Under the pieces are notes generated by a model. The model saw only the letters and a program-made list of their open reading frames with translations, did no database searches and had not been told where the DNA came from. A stretch of 64,000 nucleotides of DNA from Minisyncoccota bacterium (GTDB lineage: Bacteria; Patescibacteriota; Minisyncoccia; Phycocordibacterales; UBA9973), in NCBI GenBank assembly GCA_025453495.1, contig JALOQM010000001.1:15664-79663 (forward strand). The letters run 5' to 3'. Position numbers and translations under genes: made by a program. Positions 1-64,000 of this stretch are shown here, in pieces; the first letter of the stretch is position 1; each line of letters opens with the position of its first letter.

Positions 1-707
1 ACAAATGCCTGCACAAATCCAGAAAATATAGATAACACCATGAACGGTATTGGTAATACATATGCAGTACTTGCGGAAATACTTGCAATAATAAGGACCA
101 TTACTTCACCAGCAAATACATTACCGAATAATCGGAAAGACATTGAAATAATTTTTGCCAGCTCTCCGACAATATCAAGAAAACCAAGGAAAAAGCCTAT
201 TCCTGCATCAAAGAGACCAGCAAATGAGCGAACTTTAAAAAAGGGACCTATCTTAATAAAATTACCGATATGACCAAGAGGTGCTCGTGAAAAAGCGATA
301 AAATGAGCACCGCCTATCATAACAACTGCAAGTCCAATAGTAAGCGAAAGATCTGTAGTCGGTGTTCGAAACACTACTACTCCATCACGGATAAGGCTCG
401 TTATCAGCGGAAATACTGAAAACTGATTTGCCAAAAGAATAAAAATAAACAATGACGTTAGTACTGGAAAAAAGCGACGAGCACGTTTTTCTGAGCCAAA
501 AGCGTCTTGTAATTGGCTCATAAAAAAACTAGTCATACTTTCAAACACAACCTGCAATCCTGTAGGCACTAGTCTAAATGTTGCCCGAGCATACAGACCC
601 ACCAGCGCAAGCAATACTGTAAGAACCAGTGACGCGAGCATAGCATTTGTTATCGGCCAGCCGTAAATAGTAGTTATGATATGTGGTGCTAAAGAGACAT
701 CAGGCAT
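1..707 (-). CDS. atpB: F0F1 ATP synthase subunit a (partial; runs off the left edge)
   Basis: Manual minus-strand translation from ATG at 707 gives MPDVSLAPH...PITNAML...FRTPTTDL...SMSFRLFGNVFAGEV...FSGFVQAF, containing the subunit-a RLFGN and QAF motifs. Not in the ORF track because the stop lies outside the window. Confidence 0.93.
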   Translation of the reverse strand, partial: MPDVSLAPHIITTIYGWPITNAMLASLVLTVLLALVGLYARATFRLVPTGLQVVFESMTSFFMSQLQDAFGSEKRARRFFPVLTSLFIFILLANQFSVFPLITSLIRDGVVVFRTPTTDLSLTIGLAVVMIGGAHFIAFSRAPLGHIGNFIKIGPFFKVRSFAGLFDAGIGFFLGFLDIVGELAKIISMSFRLFGNVFAGEVMVLIIASISASTAYVLPIPFMVLSIFSGFVQAF

Positions 708-732
708 AGATAGTTATGATTAGATAAGATAT

Positions 733-1017
733 TTATACTCGAGGCACATCATCGCCTTTTTTAACTAAAGCAGCTTTGCGCGAAGCGTACCTACGAAGAT
801 ATCGGAGTAATAACACTTGACCGACAGGAAAAGAGACTACGACAGCAATCAGAACCGAAGGAAGGAGAGCAAAGCCCCCTATATGACTGACAAGATATCC
901 AACACCGAAAGCAAGCCCAATACATGCGATATTGGCTGCAAAAACGATACCTCTTGTGCCCCATGAATACCCGAAAAGCATAAATATATTTTGATACAAT
1001 AATAAAAAAGATACCAA
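733..1017 (-). CDS. Small membrane protein, AtpZ/AtpI-like by position
   Basis: Two hydrophobic segments and a basic tail, directly upstream of atpB. The true start may be the internal Met (MLFGYSWG). Confidence 0.5.
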   Translation of the reverse strand: MVSFLLLYQNIFMLFGYSWGTRGIVFAANIACIGLAFGVGYLVSHIGGFALLPSVLIAVVVSFPVGQVLLLRYLRRYASRKAALVKKGDDVPRV

Positions 1018-1246
1018 GATTAGTTAATGTATTTCACTATATAAAGCCATTTGAGACTCTATTATTTCTGAAGTGAAATAGCATTCGCTTTACTTTTCAC
1101 CATTGTAGTATAGCCATTTTACTCGCAAAGTCCAGGAAAATGTAAATCATATCAAAGTGAGACATGTAAGTCATGTCTACACGAAACGCCCTTATATAAG
1201 CAAAAATAGACAAAGAAGTTAAAAAATGATATAATATGCACATTAT

Positions 1247-3058
1247 ATGGAACCAACATTCTACCCTACTGAAGAGACTCTCACCGCTGGAGAGAGAAAA
1301 GTCCTAGAATACGTGGAGCGTATTGAAAATGGAGAAGATCAAAATTTGCTGTTTAAACATTTAGGCATATCTTTCAAAGAAGGTATCGAGAAATTGCTTG
1401 CGGAACGAACAAAAGAGAAAACAAAAAAAGCAGAAGAAAAAAAGGTTGAAGAAATACGCGAAAAATTAAGTGCATCCAAACAGGAGAAGTCTATTGATCT
1501 TTCTGGTATGCCGATACTTCCTTCAAAGTGGTCATTTTTGATAACTGAACCTGAACTTCTTGAAGAAATGTGGACATTTGCCATTCCTGTTGATGAAGAA
1601 GAACACGAAAAACTCAAGGCATGGAAAGCACGTGGAATTGCATATGCAAAAGAGTACGCTAAAAATAACAACGTACTAACACTAGAAGCTACAGAAGGCA
1701 CCAGTGAAGAAATGGGAGACACTGAGGCTCTCCTATCTCCAGAGCGTATTGTTGAAAAAGAAATTATATTACCTGACATTGAACGATTACAAAAGAGTAC
1801 TGCAATCGGTGACTTGAATGGTTCTTACAAAAGCTTTATAGACCATCTCACATACAAAAATCTTATTGCAACTGATCAAAACGGAAATAGTGTATGGACT
1901 GGTGGCAATGAACGTGTTGTGTTTATCGGAGATATTTTGGGAGATAGATCACCTGAAGGAATGAGTATTTACGAAAAAGTACAAGAATTACAAAATCAAG
2001 CAAAGATGCAAGGTGGTGACATAGAATGGATTTCAGGCAATCATGAAAACATGTTCAATGCCGTACTATGCGGTTTTAGCACAGAACAAGGTAAGCCAGT
2101 AGCAGAAGATATGACCTATAGACTCTCAGGGTATGCAGGAAATCTTGAGCTCTTCCAATTGTTACCTTTTGAAAACAAAAAAGAACTATATGCAGATATC
2201 ACAAACAATAGAGAGCAAGTCTTTGGGTTAGAGTTTCAAAAAGATATTCAAAAAAAGAAACGTATTTTAGATACAATTAGAAATAATCCTGAATATCTAC
2301 CAAGTGTAGTAGAAGCATATGAAAGAGCATATGAAGATATGCTAGATAAGCAAAGTAGTTTAGATACGTTTTGTAGATTAGTCGAAAACAACAACTACGA
2401 AGAAGCAAAAAAAATACTGTTTACTTTTATAGATACACTAAGCAAGAAGTACCAAGACCAGATAGGGAATACTATTATTGCAAATAGAAGTGGAATCAAG
2501 GAACATATAAACAACGATCAAAAGCATGCGTTGTTTAAGGAGGCTTTTCTCAATCAAAAACTACTGACACTGCATGATGATAGTTTATACACACACACTA
2601 GTCTCACTCCACGCATGGTAGGCATTATCAAAGAGTTTTCTAAAGATACTTCACTAAAAGAAGGAGTAGAAAAAATAAATACTTTTTATCAAAAAGTATT
2701 ACGTATGTACTTAGAAAATGATAACCCTGAAAGCCTTTTGACTAAACAAGAAATACAATATTTTAATCTACTGCGTGATGAGTTTATTTCCACGTCTTCC
2801 TATTCTAGGGTAAATTTCTCAGAATCGAATTCCATTTCTGATGAAGAAAAAGAAAGTCTCAAGACGTTTTTGAAGGATTCGGGAATCAACATTGTACTAC
2901 ACGGACACACTGACGAAAATGGCGAGCTCAAAGGATTTGCTGATCTTCCTATCGTTTCCATTGATAGAAGTGTATACAAAAATGAAGGAGCAAATATAGA
3001 AAAGACCGTCGCATATGCAAGTATATCGACAGACGGTATCGTGGCATTGCCAAAATAG
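1247..3058 (+). CDS. Calcineurin-like metallophosphoesterase with long N-terminal extension and helical insert
   Basis: Motifs IGDLNG, GDILGDR, GNHE, YTH and LHGHTD occur in canonical order. Confidence 0.8.
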   Translation: MEPTFYPTEETLTAGERKVLEYVERIENGEDQNLLFKHLGISFKEGIEKLLAERTKEKTKKAEEKKVEEIREKLSASKQEKSIDLSGMPILPSKWSFLITEPELLEEMWTFAIPVDEEEHEKLKAWKARGIAYAKEYAKNNNVLTLEATEGTSEEMGDTEALLSPERIVEKEIILPDIERLQKSTAIGDLNGSYKSFIDHLTYKNLIATDQNGNSVWTGGNERVVFIGDILGDRSPEGMSIYEKVQELQNQAKMQGGDIEWISGNHENMFNAVLCGFSTEQGKPVAEDMTYRLSGYAGNLELFQLLPFENKKELYADITNNREQVFGLEFQKDIQKKKRILDTIRNNPEYLPSVVEAYERAYEDMLDKQSSLDTFCRLVENNNYEEAKKILFTFIDTLSKKYQDQIGNTIIANRSGIKEHINNDQKHALFKEAFLNQKLLTLHDDSLYTHTSLTPRMVGIIKEFSKDTSLKEGVEKINTFYQKVLRMYLENDNPESLLTKQEIQYFNLLRDEFISTSSYSRVNFSESNSISDEEKESLKTFLKDSGINIVLHGHTDENGELKGFADLPIVSIDRSVYKNEGANIEKTVAYASISTDGIVALPK

Positions 3059-3293
3059 CTTGAGATCTGTATTGAAAGTCTAAATTTACTCTTTAAAAAA
3101 TGAGAGAGTTTGAGTCGAATCGAATTATCATTCACGATACAACAATTTCACAATTGGAAACCTTACCGAACTGAAAATTGTCAGTTATAAGTTCACATTT
3201 TAATTTTATCCTACTTTTTTATCGAAATGGAGTTTTTGTACTAACTAAAAAACACCCCCGATTCCTCGAGGGTGCTATCTTTGTTAAGAGACT

Positions 3294-4319
3294 CTATAGC
3301 CTTAAAAGAGTAATCTTCTCGCCTTTTTTCACATAAAACGAATATTGTTTATCATTTACGAAAATCTCTAAAGTGCACGGTGGCTTTAATCCTTCGTCTT
3401 CAATAACAATCTCAACTACATTAATGTTTGGATCAATTGGTATTTGATATGGTTTACGTTCAATACTAATTGAGTGTTCTACAATTTTTCCATCAAAATA
3501 GACAGAGATTTTGTCTCCATCTATTTGGACAAAATCTCCAAACAAGATAGTATCTCGCTTAGAAACAATCAATGAAAACTTAGTTGAATCTTGGACTACT
3601 GCTTGCACATGTACAGATGCAACTAAGTTAGGATTATTAACTAATTTTTCAATAACTGCGAATCGAGCGGGTTCAGCAACCATTTTTCTTATTGAATCTG
3701 AAATAAAAACCATATTCAGTCTCGGTTTTTTGTATTTCAATGCTATTGGTGTTCTCCAACAATCACTGGTTGTATATCCAATCAAAATTTCACTTGGTAA
3801 AATAGTAGGATGCCATGGAAGATAACTTGGGTCACTGGTTTCGATTACTATAATCGAATTAATTTTAGAAATCTTGTTTCCTTTTATCTTTATATCTCTC
3901 CACCTGCAATTCCCTGTTTTTTGAAACATTTTCCATTCTTCAAGTGCGGTTTCATAACTGAAAACATTACACCAATAGCCTGTTTCATCTACTACACCTG
4001 ATTTGCTTTTGTTGTACTTTTCCCATTTTCTCTTTCCAGTATGTTTATATTCCTCACCGGTAAGTGCATTCCAGGAACTTTCATGATCATATAAGTAGTC
4101 TTTTGTTAAGATTTTACTACTTACTAATTGATAGAGTTTTACACTATCTTTGTTTAGATTAAACTTCTTTTTATCAAACGTATACCAATACTCGTTTGAA
4201 AAGTTCTGTATACTTGCACGAATTGCTAACGCAAGCGTAGTGTCATTTGCAGTTTGAGCAAATGTTTGTAGCTTATTTAAAGCTAATAACAGAATAATTG
4301 AAAAAAGGATTTTTTTCAT
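3294..4319 (-). CDS. Hypothetical exported protein
   Basis: 341-aa ORF with a signal-peptide-like N-terminus (MKKILFSIILLLAL...TFAQ); AT-rich; has its own promoter and a downstream hairpin. Confidence 0.7.
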   Translation of the reverse strand: MKKILFSIILLLALNKLQTFAQTANDTTLALAIRASIQNFSNEYWYTFDKKKFNLNKDSVKLYQLVSSKILTKDYLYDHESSWNALTGEEYKHTGKRKWEKYNKSKSGVVDETGYWCNVFSYETALEEWKMFQKTGNCRWRDIKIKGNKISKINSIIVIETSDPSYLPWHPTILPSEILIGYTTSDCWRTPIALKYKKPRLNMVFISDSIRKMVAEPARFAVIEKLVNNPNLVASVHVQAVVQDSTKFSLIVSKRDTILFGDFVQIDGDKISVYFDGKIVEHSISIERKPYQIPIDPNINVVEIVIEDEGLKPPCTLEIFVNDKQYSFYVKKGEKITLLRL

Positions 4320-4430
4320 GATTTTGGTTGTGTTTTAAGATAAGCACGAGTCAAACAGAAGCTCTATAAGCTGCTGGTTTTATAGTGGTTATCCTTATTG
4401 TGAAAGAAGATAATTATTTTATCTTTCTAT

Positions 4431-4458
4431 ATTATAGCATATAGAATATAATTGTCAA
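4431..4458 (-). promoter_or_regulatory. Sigma70-type promoter
   Basis: Minus strand reads TTGACA-N16-TATAAT with an extended TGn, upstream of 3294-4319. Confidence 0.65.
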
Positions 4459-4888
4459 ATATATGTATATATTGGGATAATGTGCACATATATATGACGA
4501 AATACTTTATTTAAAAAACAAAGAATTATTTGCGTATTAAAAAAGATGTGAATAGCACAAAAGAAAGTTAATTTACAATAGATTTGGAAAAAATCTTATA
4601 AAAGATAAAATCATTTCATGAATGTAATTACATCATTCAATGAAGAAAAATTCGTAGCGACAAAGTAACACAGTTTCACTATGAAGAGCTACTTATAATC
4701 GTATTTTCAATTCTAAGAATTTGATTGACTTGTTTTATGTAAAAAATGAGAAATACTATTGAATCCTAAGTAGTGGTGATAGTGAGAATATATACGAAGA
4801 AGGAGTTACCAGTAGATAAAAAGAAGTAGTAAAAAATAAAAATAATTTTGAGCCAACTTTGCAAACGCAATACTCCTTAGTCTACATA

Positions 4889-5494
4889 CTAGCGACGAGT
4901 CGTCCAAATTCTCTTGATAAATGTACGTAGTAATATAATCACTATAGATGTCACAAGAATAACAAAGATAAGCGTGATTGTACGTGGTCCGAGGTAATTG
5001 GTAACAACATTACCTGCATAGATACCCAGAAATCCCCATAAATATGATCCGATGAAACTATAGATCATATATCTTCTCGTCCGTACACCACGTATCGCCG
5101 CAAAGAGTGATGGCGTCGATCGTATGACTGGGAGCAGCTTGCCAAAGATAGATACGATAGCTAGATGTCTATCAAAAAGATCCCACGAGCGTTGATACTT
5201 CTCGTGCGTAACAAAACGTGATACCCGCGGTAAATGTCGAAATTTCCTGCCCAACAAAAACCCAAACATATCCCCCGCAAAACTCGCTGTCCCGACAACA
5301 AGTGCGCCAACAAATGGAGAGAGTATTCCTTGTGCAGCGAGACTTCCTGCAAAAAGCGCAATCGTGCCACCCGGCAGTACCGATCCGATAATAGGAAGTC
5401 CTTCAGTAAATGAAAATACTCCGAGTAGAAGAAGTTGCAATACAAGTGGAACACCACTGACAAAAGAGAGAATAGCTTCAGAAAATGAATCCAT
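4889..5494 (-). CDS. DedA family membrane protein
   Basis: DedA/SNARE-associated pattern: FTEG..IGSVLPG, GD..GF.LGR..., FGKLLPVIRS. Confidence 0.88.
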   Translation of the reverse strand: MDSFSEAILSFVSGVPLVLQLLLLGVFSFTEGLPIIGSVLPGGTIALFAGSLAAQGILSPFVGALVVGTASFAGDMFGFLLGRKFRHLPRVSRFVTHEKYQRSWDLFDRHLAIVSIFGKLLPVIRSTPSLFAAIRGVRTRRYMIYSFIGSYLWGFLGIYAGNVVTNYLGPRTITLIFVILVTSIVIILLRTFIKRIWTTRR

Positions 5495-5599
5495 TTTATA
5501 AATGTAACATGTGGTGTATGAAAAAAGTAATTTGAAACTTGAAAATAAGGAATATTTAGGTATTTAAGGAGCGATAGTATGTTCAATTAGAAAAATACC

Positions 5600-5790
5600 C
5601 TACGAGATCAGACTAGATTTTAGAATTCTCACAATACCAGTATCCGCGTCAACTTCAACCAAATCGCCATCTTTTAAAATTTTCGTTAAATTATCAATAC
5701 CGATAATGCAAGGCTTCTTAAACTCTCGTGCAACTATAGCCATGTGAGACAAAATGTTTCCATTTTCTATGAGAATAGCACCGGTGCGCA
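5600..5790 (-). pseudogene. C-terminal remnant of a PEP-utilising enzyme mobile (phospho-His) domain
   Basis: GAILIENGNILSHMAIVAREFKKPCIIG...LKDGDLVEVDADTGIV matches the family C-terminus. Upstream sequence does not continue the family pattern. Confidence 0.7.
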
Positions 5791-6077
5791 GGTAAGAGAT
5801 CTCGATAATATGAAGGGTATCAGTAATTTTGATCTCTTGGGCAAGCATGCAGAGCAGGAAGGCAAACTTCTGGTCGAGGTGTGGCGGAAAACCGCGAGTA
5901 GCTGAACGCGGGGTTCAGTGTCTTCGTTGGGATTTGCGTCCATATCCTAAAGTTTCGAAGCTCTAGGGGTTAGGTCGACTTTATTCAGATGTTGAAGATA
6001 TTATACCTCAAAAGGAGGTACTTGGGTACTTTAGCTTAACTTTAAGACGTTGTGTAGTGAAGTTACCAACAACTTGT

Positions 6078-6785
6078 TTAGCAAAGACCAGCCCCAATAG
6101 TTTCAAGCTTTTCCTTAACTCTCTCCCATTTAGGGTACTTTTCATCAAGTAATCGCCAGAACTTTGTATTGTGATTTTTGTATTTCAAATGACAAAGCTC
6201 ATGAATTATTACGTAGTCGATACAATCTTTTGAAGTATGAATTAGTTTAGGATTAAGAAATATTTTGTCTTTGTTGAGAAAACTACCCCAACGTTTCTTC
6301 ATTTCTCGAGTAGCAAGAATAGGAGTATTTTTATATTCAAACTTATTTAACATTTCCTTGAATCTATCTTGAAAAACACTTTCTGTTTTTACTTCAAACC
6401 ATTCATCAACCAGCTTTTTATTGTGGCGACTGTTTGAAACCTCTTTTGTGGTGTAAATAGTTAGAAGTCCTCTTGTTAATGAAACAAGGTCCTCTTTGCC
6501 ACGTCTTACGACCAGCTTATATTGTCTACCAAGATATAAATATCCCTCGCCAGAAATATATTCTTTTTCGTAAATCTTTCGTTGGTACTTTTTGAAAAAT
6601 GAAAGCTGTTTTTCTAACCAGAACCACTTTTTCTGTAAGAAGTTTTCTATTCTTTCATTATCGGTTTGTAGTGGACACTTAAGAATAATACGTAAGTCTG
6701 GAGTGACAGTGAGAGACAGTGTTTTACGATCTTGTTTTATAAGTTGGTATTCATATACAAATGTTCCAAATATGAATTCTTTCAT
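6078..6785 (-). CDS. YgjP/SprT-like (M48-like) zinc metallopeptidase associated with type I R-M
   Basis: Contains RWGS and IDYVIIHELCH...H...FW; this family typically lies downstream of hsdR. Confidence 0.88.
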   Translation of the reverse strand: MKEFIFGTFVYEYQLIKQDRKTLSLTVTPDLRIILKCPLQTDNERIENFLQKKWFWLEKQLSFFKKYQRKIYEKEYISGEGYLYLGRQYKLVVRRGKEDLVSLTRGLLTIYTTKEVSNSRHNKKLVDEWFEVKTESVFQDRFKEMLNKFEYKNTPILATREMKKRWGSFLNKDKIFLNPKLIHTSKDCIDYVIIHELCHLKYKNHNTKFWRLLDEKYPKWERVKEKLETIGAGLC

Positions 6786-6789
6786 AAGA

Positions 6790-9700
6790 TTAAGTGAATA
6801 AATCGAAGTTATTTTCTGCTAACAGCATTACATTATCAATGACAGCTTTGATGTGGTCGTTGTCTATTTCAATACCTTTTTCTCCTTTAACTACATCATA
6901 AAGATAGTCATCAATACTATTTCGCATCTTACGCTTAACGTCCATGTTTTTATACCAATCAACAATAGCCTCATTCTTAATGATTGCGAAAATATCAAGA
7001 ATTATAGAAATATATAATTCTTCACTAAGCTTTAGACTCTCAAACTGAGATCGTAAGTTACGGTAAAAAATATCAGAACCTTTATTTGTCTCAATATTTT
7101 CTGGAAGACTTTCATCCTTCTTGTTCACAACATCGTCACGAATTAACTTCATTTGTTTCAATGCTTCAACATCCGCAAGTTTACCTTGTCGCATCTTTTC
7201 AAGAATTTCTGAAATCTTTTTAGAAAACTTTTCGTAAAACTCAGGGTCAGTATCAAGTTTTTCGGTGATAGTTTTTTGTGTTTGTGCGGCGATAGCCTCA
7301 GCCTTTGATTTATCAGATCCAAGATTTTCAACAGCTTCTTCAAAAAGCTTTCTATCTGTAATGTTTACTTGTTTTGTTAGTAATTCAACCCCGCGAGCAT
7401 CAACATATTTATCAAGAATGTTAATAAGTGACTGCTTGTATTCTAATAGATCGACACGGTCTGCATATTGCAAACTAGCCGCCTTACGAAGCTCAGCAAA
7501 CTTTTTCAACTCACGCTTGTATAAATCAAGGTGTTTAAATTCATGCACGAAGTCTTGCAAGACAAAACACTCACTCAAATTCTTAATAAAAGCATTGAGT
7601 GTTTTGTAGAATGTTTCTCGTTTAGGTTGATCAGCAAGAAACTGTAAGTACACCTCATCATCAGATGATCCTTTTATTTCTTTAAATAAATCATGAACCA
7701 ATGAATAGCTCTGCTCGAGTTCCTGAATCTTATCTGCCACATCGATGAGGGTACCCTTCACATCGTTCTCATCATAGTTACCGAATAGCTTCATCGCTGT
7801 CTTAATATTTTTTGCGTTCTCAGAATAGTCAACAATATACCCTGCTGTCTTCGGTTTCTCTTTTGTATTTTCATAGAGACGATTTACACGAGCAATAGCC
7901 TGGAGTAAATCATGATCATGTAAATCTTTCGCTAAGTACAAGACGGTATTTCTAGGCGCATCGAATCCCGTGAGCAACTTACTCACAACAATAATAATTT
8001 CAACTCCGTCATCGTTATACTTAAAACTATCAACAACATCTTTCTCAAACTTCTCAACACTACTGTAATTTTTCTTTAAGTCCTCGAGATACTTAACAAC
8101 CTCTTTTTTATGTGTATCTTCTTCATCACCATCATCGTGTTCATCAGAAATCACAAGGGCTGTATTTATTTTTCCTGAAGTCTCAAATGCTCTTTGAAAC
8201 AAAACAGCTGAAAACTTTGACGGAGCAACGATTTGCGCTTTCAATCCAGTTCCCTGAAAATTTTCAATGAAATGTTTTTCAATATCAATAGCTATTTCTG
8301 AAATTCGATTTGGGTTATTCTGTATAATCTTTGTTCCAGCGTGCTTTTGTAGTTCCTTCTTTTGTTTATCATTAAGCCCCTCTACGATTCTTTCCATGCG
8401 TCTGTCTACCTGTTCCTGATTTTGAACAAGTTCTACATATCTTCCCTCGTAAATTAATGGGAGGATAACCTTGTCAGCCAAAGCATCATCGATAGTGTAT
8501 CTATCAATTTCCCCTCCAAATTTATTCCAACTTTTATCATTCTTTAAAAGAGGAGTTCCTGTAAATCCAATATAGCAAGCATTCGGTATAACACGGTTCA
8601 TCTCAAGATTAGCTATTCCATACTGCGTTCTGTGGGCTTCATCAATTAAAACAAAAATATTTTTATCTTTGTCTATAACAGAACCTTTTTTCCCGGCAGT
8701 TTGAAATTTTTGGACCAAAGTAGTAATAACTGCGAGTTCCTTATTCTGGATAAGATCAAGTAGATGTTCGCCACTTGTAGCCTGAACAACGTCTTTCTTA
8801 AGGTTACAGTTCTTGAACGTATCCTTGATTTGTTTATCGAGATCTCGACGATCGGTGACAATAATCACTCGAGGGTTGAGAATATGAGGGTCTTCAATAA
8901 GAGCCTTCACAAACATCACCATAGTGAGCGATTTACCAGATCCTTGTGTGTGCCATACGAGTCCACCTTTTCGGCGAGTGATGCCTTGCTCAGTAGTTTC
9001 TTCTTCCTCTATACGCTTGAGCATCTTGTGAATAGCAAAATATTGCTGATAGCGTGAGAGCTTCTTTACTCCTGCATCGAAAAGAATGTAATTCTTGGTG
9101 AGGTCAAGTAACCGCTTTGGTTCAAATAAAGAAAATATACCTCGATCTTGCTCAGTAGGTAATCTGTCTGTTCTTTGCTTATGTCCCTCGGTGTAGCCGT
9201 TGAGATCTTCGAGAATCTGCTTGTATACATCGGCATCAATAGGCTTCTGTATTAGCTTGCCAATCTGTGTATTGAGGTCTTCTTCTTTTGCACCTTTTTC
9301 TTTCCAAACAGCATAGAACTTGTTAGGTGTGCCTGTTGTTCCGTATTGCAAATCTTTTCCATTGGTACCAACGAGAAGCTGGGTATAGGTATAGAGCTTT
9401 GGACAATACTCAGGACCTTGGTTTCGGTTCATCTGGTTGATGGCCTCTTTCACATCAACACCAGACTTTTTGTTCTCAATCACTGCAAAAGGAATGCCGT
9501 TCACAAAACACACAATATCAGGACGGATATTCTGTTTACCACTCGCTACAAATTCAGCAGATACATGGAATGCATTATTCTGTGTGTTCTCGAAGTCAAT
9601 AAACTTGAAGTTCTTTGATATCTTTTTGCCTCCATGGCTTACCTTTATAGTCTTGCCACCACTGGTAGGCATGATGATGTTGTAGATCTTTTGAGCGGTA

Positions 9701-9975
9701 TCAATAAGTCCTTCGTATTGGATATGCTCAAGCTCATCGATAGCGTCACGAACATCTTTTTCACTGAACTTGTAGGTAGTTCCATCAACTTCGTACCCGT
9801 TTATGTCCATGAGTTTCTCGGTAGCAATATCAGCAAGGATGAAGTTTGAAGTATCACCGGAACGCTGTCTGAGTGCTTCCTCGGCAGAAATATATGTATA
9901 GCCCATGCTCAAGAGAAGCTCTATGAATGGGAGCTGTGATTGTTTTGCTTCATCAAAATGTACTTTTTCTAACAT
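6790..9975 (-). CDS. hsdR: Type I restriction endonuclease subunit R
   Basis: Nuclease motif RPDIVCFVNGIPFAVIENK, Walker A HTQGSGKS, DEAHR, GFTGTP, LLTGFD and QAIARVNR. Confidence 0.96.
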   Translation of the reverse strand: MLEKVHFDEAKQSQLPFIELLLSMGYTYISAEEALRQRSGDTSNFILADIATEKLMDINGYEVDGTTYKFSEKDVRDAIDELEHIQYEGLIDTAQKIYNIIMPTSGGKTIKVSHGGKKISKNFKFIDFENTQNNAFHVSAEFVASGKQNIRPDIVCFVNGIPFAVIENKKSGVDVKEAINQMNRNQGPEYCPKLYTYTQLLVGTNGKDLQYGTTGTPNKFYAVWKEKGAKEEDLNTQIGKLIQKPIDADVYKQILEDLNGYTEGHKQRTDRLPTEQDRGIFSLFEPKRLLDLTKNYILFDAGVKKLSRYQQYFAIHKMLKRIEEEETTEQGITRRKGGLVWHTQGSGKSLTMVMFVKALIEDPHILNPRVIIVTDRRDLDKQIKDTFKNCNLKKDVVQATSGEHLLDLIQNKELAVITTLVQKFQTAGKKGSVIDKDKNIFVLIDEAHRTQYGIANLEMNRVIPNACYIGFTGTPLLKNDKSWNKFGGEIDRYTIDDALADKVILPLIYEGRYVELVQNQEQVDRRMERIVEGLNDKQKKELQKHAGTKIIQNNPNRISEIAIDIEKHFIENFQGTGLKAQIVAPSKFSAVLFQRAFETSGKINTALVISDEHDDGDEEDTHKKEVVKYLEDLKKNYSSVEKFEKDVVDSFKYNDDGVEIIIVVSKLLTGFDAPRNTVLYLAKDLHDHDLLQAIARVNRLYENTKEKPKTAGYIVDYSENAKNIKTAMKLFGNYDENDVKGTLIDVADKIQELEQSYSLVHDLFKEIKGSSDDEVYLQFLADQPKRETFYKTLNAFIKNLSECFVLQDFVHEFKHLDLYKRELKKFAELRKAASLQYADRVDLLEYKQSLINILDKYVDARGVELLTKQVNITDRKLFEEAVENLGSDKSKAEAIAAQTQKTITEKLDTDPEFYEKFSKKISEILEKMRQGKLADVEALKQMKLIRDDVVNKKDESLPENIETNKGSDIFYRNLRSQFESLKLSEELYISIILDIFAIIKNEAIVDWYKNMDVKRKMRNSIDDYLYDVVKGEKGIEIDNDHIKAVIDNVMLLAENNFDLFT

Positions 9976-9979
9976 ATAG

Positions 9980-10825
9980 TTATTTTAATTTCTTCTTACT
10001 TTTTTGCGCCGGCAGATAGTTCTCACCAGTGACGACCTTTCTCCCTGTTTTTTCTTCGAGTGCAAGTCTGGCATCTTTTGCAATCTTGCCACCTTTTTGC
10101 GCAGGAATTTTATTTTCTTCCAATCCTTTCGCTTCGGTATTCTCTGCAATCTGTCGTGTTGAAAGCTCCGCAAGTGCGGTAAAGATGAGCTCAGCCTCAG
10201 ACATATGATCACGAACATTTGCGGTCTTCCCCAAGCCTTTCAATTTTTTATGATCTTGCACACCAAGCCCACTCCACTCTTGGTGAATGATATTCGTCAG
10301 AATCGCATACTCCTTACCCTCTTCTACACCCGCAGATTTCCAATAGTCGGTGAGCTTGTTGCGTGTCTCTTGCCCCATCATGCGCTGCTGTATCCACTTG
10401 TCGCTTCGGCCATGCTTTTTCCAATACTCGCGCGAACGGTTGAGTGCTATCTCTGGGTTTACCATTTCGTCGATTCTCTCCTGTCCGACCTTTGCAAGCC
10501 ACTGCTTGAAAGGCTCGGCCTTAGGTGAAGAAATGGATTGGATAATACGGAACATACCTTGCAAATTGGACATATTTTCTACACGCTTCTTACCATCACG
10601 AGCAACTACGTCAAGGGGGGTACAAATTGTACCCCAGTTGACAGAAAGCTCAGGATCACGTGTACGCATCTTTTTGATATATTGTTTTACATCTTTCGAC
10701 TCAGAAAGCACCCGTACGACATCAGAAACAGCAAAATACCATTGCTCGTCATGCCACACGCGACGCACCTCTGTTGCCTCAAATATTGCGGGTACTATAT
10801 TTTTTTGTATTTGTGGTTTTTTCAT
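9980..10825 (-). CDS. Bro-N domain DNA-binding protein (antirepressor-like)
   Basis: Contains VRRVWHDEQWYFAVSDVV...RIIQSISSPKAEPFKQWLA. Confidence 0.85.
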   Translation of the reverse strand: MKKPQIQKNIVPAIFEATEVRRVWHDEQWYFAVSDVVRVLSESKDVKQYIKKMRTRDPELSVNWGTICTPLDVVARDGKKRVENMSNLQGMFRIIQSISSPKAEPFKQWLAKVGQERIDEMVNPEIALNRSREYWKKHGRSDKWIQQRMMGQETRNKLTDYWKSAGVEEGKEYAILTNIIHQEWSGLGVQDHKKLKGLGKTANVRDHMSEAELIFTALAELSTRQIAENTEAKGLEENKIPAQKGGKIAKDARLALEEKTGRKVVTGENYLPAQKSKKKLK

Positions 10826-10829
10826 ATAT

Positions 10830-11114
10830 TTATTTGATTGGCATTGCTGATAATGTTTCTCGCCCAGCTAAATAAGATTTGAGCCTATTTTTTATAAACA
10901 TCTTTCCGTGGTATGTTTTTAAATACTTCTCTCGATGAATTGCGTCATTTTCATCAAGACACGCTTCATAATATACAAGCTCGAGTGGTCTTCGTGGTGC
11001 GGTAGATTCCACTTTGCCTTTTTGGTGTTGCTCAAATCTTAATTTTAAATTTTTACTATAACCAGTATAAAATTTGTTGTCTTTTTTTGATTGTAATAAG
11101 TAAGTGTAGTACAT
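10830..11114 (-). CDS. Small GIY-YIG nuclease (UPF0213-like)
   Basis: Contains YYTYLLQS...FYTGYS.NL..RF.QH...T..RRP.ELVYYE...A..RE..LK. Confidence 0.9.
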   Translation of the reverse strand: MYYTYLLQSKKDNKFYTGYSKNLKLRFEQHQKGKVESTAPRRPLELVYYEACLDENDAIHREKYLKTYHGKMFIKNRLKSYLAGRETLSAMPIK

Positions 11115-11125
11115 AAAATTTAAAA

Positions 11126-12358
11126 TTATTTAGCGGGGTCTGGTGTACGAATTGTGCCAGTGATCAAATTATTGAGGAGATACTTCTTTTGATCCTTAAT
11201 GATTTGAAGTTTCTTCTCAAGTTCTTGGATTTCATCTTCGGCAGTATTGAGTATCTTTGCGATTGCTTCTTGTTCTTTTATATCTTTAGGTAGATATATT
11301 TTGCATTCACCAATATCTCCCAGATTAATCTTTATAGGGAAAGCAACGTGTAGTGTTTTGGCTCTCAGCTCATTTTGAAAATCCTTAGTTGTAAGAAAAA
11401 AAGATAACGCTTTTGAATCAAAGGACCTATTAACTTTAAGAAGCGCTAATGTGACGTAGAAAGATGCTTTAACATCCCAATCTATATACTTGATGGCACC
11501 AATACTTCCAATTCGCGTCATCAAAATATCACCTCTTTCTATTCGAACTTTCTTTATCTCAGATTCATAAACTTTCTCTGAAATATACTTTGTATTTTTA
11601 AAGTCATTAGAAGTTACATGTTCGACACTATAGAATGGAATCCCGTGCTCGACATATGTAGGAGTCTGGTGAGTGCCATCGTATATTTTACAAACGTCTT
11701 TTAATAAAAGCGTCTGCCATTTATCTCCAAATCCAGACAAGCGTTTTTTGCCAGAAAGTAAATTTTGTTTTAAGGCTAATCTTATATTTTTCTTGATCTG
11801 AATTTTCTTTGAAAGTTTTTCAATTGATTTATCCCAAGTTTCAAGAACTGAAACGATGCGATTTTGTTCTGGGAGAGGAGGAAGTTTTATTTTTATAGAT
11901 TTAAGAATTTGCAAATTCAAACCACCACGACCACCGTCACCGGCAGAGATAGATCTTAATTCTTGATATCGTCTTTCTAAATCTGACCTTAAAAAACTAT
12001 AGCTAATATCTTTCTTTGGTATAAAAAAAGCTATGGACTGATTTGTAGTAAGTGAAATTTTATTTACAGCAACCTTTCCTCTTGTAGAACCCTGACCAGC
12101 TAAAGCAATCAAAACACTGTTTGCTGGCACTATTTTCGCTGATGAATTTTTAAAACCTTCATCAGTTATAAAATTTTCTGTTTGATAAATATTTTTCTTA
12201 TTGATTTCGGCTGAATTAGCCCATGGAATATTTCCACCTTCCCAGTATTCCAAAACATCTGTCGAAGGTGTACCTCCAGCAGAAATATCACAAACAACAC
12301 CAATCTTTACTTGCTGCCATTCTGGATGAATATTTTTTTGTTGTTGATTAGTTTTCAT
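11126..12358 (-). CDS. hsdS: Type I R-M specificity subunit S (two TRDs)
   Basis: Two TRD/conserved-helix repeats: LPPLPEQNRIVSVL and EQEAIAKIL...KKYLLNNLITG. Confidence 0.94.
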   Translation of the reverse strand: MKTNQQQKNIHPEWQQVKIGVVCDISAGGTPSTDVLEYWEGGNIPWANSAEINKKNIYQTENFITDEGFKNSSAKIVPANSVLIALAGQGSTRGKVAVNKISLTTNQSIAFFIPKKDISYSFLRSDLERRYQELRSISAGDGGRGGLNLQILKSIKIKLPPLPEQNRIVSVLETWDKSIEKLSKKIQIKKNIRLALKQNLLSGKKRLSGFGDKWQTLLLKDVCKIYDGTHQTPTYVEHGIPFYSVEHVTSNDFKNTKYISEKVYESEIKKVRIERGDILMTRIGSIGAIKYIDWDVKASFYVTLALLKVNRSFDSKALSFFLTTKDFQNELRAKTLHVAFPIKINLGDIGECKIYLPKDIKEQEAIAKILNTAEDEIQELEKKLQIIKDQKKYLLNNLITGTIRTPDPAK

Positions 12359-12415
12359 AATTTCACTGGTTTAATTGAGATATCTATAATTTAGATATCT
12401 CTTACTGCCCTCAAA

Positions 12416-12640
12416 TTATTCTTTACTCTCGTATCCTTTTTTACAATTCAGCATAATGTAAGAATTTAATCCTTGGCCAGCTTTGGCAAGTCTTTTCATT
12501 TCATTTACGTGAATTTCACCCGCACTTTGATTGGTGTATTTATAGATACTAGAGTCTTTAAATTGAACTCGTATAAAATCTACACCAATTTCAAAACCTT
12601 TTACATTAGAATCTCCCCCTAAATTTGCGTATGTTTCCAT
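12416..12640 (-). CDS. Small KTSC-like protein
   Basis: 74 aa with pattern S.V..FEIG..FI.VQF.D...Y.Y...M..LA..G.GLNSYI, resembling KTSC-domain proteins; recognised by eye. Confidence 0.6.
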   Translation of the reverse strand: METYANLGGDSNVKGFEIGVDFIRVQFKDSSIYKYTNQSAGEIHVNEMKRLAKAGQGLNSYIMLNCKKGYESKE

Positions 12641-12699
12641 ATGTCATATTTGGCTAACTAATAATTAGTTTAACGACATTTCGGTCATTATAATGAATA

Positions 12700-13950
12700 T
12701 TATTCTTCTGAAGCTCGTTTAAATTTTTCTTGCATAGTCGGATTTCCTTTTGTTAATTTTTTAATAGTTAAATCATCAGCTTTATTATTTGCCAAACGAA
12801 GATTATTTTCCGAAGCCAAAAGATTGTCTTTAATCTTTTGAAGATGATCAATTGATTTATCAATCTCTTCTACAGCTGCTTTGAATTTTTGACTTGCTAA
12901 ATTGTAATTACGAGCAAATCCTTCCTTAAAAGCATTGAGGTTTTCTTCAAAGTGAGTAATATCTACATTTTGACTTTTCACAACAGCGAGTTCTGCCTTA
13001 TATTGCATCGAATTTAAAGCAGCATTTCGCAAAAGTGTGATAATTGGAATAAAGAATTGAGGTCGAACTACGTACATTTTAGGGTAACGATGGAATACAT
13101 CAACAATTCCAGTGTTATATAGCTCATTATCACTTTCAAGCAACGAAACTAGAACTGCGTATTCACACTTCTTTTCATTTCTATCCTTATCTAGTTCTTT
13201 CAAAAAGTCTTCATTCTTTTTCTTTGTAGCGGTAGTATCCGATTCATTTTTCATTTCAAACATTATTGAAATAATTTCATTACCTGCCTCATCATATTCT
13301 CGGTAAATATAGTCTCCTTTACTTCCAGTGGCTGAGTCATTATCTTTTTCAAAAGTAGCATTCTTAAAACCTGTTGCACGGAGTTTATTAAACTCAATTT
13401 CACAATGTTGTTCAAGAGTTTCGCCAAGCATTTTTGTTGAGAGCTTTACCTTCATGTCTTTGTAGCGCTCAATAATTTCATCTTTAGCTTTAAGCTCTGC
13501 CTCAAATTTACTATTTAAAGATAGTTCGATTTGTTGCTTTTCAGCATCCTTCATCTTTATCTCAGAAGCAAGATGGTCACGCTCTTTTTCAATTTTTGTC
13601 ACAGCCTCAGTGATTGCAAGTTTTTTTTCAGTTTCTGTCGATGAAAGCTTCGCTCGCAGTTCTGTTATTTCAAGTTCACTTTGAGACTTAGATAGATTTA
13701 CTTCACGCTCCTTTTCAGCCTTAAGTCTTGCGATTTCTAAATCTTTTTGAGCAAGGTCGTCTTTAATTTTATTTTTTACTTGCTCTTCAGCCAACTTTAC
13801 GGCACTCTCTTTTTCAGCCTTCAAAAGACTTTCTCTTTTGAGAAGCTCTTCTTCAAATTGGTGATCTCGTACTTGTTTAAGAATATCAGCATAACCTGCT
13901 TCATCAATTTTAAATGCTTTTTTACAATGTGGGCAAATTATTTCATTCAT
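12700..13950 (-). CDS. DUF2130 protein (N-terminal CxxC, coiled coil, RmuC-like PD-(D/E)xK-type domain)
   Basis: [17 protein letters not shown] start, long coiled coil, then GETLEQHCE...GDY...IMFEMKNE. Confidence 0.85.
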
Positions 13951-13957
13951 ACGTTTA

Positions 13958-15469
13958 TTATTTAATCCCTAATTCTTTTAAATATCCAACCATTTGTTTT
14001 TCAAGCTTCGCAAGCTCAGGCTCAAGAGCTTCAAGTTCTTTGAGGTTTGCTTTTATGTCCACAGGAGCTTCTTCCTCAAACGTATCGACGTATCGAGTGA
14101 TGTTGAGGTTAAAATCATTTTCCTCAATTTCCTTAAGAGAAACCTTGCGGGCAAATTTCTCTACATCCTTATGTTTCTTGTAGGTAGAGTAAATCTTCTC
14201 GATGTTCTCATCGGTAAGAATGTTCTGAGCTTTATTTGGTTTATATTCCTTTGAAGCCTCGATAAAGAAAACATCTTTTTTAGATTCGTTCTCTCCGCCT
14301 TTCTCACGTGATCGGTCAATAATAAGGATGGCTACAGGAATTCCCGTTGTCTGGAACAATCCCGCAGGTAGTCCGATAACTGCATCTATAAGATTTTCCT
14401 TGAGGAGCTGTTCGCGAATCTTTCCTTCAGCTCCACCACGGAAGAGAACGCCGTGTGGCACTACGACTGCCATATGGCCAGTCTTCGCCTTGAGTGTCTC
14501 AACCATGTGCGTGATAAAGGCAAAATCACCTTTATCCTTTGGTGGAACACCACGCCAGAATCGCTTGTATTTGTCGGCTTCTGCGTGCTCGGCACCCCAT
14601 TTTTTAAGAGAAAACGGAGGGTTTGCCACGATCGTGTCAAACTTCATCAAATGGTCGTTCTCTACAAGGAGAGGATTGTTCAATGTGTCACCCCATTCAA
14701 GTCGGGCTGAATCCTTTCCGTGGAGGAACATGTTCATGCGAGCGAGCTGATAGGTTGATCCTGTTGATTCCTGACCATAGAGTGCGTAGTTTTTTGAACC
14801 TTGTTTCTCAACTTCTTCACCTGCAAGGAGGAGGAGGCCACCTGAACCCATACAAGGATCACAAATACGTGCCCCTGCTTGTGGCTCTGCGAGCTTTGCA
14901 ACGAGCTGGGCAACGTTTCTCACAGTGAAAAATTCGCCCGCTTTCTTGCCCGCGTCGGCACCAAAGCGTTCGATCATATACATATATGAGTTACCGATGA
15001 TGTCGTCCTTCACGTCGCCGAGGTCAATCTGAGCAAAGTCCTGCACGAGATGGCGGAGCATCTTGTTTCGTTCAGCGAGCTTGCCGAGTGTTGATTCTGA
15101 GTTGAAGTCTACAGAAAATACTCCATCGAGTTTCTCTTTGTTTGTGTCTTCGATTCGATGAAGTGCTTTGTTGATTTCTTCACCAAGATTATCTTGCTCG
15201 ATTACCGAATAGATATAATCGAATGAAGACTTTGGGGGAAGATAGAAGCGATCGAGCTTCATTTTTTCTTCGATACGCTTTGTGTCGCTACCAAAACGCT
15301 CTTTGTATTCAGCATACTTCTTCTTTGAGAGGTCAGAGAGGTATTTAAAGAAAAGCATTGCAAGAACGTAGTCTTTGTAGATACCTGCATCTACCTGAGT
15401 ACGAGAAGAATCCGCTGCGTCCCAGAGGATTTTGTTTAGGTCTTCTTGTGTATATTTTTGAGTATTCAT
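13958..15469 (-). CDS. hsdM: Type I R-M N6-adenine methyltransferase subunit M
   Basis: Motifs [19 protein letters not shown] and PHGVLFRG. Confidence 0.96.
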
Positions 15470-15470
15470 A

Positions 15471-16058
15471 TTAGTTATTAATTAGGTTAGTAAACGATGC
15501 GTTGATAATGTTTTTTTGTAATTCTTGTTTTCTCTTTAGTATCCGTTCTTGGTCTGTTATGTTTTCGTGGAGTGCGATGATGGATTTTTGAATATGTATC
15601 GGGGGTATGGGGATTTTAAAATCAATCAAATTTTTTACTAAAATACTTTGTATATAGGACCCGCCCGTAACTATTTGAAGTAATTCTTTTTGCCCGATTT
15701 CTGAGTTGAGGTATAGCGATACATATTTAGGGAGGACTGTGACATCTTGAATTCGTATTACATGAACCGAAGATGATGGCATCACCTTTGATTCATCAGA
15801 TACAAAAACTGCGGATCGAAATGAGCCTGGCCCTGACCCTCTAGAGACAAGCAAAATGTCATTATGTTGTAGGAAGTAGGGGTTTCTCAAAGATTTATCT
15901 GTAATTGTTGTAAAACCAGTTATATATTGAATATCTTGGTTTGTTTGTACATTTTTAGCTTGAAGCACAAAAATATCCCCATTTGGGTCATTTTCTATAG
16001 ACCCACGGAATGTGTACCCTGAAACAATGTCTGCTAATTGGCTCAATTTCTTGTGCAT
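15471..16058 (-). CDS. Half-size (single-TRD) HsdS-like protein
   Basis: One TRD plus IPIPPIHIQKSI helix; abuts hsdM. Start taken at MHKKL. Confidence 0.78.
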   Translation of the reverse strand: MHKKLSQLADIVSGYTFRGSIENDPNGDIFVLQAKNVQTNQDIQYITGFTTITDKSLRNPYFLQHNDILLVSRGSGPGSFRSAVFVSDESKVMPSSSVHVIRIQDVTVLPKYVSLYLNSEIGQKELLQIVTGGSYIQSILVKNLIDFKIPIPPIHIQKSIIALHENITDQERILKRKQELQKNIINASFTNLINN

Positions 16059-16176
16059 GTAAAAAGCATACTGCATTTTCAAAATAAAAGCAAGTTTTTA
16101 CCCTATTTAGTTACCAACAGCTAGGAAATGGGACGCTCTGGACTCCTTGGAGGGGTTGCGTCATCAATGTAGTTGT

Positions 16177-17502
16177 ATGAAAACAACAGCACCAATTGGC
16201 TACGAAATGACACAAGCAGCCCAAGCACCAATAAAAGTGAGGTATTGCCTCTATGCCCGTAAATCAACGGAATCTGAGGAAAGACAGGTTCTTTCAATAG
16301 ATTCGCAGATTAAGGAAATGTTACAGCTCGCCGAGAGAGAAAACTTGGAGATTGTAACAATGAAGCGAGAAAGCCATTCAGCAAAAGAAACTGGACAACG
16401 ACCAGTCTTTAACGAGATTATTGAGGAGATACGGCAAAAGAAGTACAACGGCATACTGACATGGGCACCTGACCGTATTAGTAGAAATGCCGGAGACTTG
16501 GGAAAGATAGTAGATCTGATGGATGCAGGATTGTTACAAGAAATACGTATATATGGTCAAAAATTTTCAAACAATCCAAACGAAAAATTCTTGCTAATGA
16601 TTCTTGGATCGCAAGCGAAATTAGAGAATGACAATAGAGGTGTGAATGTAAAACGAGGATTGCGTACGAGAGTTGAAATGGGTCTCTGGCCTGGGGTAGC
16701 ACCACTTGGATACTTAAATCAAAAACATATGGATAAAAAGTGTCAGGTAATAGTCGATCCACAACGTGCTCCTGTCATCAAAAAGATATTTGAAAAAGTA
16801 GTATACGAACACTATTCAGGAAGAAAGTTATATAACTGGTTACGACACGAACTGAATTTCTATACTCGTGGCAACAAACCTCTGACCTTAAGCGGAATAT
16901 ACCGAATACTTGAAAATCAGTTCTATCATGGAGTGTTTGAGCATCCGAGAGGAAGCGGTAACTGGTATCAAGGAAAACATGAGCCACTCATCACACAGGA
17001 ACTATTTGAAAAAGCTCAAGCACAACTAAAGCGAGATAATATACAACGAGAGAATAAAGAATTCGCATTCACGAAACTATTCACCTGCGGATACTGTGGT
17101 AGTGGAATATCAGCAGAGGAAAAATGGAAACAACTCAAAGATGGTACGCATGCGAAATACATCTACTACTTCTGCTCAAGAGCGAGAGATAGAAACTGCA
17201 AGAATATGTACATACGAGAGGAAGATTTAATACTTGAGCTATTGAAGATCCTCGACAAAGTAAACATCAATGAACTAGGTATGCGAAAGAAACTAGAAGA
17301 TGAGATCGCAAGGTTCAATATCTTCCAAAGATCAGTGCTTGGAGCAACAGACAAGATTAAAAACAACAAAGATACTGAAATACGAAACTTCGCTAAGTAT
17401 ATTTTGAAAGAAGGAGCAGTTGGAGAGAAACGAGAGCTGCTAGCCAACCTAAGATCGAGAATAATATACAAAGACAAACAACTTATACTGATTGCTGAAT
17501 AA
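16177..17502 (+). CDS. Large serine recombinase (resolvase, recombinase and Zn-ribbon domains)
   Basis: YARKS catalytic Ser, DRISRN, G.AP.GY, HEPLIT and CGYCG...YYFC...C. Start uncertain (16147, 16177 or later). Confidence 0.93.
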   Translation: MKTTAPIGYEMTQAAQAPIKVRYCLYARKSTESEERQVLSIDSQIKEMLQLAERENLEIVTMKRESHSAKETGQRPVFNEIIEEIRQKKYNGILTWAPDRISRNAGDLGKIVDLMDAGLLQEIRIYGQKFSNNPNEKFLLMILGSQAKLENDNRGVNVKRGLRTRVEMGLWPGVAPLGYLNQKHMDKKCQVIVDPQRAPVIKKIFEKVVYEHYSGRKLYNWLRHELNFYTRGNKPLTLSGIYRILENQFYHGVFEHPRGSGNWYQGKHEPLITQELFEKAQAQLKRDNIQRENKEFAFTKLFTCGYCGSGISAEEKWKQLKDGTHAKYIYYFCSRARDRNCKNMYIREEDLILELLKILDKVNINELGMRKKLEDEIARFNIFQRSVLGATDKIKNNKDTEIRNFAKYILKEGAVGEKRELLANLRSRIIYKDKQLILIAE

Positions 17503-17519
17503 ATTGTATAATCTAGTGT

Positions 17520-18080
17520 ATGGGACAAAATAACACTCATAATTCTGAGTCGAGGGAGCATAGATTAGAAAGATTGAAAAGTCACCCTGTTGAAGCTATC
17601 GAAACACTTCTAAACTCTATAGCTAATTTTTTCAATAACGAAATTCTACTAACACCGACACACTATCAAACATCGTTAATGTTTTTAGGTATCCATGCTT
17701 CTGCCCTTACAATTGGAGAAGTATTTTTTCAGCACAAAAGTGATTTAGATAATTATAAGGATTTTATGCGTACGTTTATCGATGGAGAAACTGAAGATAC
17801 AAAATTTTCTCTTGTTGCTGAACATATACACAACTGGAGAAATATAATTGCGCATCAATGGATAGGATCTCTAGGTCATCGAGTGGAATATGATTATCAG
17901 GCTGAATTAGGCTGGCAGATGGTCGAAGACACTCTTATTATAAATCCAAGAATATACTGCGATAAATACATGGATGCTTTTTCAGCTAGAGGGAGAATTT
18001 GGCAATATGATTCCATATTTACTGAAGAACAGATCGTAAAAGCTCACGAACAAATTGTTCGTAAATACGAAAATCGTTAA
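17520..18080 (+). CDS. Hypothetical helical protein with HEPN-like RxxxxH motif
   Basis: 186 aa containing WRNIIAH; directly downstream of the recombinase. Confidence 0.6.
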   Translation: MGQNNTHNSESREHRLERLKSHPVEAIETLLNSIANFFNNEILLTPTHYQTSLMFLGIHASALTIGEVFFQHKSDLDNYKDFMRTFIDGETEDTKFSLVAEHIHNWRNIIAHQWIGSLGHRVEYDYQAELGWQMVEDTLIINPRIYCDKYMDAFSARGRIWQYDSIFTEEQIVKAHEQIVRKYENR

Positions 18081-18117
18081 ACAAAAATACACGAAATAAT
18101 CGTGTATTTTTGTTTAT
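18078..18117. terminator. Long inverted repeat / bidirectional terminator
   Basis: taaacaaaaatacacga-aataa-tcgtgtatttttgttta between convergent genes. Confidence 0.7.
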
Positions 18118-18182
18118 AATTTATGTAATCGGGTCGCACATTCGTCATAGACAAATGGGTTGACTCCGATACTAAATTGTCT

Positions 18183-18272
18183 TGGCGGAGAGGGAGGGAT
18201 TCGAACCCTCGATACCCTTTCGGATATACAACCTTTCCAGGGTTGCCGTTTCAACCGCTCACGCACCTCTCC
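18183..18272 (-). tRNA. tRNA-Ser(GGA)
   Basis: Cloverleaf GGAGAGG...CAACC-CT GGA AA-GGTTG, long variable arm, TTCGAAT loop, G73 and encoded CCA. Confidence 0.96.
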
Positions 18273-18357
18273 AGATACAAGCGTCAAACGAATCTGTTAT
18301 ACCGTAAATCAACAAAAAAAGCGACACAATATAATGTGTCGCTTTGGTATAGTGCTT

Positions 18358-18966
18358 TTACCCGTACGCATGTACTTGGATCGTGTTATTGAGTAGGGCA
18401 TGCTCTTCAATCCAGCGCTCGATAGATGGTGCAAGGGGTACAAATACAAGATTGAATACCGAATGACGCAGTGTCCAATCGAGCTGAAGAGCTAATTGTG
18501 TAGAAAATGAGTACTCATAGTTTGCACATGGGATCACAACCCCAGTCAAAAAATCAAACACAATGAGCGCAAAAAAGCCAATACACAGGTAATACAGGAC
18601 CGAACGCACATAGTTTTGATTTCTCTTTTGGAAAAGAAATACTCCGGCAATGCCCATGCAGATACCGTAGCAAAATGCTACAACTAGCGTAGCGCTCGCT
18701 GAGAATTGTTCAATTTGCAATATATAGGACCGCACCATGGCGACGATCAGTATATTGCAAAAACTAAATGCGAAACCCCACAATACGTTTGCTTTTGCAT
18801 AAGCAAGGGTGACTGCGGCAAGCGGCGAAGCATACGGTATAGGTGCCAACACAGGCACAACCCGAAAGAGTACTGTCAGCAAAAACTGTACAATGACAGA
18901 TGGGAAGAAATATGTTTTTTTCATTAGAACTATTTTTGGTTTGATACCAAGTCTAGCGCATATCAC
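18358..18966 (-). CDS. Multi-pass membrane protein, possibly ECF S-component-like
   Basis: About 5 hydrophobic segments and an N-terminal R.VP...P.ASPLAA pattern. Likely start MKKTY. Confidence 0.5.
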   Translation of the reverse strand: MICARLGIKPKIVLMKKTYFFPSVIVQFLLTVLFRVVPVLAPIPYASPLAAVTLAYAKANVLWGFAFSFCNILIVAMVRSYILQIEQFSASATLVVAFCYGICMGIAGVFLFQKRNQNYVRSVLYYLCIGFFALIVFDFLTGVVIPCANYEYSFSTQLALQLDWTLRHSVFNLVFVPLAPSIERWIEEHALLNNTIQVHAYG

Positions 18967-19002
18967 CCGTTTTCAGAAGTGGAAACAAAAATAGAGTATG
19001 TT

Positions 19003-19329
19003 TTACTTGCTTTTCAATCCAGATTTGAGAATGCGTTTTTTGAATTCTTGAAGCGTATGGTAGCTTTTCGTATCTGCAACATGATCAACATACAGCACCC
19101 CGTTTAAGTGGTCGATTTCATGCTGGAACACTCGCGCCTGAAAACCAGAGAATGTCTTCATATGCTTCTTGCCTATTTGATCAAAATAAGACACTGTCAC
19201 ACTCTCCGAACGTGGCACCGCTGCGCGAACACCGGGTAGACTGAGGCATCCTTCCCAATCCGTGACAACCTTGCCGGAGTACTTGATAATCTTTGGATTA
19301 ATAACCGCATTAGTATTAAGAGTTAACAA
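19003..19329 (-). pseudogene. def: Peptide deformylase, N-terminally truncated
   Basis: INP.I, EGCLS and QHEIDHLNG are present. Motif 1 (GxGxAAxQ) is absent and there is no room for it before tRNA-Arg. Confidence 0.8.
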
Positions 19330-19393
19330 TTACCGTAGATGTATTGGCCAATAGCCGCTCCAGTGTTTAATTCCTGACTAAAACGTTGTTTTG

Positions 19394-19465
19394 TGCTCTC
19401 GCCAGGAATCGAACCTGGATTTCTTCCTTCGGAGGGAAGTGTTCTATCCATTGGACTACGAGAGC
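19394..19465 (-). tRNA. tRNA-Arg(CCG)
   Basis: GCTCTCG/CGAGAGC acceptor, CTTCC-CT CCG AA-GGAAG anticodon arm, TTCGATT loop; CCA not encoded. Confidence 0.95.
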
Positions 19466-19541
19466 AATAAGGGATACGATCTCCTTCCTTCGCGAAACTA
19501 AAATTAGAATTTTAAAAATCAAACAAAAAGATATACTACCC

Positions 19542-20432
19542 TTATTTCATACCACGCAATACTTTGATACGGTCTGCAGTGGGCGGATGTGTCATAAAAA
19601 GTTTGTGCACTGCAGAAAATTTTTTCCCAAATGGATCTGAGATAAAAAGATGTGCAGTAGCATTTGAGACACGGCGCATCGGTGCTTTGTACTGGCTGAT
19701 TTTCTCAAGTGCTGAAGCAAGCCCCTCAGGATAGCGAGTCAAAAGTGCAGCTGAAGCATCCGCTAGATATTCACGCTTGCGTGAGATCGCAAGTTGCATA
19801 AGTGTCGCGATCACCGGTGAGAGAATAGCAAGTACAATACCAGCAACCATAAAGAAGCTTCCAACTTTGTTTTCTTCTCGATCCCGCCCTCCTCCCCATA
19901 GAGCTGCACGCAAGAATACATCAGATGCGATTGTAAGAAATCCGACAAGAACGACAACCACTGTAGAGAGCAACATATCACGGTTACCGATGTGCGAAAG
20001 TTCATGTGCAACCACTCCCTCAAGTTCAGTACGATCGAGTCGCTCAAGTAATCCTGTCGTCACGGCGACAACAGCATGATTCTTGTCTCGGCCAGTTGCA
20101 AATGCATTTGGTGCAGGATCATCAATTATATATATCTTCGGAAGTGGTAAGCCTGCAGTAATTGCTAAATTTTCAACCAGTGTATACAGTTCTCTATTTG
20201 TTTCTCGTGCGACCGGACGTGCACCTGACATAGAAAGTACAACCTTGTCAGAGTACCAGTATCCGATGACATTCATCAAAAGCGAGAAGATAACGCCAAA
20301 ATACAGTATCGATGGATTATCATAGGTGCGAGCAAATACATAACATACACTGATTACCACAACAAGAAAGAGCGTGAAAATAATCCACGTTTTACGAATA
20401 TTCTTTGATTGGTGGGTATAGAGTGAAGACAT
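19542..20432 (-). CDS. htpX: Zinc metalloprotease HtpX (M48)
   Basis: Motifs PNAFATG, AHELSH, SRKREYLAD and THPP. Confidence 0.94.
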   Translation of the reverse strand: MSSLYTHQSKNIRKTWIIFTLFLVVVISVCYVFARTYDNPSILYFGVIFSLLMNVIGYWYSDKVVLSMSGARPVARETNRELYTLVENLAITAGLPLPKIYIIDDPAPNAFATGRDKNHAVVAVTTGLLERLDRTELEGVVAHELSHIGNRDMLLSTVVVVLVGFLTIASDVFLRAALWGGGRDREENKVGSFFMVAGIVLAILSPVIATLMQLAISRKREYLADASAALLTRYPEGLASALEKISQYKAPMRRVSNATAHLFISDPFGKKFSAVHKLFMTHPPTADRIKVLRGMK

Positions 20433-20459
20433 AGTGTAACGTTCAAATTGTTCAGCGTT

Positions 20460-20837
20460 CTAATTGTTTGAAATGCGCATTTTCTTCTCAAGCGCAACAA
20501 GTTTGAAATATTCTTCCTACAAGAGTGCCTCGATAGTATCGCAATCGGATATTTTTAGAAATTGCTGCTGTATTGCGATTTTAATACAAACGATACATTC
20601 AAGCGTAGATGCTTTAGTACGATTCGCATACAGCGCAAAGTGCTTCTTGGATGACTGAGCACTGCCTTCGGCAATGTTGAGAACGATAGACGTACTTGCT
20701 CGCTTCAGTTGGTCAGTTAAAGCGAAGAGTTCCGTTTTGGGAAAACTTTGCGTCAGTCGATACACTTCGCCAACAATTTGCATGCCGATCTTCCAAACAG
20801 CAAGATCTTCAAAACGATAATTCTTGAAGCTTTTCAT
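20460..20837 (-). pseudogene. Four-helix-bundle (23S rRNA IVP-like) protein with in-frame amber stop
   Basis: Family motifs FEDLAVW...FP..E.F.L.DQ.KRA..SI.LNIAEG. TAG at 20517-20519 is followed in frame by EEYFKLVALEKKMRISNN*, the expected last helix. Confidence 0.8.
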
Positions 20838-20881
20838 CTTGAACAGCTAGAACATTCCAACATTTACAACAATTCGAAAAA

Positions 20882-21445
20882 CTAGAAGCTAACTGCAACT
20901 GGATTCTTTGCTGCAGCGTCTTCAAGTTGGAAGAGTTCCATTTCTTTGAACTTACACATGCCTGCAATAATATTTGCTGGAAACGAATCAATCTTGGTAT
21001 TTAGCTCCATCACATTTGTATTATAGAAACGGCGTGCGGCTTGAATCTTGTTTTCGGTATCAGAAAGTTCACGCTGAAGCTCAAGAAAATTTGTATTTGC
21101 TTTAAGATCAGGATACGCTTCAGCGACAGCAAAAATAGACTTCATGGCACTTGTAAGCATATTTTCAGCTTGTGCAATTGCCTGCTTATCACTACCTGCG
21201 TCAGCAGTAAGCGCATTTGCTCGTGCTTCTGTTACTTTCTCAAATACTGTGGATTCATGCGCAGCGTAGCCTTTTACTGTACTTACTAAGTTTGGGATAA
21301 GGTCATAGCGGCGCTTGAGCTGAATATCAATATCAGACCATGCCTCTTGTGCGCGATTCTTAAGTGAAACAAAACGGTTGTATGCTGCAATTGCCCAGAT
21401 GACAATGACTCCCGCAGCAATCAAAAGTATGCTTGTTAGTGACAT
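20882..21445 (-). CDS. lemA: LemA family protein
   Basis: Motifs AWSDIDIQLKRRYDLIPNLV, EAYPDLKA and ARRFYN. Confidence 0.95.
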   Translation of the reverse strand: MSLTSILLIAAGVIVIWAIAAYNRFVSLKNRAQEAWSDIDIQLKRRYDLIPNLVSTVKGYAAHESTVFEKVTEARANALTADAGSDKQAIAQAENMLTSAMKSIFAVAEAYPDLKANTNFLELQRELSDTENKIQAARRFYNTNVMELNTKIDSFPANIIAGMCKFKEMELFQLEDAAAKNPVAVSF

Positions 21446-21533
21446 ATATCTATAAATTATTATGCGAATAAGCTCTTATAGTATACGGTCGCATACTATA
21501 AAAAGCAAAAAACTTGCTATTAGTAGAATTGAT

Positions 21534-22439
21534 TTAATTAGTGCCAGATTTTTTTCTATTCTGACGCTCCTCTACCCAGACAAGGAGTGGTGATGCAAGG
21601 AAGATAGATGAGTAGGTACCAGAAATCATACCAGCAGTGAGCATGAGCGCGAAGTTCTTTGTTGACTCTGGACCAAAGAACGAAAGCGAAAGCAAAACGA
21701 TAATAACAGTAAGAGAGGTAGAAATAGAACGCTGGTAGACCTGTGAAAGACTCCGGCCGACAGTTTCTCTAAAGGTAGGAAAGGCTTGGTTCTTGAGATT
21801 TTCACGAATGCGGTCAAAAACGACAATAGTATCTGAAATAGAAACACCAAGCACAGTCAGGATTGCGACGACAAACAATGTGTCTACTTCTGCTCCATTA
21901 AAGTAAGAAAGCAAAGAGAAAATACCGATCGGAATCGCGATATCGTGCAAAAGAGTGACGACAGCGATTAAACCATATTTCCATGATGATACAGGACGAG
22001 ATACACTGCGGAACGAAAAAGCGATGAACGTGATAATAGCGAGTATAACAAAGAGCATGGACATGATTGCTTTTTTCCTAAGCTCTGATCCGACAGAAGG
22101 ACCGATAGAAGTAAAGCTCTTCTCTGCTACCTGCGTGTCATTTGCTGAGAGTGCACTGACAACTGCAACGCGTTCTGCTTCTGAAAGATAGCGAGTCTTT
22201 ATAAAGAAGCTATCAGTTCCTGAAGGCTGAATGAGTGCTTCACCGATACCGATCGGATCGATCGCTGACTGCACGACAGACACCTCTGGACGCTCGACGG
22301 TATAAGAAATTTCCATTCTTGAGCCTCCGAGAAAATCAATACCGAGATTGAGTCCAAATACAGAGACAAGCAAGACTGAGACAAGTACAAGAGTGACTGA
22401 GATAGTGATAAATATATTTTTGTGAGTGACGATAAACAT
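21534..22439 (-). CDS. secF: Protein translocase subunit SecF
   Basis: Motifs LGIDFLGG, IGPSVG.EL and DTIVVFDRIRE. Confidence 0.95.
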   Translation of the reverse strand: MFIVTHKNIFITISVTLVLVSVLLVSVFGLNLGIDFLGGSRMEISYTVERPEVSVVQSAIDPIGIGEALIQPSGTDSFFIKTRYLSEAERVAVVSALSANDTQVAEKSFTSIGPSVGSELRKKAIMSMLFVILAIITFIAFSFRSVSRPVSSWKYGLIAVVTLLHDIAIPIGIFSLLSYFNGAEVDTLFVVAILTVLGVSISDTIVVFDRIRENLKNQAFPTFRETVGRSLSQVYQRSISTSLTVIIVLLSLSFFGPESTKNFALMLTAGMISGTYSSIFLASPLLVWVEERQNRKKSGTN

Positions 22440-22443
22440 AGTA

Positions 22444-23841
22444 TTATTTCTTAGCTTTTGCGGAAGAAAGACCGCTACCAAATAAGAACGCGATCAACCG
22501 ATTAGATTTGTCCATACCGAGAGACAGCATAAAAATACGAGAAATGGTAATCGCTGTAAACATAGAGACAAGTATACCTAGACCAAATGTCAGGGCAAAT
22601 CCTTTGATGATTGAGGTACCAAATGCAAAGAGAATGAGTGCAGTAATGATACCTGAGAAGTTAGAATCACGAATCGCAAACCAAGTACGAGAAAAGCCGG
22701 TGCGGATACCATCGCTTACTGTGCGACCATTTCTAATCTCTTCTTTAATACGCTCAAAGACAAGCACATTTGCATCTACAGCGACACCAATTGAGATAAT
22801 GAAGCCTGCGATACCGCCAGCAGTCAATGTAACACCAAAGAGCTTGAAGAGTGAGAGAGTAATGAGAGCATAAAGCGCAAGTGTGATGATGCCAATAATA
22901 CCCGGGAGTCGGTACCAGACGATCAAAAAGAGGGCGACAGCAAGGAAGCCGATAATCGCCGCACGAATACCATCATGTACTGCAGCTACGCCAAGTGAGG
23001 CACCAATAGTCTGCGTTGAAACAAGTTCGATAGGGACAGGCAAAGCGCCAGAGTTCAACCGACCGACAAGTGTCTTTGCTTCCTCAGGAGTGAAGTTGCC
23101 GGAAATCTGTGCGCTACCAGTCGTAATAGCCTCACGTACAACTGGTGCAGAGATTGGTGCACCATCAAGATAGATGGCAACTGTCTTCCCTACATTTTCG
23201 CTCGTGATACTTTTGAAAAGTTCTGCGCCTTCTGTATTGAACGTGAGAGAAACAATCGGCTCGCGAGTGTTTGGAGAAAATTCTACTGCTGCGCGAGAAA
23301 GAAATCTACCAGTAAGATCAGTAGGTATATAGAACGGATCAGCAAATGCGACATCTGGTGTCTTACCCTCCAAAAGGAGCGCTTGCGCTTCTTCGTACTG
23401 TGCGACAAGCGCATCTTTCTCTGGGCCCTCAGGACGTTCGGTCTTAAACTCAAGAAGCGGTGTCTGGCCAATCATAGTGATTGCTTTGTTGACATCGGTC
23501 ACTCCAGGGATGTCTATAGTAAGACGTTCTTCTCCATTGTTCGAAAATCCTCCGGACTCTACTTGTACAACTGGTTCGCTGACACCAAAGAGATTTACGC
23601 GGCGCTCAACAACATCACGAAGTGAATCCATCGCTTCACTTACCTCTGATGGTGCTACTGCTGAGACATCAGCTCTATAGACAAGGTGTGTACCACCAGA
23701 GAGATCGAGTCCGAGCTTAAACGGAAACTTCGTCTCCTCTACGGGAGTATTTGAGAGGACAGGCTCAGTCCTATAGACAAAATAGCCAACACCGCATCCA
23801 GCGATAAGAATAAGTAGTGCTAAAACTCTAGTTTTCCACAT
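22444..23841 (-). CDS. secD: Protein translocase subunit SecD
   Basis: Motifs LGLDLSGG, RVNLFGVSEP and VDANVLVFERIKEE. Confidence 0.95.
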   Translation of the reverse strand: MWKTRVLALLILIAGCGVGYFVYRTEPVLSNTPVEETKFPFKLGLDLSGGTHLVYRADVSAVAPSEVSEAMDSLRDVVERRVNLFGVSEPVVQVESGGFSNNGEERLTIDIPGVTDVNKAITMIGQTPLLEFKTERPEGPEKDALVAQYEEAQALLLEGKTPDVAFADPFYIPTDLTGRFLSRAAVEFSPNTREPIVSLTFNTEGAELFKSITSENVGKTVAIYLDGAPISAPVVREAITTGSAQISGNFTPEEAKTLVGRLNSGALPVPIELVSTQTIGASLGVAAVHDGIRAAIIGFLAVALFLIVWYRLPGIIGIITLALYALITLSLFKLFGVTLTAGGIAGFIISIGVAVDANVLVFERIKEEIRNGRTVSDGIRTGFSRTWFAIRDSNFSGIITALILFAFGTSIIKGFALTFGLGILVSMFTAITISRIFMLSLGMDKSNRLIAFLFGSGLSSAKAKK

Positions 23842-23941
23842 AAAAATCAGTTATTTAGTAAGCAATACAAGCCGCATTCTAGCGGGTTTAGCACGAAATA
23901 GCAAATAGAAAAACCAGGTGTATACCCCAGTTCTTCTGTTG

Positions 23942-24328
23942 TTATCTTTTTTTCCTTTTGGAAAACTTGGCAGTCATGTTTTTAAAATAGCGCACAAATT
24001 TTGGTGGACGATCATCAAAAGTTGGTCCAATGATCCCTGGTTTTCTATAGCTCATTGCTGGGGTCATAGAAACTGGTTTTTTTCTTCCTTTTGCTAGTTC
24101 ACGTAGTTGTTGTTCAGTAAGACCAGCGTAATTACTGTCTGAGTGCTTTATTTTATCCTGCCCTTTTGGCGAGATTGATCCTGGTTCAGTAGTTATCGCA
24201 ATACCTTTTTCATTTGCAGTAAAACTTACAATCCTGTTATCGTCAAAATCTTCTGGAATATCTTCATAAGGAATTCTTTTTCCTGGCTGCACATCTTCTA
24301 ATAAATCATTTTTAAAATTACTCCTCAT
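23942..24328 (-). CDS. Hypothetical protein
   Basis: Co-oriented ORF filling the gap between the PAP2 gene and secD; no motif recognised. Confidence 0.55.
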   Translation of the reverse strand: MRSNFKNDLLEDVQPGKRIPYEDIPEDFDDNRIVSFTANEKGIAITTEPGSISPKGQDKIKHSDSNYAGLTEQQLRELAKGRKKPVSMTPAMSYRKPGIIGPTFDDRPPKFVRYFKNMTAKFSKRKKR

Positions 24329-24351
24329 ATAGACAACATAACACAAAACAC

Positions 24352-24906
24352 TTAGAGAATCCCATATTTTCTCCCAAACCAGCGAAGCATACGATGGACA
24401 GCAATTGTCACCACCGGCCCGAGAACAAACCCTCCGATAATATCAATTGGGAAATGTACGCCTGCTACGATACGTGCAACTCCAACAACAAGTGCAATAC
24501 CGCCAAGGAGCATACCAAAACGCTTGTGATAACGATACACAGCCACTGCAAGTGCTGAGAAAAATGTTGCATGTCCAGATGGAAATGCGTAGCCTGTATG
24601 TTCAAAAAGAAGCACTACATCACGCACAACAAACGGTCGATCAGTAGCAAAAAGATATTTGAAAAATTGAGCTGCACCCCATGCAGCAAATGCTGAACTA
24701 AGGACTAGTACCACTTCTTTTGCTTTTTGAAACAATAATGCTGTTGTACGTGGTTCTGTTTGCTTGTCACGATACAATACTACAAAAAGAATCACTCCGA
24801 TCAGAGTAAGGTTTCCAAGCCAAACAGCACAAAATACAATTATTTTATCTAGTATCTGACTGTGTCCTGCAAGGGTATTAAAAAAGTGAAATAGTATTTC
24901 ATTCAT
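24352..24906 (-). CDS. PAP2 family phosphatase (BcrC-like undecaprenyl-PP phosphatase)
   Basis: Motifs K......RP, FPSGH and R...GVHFPID. Confidence 0.9.
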   Translation of the reverse strand: MNEILFHFFNTLAGHSQILDKIIVFCAVWLGNLTLIGVILFVVLYRDKQTEPRTTALLFQKAKEVVLVLSSAFAAWGAAQFFKYLFATDRPFVVRDVVLLFEHTGYAFPSGHATFFSALAVAVYRYHKRFGMLLGGIALVVGVARIVAGVHFPIDIIGGFVLGPVVTIAVHRMLRWFGRKYGIL

Positions 24907-25753
24907 GCTGTGTGATACCTTTATTTTTTTGCCCCGCAGCAAGCAATACATTTCTAAGAAGCATCGCGACTGTCACTGGACCGACACCACCAGGCACTGA
25001 AGAGAGAATTGCTGCAATACCTTCCACTGAAGCACGATCTACATCGCCGACCACTGTATTTGTCTCTTCAGATGTACCGGCATCAACAATAATCACACCA
25101 TTCTTGATCATAGTTCCTTTGATGTATCCTGGCTCACCAATAGCTGAAATAATGATATCAGCACTCTTGAGCAGCTCCAGTGCATCCGGCGTTTTTATAT
25201 CAATGACAGAAACGTTGTATCCACGAGCATGCAAAAGATGTGAGACAGGTTTACCAACGAGCTTACCTTGTCCAAGCACAACAAAGTGCTTATTTGTAAG
25301 ATCAAGTTGTAAAGAATCAAGCACTGCTAGACAGGCAAGAGCGGTCGGATAGGCAAGCACTTCTTGACCTTGATAAAAAGCATTGCTCGTCTCTGTCGAA
25401 AGACAATCTACATCAATCGATGGATCAATCGCATCAAGCACTGCTTGTGTATCTATGTGTTGTGATAGTGGCAATTGGACTATTAAGCCGCACATATCAG
25501 GGTATGCGTTTAGCTGTTGTATTTCTGCAATGAGTTTCTCAGTTGTGATTGCATCAGGAAATGAAGCGAAATGCGCGTGGATACCTACAGACGATGCAGT
25601 TTTTGCTTTCATCCGGACATATTGTGCAGATACAGGATCATCGCCAACAAGTACATCACAAAATACTGGCGTAAACGAAAGACCCGCAATATCAGCTGTG
25701 ATTTCGGAAAGCAATCTATCTCTTATTTTTTTGCCATCAATCAGTGTCGTCAT
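24899..25753 (-). CDS. folD: Bifunctional methylene-THF dehydrogenase/cyclohydrolase
   Basis: Motifs YVRMK, IVQLPL, DVD, LVGKP and VPGGVGPVT; ends in TGA. Confidence 0.93.
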   Translation of the reverse strand: MTTLIDGKKIRDRLLSEITADIAGLSFTPVFCDVLVGDDPVSAQYVRMKAKTASSVGIHAHFASFPDAITTEKLIAEIQQLNAYPDMCGLIVQLPLSQHIDTQAVLDAIDPSIDVDCLSTETSNAFYQGQEVLAYPTALACLAVLDSLQLDLTNKHFVVLGQGKLVGKPVSHLLHARGYNVSVIDIKTPDALELLKSADIIISAIGEPGYIKGTMIKNGVIIVDAGTSEETNTVVGDVDRASVEGIAAILSSVPGGVGPVTVAMLLRNVLLAAGQKNKGITQHE

Positions 25754-25758
25754 ATGTG

Positions 25759-26877
25759 TTACATACCCAAGAATTCATGTTTGAGATCGTCACGATGCGC
25801 TGTTCGTGCGTAGCGGCGCATACCCATCAATATACCAAGCGCAAGACCCTCAGTGAGAAGATGCGAACCGCCATAACTCATAAGTGGCAATGGAATACCT
25901 GTGACGGGAAACATGCCAATATTCATACCAATATTGATCAAGAAGTGGCTCATAAAAAGTATCGCGACCCCCATACCATACAGTACTTCAAAGTTAGTGG
26001 CGCCCAGTCGTGCATTTGCAAGTATGCGCCAGATAATGAGTGCATACAATACAAGCAAGAGCAGTGAGCCAACGAATCCCCACTCTTCGGCATATGCCGC
26101 AAAAATAAAATCTGTCTCAGATTCAGGGAGAAAATGAGAGCGTGATTGCGTACCATAGCCAACACCTTTGCCAATAATCTGACCAGAACCAACTGCAATC
26201 ATCGACTGGTGCACATTATAGCCAGAACCATGAATATCTGAGAGTGGATTGATAAATGTTATGATACGTGCCTTCTGATAGTCCTTGAAAACAAATCCCC
26301 ACATGAGCGCAAGACAAGCAAAACCGACTGAAAACACAATAAGAAGATGCTTCTTGCTGATACCGGAGACCAGGATCATGCCAAACCACACAAGAAATAT
26401 AAGCATCGCAGAGCCGAAGTCCGGCTGGATAAGGACAAGCAAGAATGGCACTAGCGCATAGAGCGCAGAGATAAAAATATGCTTAAAATTAGCAATCTCC
26501 ACATGGCGACGAGAAAAATATTTTGCAAGAATAATAACAACCACAAGCTTCATCATGTCAGCCGGTTGAAACGAAAAACCACCAAACGAAAACCAACTCT
26601 GTGCACCTTTGGCAACAGTACCAATTCCAAAAAGGAGTATCAAAAGTCCACAAAAAAAGAGGAAGAGTGTGACAAGGATATCAGTACGCTTGAGAAAACG
26701 AAAGTCGATAATTGATGCACCAAAAAACATAACGAAAAAAACACCGATCCACAGCAGCTGTCTTGCAAAGATAGTTGTCTCGCCGGTAAAGGATTTCATA
26801 GTAATGAGCCCAGCGGCAAGTACCGGGACAAGAAACGCAAACAAAAGCCAATCAATCTTCAAAGGTCGATAGTGCAT
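25759..26877 (-). CDS. rodA: Rod shape-determining SEDS protein RodA
   Basis: Motifs GAQSW...FQP, QPDFG, LPE..TDFIF..AEEWG and PVTGIPLP..SYGGS. Confidence 0.92.
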   Translation of the reverse strand: MHYRPLKIDWLLFAFLVPVLAAGLITMKSFTGETTIFARQLLWIGVFFVMFFGASIIDFRFLKRTDILVTLFLFFCGLLILLFGIGTVAKGAQSWFSFGGFSFQPADMMKLVVVIILAKYFSRRHVEIANFKHIFISALYALVPFLLVLIQPDFGSAMLIFLVWFGMILVSGISKKHLLIVFSVGFACLALMWGFVFKDYQKARIITFINPLSDIHGSGYNVHQSMIAVGSGQIIGKGVGYGTQSRSHFLPESETDFIFAAYAEEWGFVGSLLLLVLYALIIWRILANARLGATNFEVLYGMGVAILFMSHFLINIGMNIGMFPVTGIPLPLMSYGGSHLLTEGLALGILMGMRRYARTAHRDDLKHEFLGM

Positions 26878-26878
26878 A

Positions 26879-27655
26879 TCAGAAAGTGAAATCAAAAATA
26901 TCTATTCTTGGGATAACTTCTATCCGTTCGACGGGTATAGAGAATTTCTCAGGCCAAGTAAAATACACTGGCGTTGCTGTACGCGACTTACTTTCGGTAA
27001 CAAGTGTCTTGCTTGCTGCAATAGCTGTGCCATCTGCATCGTATAAAACAACACCGAGACTCACATCTGTGAGATTATATATAGAATCATTTTTAAACTG
27101 CGCTTCAAGACGAGGCTCGTTTGAATCTTCCGAAAGGATTGTATCAGATACAGACACAGAAAGCTTTTCTGTACGCGGATCAATCTGTATCCATGTCGGC
27201 TCTTCTAGAAACGTAAACGCAACACGCTTAGGGATACGATTCCCGGTACTGATTCCTGGCTCAAGTATCGGCACACGACTATTTGGCCCAACAAATGTCT
27301 GACCTGTTCTCCGAGTAATAAAAACATTTTGCTCGTCATAGAGTTTGAATTCGTACTTGATAGAGGGGATGCCAATTTGTGCATTTTGGTTTTCGACATA
27401 AGCAACTGCATTATAGAGACCGTCAGAAACTTTGAATGGCTTTGTCCATCTGACAATCAAATCATTTGCTTGAAAAAAGCATGCCGAAAGACAAGACCCA
27501 CCACAATCGACACCAGCCTCAGTACCGTTTTGTTTGCCATCAGAACAGGTCGGTGACGTATTTAATTTTGGGTACAAGTTAAAAAAGGCAATGACAAGAC
27601 CTATTGCAACAATGCTTCCGATATATATAAGCCGACGCTTCACTGCCCAATCCAT
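26879..27655 (-). CDS. Membrane-anchored protein with Cys-rich CSDGxQNGxExGVDCGGxC motif and FxLYD-like domains
   Basis: One TM segment, the Cys motif, then FKLYD and VVLYD repeats. Confidence 0.75.
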   Translation of the reverse strand: MDWAVKRRLIYIGSIVAIGLVIAFFNLYPKLNTSPTCSDGKQNGTEAGVDCGGSCLSACFFQANDLIVRWTKPFKVSDGLYNAVAYVENQNAQIGIPSIKYEFKLYDEQNVFITRRTGQTFVGPNSRVPILEPGISTGNRIPKRVAFTFLEEPTWIQIDPRTEKLSVSVSDTILSEDSNEPRLEAQFKNDSIYNLTDVSLGVVLYDADGTAIAASKTLVTESKSRTATPVYFTWPEKFSIPVERIEVIPRIDIFDFTF

Positions 27656-27780
27656 AAAGCCATCATAGCAAAGATGACTGTTTTCTAAAAATAAGCAGTG
27701 CACCTCACAACTACCTAGACCCCGGTGGTTGTCTCCGGGGTGTCTATAGCGTTTTAAGTAATAAATAGATTGAATAATTT

Positions 27781-27890
27781 GTTCTGGCGACTACCTACTT
27801 TCCCCACAAGGAGTATCATCGGCTCTAGAGGTCTTAACTTCTCTGTTCGGAATGTAAAAAGGTGTTGCCCCTCCGACTAATCACCAGAAC
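27781..27890 (-). rRNA. rrf: 5S rRNA
   Basis: Terminal stem gttctgg/ccagaac with conserved CCGAAC and GTAGGTAGTCGCC segments; downstream of 23S. Confidence 0.9.
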
Positions 27891-27906
27891 AAAATATTCA
27901 ATGGCT

Positions 27907-27938
27907 AAAGAAAAAACGTACTGCTTCACAACAGTACG
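27907..27938 (-). terminator. Intrinsic-terminator-like hairpin in the 23S-5S spacer
   Basis: Minus strand reads CGTACTG-loop-CAGTACG followed by TTTTTTCTTT. Confidence 0.55.
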
Positions 27939-28478
27939 CTCGAATATTTGATAAACATTTTCTACAGGGTGAATTTTAATCACAATTTTATTATATTTCG
28001 CTGCATAAGCAGTGAAAATCAAGAAGTCATTGACCTGTTTTGAGAGTTTCCTCTCTATTCCAAGCTTGCTTCTTGTTCGATAAAATCTTTCAATGCTTTT
28101 TGTTATCACTCACATGCCCGTAACAGCAATGGCTATTACGATAGCACGTGGTAAGCACATCCCTTTTCAGAAATTTCTTTCTAAATTGGTCTCTAGTAGT
28201 TAGTTCATCTTATATCTAAGCACATTATTTCAAGTAATTATTGTATTGTCAAGTGGTGATTTCCAAATTTCCTAATAGGAATCGGATAATTAGTACTTCT
28301 CGGCTCCACACATTACTGCGTTTCCACCTAAAGCCTATCAACGTAATCATCTCTTACGATCCTCAAACGATTCCTAATCTTGAAGCTGGCTTCCTTCTTA
28401 GATGCTTTCAGAAGTTATCCATTCCGAACATAGCTACCGGACAGTGCCGTTGGCACGACAGCCCGCACACCAGAGGTT

Positions 28479-28510
<32 letters not shown>

Positions 28511-28562
28511 CCCTTCTCAAGAATCAACGCCTGCAGTAGATAGGAGACCAACCTGTCTCACG

Positions 28563-29095
28563 CATCTATGTTTTACATCCATCATCCTGCGTTACGGGAT
28601 AACAGATCCTTCATTACTGAAGGGATCGGACTGTAACTTATTCATTGATTCACGAATTATGATTTATGATTCAAGAACGCACACATTCAGTCTCTACGGG
28701 TACTATTCGTACTGGAAAGTGGAGTCAATAAGTTTTCACTAATTGACTCACAGTGGACTTTGCATGAAGCCAGTTTAAGATTCATAACAATCCAAGCCTG
28801 GTCACCCAAGCGTATCTGGCACTGCCATTGGTGGTATATTAAACCCCGACAGTATTGATTCCACTTTCCAATACAAATAATTTCCCTCGGTATTGTCCTC
28901 TGATTACTCAGTTCGGATTTTACCGATATACGTGTACTTCACATCACATATCACTATATGATGCCGCCGTGCGTGCGCATACCGCGCACCATGGTCTTAA
29001 TCTCAGATTAAAACATCCTGAAAAAGAATTTCTTCCCTTCAGGTTCCTCAACGGGTTCAAACTGTTAAACCCACAAGGTCATTCTTATGACCTTA
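28563..29095 (-). ncRNA. Group I intron at 23S position 2593 (E. coli numbering), no homing endonuclease ORF
   Basis: Interrupts AAACCGT|CGTGAGACAG and ends in G. Core P (ATATCGGTAAAA), Q (AATACCGAG), R (CCCGTAGAGACTG) and S (AAGTTACAGTCC) elements are present; 533 nt. Confidence 0.9.
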
Positions 29096-29410
29096 ACGGT
29101 TTGAACCCAGCTCGCGTAACTTTTTAATTGGCGAACAGCCAAACCCTTGGCACCTTCTCCAGCGCCAGGATAAGTTGAGCCGACATCGAGGTGCCGAACT
29201 CCGCCGTCGATATGAACTCTTAGGCGGAACTAGCCTGTTATCCCTAGAGTAGCTTCTATCCCTTAATCTTCGGCCGCGTCTAAAGCGGACCATCGGTTCA
29301 CTTGGTTCTGCTTTCGCACCTGCTTGGCATGTACGCCTCACAGTCAAGCCAGCTTGTGCCCATACACTATCGGCACGGTTTCCATTCGCGCCTAGCTGAC
29401 CTTAATAAAG

Positions 29411-29451
<41 letters not shown>

Positions 29452-29742
29452 ACCCACCAGATACTGTCCCTTTGCGTTTTTGCCGCAAGGGTTAGAACAT
29501 GCCACGAGAAAGAATGGTATTTCACTGACGACTCCATATCAACCAAGATCGATACTTCAAAGTCTCCCATCTATGCTACGCAGTCACGCAACATGCTCAA
29601 TATCAAGCTATAGTAAAGCTTCTAGGGTCTTTTCGTCTAACTGCAGGTAATCGGCATCTTCACCGATATTGTATTTTCACCGAGCAAGTCCCCGAGACAG
29701 TTGTCCAGTCATTACGCCATTCGTGCGCGTCAGAACTTACCT

Positions 29743-29793
<51 letters not shown>

Positions 29794-30499
29794 CAGGGCT
29801 TATATCAGTCAGCTTGAGATAATCTCACCGCCGATATTTGACCTTCTGGCATTGGTCAGGCGTCACCCCCTATACATCCTCTTGCGAGTTCGCAGGGAGC
29901 TGTGTTTTTGATAAACAGTTGCCAGACATACTTTCGCTGCGCCCCATGAAATTAATCATGGGGAAGCCTTATTCCGAAGTTACGGCTGCTTTTTTGCCGA
30001 GTTCCTTGGGGACCTCTCACTCGTTCGCCTTGGTCTACTCGACCTGACTACCTGTGTCGGTTTACGGTACGGTTCCTGCGACGTTATACTTAGAGAATTT
30101 TCTCGGAAGCGTGCTTTGTGAAATCTATCCCGGCGAACCGGAACATTTCCGCTGTGTTTGGAGACTGCTATCTAAAGCAGATGCAGGGATTTTCCTCCGC
30201 ATCGGTCCTCACACCACGAACCCAAATCCAATAATGGGCTCCACATACAACCCTTCGTCCTCCCATCGTACGTCGCAGAAGTCACGGAATATTAACCGTG
30301 TGTCCATCGCGTGCGGCTTTCGCCATCCGCTTAGGCCCGACTAACCCTTGGCTGATTGACATTACCAAGGAAACCTTAGTCTTTCGGCGTGCGGGGATTT
30401 CACCCGCATTGCGGTTACTTGTGCCAACATTCTTACTTCCACACGCTCCAGATTGGCTCACGCCTTGTCCTTCACAGCAGAGTGGAATACTCTCCTACC

Positions 30500-30758
30500 G
30501 CTTGCAAACTTCACAGAGGAAGTGAGCGACGTACGAATGTCGCTCACATTTTTTTCTAAATACACACCGTTGGTACGATGCGTAGAACCAATTTGGCACT
30601 CTCACGTTAAACGTGAATCAGAAAAATTCGTGGGGAGAGCCGGATTCGAACCGGCACGGACGTTAGTCCATCAGATTGAAGTCTGACGAGTCTGCCAATT
30701 CCTCCATCCCCCTCAAGAATAAAATAAAAAGAACAATTCCTCTGTGAAGTTTGCAAGC
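30500..30758 (-). other. 23S rRNA intervening sequence in helix 45
   Basis: Perfect 22-bp inverted repeat (30500-30521 / 30737-30758) lies between CCGAATTTGAGG and GGTAGGAGAG, the helix-45 context. Confidence 0.88.
30631..30713 (-). tRNA. Class II (Leu-type) tRNA-like element with UCA in a 6-nt anticodon loop, inside the helix-45 IVS
   Basis: AGGGGGA-TG-GAGGAATTGGCAGACTC-G-TCAGA CTTCAA TCTGA-TGGACTAACGTCCGT-GCCGG TTCGAAT CCGGC-TCTCCCC-A. It has an A1:C72 mismatch and no CCA after A73. Confidence 0.75.
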
Positions 30759-30834
30759 CCTCAAATTCGGTACTACGCTTAGCCCCGATTATTTTCGGCG
30801 CAGAGATTCTCGATGAGTGAGCTGTTACGCTTTC

Positions 30835-30866
<32 letters not shown>

Positions 30867-31304
30867 TCATTGTTTAAGAACCTCTACATCCTTGTTTTGC
30901 ACTCAGCGTAGATTTAGGGACCTTATTTAGAGATCTGGGCTGTTTCCCTTTTGACTGATGGAGCTTCGCCCCCATAGTCTAACTGCTACGTTGTAACTCT
31001 TGGTATTCGGAGTTTGATAGGTGTCGCGAGATTGCTCCCTGTCGAAACCTTCCAGTGCTCTACCCCCAAGAGGATCACGTAACGCTAGCCCTAAAGCTAT
31101 TTCGGAGAGAACCAGCTATTACCAGGTTCGATTAGCTTTTCACTCCATACCACAGGTCATCCGAAGACGTTGTACGATCTACCGGTTCGGGCCTCCCCCC
31201 GACCTTCGTCGGGGTTCACCCTGCCCATGGCAAGCTCACCTGGCTTCGGGTCTTATGTGTGCTACCAATTACGCGCTATTAACACTTGGTTTCCCTGGGA
31301 CTCC

Positions 31305-31412
31305 CCCCGCCTCACTTTTCGAAGTCTCTTGTCTTTCGTTTTACAACAAACATGAGACCTCACATTTTTGATGCTCCTTGTATTTCAAGGAGTTTCAAAA
31401 AGTGGGGCGGGG
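31305..31412 (-). other. ~100-nt expansion or IVS in 23S helix 28
   Basis: ccccgcctcactttt / aaaagtggggcgggg close a stem that replaces the short hairpin between GGCTAAC and GGAG..AGGGAAACC. Confidence 0.7.
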
Positions 31413-31539
31413 TTAGCCGAGCAACACACATAAACTCGTTGGCTCATTCTTCAATAGGCACGCCGTGACGGTAGCAAGCTACCGCTCCGACTCCTTGTAA
31501 GCATACAGTTTCAGGTCTATTTCACCGCCCTTATCGGGC

Positions 31540-31581
<42 letters not shown>

Positions 31582-32383
31582 TTTAAGAGTATTTAGCCTT
31601 GCCGGTTAGTGCCGGCAGATTCCTCCAAGCTATTCGTGTCTTGAAGTACTCAAGAACAGTGACAAAGAAGATATGTTATTTTCGTCTACAGGGCCATCAC
31701 CTTCTGCGGCGTTGCTTTCCAGCAACTTCAACTAACAACATATTTTTTGACTTCTCTAGTAAACTACATCACTGCCTTACAACCCCGACATCCGAAGACA
31801 TCGGTTTGGGCTGTTTCCTTTTCGCTCGCCGCTACTTAGGAAATGTCGATCTTACGATCATTGTTTTCTGTTCCTCCTGGTACTGAGATGTTTCACTTCC
31901 CAGGGTGCGCTCCCGCGTGCGTTCGCACGAAGGCTCTCGAGGGTTGCTCGAGAAGGTTTCCCCATTCGGACATCTTCGGGTCAAAGGTTGCTAGGCACCT
32001 CACCGAAGCTTATCGCAGCCACGCCACGTCCTTCATCGCCTCTTAAAGCCAAGGCATCCACCGTATGCTCTTAATTTCCTATTAGGAAATTTAAAAATCA
32101 CACTTGCACTCCGACACAAGGTCGGAGTTTGTTTTCTTCACGATGCGACCGCTCGCCCCATGAAGAAAACGACTTGCTATACAATTCTTACCTACCTGTC
32201 TCAACACGGCTCAAAGACCCAGAAAGTCTGGTGTGTTGGACAGAATGCAATTATCAATCAGCTGTCTTCCGGTCAATTGTCTGAACTAAAAAACCGCCTG
32301 GCGGCGGCAAGCAAAAACGAGCGAACGTTTATTACTTGCGCCGTAGTTGTCTGTTAGTTGTTTTCATATTTACAATGTCCCCA

Positions 32384-32411
32384 AGTATATAGAAATAAAA
32401 AAAGAAGTCAA
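32384..32411 (-). promoter_or_regulatory. Probable promoter of the 23S-5S transcript
   Basis: TTGACT-N16-TATACT about 300 nt upstream of 23S. Confidence 0.7.
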
Positions 32412-32559
32412 CCCCATATTCTATTTTGCTGATGTGTAAAACATATTGAGCTTTCCAAAGCAGCAATAGGACCAAAAACTACAGGGTCAGAGATATTAAA
32501 GCAATAAATAAAAAACCCTGACACCATAGTGGCATCAGGGTTAAAAAAAATTTTGTAAC

Positions 32560-32973
32560 CTACTCTTGCTTATATGATTGTCGCATAGCAACAATCTGCT
32601 TGTTGGGATCATTGACTGGATTGTGTCCGCAAGCAGAGATGATATTGCCATGCGAATCAAAAAATAAATCATTCTGATACTCCAGGATAATCGGCGACTT
32701 CAATTTCCAAATCTGTCCTTTAGCCACCCAGCGTTCAAGATCATCTTTTTGCCAAGAGGTTCGGAAACTGAAGCCATGGTAATAACAATCAGGTAATTCC
32801 GGAAAAGAAGTAAAATACTGCATCCGCCGGAGCGACACATCCGATGGGAAATTGTCAGGATACACATACTGGACGTTCAGTTTTTTCTGCTTGATCTCTT
32901 CCACGGTCAATTTACTGGGATCAAACTTTATGGACGTTTTTTCAGGTCCAGGTGATTGTTTCTTCATAGGCAT
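32560..32973 (-). CDS. Hypothetical protein
   Basis: 137-aa ORF bracketed by terminator hairpins at ~32510-32545 and ~33043-33070. Confidence 0.6.
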   Translation of the reverse strand: MPMKKQSPGPEKTSIKFDPSKLTVEEIKQKKLNVQYVYPDNFPSDVSLRRMQYFTSFPELPDCYYHGFSFRTSWQKDDLERWVAKGQIWKLKSPIILEYQNDLFFDSHGNIISACGHNPVNDPNKQIVAMRQSYKQE

Positions 32974-33089
32974 CTGTGTATTGGTGAGAACGTATATTAC
33001 TAAAAAGTATCTTACAACAAATTCTATACTTTGTCAGCAATTCAAAAAAGCCCCGTATGGGGCTTTTTTGTGTGAAAGGTGTATACGAC

Positions 33090-33779
33090 TTAGTCGTTGT
33101 TTTTCATATCACCACTCATCTTGTCAATAGCGCGAGCTGCTGCATCGCGACCACCAAGGCCAAATGCAAGACCACCGGCGATTGTAAGCATAGCGACGAG
33201 ACCAGTGAAGAGGATCTGCATGAACTGTGGTGCGACACCAAGCTGTGAAAGCGCAATAATAAATGCAAAGATCCAGACTGCATATCGAGCGACTGTTGCT
33301 ACCATATTTGCGCGAGGCATGTGTGCTGCCTTTGCAGATGATGCGACAACACGACCGATTGCATTGGCAATAATAGCAGCAAGGACAAGGATAAGTGCTG
33401 CGATGACCACCTGTGGCAAGTACGAGAGTACTACTTCACGGAGGAAGTCATTTACCTGATTGAGACCAAGAATCTCAAGTGAGGTCATGAGGAACACTGC
33501 AAGGATAAACCAGCGGACAACTTCACCAAGGAAGTGGCCTACGTTGAGTTTGATTCCTGCGCGACCAAGCATCTCGTCTGCGCCGGCACTCTGGAACACC
33601 TTGTCTACCTTGAGTGACTGCATGATCTTGTCGATCGCCTTGGCGATGACATCAGCGACTACCCAACCGACGATGAAAATAATGATCGCAACCAAAAGAT
33701 TTGGGACAAAGCTGATGAAGCCGTACCAGAGATTCTGAAGCGATGAGCTGAACACTTCTCCCCATGTTTGAATAAACAT
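33090..33779 (-). CDS. Conserved TM-helix repeat protein (CmpX / MscS-TM-like)
   Basis: Repeated P.L..A.II..VG helices and C-terminal GLAFGLGG. Confidence 0.85.
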   Translation of the reverse strand: MFIQTWGEVFSSSLQNLWYGFISFVPNLLVAIIIFIVGWVVADVIAKAIDKIMQSLKVDKVFQSAGADEMLGRAGIKLNVGHFLGEVVRWFILAVFLMTSLEILGLNQVNDFLREVVLSYLPQVVIAALILVLAAIIANAIGRVVASSAKAAHMPRANMVATVARYAVWIFAFIIALSQLGVAPQFMQILFTGLVAMLTIAGGLAFGLGGRDAAARAIDKMSGDMKNND

Positions 33780-33911
33780 TTTGAAAATAGGTGCGCCATA
33801 ATGGCGCTGTTATATTACTGCTAATAAAATTTAAAATGACCTTTTACAGTCGTATATCTATTATACCAATTTTCGCATACACGCACAGATGTATGTGGAT
33901 AAAAATGACGC

Positions 33912-34541
33912 TTAGCGACCAAGAGGAATACCGGTCATATCGAGTATTTTTTCGTGCGGATAGTCGAGGATATCGCGAATCAACTTGTCTTGCATATCAA
34001 GACGGTAGAGGAAGTCATTTGTGGTAAACAGAGCATAGACCAACTCGCGGCCAATCTCAGACTCAAGTGAACGCAAGACAGCCTCGATTGAACTTCGCTT
34101 GAGTCCATCACCGACAATCATAAGGTCAACGCGACTGTCTGGATTCTTGATGAAGACACCTGCGACAATGCACAGCTTGAGCTTCCCTGCAGAACGAAAA
34201 CGCGAAAGCAAATCTTTGTGTTCAAAAGAACTATTCTCGATAAGGAGTTGGCGAAGTGCCTTCAGATGACTATAAGAGAAGACAAGCTGCCAGCCCGCGA
34301 CACGCTTCTTTGATTTCACTAGCTTCTTGCCCGACTTCTTCTCAAACTCTTTGAAGAAGGTTTTTGTTTTTACGAAGCCTGCTGCTTCGAGAATACGCAT
34401 TTCGCGTGGAAGTTGCTTCTTCGATACTTTGCTACGAGACATAATATCAGTGGCATCAAATACTGCTTCAGAGTTGAGCAAAAAGAGACGCATAATCTTC
34501 ACGCGTGCTTCAGAGCCAAATAATTTTCCGAGTGATTCCAT
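33912..34541 (-). CDS. Winged-HTH plus nucleotidyltransferase-like fold protein
   Basis: N-terminal LFGS..RVKIMRLF HTH; C-terminal G.F....S.VDLMIVG; family recognised by eye. Confidence 0.65.
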   Translation of the reverse strand: MESLGKLFGSEARVKIMRLFLLNSEAVFDATDIMSRSKVSKKQLPREMRILEAAGFVKTKTFFKEFEKKSGKKLVKSKKRVAGWQLVFSYSHLKALRQLLIENSSFEHKDLLSRFRSAGKLKLCIVAGVFIKNPDSRVDLMIVGDGLKRSSIEAVLRSLESEIGRELVYALFTTNDFLYRLDMQDKLIRDILDYPHEKILDMTGIPLGR

Positions 34542-34748
34542 CCTGTAGTGAAAAATGGTATCGCCCCTGAGGGCGAAAACCAATTATGATTACTTGTTAA
34601 TACTAGCGCTGTTTGTGATTTATCTCAATGACCCCTAATTTCTAATGCCATTTTCTACTACGGGATCCACAATTACTTCGATACTAACACAAATTGGAAA
34701 TAAAAAAATCCCTCCTTAATCATAAAAAGGGATTTTAGTGATTACGTA

Positions 34749-35138
34749 TCAATCGAGCTCAACTACTGAAATGCCGTCGGCTGTAAACAAAAAAGTAGCG
34801 GGATCGAATATATACTTCTGCAGTATTCCTTCTTCTTCGACAGCAATGTGTGGCTTCTTGATAAGACTATTTAATGCCAAATTAACAACCCCAACTGCTG
34901 TAGTCCCATTATTACAAAAACCCTGGTAACTTCCATCAACTCGTTCTGGATTAGCCAGAAGTCGAATAGCAGCTGAAAAAAGAAAAATTTCATTTGCTGC
35001 TGTTATCCTCTCACTATTAGTATACAAATGAGGCTTTGCACCAATAGCAACAAGAGCTTTAACAAACAAAATAAGAGACGGATACTCCTTCAAAAAAGAT
35101 TCATCTCCTTTCAAAAATACTTTGAGTTCTTTGCTCAT
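34749..35138 (-). CDS. Hypothetical protein
   Basis: 129-aa AT-rich ORF followed by a hairpin at ~34700-34736. Confidence 0.55.
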   Translation of the reverse strand: MSKELKVFLKGDESFLKEYPSLILFVKALVAIGAKPHLYTNSERITAANEIFLFSAAIRLLANPERVDGSYQGFCNNGTTAVGVVNLALNSLIKKPHIAVEEEGILQKYIFDPATFLFTADGISVVELD

Positions 35139-35392
35139 GGTTGTTTTTTTAGTTCTATCAGTACTCTACACCTAGAGTATTCGAAAAACAACCAAGGTTC
35201 CCACAAGCACTTTTTTTGGGAAACAATACTACTACAACAAAGACTGAAAAATATGAACGATTACGGTGATAGGTAAATCTATTTTAAAGATGAGATGCAT
35301 AGAAATCATGTGGCCAATGAAATACAATAATACATACTTACGTGTAACAAAAAACACTCAAGAGAGTGTTTTTTGTGTTTCATTCAAGCTCA

Positions 35393-35413
35393 ATCCTTCG
35401 ACAAGCTCAGGAT
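35393..35413. repeat. REP-like imperfect palindrome (ATCCTTCGACAAGCTCAGGAT)
   Basis: Matches, from memory, a widespread CCTGAGCTTGTCGAAGG extragenic repeat; only one copy seen here, just after the rplL stop. Confidence 0.45.
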
Positions 35414-35424
35414 TCCATTAAAAG

Positions 35425-35796
35425 TTATTTCAACTCCACTTTTCCTCCCGCCTCTTCGATCTTCTTCTTGATGTCTTCTGCTTCTTCTTTCTTTGCACCT
35501 TCCTTGAGAGTTGCAGGGATATTGTCTACCATGTCCTTTGCCTCCTTAAGACCAAGACCAAGTGCTTCCTTGACGACTTTCATAACGCCGATTTTCTGCT
35601 CACCTGCATTTGTAAGAACAACAGTAAAGGTATCCTTTTCTTCTGCACCGCCTTCTGCAGCACCTGCTGCAGGACCTGCTACAGCGACTGCCGCAGCTGA
35701 GACACCGAACTTCTCTTCGATAGCTTTCACGAGCTCATTGAGTTCAAGCACTGATGCGCCTTCGAGTTCTGTGAGAAATGAATCAAATTTTGCCAT
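35425..35796 (-). CDS. rplL: 50S ribosomal protein L7/L12
   Basis: [10 protein letters not shown] hinge and [11 protein letters not shown]. Confidence 0.97.
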
Positions 35797-35873
35797 AGAT
35801 GTAATAAATAAATGAATAATACAGTATGCTCCTTACCCTAAATCCACCTTTTGCGGATTAGGCAAGCAGTACA

Positions 35874-36365
35874 CTAGTTTGTTTTTTTAGCCGCAACAGC
35901 ATTGACTGCGATAGCCAAACGCTGCATTGGAGACTTGAGCAAGAATGCAATTTGCGAAAGCAATACTTCACGTGAAGGAATCGTTGCGACACCTTCCATC
36001 GCACTCTTATCCATATACTTGCCTTGGAATACGCCACCAAGAATTGAGATGCTTTTTTTATGTTCCTTTTGGAAATTGTATACACCACGTGCCGCAGCAA
36101 TCGGATCAGCTGAGTAGGCGATAGCGACTTCACCAGTAAGGTCGGGCATCTCTCCTTCGATACTTGCAGCATCGAGCGCGCGCTTGAGCAATGTCTTTTT
36201 TACTACTTTGTATGATGCACTATCCGCACGAAGGTTCTTGCGGAGATTTGTTGCATCAAACACAGTGAGCCCCTTGAAATTTACAAATACGACGGATTGT
36301 GCTCCATCAATTGTAGTTGCAAGTTCTCCCTGTATCTTAACTTTATCTTCTTTTTTTAATGCCAT
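35874..36365 (-). CDS. rplJ: 50S ribosomal protein L10
   Basis: VVKKTLLKRAL and ATIPSREVLL; upstream of rplL. Confidence 0.95.
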   Translation of the reverse strand: MALKKEDKVKIQGELATTIDGAQSVVFVNFKGLTVFDATNLRKNLRADSASYKVVKKTLLKRALDAASIEGEMPDLTGEVAIAYSADPIAAARGVYNFQKEHKKSISILGGVFQGKYMDKSAMEGVATIPSREVLLSQIAFLLKSPMQRLAIAVNAVAAKKTN

Positions 36366-36469
36366 GAGAATCAGTTGCTCGTTAGTTGTGTAGGTATAGT
36401 TTGACTGCAAATATATTGCACCATACCCAAGATACAAAACGAGAACCTTAAAAAAATAAATCGACCAAC

Positions 36470-36560
36470 GGCCGTAGAAGTTGCTCTCATATAGACAAGA
36501 GCGACACCTCGGCAGGGCTTCTGTTCCATTTCTCTGGAACCGCCTGCTGTCTTAAGCCAC
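36470..36560 (-). promoter_or_regulatory. L10 leader (autoregulatory RNA)
   Basis: Minus strand AAGACAGCAGG...CCTGCCGAGG kink-turn-type core upstream of rplJ. Confidence 0.75.
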
Positions 36561-36626
36561 GAATGCAGTCTATCCTAGACGAGCAATTTGTCAATAAAAA
36601 ATAGCCATCCCTCAAAGGAGAAATGG

Positions 36627-37481
36627 CTATTGTGTAAGTAGATTTGGTTTTTTGGAAAGTAGCATTCCAGTATTTCCATACCAGATGTACCATTTTTTTT
36701 TATTTACTGGCGACTCTTCCCAGACAATACACACGGCGTTGTTGTCACCATGGCATGCACCGCACGCGATCCGTACGACATGTTCATCAACGGCAGTACC
36801 ATACATACGCACCCATACGACTCCTCCATCTGAAGTGAGTTTTGCTAGAAAGAGATCTCTTTGTCCATTGCTTGTACAAAGCGTATTCGTGCCAAGTACT
36901 GCAGTTTGAGAAAATGAACCAGCGACGTATACATGCCCACTATCGTTGCTAGCAAGTGAATAGGCTTCGTCATCTCCAGCCCCGCCTGCAATCACCTTTG
37001 CCCAGAGGTTGTGACCGTTGTCGTCATACTTTGCCACAAAGCCATCATAGCCTCCTTTTGCAGACAATACTGCTTTTGGAAATGGACATGCTAGCTCAAA
37101 GGTCCCAGCGACGACTACATTGCCGTAGTGATCAACAACTATGTCATAGCCAATTTCACTATTTGCAGTACCAGAGATAGCACACCAGATGCGAGCACCA
37201 TAGTGAGTAAACTTTGCGAGATAAAAATCCATCTCGCCTTTTGCCGACACGAGTGTGTCACCAAAGCGCGCTATACCACGAAATCCGCCGACGACAAAGA
37301 CATTGCCTTTTTCGTCATAGAGCTTCCGCATGATGTAGATTTGGTTGTTGCCGTTATCTACATACACTGACGTGACGTCATTTTTTGTAATTGCCAGTGT
37401 AGCTGGTGCTTCCGTATTTGCATTTGCAAAAACAGAAGTACCAAACAATACAGCAATACATACGTTTTTTGTTTTGTTCAT
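36627..37481 (-). CDS. Secreted SBBP-repeat beta-propeller protein (no T9SS C-terminal domain)
   Basis: Signal peptide and repeats D..GNV.V.G.F...D.F.AK....G...W. Confidence 0.8.
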   Translation of the reverse strand: MNKTKNVCIAVLFGTSVFANANTEAPATLAITKNDVTSVYVDNGNNQIYIMRKLYDEKGNVFVVGGFRGIARFGDTLVSAKGEMDFYLAKFTHYGARIWCAISGTANSEIGYDIVVDHYGNVVVAGTFELACPFPKAVLSAKGGYDGFVAKYDDNGHNLWAKVIAGGAGDDEAYSLASNDSGHVYVAGSFSQTAVLGTNTLCTSNGQRDLFLAKLTSDGGVVWVRMYGTAVDEHVVRIACGACHGDNNAVCIVWEESPVNKKKWYIWYGNTGMLLSKKPNLLTQ

Positions 37482-37577
37482 TTTTTCTGTTTTTGTGGAA
37501 CATTTCAGAATAGAAATTACCATATTAAGTTATTTATGTCAATGTTTTATGGTAATGAGTAACTAAGTCTTTTGTTT

Positions 37578-37619
37578 GTATAAACAAAAAAGTACCTCAG
37601 GCATTGCTGCCAGAGATAC
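37578..37619 (-). terminator. Intrinsic terminator after the small ORF
   Basis: GTATCTCTGGCA-GCAA-TGCCTGAGGTAC followed by TTTTTTGTTT. Confidence 0.7.
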
Positions 37620-37656
37620 AAAGGGTAAAAGGTACAAAAGCAAAGGCCCTATTTGG

Positions 37657-37737
37657 TCAGTTGCGGAACCACCACGCGATGGCGGTGAGCCCAGCCACTT
37701 TGTGGCCGGAAGTCTCATTGAACGGTTGGTTGCTCAT
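37657..37737 (-). CDS. Putative 26-aa leader-like peptide MSNQPFNETSGHKVAGLTAIAWWFRN
   Basis: Manual translation. GC-rich ORF in an AT-rich gap, with an upstream TTGACT-N16-TATTAT element and a downstream terminator. Confidence 0.5.
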   Translation of the reverse strand: MSNQPFNETSGHKVAGLTAIAWWFRN

Positions 37738-37889
37738 TTTGCTTAAGGATTTTAATGTGCTTTGTCGGTTTTTTAGCGCTCTGTCCGACCAGAGATGTAA
37801 TATACTATTACTGAGTAAAATAATATAATATTATTTATAAAAGTCAAATTTACACACAAAAGCCCCTTGAGGGGCTTTTGTGAGAGAAG

Positions 37890-38429
37890 TTATTTCTTAA
37901 ACGGCACACCGATGAGTTCAAAAAATGCTGTCGCTTCTTGTTTAGTCTTCGCTGTTGTTACAAGTGTGATCGAGAGACCGAAGACATCTTTGATTTCCTC
38001 ATCAACTGTCTCTGGGAAAATAGTATGTTCTTTGATAGAGAGAGTCATGTTGCCGATATCATCAACTGCTGTGCGATTGAGTCCGCGGAAGTCCTTTGTG
38101 CGAGGAAGTGACACAGCAAAGAGTTTGTCGAGAAATCCGTACATGCGAGCACCACGAAGCGTCACCATGACACCGATTGCATCACCTTGGCGGAGCTTGA
38201 AACTCGCGATTGATTTCTTTGCACCACGAAGTGCTGGCTTCTGGCCAGTAATCTTCGCAATACGGTCAGCAATGAGGTCATTTCTATTTTTGTCTTTTTT
38301 AATACCTGAACCAGTACCGACATTGACGACTGCTTTGAGGAGTCGAGGGGCAGCCATTTTGTTTGTATACCCAAACTGCGCCTTGAGGGTCTCGAATGCT
38401 TTCTGTTCTTTTTGTTTTACGCTTTGCAT
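37890..38429 (-). CDS. rplE: 50S ribosomal protein L5
   Basis: ITGQKP...KSIASFKLRQG and LPRTKDFRG. Confidence 0.97.
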   Translation of the reverse strand: MQSVKQKEQKAFETLKAQFGYTNKMAAPRLLKAVVNVGTGSGIKKDKNRNDLIADRIAKITGQKPALRGAKKSIASFKLRQGDAIGVMVTLRGARMYGFLDKLFAVSLPRTKDFRGLNRTAVDDIGNMTLSIKEHTIFPETVDEEIKDVFGLSITLVTTAKTKQEATAFFELIGVPFKK

Positions 38430-38450
38430 ATGAGTTCTGTTATTGAAACG

Positions 38451-38756
38451 TTAGATTTCCTGTTCGCTCTTACGGCTAATACGGATCTTTTTACCTGCGA
38501 CTATCTTTGTCCCAGCGCGAGTCTGTACACCTTTCTTCGGATCGATGAGCATGAGATTTGAAGCTTGGATTGGCATAGCAGTATCAACCATTTTGCCCTT
38601 TGCATCCTGGCGGCGCGCACGTTCATGCTTCTTGACCATATTGACTCCCTCGACAAGTACTTTACCTGTTGCTCTAAAGACCTTAAGCACCTTTGCTTTT
38701 TTGCCCTTGTCTTTACCAGTTACCACTATGACATTGTCTCCTTTTTTTATCTGCAT
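38451..38756 (-). CDS. rplX: 50S ribosomal protein L24
   Basis: KOW motif IKKGDNVIVVTGKDKGK. Confidence 0.97.
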   Translation of the reverse strand: MQIKKGDNVIVVTGKDKGKKAKVLKVFRATGKVLVEGVNMVKKHERARRQDAKGKMVDTAMPIQASNLMLIDPKKGVQTRAGTKIVAGKKIRISRKSEQEI

Positions 38757-38767
38757 GGGATTGTTGT

Positions 38768-39139
38768 TTAGAGTACCTCAGGTGCGAGGGAAATAATCTT
38801 CTGATAACCAAGTTCACCGATTTCACGAGGAATCGGACCGAAGATGCGACCTGCCTTCGGCTCAGATTTGCCTTTCTCAAGGATGACGACTGCATTATCA
38901 TCAAAACGCACATACGAGCCATCCTTACGACGAAAAGCATTTCTTGTACGGACGACAAGTGCATGATGCACATCTTTTTTCTTAATCGCCTTGCGTGGTT
39001 CTGCGATTTTGACAGAAATCACTACGACATCACCAATTTGTGCATAGCGCTTCTTTGAACTACCAAGAATCTTGAAGACCTTTCCGACTTTTCCGCCGGC
39101 ATTGTCTGTTATCTTTACAACTGTTTCTGTCTGTATCAT
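38768..39139 (-). CDS. rplN: 50S ribosomal protein L14
   Basis: RFDDNAVVI and KIISLAPEVL. Confidence 0.97.
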   Translation of the reverse strand: MIQTETVVKITDNAGGKVGKVFKILGSSKKRYAQIGDVVVISVKIAEPRKAIKKKDVHHALVVRTRNAFRRKDGSYVRFDDNAVVILEKGKSEPKAGRIFGPIPREIGELGYQKIISLAPEVL

Positions 39140-39141
39140 GG

Positions 39142-39393
39142 CTATTTCGTTACTACGATAAACGACTTATCTTTTGACATCGGACGGCACTCCTCGATGA
39201 TCACTTTGTCACCGACCTTGCAGGTATTGTCTGCATCATGCGCCTTATACTTCTTGCTGCGCTTGATGTATTTTTTGTACTTTGGGTGCTTAATGAAGCG
39301 AGTGACTGATACCACAGCTGTCTTGTCCATCTTGTCACTTGTAACGACACCCGAGAGTGTTTTTCTATTCTTTTTTTGTTCGGTGTTTTTCAT
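39142..39393 (-). CDS. rpsQ: 30S ribosomal protein S17
   Basis: SDKMDKT...HPKYKK...ECRPMSK. Confidence 0.97.
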
Positions 39394-39396
39394 AGG

Positions 39397-39585
39397 CTAT
39401 TTGTTTTTTGATGAAAGCACAGTCAGTATGCGGGCAATTTCTTTCTTAAGAAGTGATCCCTGTTTGACATTCTTGCTCTTTGCACCAGAAGCAGCAAAAC
39501 GAAATGCGCGAAGCGCGTCACGCTTCTCAGTAAGCGCCTTCACTAATTCAGTATCCTTCATGTCTTTAAAATTCAATTTCTTCAT
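39397..39585 (-). CDS. rpmC: 50S ribosomal protein L29
   Basis: KKEIARILT; position between rplP and rpsQ. Confidence 0.93.
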   Translation of the reverse strand: MKKLNFKDMKDTELVKALTEKRDALRAFRFAASGAKSKNVKQGSLLKKEIARILTVLSSKNK

Positions 39586-39596
39586 TGTAGTGTCAA

Positions 39597-40019
39597 TTAT
39601 TGTGCTTCTTCACGAGAAAGGACTTTTGTCTTTACAGGAAGCTTAGTACCGGCTTTGCGGAGTGCTTCACGTGCTATCGCTTCATCGACGCCATCCACTT
39701 CAAAAATAATACGACCTGGACGAACTTCAAAGCAGTAGCCGTCAAGATCACCTTTACCTGAACCCATGGGTACTTCTGCTGGCTTTGAAGTAAATGGACG
39801 ATCTGGAAAAATACGGATCCATACCTTACCAGCCTTCGTCAACTTACGTGTCATTGCTTTACGAGCCGACTCTATCTGGTTTGATTTCACACGAGCGCCA
39901 GTAATTGCACGAATACCGAAAGAGCCAAACGAAATTTTAGTACCGCGTGTTTCAGGGACGAGCTTTGCCTTTCGCTGAACCTGCCATTTTCTGTGTTTTA
40001 CTTTCTTTGGAAGTAACAT
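39597..40019 (-). CDS. rplP: 50S ribosomal protein L16
   Basis: VWIRIFPD and MGSGKG. Confidence 0.97.
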   Translation of the reverse strand: MLLPKKVKHRKWQVQRKAKLVPETRGTKISFGSFGIRAITGARVKSNQIESARKAMTRKLTKAGKVWIRIFPDRPFTSKPAEVPMGSGKGDLDGYCFEVRPGRIIFEVDGVDEAIAREALRKAGTKLPVKTKVLSREEAQ

Positions 40020-40033
40020 AAAATATACAAAAA

Positions 40034-40714
40034 TTATTTCTTGGTGTACTCTCGCTTATCTTTATCAAACACCTCACCACGATAAATCCATACCTTGATG
40101 CCGATGTCGCCATACGGAAGATGTGCTTTCTCTCGAGCAAAATCAATATCAGCACGGAAGGTCTGAAGTGGGATTGAGCCACGCTTTATTTCTTCAGTGC
40201 GTGCGATTTCAGCACCACCAAGACGACCTGAGAGTACAAAACGTACACCACGTACTTCGCGTGCACTCATGACCTTTTCTGCCATTTGTTTCATGATGCG
40301 ACGGAATGTCATACGCTTTTCAAGTCCTTCAGCAATCGCGTAGGCGACGATATGCGCATCGGCGTCTGGAGACTGTACCTCGACAATATCTATCTTGAAG
40401 TCTTCAGGCATCTTGATACCACGCTTTGTCATCATCTTAACAAGACCAGCACGAAGCTTTGTTGCCCCTTCACCATTTCTACCGATGATCATGCCAGGAC
40501 GTGAAGTCTTAATGATAAGACGAGTTGCCTTCTGGCCTCTTTCGATCTCGATCGAAGAAACATATGATCCACGAAGTGTCTTTCCAAGAAATGAACGGAT
40601 AGTGACATCAGCGCGAAGATAGTCTTTGAATTTTTTTGGGTCAGAAAACCAACGAGATTTCCAGTCTCTGAGGATAACAAGTCTATGTGCGTATGGGTGG
40701 ACTATTTTTGACAT
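40034..40714 (-). CDS. rpsC: 30S ribosomal protein S3
   Basis: RPGMIIG, SGRLGGAEIAR and IPLQTFRADID. Confidence 0.97.
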   Translation of the reverse strand: MSKIVHPYAHRLVILRDWKSRWFSDPKKFKDYLRADVTIRSFLGKTLRGSYVSSIEIERGQKATRLIIKTSRPGMIIGRNGEGATKLRAGLVKMMTKRGIKMPEDFKIDIVEVQSPDADAHIVAYAIAEGLEKRMTFRRIMKQMAEKVMSAREVRGVRFVLSGRLGGAEIARTEEIKRGSIPLQTFRADIDFAREKAHLPYGDIGIKVWIYRGEVFDKDKREYTKK

Positions 40715-40722
40715 AAAAAAAA

Positions 40723-41127
40723 TTATTTTTCGGATGTAGGTTCCTCTAGTTTTTTCGACACTTTTTTAGAAGCTGAAACAGAGCGAGACTTCTCTTTCGG
40801 TGCTCGCTCTTCAAGTTCTATCAAGACATGACTCGCACGTTTGTTGATCCGTGTCGCCATACCATGTGAACGTGGCTGGCTGCGCTTCATTGTGACACCT
40901 TTGTCAACTCGCACATCTTTGACATACAATAATTCTTCTTTTACAGAAAAATTCTGCTTTGCATTCGCAATTGCTGACGCAAGTAGTTTTCTGATAGGTT
41001 CAGCTGCGCGCTTTGCCAAAAACGAAAGTTCAGCATCAGCGGAACTTGTCTGCTTTCCCTTGATAAGTCCGGCTACAAGTCGGACTTTTCTTGGTGATTG
41101 TCTATAGTTTGCGAGTACTGCTTTCAT
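40723..41127 (-). CDS. rplV: 50S ribosomal protein L22 (with C-terminal extension)
   Basis: SPRKVRLVA and SAIANA. Confidence 0.96.
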   Translation of the reverse strand: MKAVLANYRQSPRKVRLVAGLIKGKQTSSADAELSFLAKRAAEPIRKLLASAIANAKQNFSVKEELLYVKDVRVDKGVTMKRSQPRSHGMATRINKRASHVLIELEERAPKEKSRSVSASKKVSKKLEEPTSEK

Positions 41128-41146
41128 GAAATATCAATTAATTGAG

Positions 41147-41494
41147 CTATTTTTTCTTTGAATCACTAGCAGAAGACTTTGCTGCCTGTGCTGCTGCTAT
41201 TTCTGCTTCTTTCTTTTTCTGCTCAAGCTCTTTCTGCATCTTACCGCCATGTTTTGTAAACTTACGAGTAAGTGAGAATTCACCGAGTCTGTGGCCAACC
41301 ATATCTTCTGTAACAAGGACATCAAGGTGCGTCTTGCCATTGTGCACACCAAAGGTAAAACCTACCATTTCTGGAGAAATCTGCGATGCACGTGCCCATG
41401 TCTTAATAACCCCTGTTTCAAGAGGCTTCTTGCCAGCTATCTTCTTGAGAAGACGCTCGTCAACATATGGTCCTTTTTTAAGTGATCGAGTCAT
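41147..41494 (-). CDS. rpsS: 30S ribosomal protein S19 (with Lys/Ala-rich C-terminal extension)
   Basis: [15 protein letters not shown] and MVGHRLGEF. Confidence 0.97.
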
Positions 41495-41691
41495 ATAAAA
41501 ACAAATAGCTCCGATGAGCTCCCGGTATACTATACAAAAAGCCTAGTAATGTCAAACCCTATACTAGATTTTGACGGAGCATCCAAGCCATCACCTTTCC
41601 TATAGCCAGAACAATTACTACAAAAAACAGACAATAAAAAAAGAAATCACCTGCAGTAGAGCGGTGATTCTTAAAATACAGTTATTCACAA

Positions 41692-42207
41692 TTATTTCTT
41701 AGGGAGAATTCCTAGTCGTTTATACATACCTTTTCTATACAATTCATAAGCCACAGCAGCAATAATTCCCCATATAACAAATATCTTAATATGACCTAAA
41801 AATACAACTGTATCAGTAATATGTGCGAAATAGTAAAGATTGATCGCATACACTACTCCCCAAAATAAAACAAAGTACACAACTGAAAAAAGGAGTTGCT
41901 TAAATGTAAGTTGTATCCTTTCTTCTTTTTTAAAGAAAAGGGCTTTTGTCGGCGCATAGAGTGGGGCAAGACAGAAATCAAAAACAAAAGAGAATACTCG
42001 TGATCTCCACCATTCAGAGATACTCAATGCTGGCTCTGTGATCCATAATTCACGAATAGTACCAGCAACGAAACCAAGACCAGCAAAAAGGATAATATCC
42101 CAAAGTATCAATCGATATTGTCTACCGGTAAGTTCAAAGGGGTGCAAGCAAATACGTGCTCCCCAATGTCTGAGGTAGTACTTTACAGTAGTCACGAAAG
42201 CTTCCAT
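41692..42207 (-). CDS. Hypothetical 4-TM membrane protein inserted between rplB and rpsS
   Basis: 171-aa hydrophobic AT-rich ORF flanked by terminator hairpins. Confidence 0.7.
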   Translation of the reverse strand: MEAFVTTVKYYLRHWGARICLHPFELTGRQYRLILWDIILFAGLGFVAGTIRELWITEPALSISEWWRSRVFSFVFDFCLAPLYAPTKALFFKKEERIQLTFKQLLFSVVYFVLFWGVVYAINLYYFAHITDTVVFLGHIKIFVIWGIIAAVAYELYRKGMYKRLGILPKK

Positions 42208-42311
42208 ATGTATAGGTTTTTGTGGATGAGATAGAACAGTAGTTGACTAGTTTGTATGCTAGCACTTCTAACAAAAAAGCCAAGTTTTCACTTGGCTTTT
42301 TTGCATACTTA

Positions 42312-43160
42312 TTATTGTGCTTTTCGCGATTTACCTGTGCGACGACGAGAGACAATGAAAATGTTTGAATATTTCTTTGGTGTACGAGTCTTTCTACCAC
42401 CAGTAATCTTACCCCAAAGTGTCTTTGGCCTGCGCGTACCACGTCCTTGCGCGCCTTCACCACCACCGTATGGATGGTCAACTGGGTTCATAGCAGAACC
42501 ACGAACTGTCGGGCGAATACCACGCCATCGCGAGCGACCAGCCTTACCGAAATTACGTAGTTTGTACTCATCATTGGAAACTGTACCGATACTCGCCCAG
42601 CAGTTCTCAGGCACCATACGAACTTCAGAAGATGGCATCTTGATGTGTGTATACCCATCGTTATTTGCAACTACTTGAGCGAAAATACCAGCACTGCGAG
42701 CTATCTTTGCACCACCGCGTGGTTTGAGTTCAACATTGTATACAAAATTACCTACTGGTATGGATTTGAGAGGAAGGCGATTGCCTGGAGCAAGCTTTGC
42801 TTTTTCCGAAACAATAAAAGTGTTACCTGGTTTAAGATCCTTTGGTACGATAACATAGCGCTTTTCACCATCAGCGTAGACTGCAAGTGCGATAAATGCT
42901 GAGCGGTTTGGATCGTACTCAATTGAAGTGATCTTTGCTGGGATATCAATCTTGTTGTACAAGAAATCGACAGTACGATATAAGCGCTTATTACCACCAC
43001 CTTTGTGGCGAGTTGTGATGCGACCCTGGTTGTTGCGCCCCACACTTCGTTTGAAGCCTTTGGTCAAAGATTTCTCAGGAGTACCACGTGTCAACACACC
43101 TCGGTATGTTACCGTTGTCATTTTTCTTCGTGATGGAGTTGTTGGTTTATACTGTTTCAT
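42312..43160 (-). CDS. rplB: 50S ribosomal protein L2
   Basis: EYDPNRSA and RGSAMNPVDHPYGGGEG. Confidence 0.98.
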   Translation of the reverse strand: MKQYKPTTPSRRKMTTVTYRGVLTRGTPEKSLTKGFKRSVGRNNQGRITTRHKGGGNKRLYRTVDFLYNKIDIPAKITSIEYDPNRSAFIALAVYADGEKRYVIVPKDLKPGNTFIVSEKAKLAPGNRLPLKSIPVGNFVYNVELKPRGGAKIARSAGIFAQVVANNDGYTHIKMPSSEVRMVPENCWASIGTVSNDEYKLRNFGKAGRSRWRGIRPTVRGSAMNPVDHPYGGGEGAQGRGTRRPKTLWGKITGGRKTRTPKKYSNIFIVSRRRTGKSRKAQ

Positions 43161-43190
43161 AAAATGATTACTTGTACTGAGTATGACACA

Positions 43191-43484
43191 TTAGACAAAT
43201 TGAATAGTATCGCCTTTCTTCAAATAGACAAGAGCCTTCTTTCCTCCTTTTTTGATACCATGATTACCGCGCACAAATACTTTCTTGCTTGGTACCATCG
43301 CAACGCTAACTTTTACTGGAGTGAATTTATAGAGTGTCTGGATAGCTTTTACTACTTCTTTTTTTGTCGCATTCAGAGCAACATCAAATGTGTATACATT
43401 TTGAGCTGAAAGCATAGCTGCTTTTTCTGTAATGCGGGGCTTGAGTAGTACTGTGCTTTTCTTTTTTGTATGTGAGGTATTCAT
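43191..43484 (-). CDS. rplW: 50S ribosomal protein L23
   Basis: P.ITEKA and KKA.V.L. Confidence 0.95.
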   Translation of the reverse strand: MNTSHTKKKSTVLLKPRITEKAAMLSAQNVYTFDVALNATKKEVVKAIQTLYKFTPVKVSVAMVPSKKVFVRGNHGIKKGGKKALVYLKKGDTIQFV

Positions 43485-43493
43485 GGCAGTGAT

Positions 43494-44207
43494 TTATTTT
43501 GCGCGGGCTGAAAGTGACTTTACTGTTGCTTCAGGATCGACGAACACGAGGTATTTATGATTGAGCACATCAAGCGGCGAGAGCATAGCTGTAGTGCCAA
43601 GTTCAACGTTCGGCAAGTTTGCAAAACTCTTTTCTACTGTCTGATTTTTTTCAGCAAGAGCGATATACGCCGCTGGCTTTCGCGCATTCTTCATTTTTTC
43701 AAAACCGGAAATACCCGCAAGTGCTGCTACGACGGTGGCAGCACTTTTCGTTTTAATTTCCGAAAGAGAGAGTGTATCGACAAAAAGCACTTGACCATCC
43801 TTAAATTTCTTTGAAAGCAATGTGAAGAATGCTTTGCTTTTCATTTTCTTATTTATCTTTTTGGTGTAGTTGCGCTCATTGCGAGGACCATGTGCAACGC
43901 CACCACCAACCCAAATTGGAGAACGAGTAGAACCATGACGCGCTCGGCCAGTACCCTTTTGCTTCCAAGGTTTTTTGCCAGTACCTGATACTTCACCACG
44001 GAATTTGGTGTGTGCAGTATTTGCACGAGCATTTGAAAGCATGCTTGTGACAACTTGATGCACAAGATCACGATTCCATCCAAGACCGAACTGTTCAGCA
44101 GCAAGCTCAAATGTGCTGGATTCTTTACCCTTCTGATCATAGACTTTCGTAGAAAGTGTGCCAGTTACTGGAGTCTTTTTATTCTTTTTTGCGGTAGTTT
44201 TTTCCAT
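43494..44207 (-). CDS. rplD: 50S ribosomal protein L4
   Basis: KPWKQKGTGRARHG. Confidence 0.97.
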   Translation of the reverse strand: MEKTTAKKNKKTPVTGTLSTKVYDQKGKESSTFELAAEQFGLGWNRDLVHQVVTSMLSNARANTAHTKFRGEVSGTGKKPWKQKGTGRARHGSTRSPIWVGGGVAHGPRNERNYTKKINKKMKSKAFFTLLSKKFKDGQVLFVDTLSLSEIKTKSAATVVAALAGISGFEKMKNARKPAAYIALAEKNQTVEKSFANLPNVELGTTAMLSPLDVLNHKYLVFVDPEATVKSLSARAK

Positions 44208-44214
44208 AAAGAAT

Positions 44215-44826
44215 TTAGCCAAATATTTCGACAAGTGTACCGCGGCGGCCCGGAATTGCTCCTTTTATAAGGAGCTGATTGTTATCCGTGTCAATATCGA
44301 CGATTTTTAGGTTGCCTACTGTCTTGCGCACACCTCCAGTGCGACCTGCCATACGCATACCCTTTGGAACTCGAGTACGAAGACCACCGCCGATTGAGCC
44401 TGGTTCACGCTCTGAGTGCTTCTGACCATGAGAGCGTGGGCCACCCTTGAAATTATAACGTTTAACAACACCTTGGAATCCTTTTGCTTTTGAGACAGCA
44501 GCAACGTCCACGGCATCTCCGATTGTAAAGATAGAAACATCGACAGTATCGCCTTGCTTCATACCATGTGCTGCATCTTCGACACGTACTTCTTTGAGGA
44601 TAGCAAATAGGCCGAGCTCTTTCATGTGGCCTGAAAGTGCTTTTGAGAGACGCTCCTTTTTCTGAGGACCATAGCCAAATTGCAGTGCAGTATAGCCATC
44701 TGTTTCAGAATTCTTGACCTGGACGAGAGTCATTGGACCTGCATCAACGAGGGTCGCTGGGACAGCTCTACCTTCAGGAGTAAAGTACTGCACCATATTG
44801 AGTTTTTTGCCGAGAATAAATTTCAT
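44215..44826 (-). CDS. rplC: 50S ribosomal protein L3
   Basis: KGFQGVVKR...SHG...PGSIG...KGMRMAG. Confidence 0.97.
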   Translation of the reverse strand: MKFILGKKLNMVQYFTPEGRAVPATLVDAGPMTLVQVKNSETDGYTALQFGYGPQKKERLSKALSGHMKELGLFAILKEVRVEDAAHGMKQGDTVDVSIFTIGDAVDVAAVSKAKGFQGVVKRYNFKGGPRSHGQKHSEREPGSIGGGLRTRVPKGMRMAGRTGGVRKTVGNLKIVDIDTDNNQLLIKGAIPGRRGTLVEIFG

Positions 44827-44903
44827 TGGTTTAGGTCTAGGATCTAAGGTGTGGAATGCATTACTACATCTACCGACTGCGTACTATAGCTAGCGAAGCT
44901 AGA

Positions 44904-45254
44904 CTACATCATTTTGACATCGATATCAACTCCTGATGGAAGAGAAAGGTTTGTTAGTGCTTCAATCGTCTTTGCATTCGGATTAGCGATATCGATGACA
45001 CGCTTATGTACTCGAATCTCAAACTGCTCACGTGCATTCTTATAGATAAATGGAGAGCGGTTAACAGTGTACTTCTTTATCTCTGTTGGAAGCGGTGTCG
45101 GACCCATTATAGTCGCATCATGACGAACTGCTGTGTCCATGATCTGCTTGACTGAGTTGTCGAGTATTTTGTTCTCATACGCGCGCACTCTGATCCGTAG
45201 GAGTACTTGTCCTTCTTCTTTGTTAGTTTTTTGTTTTGTTTTTGTTGTTGGCAT
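44904..45254 (-). CDS. rpsJ: 30S ribosomal protein S10
   Basis: GPTPLPT...RSP...REQFE.R.HKR. Confidence 0.97.
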   Translation of the reverse strand: MPTTKTKQKTNKEEGQVLLRIRVRAYENKILDNSVKQIMDTAVRHDATIMGPTPLPTEIKKYTVNRSPFIYKNAREQFEIRVHKRVIDIANPNAKTIEALTNLSLPSGVDIDVKMM

Positions 45255-45315
45255 TTTTAGTAGTTCCGACACTTCGGTCGGAATTCCGATTTTGCCCTAG
45301 GGCAAACGTCGGGGC

Positions 45316-46512
45316 TTACGCGACAATCTTTGTGACGACACCCGCACCGACAGTCTTACCACCTTCACGGATAGCAAAACGAGTCTGGTCTTCAAGCGCA
45401 ACTGGAGCAACAAGCTTCACCTTGAAAGTGACTGTATCGCCTGGCATAACCATTTCGACACCAGCATTCAAAGTAACATCACCAGTAACGTCTGTTGTAC
45501 GAATGTAAAACTGTGGCTTGTACCCTGAGAAGAATGGAGTGTGACGTCCGCCTTCTTCTTTCTTCAAGATATAGACTTCTGCTTCAAATTCAGTATGTGG
45601 GGTAACAGAGCCTGGCTTTGCAAGCACTTGACCGCGTGTGAGGTCTTCCTTCTTAATACCACGAAGGAGGATACCAGCATTGTCGCCAGCCATGCCTTCT
45701 TTGAGAGACTTGTTAAACATTTCGATACCAGTGATTGTTGTCTTTGTAGTATCTTTGATACCAACGATTTCAACATCTTCACCAACCTTACAGATACCAC
45801 GTTCGATACGGCCAGTGACAACTGTACCACGACCTTCGATAGAGAAAATGTCTTCAATAGGCATGAGGAACGGCTTTGCTGTATCGCGCTCTGGCAGTGG
45901 GATATACGTGTCGAGTGCATTTGCAAGCTCAAGTACCTTCTTTGCCCATTCGTCCTCGTTGTTTGCTGACTCGAGCGCCTTGAGACCTGAGCCACGGATA
46001 ACTGGACAATCCTTGTCAAAGCCCTGCTTTTCGAGAAGTTCACGAATTTCTTCTTCGACGAGATCAATCATATCCTTGTCGTCAACCATGTCGCACTTGT
46101 TGAGGAACACGATGATACGAGGCACACCAACCTGGCGTGCGAGAAGGATGTGCTCACGTGTCTGTGGCATTGCGCCGTCAGTTGCTGCAACTACAAGCAC
46201 TGCGCCATCCATTTGTGCAGCACCAGTAATCATGTTCTTGATATAGTCAGCGTGACCTGGGGCATCAATGTGTGCATAGTGACGAGTCGGTGACTCGTAC
46301 TCGTTGTGCGAGAGAGCGATCGTGATACCACGCGCTTTTTCTTCTGGGGCATTGTCAATATCGCCGACGCCCTTAAGCTTTGCACTATAGCCACCCCCTT
46401 GGCGACCAAGCACTGTCAAAATAGCCGCAGTAAGAGTTGTCTTACCGTGGTCCACGTGACCGATTGTACCAACGTTCACGTGTGGTTTGTCTCTGTTAAA
46501 TTCTTCTGCCAT
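45316..46512 (-). CDS. tuf: Elongation factor Tu
   Basis: [17 protein letters not shown] and NKCD; start MAEEF at 46512. Confidence 0.98.
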
Positions 46513-46875
46513 AAAATTACTCTTAAAAATAACTAATAAATAATAGTCAACTAAAAACAAAAACAACGCAAAAATGCGATTGCAAACCATACTAGCGGAA
46601 AAAAGTTGTAGAGTCAACCCCACACTACATTTTTGTGATGCATGAAATACATACTAAAAGTGAATTGCCAAAATCCAGTACACAGTCAAGTCCTTTATTT
46701 AAAAAATAACGCCCCGGAATGACAAAACCACCCAAAGGGTGGTTTTGTCTGCGTCAGAAGACGCGAGAAGAACTGATAAAAAATTTCTTGAAAGAGTATA
46801 GCATCTCTGTTCTAAAGAAATACTAAGGATAGAAAAACCTATCTCCGAACCTGTGAATCCACTGTAGGTACTAAT

Positions 46876-49017
46876 TTATTTACGTGACTCGATGATCGTT
46901 GTCGCAACATTTTGCGGCACCACGTCATAACGAAGGAATTCCATAGTAAAGCTTGCGCGACCTTCGGTCATAGAACGGAGGTTTGTTGTATAGCCAAACA
47001 TTTCAGACAACGGGACAACCGCCTTGAGTACCTGATTCATACCGCGTGGCTCCATACCTTCAATAAGACCGCGCTTTGAAGAGATTGAGCCGGTGACATC
47101 ACCCATGAATTTATCTGGAGTGACAACCTCAACTCGCATCATCGGCTCAAGAATAACTGGTTTTGCCATCTTTGCAGCATCTTGAATTGCCATAGAAGCA
47201 GCAATTTTGAAAGCCATTTCGTTTGAGTCGACTTCGTGATAAGAACCATCCCACAATTCGACTGACACATTAACCATCTTGAAGCCAGCGAGAATACCAC
47301 GATCAAGGCCTTCTTTGAAGCCCTTTTCACAGGCAGGAATATATTCCTGAGGGATAACGCCTCCCTTGATGGTGTTGATAAATTCAAATGCATCTGAGCG
47401 TTTGACAGTCTTTGGTAGGTCAGCAGGATCGATACTAAGATCCATTGGCTTGACCTTGATCTTGACGTGTCCGTAGTTGCCACGGCCACCAGATTGCTTG
47501 ATGTATTTACCTTCGACTTCTGCGTTGCCGGTGATGGTTTCACGATACGCAACCTGCGGCTTACCGACATTTGCCTCAACATTGAACTCACGCTTCATGC
47601 GGTCAACGATGATTTCGAGGTGGAGTTCTCCCATGCCGGCGATAATTGTTTCATTTGTTTCAGAATCAGTCGTAACCTTGAATGTAGGGTCTTCATCAGC
47701 GAGACGATTGAGTGCCATACCCATCTTTTCTTGATCAGCTTTTGTCTTCGGCTCAATACGAAGCGAGATAACTGGTTCTGGGAACTTGATACGATCAAGC
47801 TCAATCGGCGCGTCTTCACTACAGAGCGAGTCAGAAGTCTTTGTATCTTTGAGACCAACTGCTGCCGCAATTTCACCAGCAAAAACCTTTTTCACTTCCT
47901 CACGCTGATCTGCTTGCATGCGGACAATACGGCCGATGCGCTCTTTGTTGCGTGTGCGAGGATTGTAGATATACGAACCAGCTTCGAGTGTACCTGAATA
48001 GACACGGAAGAAGACAAGTTGACCGACGAACGGATCAGCCATGAGCTTAAACGCAAGCGCAGAAAATGGCGCTTTATCATCGGCTACACGAGTATCAGGA
48101 GCTTCAGTCTCAGGATTAATACCATTGATTGCAGGGATATCAAGTGGACTTGGGAGATAGTCGACGACGGCATCAAGAACAAGCTGCACTCCCTTATTTT
48201 TGAGCGCTGAGCCCGCATAGACTGGAAATATATCATTTGCAATAACCGCCTTTCTGAGTGCTTTTTTAAGATCTTCAAGGGACGGTTCGTTGCCTTCAAG
48301 ATATGCATTCATCATCACTTCATCATGCTCAACTATGCGCTCAATGAATTCAGCACGATACTTCTTGGCATCATCCATGAGTTCCGCTGGAACTTCTTTT
48401 TCGACTACTTTGTTTCCCATGTCTCCTTCAAAGTAAAATGCCTTCATAGTGAGGAGATCGATGACACCTTCATGTTTGTCTTCAAGACCTATCGGGATCT
48501 GTGCCCGGACAGCCTTTTTAGAGAGACGGTCAAGGATTGTCTTATATGAATGCTCAAATGACGCACCTGTTCGGTCAAGCTTGTTTACAAAACAGATACG
48601 TGGCACATTTGCCTCATCGGCATAGCGCCAGTTTGTCTCAGACTGTGGCTCAACACCGGCAACACCGTCAAAGACAACCACTGCACCGTCAAGGACACGC
48701 AGTGAGCGTTTCACTTCTACAGTGAAGTCAATGTGTCCAGGAGTGTCGATGATATTGAAGCGGAAACGCTTGTTTTTGTCTTGATTTGCGTATGTCGGGA
48801 TCCAAGTACAGGTAACGGCAGCTGCAGTAATAGTGATACCGCGCTCTCGCTCTTGTTCCATCCAGTCAGTAGTAGTCTCACCCTCGTGCACTTCACCAAT
48901 CTTATGAGACATGCCTGTATAGAAAAGGACACGCTCAGATGTCGTGGTCTTACCGGCATCGATGTGCGCGATAATACCGAAGTTTCTTGTTTTTTCTAGG
49001 GAATATTCTCGTTCCAT
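46876..49017 (-). CDS. fusA: Elongation factor G
   Basis: [18 protein letters not shown] and GMGELHL. Confidence 0.98.
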
Positions 49018-49263
49018 GAATTCGCTTTTAGGTGCTAGCTTCTAGCTGCTAGCTGTAAATAAATAGTAAATAAAAATGCTAGTAGCTAACTGCTAGTAGT
49101 TAGCGACTAGACAAAGACCGAACCGCCTTTAGTGAGTGCATAGTACGCTATTTAGTCGGTTTTTGCAATCTTGCGATTTATTGAAAACATTGAAAATGAA
49201 TCCTGTAAAATAAAAATGCCCGCCTTTTATTGAAGGCGAGCATTTTATTCCTTTACTTGCTCA

Positions 49264-50151
49264 CTAAGCAATTGCTGGAACAAATGTAAGTGCTCTAACA
49301 CACCCATCGATAACGCGAGAGAATCGCTCATCTGCATCTGATACCATAGAAAGATTATTCTGGTGAGTAATCTTCTTTGCTGCTTTTCCAATCAGGTTGG
49401 TTATGAGGGTAAGTCCAAGCACTTTTGCACCAAACTGTCGTACTGCAATAACTTCAGGAATCATTGACATTCCGATAACATCTGCTTGTGGTGAGTATTT
49501 GCGCTCAATTTCAGCATCTGTCTCAAGTTCAGGTCCAGGAACAGCTGTATATACGACAGTGTTTGCAAAAAGACGACCTATTTGTTCTTGAGATTTTTTG
49601 ATCCACTCTCGGTCATAGCAGTTTTGCATAGAGACAAAGCGATCAAGTTTAAACTCATCACCATCATTCTTTTTTAATACGGTAGGAAACCCACGAAGTG
49701 GACTATCACCGAGATTATTGACATGATCGTATATGAAAGCGATGTCACCCACTTCATATTCTTCTCCCATTGAACCAGAAGCATTTGTAAAAATGAAATT
49801 GTTTACCCCGCAGACACATAATGTACGTACCGGCAGTACAATTGCATGCATAGTAACACCTTCAAAATAATGAAGCCTACCCTGCACAACACAGACAAGG
49901 GCACCCGAGAGATAGCCAACGTGGACCATACCACTGTGACCTTCTACAGTTGGCTCTGTAAAACCAAGCACGGAAAAAGAAATTTGTTTGCTTTTTTGAA
50001 GCATAGCAATAATGTTTTCCGAACCATTTGTACCGGTACAAATTGCTACTTTCGGAGTCTCAAATCCATTTCTTAGAAGAAAATTTGCAAATCGATTCGC
50101 CGAAGCGTTAATCTGGCGACTGAGTTCTTGTTGTGTTACAGGATGTGTCAT
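49264..50151 (-). CDS. Purine nucleoside phosphorylase (trimeric, XapA/PunA-type)
   Basis: VEGH.G, QGRLHYFEG, TNASG, DHVN, GPELET.AE, GMS..PE and ITN. Confidence 0.88.
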   Translation of the reverse strand: MTHPVTQQELSRQINASANRFANFLLRNGFETPKVAICTGTNGSENIIAMLQKSKQISFSVLGFTEPTVEGHSGMVHVGYLSGALVCVVQGRLHYFEGVTMHAIVLPVRTLCVCGVNNFIFTNASGSMGEEYEVGDIAFIYDHVNNLGDSPLRGFPTVLKKNDGDEFKLDRFVSMQNCYDREWIKKSQEQIGRLFANTVVYTAVPGPELETDAEIERKYSPQADVIGMSMIPEVIAVRQFGAKVLGLTLITNLIGKAAKKITHQNNLSMVSDADERFSRVIDGCVRALTFVPAIA

Positions 50152-50275
50152 AACCTTGAATTTTTAGTGAGTGAGTATTGATTTGATTAAGAACAAATTT
50201 ATACCTAGACTACTGAAATAATAAAAATGGTCAAGTAAAAATAAAATCCCCTTGCTTTTTATAGCAAGGGGATTT

Positions 50276-50980
50276 TTACGCCAAGCTGCGTGAGAGTACT
50301 ACTTCTGCATACTGGTCGGGTTGCAGTACCTCACTTGGATTGTCCCATGAGGGATTTTTGCCGATTGTCTGCTCGGTAAATTTGTCACGCACACCATTTG
50401 TATTGACGAGCGGTGGTTTCTCAATGACGATATCCATAAACGTACCAAGCTTCTTGAGCAGAAGACCAAACTCTGTGACGCGAATCATGGATTGTACATA
50501 CCCTTCTTCGTTCACGCGTCGCGGATCGTCATCCTTGAAATCTGCCGCCTGCGAAGCAATAAACGTCACAAGCATCTGCGCACAGTGTATTCCATACAAA
50601 TCAAGCAGTGCGTCAATGACGGTTTCTTTGGTGAGATAATTGTCAAGATTGAGCGCCACGATCGCGCTTTGCCGCTTTTGCTCGGGCGTCTCGCCGGGAA
50701 ATGTATGATCCCAGGCAAACCTGCCTGCCACCAGGTATACGTGATTAAACACAATGCCAGCGTTGTGCCATTTTCTGATACTCTCATACACGCTTTCACT
50801 GTCCGTGAGTACACATTGCGAAAAAACAATATTCGGGTGTTCTGCAAACATACTATGCGCCCTTGCGATATCACCACGCACCAGTGCGTAAATTGTGTAG
50901 CCTTTGGCAAGTAGTGCACGAGCGATAGCTCCACCAATTCCGCCAGTTGCGCCTGTTATAAGTGCTGTTTTTGTTTTCAT
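50276..50980 (-). CDS. Divergent SDR-family Rossmann-fold protein
   Basis: ITGATGGIG NAD(P)-binding motif; the YxxxK motif appears degenerate (GYVQSM). Confidence 0.7.
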   Translation of the reverse strand: MKTKTALITGATGGIGGAIARALLAKGYTIYALVRGDIARAHSMFAEHPNIVFSQCVLTDSESVYESIRKWHNAGIVFNHVYLVAGRFAWDHTFPGETPEQKRQSAIVALNLDNYLTKETVIDALLDLYGIHCAQMLVTFIASQAADFKDDDPRRVNEEGYVQSMIRVTEFGLLLKKLGTFMDIVIEKPPLVNTNGVRDKFTEQTIGKNPSWDNPSEVLQPDQYAEVVLSRSLA

Positions 50981-51070
50981 AGTTATTTTGGTTTTCTTAG
51001 ATAAGAATACTCTGCTTCAAAGCAAAAATCCACCAGTATGGTGGATTTTTTAATTTCGTCTAGAAAAATA

Positions 51071-51541
51071 TTACCAAGCGAAGTGTGCAAATGCTTTGTT
51101 TGATTCTGCCATCTTGTGTGTGTCGTCTTTCTTTTTTATGGCTGCACCTTCATTTTTGCTTGCAAGAATGAGTTCATCGGCGAGTTTGATGTGCATTGGG
51201 CGACCTTTGCCAGCGCGTGCTGCACCGATAATCCAAGTCATTGCAAGGAGCTGGCGACGCTCAGGGCGAACTTCACGTGGCACCTGGTAGTTGGCACCAC
51301 CAATACGACGAGAACGCACTTCTGTAGATGGACCTGCATTTCTGATTGCGGCATCAAATATCTCAAGAGGGTTCTCTACTTTTGACTTTTCTTTGATGAG
51401 GTCGAGTGCACCGTAGACAACGTTACGTGCGGTCTCTTTTTTGCCACTCCACATGACATAGTTTATGAATTTGCCGAGACTATCAGAGTTGTAGACTATG
51501 TCTGCCTGGGCGATATTTCTATTTTTGACTTTTCTTCGCAT
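51071..51541 (-). CDS. rpsG: 30S ribosomal protein S7
   Basis: RRIGGANYQVP and MAESNKAFAHF. Confidence 0.98.
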   Translation of the reverse strand: MRRKVKNRNIAQADIVYNSDSLGKFINYVMWSGKKETARNVVYGALDLIKEKSKVENPLEIFDAAIRNAGPSTEVRSRRIGGANYQVPREVRPERRQLLAMTWIIGAARAGKGRPMHIKLADELILASKNEGAAIKKKDDTHKMAESNKAFAHFAW

Positions 51542-51561
51542 ATGTTAAATCGTCTTGAAAA

Positions 51562-51984
51562 TTATTTTGCTCCTTTCTTTGCTTTCTTGTTGCCGTAGAG
51601 GGAACGTCCTTGGCGGCGTTTTTCGACACCTTGCGTATCAAGAACGCCACGAACGATGTGGTAGCGTACGCCGATCAAATCCTTCACACGACCACCACGA
51701 AGCATAACTACTGAGTGTTCCTGGAGGTTATGTCCTTCACCAGGGATATAAGCAGTGACTTCCATGCCATTTGTGAGGCGCACACGGGCGATTTTTCGAA
51801 GTGCTGAGTTTGGCTTCTTTGGGGTTGTAGTGGTCACTTTTGTGCACACGCCACGCTTAAATGGAGATGCGTAGAAATTCGGCTTATTTGCAAGTGAATT
51901 GAAGCCGCGCGCGAGTGCGACTGCTTTTGATTTCTTTGCCGTTGTTTTGCGGCTCTTGCGTACGAGTTGATTGATTGTTGGCAT
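51562..51984 (-). CDS. rpsL: 30S ribosomal protein S12
   Basis: [10 protein letters not shown] and GHNLQEHS. Confidence 0.98.
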
Positions 51985-52151
51985 ATGTTTGCAAGGAGCA
52001 CTTTACTATGCCCTGCCTAAAAATGCAAGGGTTTCTGAGAAAATTGATAAAAATGAGCTTCTCTTATATAGTGAGAAGGTTCGGGTCAGTTGCATCCCTA
52101 AACCAAAAGCAGTACTTTTAGTCGGGCGAATAAATTTGAAAATTGTTTTAG

Positions 52152-52227
52152 CCACCCTTAGCTCAGTTGGTAGAGCAGTCGTCTTATACACGACCGGTCC
52201 ATGGTTCGAGTCCATGAGGGTGGACCA
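52152..52227 (+). tRNA. tRNA with TAT anticodon (tRNA-Ile(UAU))
   Basis: CCACCCT/AGGGTGG acceptor, GCTC/GAGC D stem, GTCGT-CT TAT AC-ACGAC anticodon arm, TTCGAGT loop, A73-CCA; 76 nt. Confidence 0.92.
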
Positions 52228-52253
52228 GAAAAATACGGTATACTAGTAGATAT

Positions 52254-52724
52254 ATGCTAAACGAATTCACAGCAAAAAAATTAGGGGAAGTAATTGCCTT
52301 CTCTCGTGTGGGTAAAGAAACGTTTGAAAGAGGACGAAGCGCGATGACTCGTGTCTTTGGCTCAGATGAAACTGAACGTCTCATTGAGGAAAACAATACG
52401 CTTGCAGAACGGATAACTATCATCGCCGAAGAATCAGGAGTAAATGACACAGTCCAATCCAAAGCGACTGCCACAAGTGAGAAACTCCGTGCTATGCGTG
52501 ATCTATACGTCGGCGATCAGTGGGATAATGAAACGGAACTTATGGAGTGGTCAGGATTCTTTGAAGGAGCGGCGATCGTGCATTTCGCACTTGTCCTCGG
52601 TGCGAGCGAAAAGGTAGACAATGCTGCCATTCGACATATCGCGCAAGACGGTATCGCACTACATCGCAAGATTCTCACCCACGCAGAGACGATGCTTCGA
52701 GAAAACGGAAAAGTGCGAGCATAG
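52254..52724 (+). CDS. Hypothetical helical protein (possibly ferritin-like fold)
   Basis: 156 aa, all-helical pattern with E/H residues; the fold is a guess. Confidence 0.6.
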   Translation: MLNEFTAKKLGEVIAFSRVGKETFERGRSAMTRVFGSDETERLIEENNTLAERITIIAEESGVNDTVQSKATATSEKLRAMRDLYVGDQWDNETELMEWSGFFEGAAIVHFALVLGASEKVDNAAIRHIAQDGIALHRKILTHAETMLRENGKVRA

Positions 52725-52764
52725 GAACGCATACAAAAAAACGCCATCATGGCGTTTTTTTGTA

Positions 52765-54666
52765 TTACTTTTCTTCTTTCTTCTTTGGCATGATGCCATT
52801 TGCGATGATAATCTTTTCGTAATCGTCTTGTTCGAGTGTCTCTTTCTCGACAAGCGCGAGCGCAATCGCATCAAGCGCTCCGCGATATTTTGTCACGACA
52901 TCACGCGCGCGAGCGAATCCATCTTGCATGATCTTTGATACTTCAGCATCAATTTTTGCAGAGACCGCTTCAGAATATTCTTTGCCATCAATACCAGCGC
53001 CAAAGAGTGCACGGCCGCCCTCGCCTTCAAGTGCGACAGGACCAATCGTTTCTGACATACCCCAACGCGTCACCATTGAGCGTGCAAGTGATGTCGCTAC
53101 CTGGAGATCATTTGATGGACCGGTCGTGACATCACCAAAGAGCATTTCTTCTACGACATAGCCACCAAGTGATACTGCGATATCATCGAGAAATTCTTTT
53201 TTTGATTGCAATTTACGTTCTTCAATCGGAAGCTTGAGTGTATAGCCAAGTGCACGACCGCGAGAGATGATGGTGATTTTGTGTACTGGATCAGCGTATG
53301 GCAGTACTGATGCGACAAGCGCATGCCCTGCTTCATGATACGCAGTAATTTCTTTTTCTTTTTTTGAAAGAAGGTAGCTTTTGCGCTCAGGACCAAGTAG
53401 TACTTTTTCGATTGCACGAATGAGATCAAACTGTGACACTTTTTTGCGGTCCTCACGTGCAGCAAGGATTGCACCTTCATTCATAAGCGAATGAAGGTCC
53501 GCACCAGAGAAACCAGGAGTGCGCTCAGCGATTACTTTAAGATTTACATCCTCAGCAAATGGCTTCTTGCGAGAATGAATTTTCAAAATTTCTTCACGGT
53601 CTTCACGGTCTGGCAGATCAAGCACGACGCGTCGGTCAAAGCGACCGGGACGAAGAAGCGCAGGATCAAGTACATCCGGACGATTTGTTGCAGCCATAAC
53701 GATCACTTTTTCATTTGGCTCAAAGCCGTCCATTTCTACAAGTATTTGATTGAGTGTCTGCTCTCGTTCATCATTGCCACCACCAATACCAGTGCCACGT
53801 ACGCGTCCGACTGCGTCGATTTCATCTACAAAGATAATCGCAGGCGCGGCTTTTTTGGCAACTTTGAAAAGATCACGCACACGAGAAGCACCCACACCGA
53901 CAAACATTTCGACAAACTCAGAGCCAGATAAATGGAAAAAAGGGACTCCCGCTTCACCCGCCACTGCTCGTGCAAGAAGTGTCTTTCCGGTACCTGGGGC
54001 ACCAGTGAGAATGACGCCTTTAGGAATACGTGCGCCAATATCGAGAAACTTTTTTGGATTGCGGAGGAAATCGACAATTTCTTTGAGTTCTTCTTTTGCT
54101 TCTTTTGCACCAGCCACATCTTTGAAAAGAACGCGTTGATTTTTGTCGTCAGGAGATGTGACACGCGCTTGTGTCTGTCCAAACGAAAGTGCTTGCATAC
54201 CCGCACCTTTTACTTGGCGTGAAATCATCCAAAAGAAAAAGAGTATAAAGAGCACTGGTAATGCAAATGGGAGAATATTTGCAACCCAAAACATGAAACC
54301 ACTCTGATTTTTGACACTAATTGTCACTGCAGCTAACTTCTCTTTTGAGAGACCATAATTGGCAAGTGTTTCGGTAAGTGCTGCTTCACTTTCTTTGAGT
54401 GCAGTCTCCTTAGTGTCATCAGAGCGTATAATAGAAAGCTTATTACCAGAAACCTCAATACTTTTGATTGCTCCAGCATCAATACTCTGCGCAAGATTTG
54501 AGAGAGACACCTCAACAGGTGTATCTTCTTTGCCCGAGAGAAGTGAATATGCCACCGTCAGGAGCAATAAGACAAAAATGGTGCCAAAAATGTTTTTTGA
54601 AAAGTCGAATTTCGGATTCTTTTCTTTTCCTTTTTTTTGTTGATTGTTCTGTGTAAATAGTTTCAT
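52765..54666 (-). CDS. ftsH: ATP-dependent zinc metalloprotease FtsH
   Basis: [24 protein letters not shown] and HEAGH. Confidence 0.98.
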
Positions 54667-54759
54667 AAGATTATTTTATCCTCTGATTATATATCAAATA
54701 GAGTAAAACAAGAAAGAAAAGCCTTCAGCATGCACTAACGGAAGTGTTACAATCAGTAC

Positions 54760-55206
54760 ATGGCGACTTTTGCAGAAAACAGAAAGGCGGGATTTAACTA
54801 CGAGACACTTGAGACGATGGATGCAGGCATCGAGCTTCTGGGCTTTGAGGTCAAGTCAGTGAAAAAAGGTCAGTGCTCACTTGAAGGTGCGTATAGTATC
54901 GTTCGCGGTGGTGAAGCATATATCATCGGTATGCATATTTCTCCGTATCAAGGTGCTAATACACCAAAAGAGTACGACCCACTACGCACCCGCAAACTCC
55001 TACTCACAAAAAAAGAAATCAATGAGCTTGCGGACAAAGAAGCCGTTAAAGGTTTGACTATAGTACCTTTATCGTTGTACAATAAAGGTCGCCGAATAAA
55101 AGTCTCTATCGGTATCGCGCGTGGCAAAAAGCGCTTCGATAAGCGCGAAACGATCAAGAAGCGCGAGACCGAACGCGAAATACGGCGCACGTTGAAAAAC
55201 GAATAA
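54760..55206 (+). CDS. smpB: SsrA-binding protein
   Basis: ENRKA.F.Y, AGIEL.G.EVKS, R.RKLLL and GKKRFDKR. Confidence 0.97.
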   Translation: MATFAENRKAGFNYETLETMDAGIELLGFEVKSVKKGQCSLEGAYSIVRGGEAYIIGMHISPYQGANTPKEYDPLRTRKLLLTKKEINELADKEAVKGLTIVPLSLYNKGRRIKVSIGIARGKKRFDKRETIKKRETEREIRRTLKNE

Positions 55207-55209
55207 CAT

Positions 55210-55593
55210 GGGGCTGATCGGCCTAGACAAGAGGACGATCGCTTGCCGTGCATGCCGAGTATGCGAAAATCTCGCTAAACTTTTCGCGGACGACCAAGTG
55301 CAAACAAAGTCGCTTCAGTAAAGTCACCGTACGCAAGTGCGTTTGGCTTTGCTCCAGCTCTCGCCTAACGGCCGGCTGGTGTCTTCCCTTCTTTTTCCGA
55401 CACGGAGGGCAAGGCAATATATTGTCGGGATAAGGAAAAAGGAGCGTCCGGCCTCTTTCACGAAAAATTAGGAATCGGCGCTCGCGGATTTTGCCCGTCT
55501 CATACCGCGCGTGCTTAAACAAAAAGACCGGCTACGCATGTAGATTCGACACGCATCACCTTTTGCACGCGGGTTCGATTCCCGCCAGCTCCA
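55210..55593 (+). ncRNA. ssrA: tmRNA
   Basis: GGGGCTG...GGTTCGATTCCCGC-CAGCTCCA tRNA-Ala-like ends with G3:U70; tag ORF 55300-55368 ANKVASVKSPYASAFGFAPALA*; directly after smpB. Confidence 0.93.
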
Positions 55594-55704
55594 CAAAAAC
55601 TTGACGAATACCTCAAGTATGGTATTTTTATATCGTTAATTCACGTCTTAACCATTCACCGTGGACAGGGCGATGAATCGCTCTTTCCATATAAAAACAC
55701 GACA

Positions 55705-56073
55705 ATGAAAAACTTCATCAAGAAGTGTCTATATTGCTTCTATTGCTTTGCCGGATTTATTCATCTTGCAATAGCCATCGGTCCAGTATGTATGCTTCTC
55801 TACATCAATCGCGATGTAATCAACTACGTCATCAGTCCTCTTGCAACGCTCGTTCTTGCCCTTGCAGGCACGCTTAGTGCGATCTTTGCCGGAAAAATTC
55901 CCGCAATGCTTTCAATCACAGGCATTATCCTGTTCTGTGCTTCATGGTTCACTATTGAACCACTTGGAGTATGGGCCGCGCAAATGATCTGGTTTGTAGG
56001 CATTGGACTTTGGTTTTCTGCTCTTTATTTTGCCTTTACAATTAAGCACAAAGGGCAGACAAAGACAGCTTAG
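55705..56073 (+). CDS. Hypothetical 4-TM membrane protein
   Basis: 122 hydrophobic aa, with its own TTGACG promoter-like element right after tmRNA and a terminator at ~56095-56127. Confidence 0.7.
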   Translation: MKNFIKKCLYCFYCFAGFIHLAIAIGPVCMLLYINRDVINYVISPLATLVLALAGTLSAIFAGKIPAMLSITGIILFCASWFTIEPLGVWAAQMIWFVGIGLWFSALYFAFTIKHKGQTKTA

Positions 56074-56136
56074 ATGAAATAGGTTAATTCCCGAAGAGTC
56101 TCAGAAATGGGACTCTTTTATTTTTTTGAAGAAACC

Positions 56137-56346
56137 TCGGTTCTAATCTGATTCACTAACTTCCACTAGTTATAACGAAGCCCGCTTTGTGTGGTTTTTG
56201 TTATAACTTGTTGGAAATAGTTGGGGAATCGAAAGACAGAACGCACGAAGCAAGGCGAAGTTTGGCAAAGCCAGGCGTGAGGCGGGGTTGAGAGTACTTG
56301 TGATTTTGTAATGCTTCGATTCTAATCTGATTCACTAACTTCTACT
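56137..56346. repeat. 31-bp direct repeat pair (23-bp perfect core TTCTAATCTGATTCACTAACTTC)
   Basis: Copies at 56137-56167 and 56316-56346 with two mismatches. Confidence 0.8.
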
Positions 56347-56420
56347 GCTTCGCCACGGGTTCAAATTAGCACTGTATAAAATAAAAAACCGCTTCACATC
56401 TGAAGCGGTTTTTTATAACT

Positions 56421-57842
56421 CTATTTACATGATAACTCGTTTATCTTTTTCAGCGTCATTTCTCCGACGAATCCAGTCGAAGTAGTAAGCCCGATCGGCG
56501 CAAGGATGTCTGAAGCGTATTTCCGCTGGAAATCTATAACTGCTTGAAGGGTGAATTCACCAAAGAATGTTGTGACTTCAGGATAGGTAAAGAAATTTTG
56601 CGCCTTGAGAAATGTTTGCAGTGTTCTCACTGATTCCTTGCGATCACCGAAACGGAGCATCTCAGTAAGGTATGGAGTACAAACACCAGAGACTTTCGGC
56701 AAAGTGCCATCAAATGATGCTGGCCGTTCAGAAATATTGGGATTAAATCCTCCCCCAGCAGCGCCAGCACTACCTGTACTACTACTTGCTGTAGGAACAG
56801 TAATTGTAAATGCTGTCACAGGAAGAGTGTTGGAAGCATTGCCCGCACGATCACTGACAACAATGGTACAGTTTGTATATGCACCACCTGTAAGTGCTGA
56901 AAAGGTAATAGTATTTACTCCAGACGTTGCACTTGTAGTGATAGAGGAACATGCGCCGCCATAGGCGATAGTACCAGCCTCATTAGTTGTAAAGGTATAT
57001 GCTGGAGTGGTGTTAGTTGTCGGTGTCATCACAGGAGTGACTTCAGAAATAGTCGGAACTGTTTTGTCGAAGGTAACTGTTGATGTATCAGAAACAGTAG
57101 TAATAGTCGAAGAAGCGTTCCCCGCAAGATCAACTACTTCAAACTCAAAACCAACCAGTCCTTCGACATCAGAACTGTCAGTAATATAGCTAAATTTCCA
57201 AGTATTTCCAGAGACAAATTCTATTAGCGCGCCATCATTAAATACAGGATTTGAACCTGAAGAATAAAATGTATACGAAGCAGACGGATCAATATCTTCA
57301 CTTGCATTAAATGTGACAGTCACGATATCACCAACCTTTGCATATATAGGATTCGTCCCACTTCCTGCTATGGAAACATCCGATATAGTAGGACTCTGAC
57401 TGTCTTCTATTTCTATCGAGTCTCCATTTGAGATAACAACATTTGTATTAGAAAGAGTATCTATAATACCTGACGCGTCAATGTATAATCCACGTGAAGC
57501 ATCATATGCTGTATCAGTTGCCGCAAATGGGGTACCAGCAAAAGTAAGTCTGAAACGTGCTGCGTTACTAAAAGCTGCCTGGATGATACTGGCACTTGTC
57601 GGTGTGAGTGGTGAAATGCCACCAGTATTTACATCAATGTGAAATTTGCTCGGGTCAACGGTGACTATATTTTGACCAGGAACACCGCTTACTATCACCT
57701 CTAATTGATTTGGAGAGACTATCCTTGCTTTTATTACAGTAATATTTGCTACAGCAGATGCTGTATTGGCAAAAAAACCAAAAGATAAAATAAATAGTCC
57801 TACAAAAAGAAAACTGCTAATAAAAAGTTTTATTTTTCTCAT
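56421..57842 (-). CDS. Surface protein with Ig-like Thr/Ser-rich repeats and C-terminal peptidoglycan-binding domain
   Basis: Signal peptide; D..P.I and D.AGN.S repeats; LRFGD....V..LQ.FL...FG..T..AV..FQ. Confidence 0.82.
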   Translation of the reverse strand: MRKIKLFISSFLFVGLFILSFGFFANTASAVANITVIKARIVSPNQLEVIVSGVPGQNIVTVDPSKFHIDVNTGGISPLTPTSASIIQAAFSNAARFRLTFAGTPFAATDTAYDASRGLYIDASGIIDTLSNTNVVISNGDSIEIEDSQSPTISDVSIAGSGTNPIYAKVGDIVTVTFNASEDIDPSASYTFYSSGSNPVFNDGALIEFVSGNTWKFSYITDSSDVEGLVGFEFEVVDLAGNASSTITTVSDTSTVTFDKTVPTISEVTPVMTPTTNTTPAYTFTTNEAGTIAYGGACSSITTSATSGVNTITFSALTGGAYTNCTIVVSDRAGNASNTLPVTAFTITVPTASSSTGSAGAAGGGFNPNISERPASFDGTLPKVSGVCTPYLTEMLRFGDRKESVRTLQTFLKAQNFFTYPEVTTFFGEFTLQAVIDFQRKYASDILAPIGLTTSTGFVGEMTLKKINELSCK

Positions 57843-57920
57843 ATATTGAAGAATAACAAAAAAAATGCCTAACTCAAAAATCAAATAAAAAGTCTCATAT
57901 CCATGGTTTAAGTACGCTCA

Positions 57921-59048
57921 CTACCGGCACAGTGCGTCAATACCAGGAAGAGATCCATCAGAAAGAAAATCTATCGTCGCACCGCCACCTGTCGAGACAA
58001 ATGACAATCTATTTTCAATCTTGAGCTTCTCAACAAGTGCCACTGTATCACCGCCACCGACAATTGTTCGTGCGCGACTTTGAGCAAGCATGCTCAATAT
58101 ATCTTCTGTTGCCACCCCGAAACCTTCTTCATAATTACCCATTGGACCATTCCAAAGCACCATCTTTGCACGAGCAATAAAAAGTTCGATAAGCGTGACT
58201 GACATCGGACCAATGTCAACAATGGTGTCTTGCTTTGTTACTTCTTCTGGAAGTTTTACTCTATGAGTGCGACCTGTTTTTACGATGACATCAACCGGGA
58301 GAAAGAGATTGTCAGCTCGCGTGAGTTTTTTCAAGCCAAATAGTTTTGTATCAACAAGAGAGCGACCAACTTCATATCCAGTTTCTTTAAAAAAGTTGTT
58401 TGCAAGTGCACCACCGACAAAAACAAAATCTGCTTTCTTTAGAAATTTCTTGATCAATGGAATCTTTGTTTCAAATTTTGCACCACCAAGCAAAAAGAGA
58501 AATGGTTGTTTTGGTGCGTGCATAACACGTGAGAGCTCGGTGATTTCACGAAGTAATTGGAATCCAGCATATGACGGAAGCAGCTTTGCTACACCCACCA
58601 CAGATGCATGCGCACGATGGCAGACTGGAAATGCATCATTGACATAGATATCGGCAAGCGAAGCAAGTGCACGAGAAAATGTGAGATCATTTTTTGTCTC
58701 ACCTGCATGCTCGCGGAGATTCTCAAGTAGGAGCACCTCACCATTTTTCATCTTGCTACACTGTGCAAGTACTTTTTCACCCACAACCTCTCTCACAAAT
58801 ATATGAGCGATATAGGTCTTTAATTTCTTTGACACAAGCGAAAGACTTTCTCCCTTATCTCCAAGATGACTAATGAGAATTATTTTTGCGCCTTTCTTTT
58901 TTAGATATTCTATTGTGGGTAGTGCTTTTTTGATACGGAAATCATCAAGAATTTTGCCTTTCTTGATCGATACATTGAAATCCACACGGACAAGGATTCT
59001 CTTGCCACGAATGTTTTTGAGCTCGGTAATTTTTTTAAACTGTTTCAT
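57921..59048 (-). CDS. pgk: Phosphoglycerate kinase
   Basis: RVDFNV, LLENLR, LGGAK, WNGPMG, GGGDT and STGGGA. Confidence 0.97.
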   Translation of the reverse strand: MKQFKKITELKNIRGKRILVRVDFNVSIKKGKILDDFRIKKALPTIEYLKKKGAKIILISHLGDKGESLSLVSKKLKTYIAHIFVREVVGEKVLAQCSKMKNGEVLLLENLREHAGETKNDLTFSRALASLADIYVNDAFPVCHRAHASVVGVAKLLPSYAGFQLLREITELSRVMHAPKQPFLFLLGGAKFETKIPLIKKFLKKADFVFVGGALANNFFKETGYEVGRSLVDTKLFGLKKLTRADNLFLPVDVIVKTGRTHRVKLPEEVTKQDTIVDIGPMSVTLIELFIARAKMVLWNGPMGNYEEGFGVATEDILSMLAQSRARTIVGGGDTVALVEKLKIENRLSFVSTGGGATIDFLSDGSLPGIDALCR

Positions 59049-59073
59049 TGGTAAAGCTAATAACTACTACCTC

Positions 59074-59832
59074 TTACGAAAGATGCTCTGCGCTATAGAC
59101 AATCTGGATAAATTTCAACGGAGTGAGACTCTCACGTCCGACAAGTACGCCATCTACACCACCATCAGAGAGAAATGCTTCGGCATTTTTTGTATTTACA
59201 GACCCACCATAAATGAGTGCAACAGTTTTTGTTGCAACAGCACCAAACATATCTGAAAGTACTTTTTTGATGAAAATACTCATCTCAAGTGACTCAGCTG
59301 GCGTCGCCTCTCGTTTTGCATTCTTGCCTATTGCCCAGACTGGCTCATACGCAATTATAACGTTCTTTAAATTTACTTTCTTGAGACCTGCAAGCGATTG
59401 CATAATTTGTTCCTTGATAAAAGTATGATAGTCGCCTTTTTCGTCACGTACGGATTCTCCTATGCAAAGAATTGGTTTCAAACCAGCCTTGAGTGCTGCT
59501 TTAACCTTTTTGTTTACCATTTCATTTGTCTCACCCATCGCGCGGCGCTCGGAGTGTCCAACTATGACATATGTTGCTCCTGATTTTGCAAGCATTGTAC
59601 CCGAATGCTCACCGGTATAGGCTCCACTTTCTTCCCAAAAGAGATTCTGTCCGGCAAGGGTAGTATTTTGTAATTTTGCCAATGATTCAAGATATATAAC
59701 CGGCGGCGCGATGATAACGGACACTTTCTTGAAGTGTGAGACCTTCGTTGTGATTGCGGTAACGATCTTTTTTGCCTCAGTCAACGACTGGGGATTCATT
59801 TTCCAATTTGCGATGATTACTTTCTTAGTCAT
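59074..59832 (-). CDS. tpiA: Triosephosphate isomerase
   Basis: NWKMN, GHSERR, AYEPVWAIG and YGGSV; real start MTKKV at 59832. Confidence 0.97.
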   Translation of the reverse strand: MTKKVIIANWKMNPQSLTEAKKIVTAITTKVSHFKKVSVIIAPPVIYLESLAKLQNTTLAGQNLFWEESGAYTGEHSGTMLAKSGATYVIVGHSERRAMGETNEMVNKKVKAALKAGLKPILCIGESVRDEKGDYHTFIKEQIMQSLAGLKKVNLKNVIIAYEPVWAIGKNAKREATPAESLEMSIFIKKVLSDMFGAVATKTVALIYGGSVNTKNAEAFLSDGGVDGVLVGRESLTPLKFIQIVYSAEHLS

Positions 59833-59864
59833 GAATGTATTGTATGTCGAAACAGCACGAGACG

Positions 59865-60937
59865 CTAGAAGCTCTTGGCATATGCCTCTGCAACGGTAAG
59901 ACATATTGCGGCTAAGTGTGTTGGAAGTGTTGTACAAAAAGTACGCGCTTCGTCTAGTCCATGGAAGTATGAAATGAAATCCTTCACCGCCCCATTCACA
60001 CAATTTACCTGCTGTTCTTCATTTATGCCAAGCAAGCATCGTGCTTTTGTAATTTCAGGATCACTTGAATTCTACCAGACGCATCGCGACCAAGACTCTG
60101 ATAGCAAGTTTGCCGATATCCATCACCAACAGTCGAGCAGAGACTAAATACTTTTGCATAATCATTGCCTGTCACTTTGAGCATGTATGAGGTCTGCATG
60201 AGGAAACAATCTGTTTTGTAGGTATCTGGGACCGCATTGCATGGATAGATTGGATCTTTGGGATCAAGATACGTAGTAGCGTGATTGTTGTTGTCGACAA
60301 TGAGATTTTCCATGAAGACACCACCATAACAAGAACGCTTCTCCCATATTCCCTCGAGACGGTCACAGAGCGTAAGTGCGTCAAAAAGTTCATGATTGGT
60401 ATATGCCATAAGTCCATGTCCTAATCCGTGTATACAGTTGAAGTAATCAAAACTATAGCGCTCCTTGCCAGGAATATCAGCACAGATTGTGTTGAGTTGA
60501 TTTGGAACCTCTGCACGCCCCATCTTGGCGATAATACCTTCAAGTGCACCGTGATAATACCCTGACCAACAAAAACTATCACCATACGTATAGGCTTCAG
60601 AGAGCGTCGGATATTTCTCTATAGCCACACGACCGATCACATGCGTGATTGGATGACAGTTCTCTTTAACGTATGTGTTTGTATTGTAGCGAGCACGCAA
60701 ATCAGCAAATGCATCAGCTACACCACGCTCTCGGACAAGTGTAGAGTAATACGCCTCATAGCACTCAAAATCTTCTGAGAGGAATCTTCTGCAAGAAAAA
60801 GCTGAGCCGCCTTCAGTGTAAGAATGCTTAAACACAAATTTCCGAGCTACGTAGGTATAATAAAAAAAGCTTACAATCAACAAAAACAGAGCGCTTATGA
60901 AAAGTACTTTTTGTGTTTTTGATAGCTTCACACACAA
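59865..60937 (-). pseudogene. Membrane-anchored Cys/His-repeat protein (CH...H..G, C..GYYHG, CIHGLGHG) with two apparent 1-nt frameshifts near the 3' end
   Basis: The ORF stops at 60023, but the Cys-repeat pattern continues in other frames (NSSDPEITKARCLLG...QQVNCVNG, then AVKDFISYFH...C...C...SF*) to TAG at 59865. Confidence 0.65.
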
Positions 60938-61024
60938 AACTATAACGCGATAAAATACTAATCGATGAGCAAAAATACATACACCCCCTGTCGATAATCA
61001 AACAGGGGGTGTTATAGCATATAC

Positions 61025-62671
61025 TCAATGGATAAAAATTTGTGTTGTACTCAAAGTACCATCTTCACAAACAACAATAAGGCAATACGCTCCAGAAGGT
61101 AGATCTCTACGATCAAGTGTCACAGTACCGTCTACTTGAGAGGTGATATGTCTCACTTCTCTACCATAGATATCGACAAGGGTAAGTGTAGTGAAATTTC
61201 CCAGAAGCTCTATATGGCACTCTGTGAAAAAAGGATTTGGATACACTTGGACGGGCGATACTCTAACATAAGAAGTAACTCCAGAAGATAGTAGTGAACA
61301 TTTTGCTTCATATGCGTCTGTTTGGCCATACGTAGAGACAGTACAAGAACCAAAATACGTGGGCACTGATGAAGAAATACCTCCGACATGATATGTCCCA
61401 TTTGAATCTACAGAAACACCACAAAGCCAATCTTCATCTATCCCACCTGTACTCATTGCAAAATATGGAGCACCGGTAGCATAAGCAAAAGAAGCAATAA
61501 ATCCGTCATACCAACCACTACTTCCGTATAGTTTTTGTCCAAACAAAAATTCTCGCTCAAAACCACCAACAACGATTGGATTTTGTGTATTTTCAAGCGC
61601 TATATCATAGGCTACCGAATTACCTTGCGGCACACTACCAAGAGCCGTTGCCCATAGACAATTACCACTACTATCATACGATGCTACAAAAGCATCTGCT
61701 GTTGATGCTGTAGAAAGTGTATTTGAGCCAAATACTGCAGTTCCAGAAAAATATCCAGCTATAAACATTCTTCCCGAATCAGAAATTACTACGCCACGGG
61801 CGGCATCACCAAAGCTAGTTCCTCCTGCGGCTCGTGCCCACTCGCAATTACCAAGAAGATCATATCGAGCAAGAAATATATCTGTATAGCCGATACTTTG
61901 TATAGTCTCTGTACCGAAACGTGCAGTATCTATCTGTATTGCACCAAAATTGAAATACCCTGTGATTACAATACAGCGATCATACGGATCACATGCAATA
62001 CCGTAGGCAACATCATCATGCACGCTGCCTCCTGATGAGGCAAATAAGAGACTTCCAGACGTATCGTAGCCAGCAATACATACATCACGGCTACCAACTG
62101 AGACAAGAGATAGTGAATCAAGTTGCAGGGTATCATAATACCCTCCTGCAACATAGGCATTGCCAACTGCATCACAAGCAACAGAAAAGAACTGCTCATT
62201 TCCCGCTCCTGTACTCTGTTTTGCCCAAAATATAAATCCAGACGCATCAAGACGTACAAGCAAACTATTTTGCGTTGCTGTATCAACGTTTGTAAGTGGT
62301 ATCATAGCGCCACAAAAAAGTAAGGGTGAATCAAACCATCCTACGACATAGAGCGATCCATCTTCTGCTACCACCACATCACGAATCTCTTCTTCTCCAG
62401 AACCACTAAACACGCGAAGCCATGCTGCGTTTCCGAAAGGATCACGTTTCAAGACAAAAGCATCTTTCTCTCCCATCGAAATCACTTGTCCGAATCCAAA
62501 ATCAACGACACCGGTAAAAAAACCGGCAGTATAGGAATTTCCAAGAGTATCAATCGCAACCGAGAGACACGCATCGCCAGTTGCTCCGCCTGCTGTTTTT
62601 GCCCATTGGCATTGTTGTGCGTGGAGCACGGGTGTGCCATAGAGACAGAGTATTAAAAGAACTTTTTTCAT
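61025..62671 (-). CDS. Secreted SBBP-repeat beta-propeller protein with T9SS type A C-terminal sorting domain
   Basis: Signal peptide ending HA-Q, about 7-8 propeller repeats, and C-terminus VYPNPF...L.DIYGREV...LD...LPSGAY. Confidence 0.85.
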   Translation of the reverse strand: MKKVLLILCLYGTPVLHAQQCQWAKTAGGATGDACLSVAIDTLGNSYTAGFFTGVVDFGFGQVISMGEKDAFVLKRDPFGNAAWLRVFSGSGEEEIRDVVVAEDGSLYVVGWFDSPLLFCGAMIPLTNVDTATQNSLLVRLDASGFIFWAKQSTGAGNEQFFSVACDAVGNAYVAGGYYDTLQLDSLSLVSVGSRDVCIAGYDTSGSLLFASSGGSVHDDVAYGIACDPYDRCIVITGYFNFGAIQIDTARFGTETIQSIGYTDIFLARYDLLGNCEWARAAGGTSFGDAARGVVISDSGRMFIAGYFSGTAVFGSNTLSTASTADAFVASYDSSGNCLWATALGSVPQGNSVAYDIALENTQNPIVVGGFEREFLFGQKLYGSSGWYDGFIASFAYATGAPYFAMSTGGIDEDWLCGVSVDSNGTYHVGGISSSVPTYFGSCTVSTYGQTDAYEAKCSLLSSGVTSYVRVSPVQVYPNPFFTECHIELLGNFTTLTLVDIYGREVRHITSQVDGTVTLDRRDLPSGAYCLIVVCEDGTLSTTQIFIH

Positions 62672-62787
62672 TGCTGTTCAGTTTAAGGTGAATAGTGTGA
62701 ATATGTATCTGAGAAAAAATATAACAAATACATACTCAAGAAAAAATAAAAGAACCCCATCCTGCGTCTGCAGAACGGGGTTCGGGT

Positions 62788-64000
62788 TTACTGAATCATA
62801 ACTTTTTTGCAATATCGAGCTTGGATGCTTGATACAGAAACAAGATATACTCCAGGTGTAAGGTTCTCACAATTGATTTCTGTCGAACCAAAGATTGCAA
62901 TAGACTTCAGTTCGCGACCAAACATGTCAGACATACTGATCTGATACTGAGCATTTTCAGGTAGCGTCACAACGACAGTACCTGAAAACAAATTCTGAGT
63001 AATCAATACATTAAGGGAATTCTCTTCGGGAATTGCAAGTGGCAAAGATACTGTCGCAAGGAAACCGTCAGCAAAAGCGTCGGCATTGGTAAGCGTCGTC
63101 GAACCAAACGTTGTTGATCCACCAGCATAACTGCCAATAATTTTAGCTTCTCCATTCATACCGGCACATATTGCTGTTGGTGATTCATCACCTGCACCAC
63201 CTGTCTGACAGGCAGAAACAACCGTGTTTGACCACGGTGCATACCTTGCTATGAATCCGTCTCTCAGACCAAAAGCAGTGTACGTAGTTTCTCCGATCAA
63301 CTGACTACCAGAAAAGGTGCCAGTCAGATACATATCACCATTTTGTCCCACACTAATACTTCCATCACTAGGTGAAACACCAGAACCGACAACCACAGCT
63401 ACTGCTCCAGTATTCGTACCTGTTATAAGGTTATATGTAGCAACACAATAAGAATACATACCAATATCCTGAATACCATACTGACCAAATACTATATTTC
63501 CTTGGTCAAATACTCCTACAATACTGAGATGGTTTCCTGACACGGCAATGCCTCGCGAGTAATCATACCCAACACTTCCTCCGCTTACAGCCCATACTTC
63601 TGTACCAGTTTGAGAAAACTTGACAATAAAGAAATTTTGTGTTCCTCGATTTACAAGTGATGCTGTAGCACAAACAAGAGAATCTGATTCAAATTGACCT
63701 TGTACGTACCAATTACCACTTGCGTCTACAGTAATACTTGTACCTGCTTCACGTAAGCTACTACCTCTTGCTTGGGCAAACACCACTGTTCCTGCAGTAT
63801 CAATACCGGCAATAAACATATCGCCATTATTTGTGGCATCAGAAAAAAAATAAGGACCGATCTGCAGAGTACTGTAGAATATACCAGTAACACCAAGCAT
63901 ACTGCCATGAGAGGCAATTGAAGTGATTATCTGGTCATTAACAGAACCGTAAGAATTTACCCAAACGACAGAAAGATCACTTGCGTGCACTTTTGCCACA
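62788..64000 (-). CDS. SBBP-repeat beta-propeller protein with T9SS-like C-terminal domain (partial; starts beyond the right edge)
   Basis: Same repeats; C-terminus DMFGREL...INCENLTPGVYLV...KKVMIQ. Confidence 0.82.
   Translation of the reverse strand, partial: VAKVHASDLSVVWVNSYGSVNDQIITSIASHGSMLGVTGIFYSTLQIGPYFFSDATNNGDMFIAGIDTAGTVVFAQARGSSLREAGTSITVDASGNWYVQGQFESDSLVCATASLVNRGTQNFFIVKFSQTGTEVWAVSGGSVGYDYSRGIAVSGNHLSIVGVFDQGNIVFGQYGIQDIGMYSYCVATYNLITGTNTGAVAVVVGSGVSPSDGSISVGQNGDMYLTGTFSGSQLIGETTYTAFGLRDGFIARYAPWSNTVVSACQTGGAGDESPTAICAGMNGEAKIIGSYAGGSTTFGSTTLTNADAFADGFLATVSLPLAIPEENSLNVLITQNLFSGTVVVTLPENAQYQISMSDMFGRELKSIAIFGSTEINCENLTPGVYLVSVSSIQARYCKKVMIQ

Follow-up and report, generated by a model that had tools for sequence, protein, structure and literature searches.

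A tRNA-Leu-like cloverleaf in a 23S rRNA intervening sequence marks a family of stem-closed cassettes with variable cargo in the Patescibacteria

The window analyzed here is a 64,000-nt stretch of G000, a patescibacterial genome of 685 kb in 12 contigs (97% complete). Its minus strand carries a 23S rRNA gene with a 5S rRNA gene on the 3' side and a sigma70-like promoter on the 5' side (Table 1). The 23S gene is single copy (one match in the genome); the 16S gene lies elsewhere, with primers matching contig C1, so the two are unlinked. A 259-nt intervening sequence (IVS), termed the cassette below, interrupts the 23S gene and contains a boxA-like motif, a tRNA-like element, a second folded module and a 3' hairpin between the arms of a long closing stem.

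Table 1. Features of the 23S-5S unit and its cassette, in window coordinates.
Feature	Position	Strand	Evidence or remarks
23S rRNA gene hosting the insert	28271..32084	-	Rfam RF02541, 2372.9 bits
5S rRNA gene, 3' of 23S	27782..27888	-	Rfam RF00001
sigma70-like promoter of the 23S-5S unit	32384..32411	-	TTGACT-16-TATACT; consensus match only (10/12)
Intervening sequence (cassette), 259 nt, tip of helix 45	30500..30758	-	Rfam LSU, fold
Closing stem, 5' arm, family-conserved, predicted RNase III substrate	30737..30758	-	
boxA-like TGTTCTTT, 21 nt 5' of the tRNA-like element	30728..30735	-	
tRNA-Leu-derived class II cloverleaf, non-decoding	30631..30713	-	A1:C72 mismatch, A73; 83 nt
Anticodon loop, 6 nt, CTTCAA	30676..30681	-	No indel in X1
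CGA replacing encoded CCA, C74 retained	30628..30630	-	Weak 4-bp leader pairing
Second cargo module, 76-nt four-way junction, without tRNA motifs	30551..30626	-	
3' hairpin stacked on closing stem	30522..30547	-	Terminator-like for the opposite strand too
Closing stem, 3' arm	30500..30521	-	

The insert is located at the tip of one 23S hairpin (model position 1218 in the Rfam LSU alignment), which we take to be helix 45. Both its length and its 22-bp closing stem, described in an earlier note, were confirmed at 30758-30500 (30758-30737 paired with 30521-30500 on the minus strand). The folding z-score of the insert is -8.06, with a fold as good in 0 of 200 shuffles, and the fold consists of a stem plus modules, unlike a group I or group II intron; between 30200 and 31100 no intron family in Rfam matches up to E 1. 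The hairpin-tip site, the long terminal stem and a host rnc gene (RNase III; PF00636, 101.6 bits) are those of an RNase III-type IVS. Two hairpins previously noted downstream of the cloverleaf (30616-30602 and 30547-30522) are also present, the former as part of the four-way junction at 30626-30551; the region 30521-30632 has a fold z-score of -5.59. The motif TGTTCTTT resembles boxA.

A 433-nt contig assembled from sequencing run X1 (depth 13.3) covers 30408-30840, including both junctions, without a single difference or gap; hence the 6-nt anticodon loop and the A1:C72 mismatch are not consensus errors. Because X1 is probably the source sample, this match is support from a second assembly and not from an independent population, and contigs drop rare variants. 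A contig from run X2, which belongs to a different study, shows 4 differences over 436 flank letters and has the arms of G000 at the same site, but between them the 210-nt interior of G000 is replaced by 165 other letters. Among the 24 listed runs, 23 contain less than half of the sampled words. Run X3 (perhaps RNA, a guess) leaves the cassette interior uncovered and weighs neither way.

The class II Leu-type cloverleaf reported earlier at 30713-30631 is recovered by ARAGORN (tRNA-???(tc) at 30630-30713) and by Rfam RF00005 (40.8 bits, the gathering score being 29, and E 3e-6); a fast Rfam scan of the whole window missed it. The acceptor strands are AGGGGGA and TCTCCCC, with A1 facing C72; they are accompanied by a D loop with GG, an anticodon stem TCAGA/TCTGA, a variable arm of 15 nt, a T stem paired 5/5, the T loop TTCGAAT and A73. 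The class II body, Leu-type D loop, long variable arm and A73 of Leu identity are thus all present, while two features of a functional tRNA-Leu are missing: the anticodon loop has 6 nt instead of 7, and positions 1 and 72 do not pair. Both defects had been read from the sequence before, and both recur without change in the X1 contig.

Of the 21 true tRNAs from 29 BLAST-selected loci and G000 that score best, 20 are tRNA-Leu (14 of them UAA), and 27 distinct viral tRNAs with the D arm/anticodon-stem pattern of the element have UAG (16) or UAA (11). Judged by sequence likeness, the element most likely descends from a tRNA-Leu, with Leu(UAA) as the parent; the change from CTTAAAA to CTTCAA would take one substitution and one deletion. 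It may be decaying, since it has the A1:C72 mismatch, no encoded CCA and a weak leader-trailer stalk (-1.7 kcal/mol). The other 143 cargos of the family described below contain no close homologue of it beyond a 39-nt T-arm/acceptor match, and no homologue of the 76-nt junction module. No homologue of the element was found in 400 genomes of the class (best match 78% over 71 nt) and no close one in 50,697 phage records (5 matches at 73-77%). The earlier fallback of a one-off captured pseudo-tRNA is thus half borne out: the element lacks a close homologue, but the arrangement recurs in 68 of 141 cassettes.

Besides this element, G000 contains 41 tRNA genes, among them Leu UAA, UAG, CAA and GAG and Trp CCA; C74 is encoded in 41/41, CCA in 8/41 and CGA in 0/41. 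RNase P RNA, a CCA-enzyme-family gene and nusB were all found, RNase Z and Rho have no match above their cut-offs in G000, and SelA was not found in this 97% complete genome. A prfB-like gene scores 331 bits, below the 370 cut-off. UGA is a stop codon in the window, as had been claimed, terminating 62 of 463 open frames of at least 200 aa. In RNase P RNA, a GGU sequence pairs with the 3' ends of pre-tRNAs; where the Rfam consensus has GGU in this loop, the RNA of G000 has AAGU, and the same arm holds an additional insert of ~60 nt. Most members of the family of G000 have a plain short helix at the insert site. Derivation of the cassette stem from host rRNA processing stalks was rejected: G000 contains no second stem, and in 12 short 23S leaders the core of the 5' arm has one match, with 1 mismatch.

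Several other features of these genes were recorded. The same 23S gene has a ~530-nt insertion (~28562-29096, minus strand) resembling an ORF-less group I intron by motifs that we take to be diagnostic, with no intron match in Rfam; it contains an insert of its own with a 20-bp stem whose sequence is unlike the 259-nt cassette. A further 23S insertion of ~100-110 nt (~31300-31420, minus strand) is close to the other classic IVS site. The sequence GGGTCTTT (32212-32219, minus strand) is common to five 23S leaders of the family of G000 (the window and L305-L307, L309) and is possibly a local boxA variant. Immediately 5' of the 23S promoter is an ORF of 137 aa (32560-32973, minus strand) with no Pfam match over cut-off. 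A tRNA-Ile with the anticodon UAU is encoded at 52152-52227 (plus strand), and an odd tRNA with a Ser-type body and anticodon ACT lies outside the window (G000:C6:10371-10456). The 3' end of the 16S rRNA (G000:C1, ~9370) has no anti-Shine-Dalgarno motif; its absence from part of the Parcubacteria is reported in PMC9297842.

The insert is a member of a Patescibacteria cassette family, in which a conserved stem encloses variable cargo together with a boxA-like motif and a 3' hairpin. Among 20 regions fetched from members of the order, 15 have a helix-45 insert and 13 of these share the stem. A search pattern combining 23S flank and stem core gave 97 loci in a genome collection and at least 117 in metagenomes. 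Among the matches listed, the closing arm was within the fetched DNA in 178 of 215 (window included; the other 37 were dropped), and there are 144 unique cassettes forming 141 clusters at 90%. The 80 titled genome records comprise 67 naming a Patescibacteria group, 12 labelled only as "bacterium" and 1 Burkholderiales, from a pattern that favours Patescibacteria. The Burkholderiales record (L063) has its cassette in a 23S gene with flanks 94% identical to those of other carriers and is probably mislabelled or misbinned. In a sample of the order, a 23S match was obtained in 250 of 401 genomes, with at least 22 carriers besides G000 in 18 families. The stem pattern alone was noisy across the 401 genomes, with similarly many control matches; 20 sites were fetched and yielded 10 closed cassettes. 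Three of these 20 sites (L310, L320, L324) represent a second location, a stem cassette within a group-I-intron-like 23S insertion, and the cassette of L320 has a boxA-like motif and a tRNA-like module.

The family stem is 21 bp long and is paired in 1688 of 1692 cells at the 12 pattern-free positions, with many two-sided changes. The boxA-like GTTCTTT occurs in 71/141 cassettes compared with 3-13 in shuffles, and is present in 49/68 cassettes with a tRNA module vs. 22/73 without; by strand, the boxA-like motif is found in 72/144 in the sense orientation and 3/144 in the antisense. A 3' hairpin is predicted in 121/141 cassettes, and cassette sizes extend from 52 nt to 648 nt. None of the 75 pattern matches in viral contigs had a closing arm, and a phage donor of the cassette was rejected accordingly.

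Various cargo types are found between the arms. tRNA-like modules (87 in 68 of the 141 cassettes, 1-3 each) are all on the sense strand, with 0 on the reverse strand and 0-3 in shuffled sets; 73/141 cassettes have no detected tRNA module. The other cargo consists of small ORFs, folded RNAs and a few rRNA pieces, and there are tRNA-free cassettes of 52-73 nt with almost no cargo. ORF-bearing cassettes without a tRNA are 280-360 nt long. In seven (L089, L101, L123, L195, L206, L238, L256) an ORF of 58-88 aa follows a purine-rich leader, and these align weakly (22-32% to the first); further cassettes have short hydrophobic ORFs. A known family as the source of the ORF cargo was rejected, with 0/14 proteins matching Pfam over cut-off. 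Short rRNA copies, including three 16S pieces, occur in L082, L094, L121 and L120, and one rRNA-copy cargo shares 23/24 letters with a 23S stretch (E 1.6e-6). Pieces of this kind are scarce (4 at E<=0.01 vs. 0-2 in shuffles), without excess at looser cut-offs. Non-tRNA modules have a stem plus RCCA ending at 58 sites, a count made with no shuffle control. Based on the 105 cassettes with enough flank, pairs that are 95-98% identical in their flanks mostly have unrelated cargo (26-58%) despite arms that are identical or nearly so; one pair at 98.5% flank identity has cargo that is 79% alike.

The tRNA-like modules are poor in intact anticodon arms, with a canonical arm in 30/87 vs. 38/41 G000 tRNA genes (Fisher p 2e-10, p-values being overstated because family members are kin). 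The 30 canonical-arm modules have 22 anticodons. Seven modules have 6-nt anticodon loops, of unrelated sequence; a 7-nt UCA loop is absent from all 87, and one has UUA. Canonical-looking cassette tRNAs are surplus, with a second gene elsewhere, in 6/6 resolved cases (leaving out Val-UAC and Lys-CUU, and with the Lys-UUU case based on a pattern match only), so a cassette tRNA as the sole gene for its anticodon was rejected in all six. An encoded CCA is more frequent in modules than in G000 genes (52/87 vs. 8/41), as is CGA (13/87 vs. 0/41), and the encoded CCA often pairs with the leader. Among 27 readable host RNase P RNAs (30 examined), 4 have GGU and 15 have AGU. A match between encoded CCA and host GGU is thus unsupported, and RNase P pairing does not explain the encoded CCA because so few hosts have GGU.

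For a neutral expectation, we modeled uniform random decay of the G000 tRNA genes, tuned to 26-44% canonical anticodon arms. The module parser selects on T arm and acceptor, and with the same filter applied to the simulated decay, the acceptor is paired 7/7 in 72/87 modules (83%; 60-69% simulated), the T stem 5/5 in 80/87 (92%; 63-78% simulated) and the T loop intact (7/7) in 76/87 (87%; 59-79% simulated). The D-loop GG (66/87, 76%) is not clearly above simulated decay (64-75%). U8 is kept in 84/87 modules and C74 in 76/87. The acceptor and T arms are therefore better kept than neutral decay predicts, and selection on shape rather than decoding, previously proposed from the window element, gains support across the family. 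A kept acceptor/T-arm shape with a free anticodon arm is also a t-element-like trait. In addition, leaders and trailers form stalks: in the 85 of 87 modules examined, a leader and its own trailer pair at -3.93 kcal/mol, compared with -2.14 kcal/mol when leaders are combined with the trailers of other modules (a value this low was reached in 0 of 5000 permutations), and no such stalks occur in 39 G000 tRNA genes.

We consider it very probable that the insert is an RNase III cassette with exchangeable cargo, in which a non-decoding descendant of tRNA-Leu keeps its acceptor/T-arm surface. From its position and strand, the cassette would be transcribed once per 23S precursor, possibly starting at the promoter-like site at 32411-32384. 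RNase III would then cut the stem, as in known IVSs, leaving the 23S rRNA in two pieces and freeing the cassette. The module would next be handled as a pre-tRNA by RNase P (cleavage proposed at position 1), 3' trimming to C74 and CCA addition, a step suggested by the enzymes present and the kept C74. Finally, an abundant non-decoding tRNA mimic could soak up proteins that attack or bind tRNA ends and elbows, the proposed targets being tRNA-targeting toxins of phages, hosts or competitors.

A released mimic acting as a decoy is tentatively the best reading of these sequences. It is ranked first because cargo is varied and the tRNA is not needed for excision, as indicated by the tRNA-free cassettes of 52-73 nt. 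The same stem without a tRNA, in a total as low as 52 nt, argues against the idea that the tRNA shape serves to fragment the 23S rRNA, as does the lack of an RNase Z above the family cut-off. By analogy with Coxiella, where excised IVS RNA is quickly degraded (PMC4990558), a lasting product may be doubted. The decoy reading is further weakened by the D-loop GG at about its simulated level, the signs of decay in the element of G000, the 73/141 cassettes with no tRNA module detected and the scarcity of rRNA-like pieces.

The lability of excised IVS RNA in Coxiella fits a second, less probable reading, in which the module is a processing or disposal signal: similar to plant mitochondrial t-elements, an RNase P site would open the tightly folded excised cassette for fast clearance, and the module would be no lasting product. 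RNase P reads the acceptor, T arm, U8 and C74, and these are the best-kept parts of the modules. C74 is likewise encoded in every G000 tRNA gene, RNase P RNA of G000 keeps GU rather than GGU, which would fit C74 without CCA, and the RCCA-ending stems of non-tRNA modules (no shuffle control) point the same way. However, a disposal signal leaves the existence and fast change of cargo unexplained, tRNA-free cassettes are common (including the ORF-bearing ones of 280-360 nt), and the excess of encoded CCA, frequently paired with the leader, is not accounted for by RNase P given the few hosts with GGU.

It is unlikely that the modules are near-neutral passengers, i.e., tRNA genes captured into a tolerant site, folded only to spare 23S folding, with the anticodon lost since extra decoding would bring no benefit or do harm. 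Such a history would suit cargo that is nearly always unique (141 clusters from 144, among the matches listed), the missing homologues of the window element in the 400 class genomes, and the statement in PMC8708148 that no change in ribosome function was detected whether an IVS was present or removed. Yet T-loop letters, which plain folding does not need, are better preserved than neutral decay predicts, the boxA-like motif goes with tRNA cargo, and the modules are all sense-strand.

Retention of an uncut cassette as an expansion on the surface of mature ribosomes, where it would display the tRNA shape, is improbable. The stem is equally long in short, cargo-free versions, which would be consistent with retention, but rnc is present, RNase III cleaves the known helix-45 IVSs that have stems of this kind (PMC8708148, PMC4990558), cassettes reach 648 nt and several have ORFs, and the same cassette occurs within a group-I-intron-like insertion, which would be spliced out.

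The UGA-suppressor tRNA-Leu listed as one option in the earlier note, either as the element is or one homopolymer error away from a 7-nt UCA loop, is more improbable still. At positions 32-37 the loop has the sequence C U U C A A; A73, the D-loop pattern and the long variable arm are kept, and as far as the sequence tells, a 6-nt loop could decode weakly. The homopolymer repair is nevertheless rejected by the X1 contig, which has no indel; no family module has a 7-nt UCA loop, the seven 6-nt loops are unrelated in sequence, and among true tRNAs those closest to the element are Leu(UAA). With UGA ending 62 of the 463 long frames, a prfB-like gene (below its cut-off) and Trp(CCA) present and SelA not found, suppression at a ribosome-level dose should be harmful. 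An opal suppressor or tRNA-Sec is likewise unsupported: the element has no 7-nt UCA loop, SelA was not found and UGA serves as a stop. Lastly, an assembly chimera, which the earlier note had named as a way to fail, has a negligible chance despite X1 probably being the source sample, since one X1 contig is exact across both junctions, the arms recur at this site in X2, which comes from a different study, and the design recurs in 141 cassettes.

What stands out at this locus is not the UCA triplet but the cassette family, whose tRNA mimics are selected for shape. Although IVSs were already known in 1990, PMC8708148 still describes their role as unclear; a defined IVS family carrying structured cargo under measurable selection makes that role testable. 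If modules are released products, bacteria with tiny genomes make non-decoding tRNA mimics in amounts on the scale of their ribosomes; if the modules serve just as cut sites, bacteria use tRNA punctuation inside rRNA. A broader and rather unlikely proposal extends the decoy reading: the 23S cassette may be a one-per-ribosome expression slot for fast-changing mimics (tRNA look-alikes of diverse isotypes, now and then a piece of rRNA, and small proteins) that shield Patescibacteria from tRNA- or ribosome-targeting toxins, with the cassette moving between rRNA sites as a unit and cargo swapped by capture. For annotation, the surplus and odd-anticodon tRNAs that tRNA finders call in such 23S genes can be mistaken for suppressors or for changes of the genetic code.

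The 16S-23S internal transcribed spacer (ITS), with its tRNA genes and boxA, resembles the cassette in having a processing stem, a boxA-like motif and tRNAs co-transcribed with rRNA. In contrast, the cassette is inside the 23S coding region, and the tRNAs it holds represent many isotypes and are for the most part defective and surplus; a spacer of this kind is absent from G000, and the 23S leaders of its family have GGGTCTTT instead. Non-decoding tRNA shapes inside longer transcripts also include mascRNA and menRNA. The link between boxA and NusB is described in PMC13753749. Plant mitochondrial t-elements are likewise non-decoding tRNA shapes in longer transcripts, read by RNase P or RNase Z (PMC1920247). 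t-elements, mascRNA and menRNA make the ends of host RNAs, whereas here cleavage of the RNase III stem should generate them; a further difference from t-elements is that no RNase Z is over cut-off and the element lies within a bacterial rRNA.

Short non-intron insertions at 23IS2 and 23IS4 of CPR 23S rRNA, from the same organism group, are suggested by Tsurumaki 2024 (PMC11270868) to be RNase III-type IVSs and are left uncharacterised there. 23IS4 may correspond to helix 45. The word "tRNA" occurs 0 times in the main text and 0 times in one supplement, and the passages available give no stem family or cargo. The literature searched, which included few subscription papers, contains no description of a tRNA or tRNA-like element inside a 23S IVS.

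The closest known systems are the RNase III-excised helix-45 IVSs of Coxiella burnetii, Salmonella and Leptospira, which share the site, similar sizes and a patchy spread with the cassettes (PMC4990558, PMC8708148). Their long terminal stem, of 28 bp in Coxiella, has a counterpart of 21-22 bp in the cassettes, and in both an ORF is sometimes enclosed. The ORF cargos of the cassettes are not of the S23p type by the Pfam test, because 0/14 are over cut-off. In the present family, unlike those IVSs, cleavage is predicted and the cargo is tRNA-shaped in about half of the cassettes and rapidly swapped.
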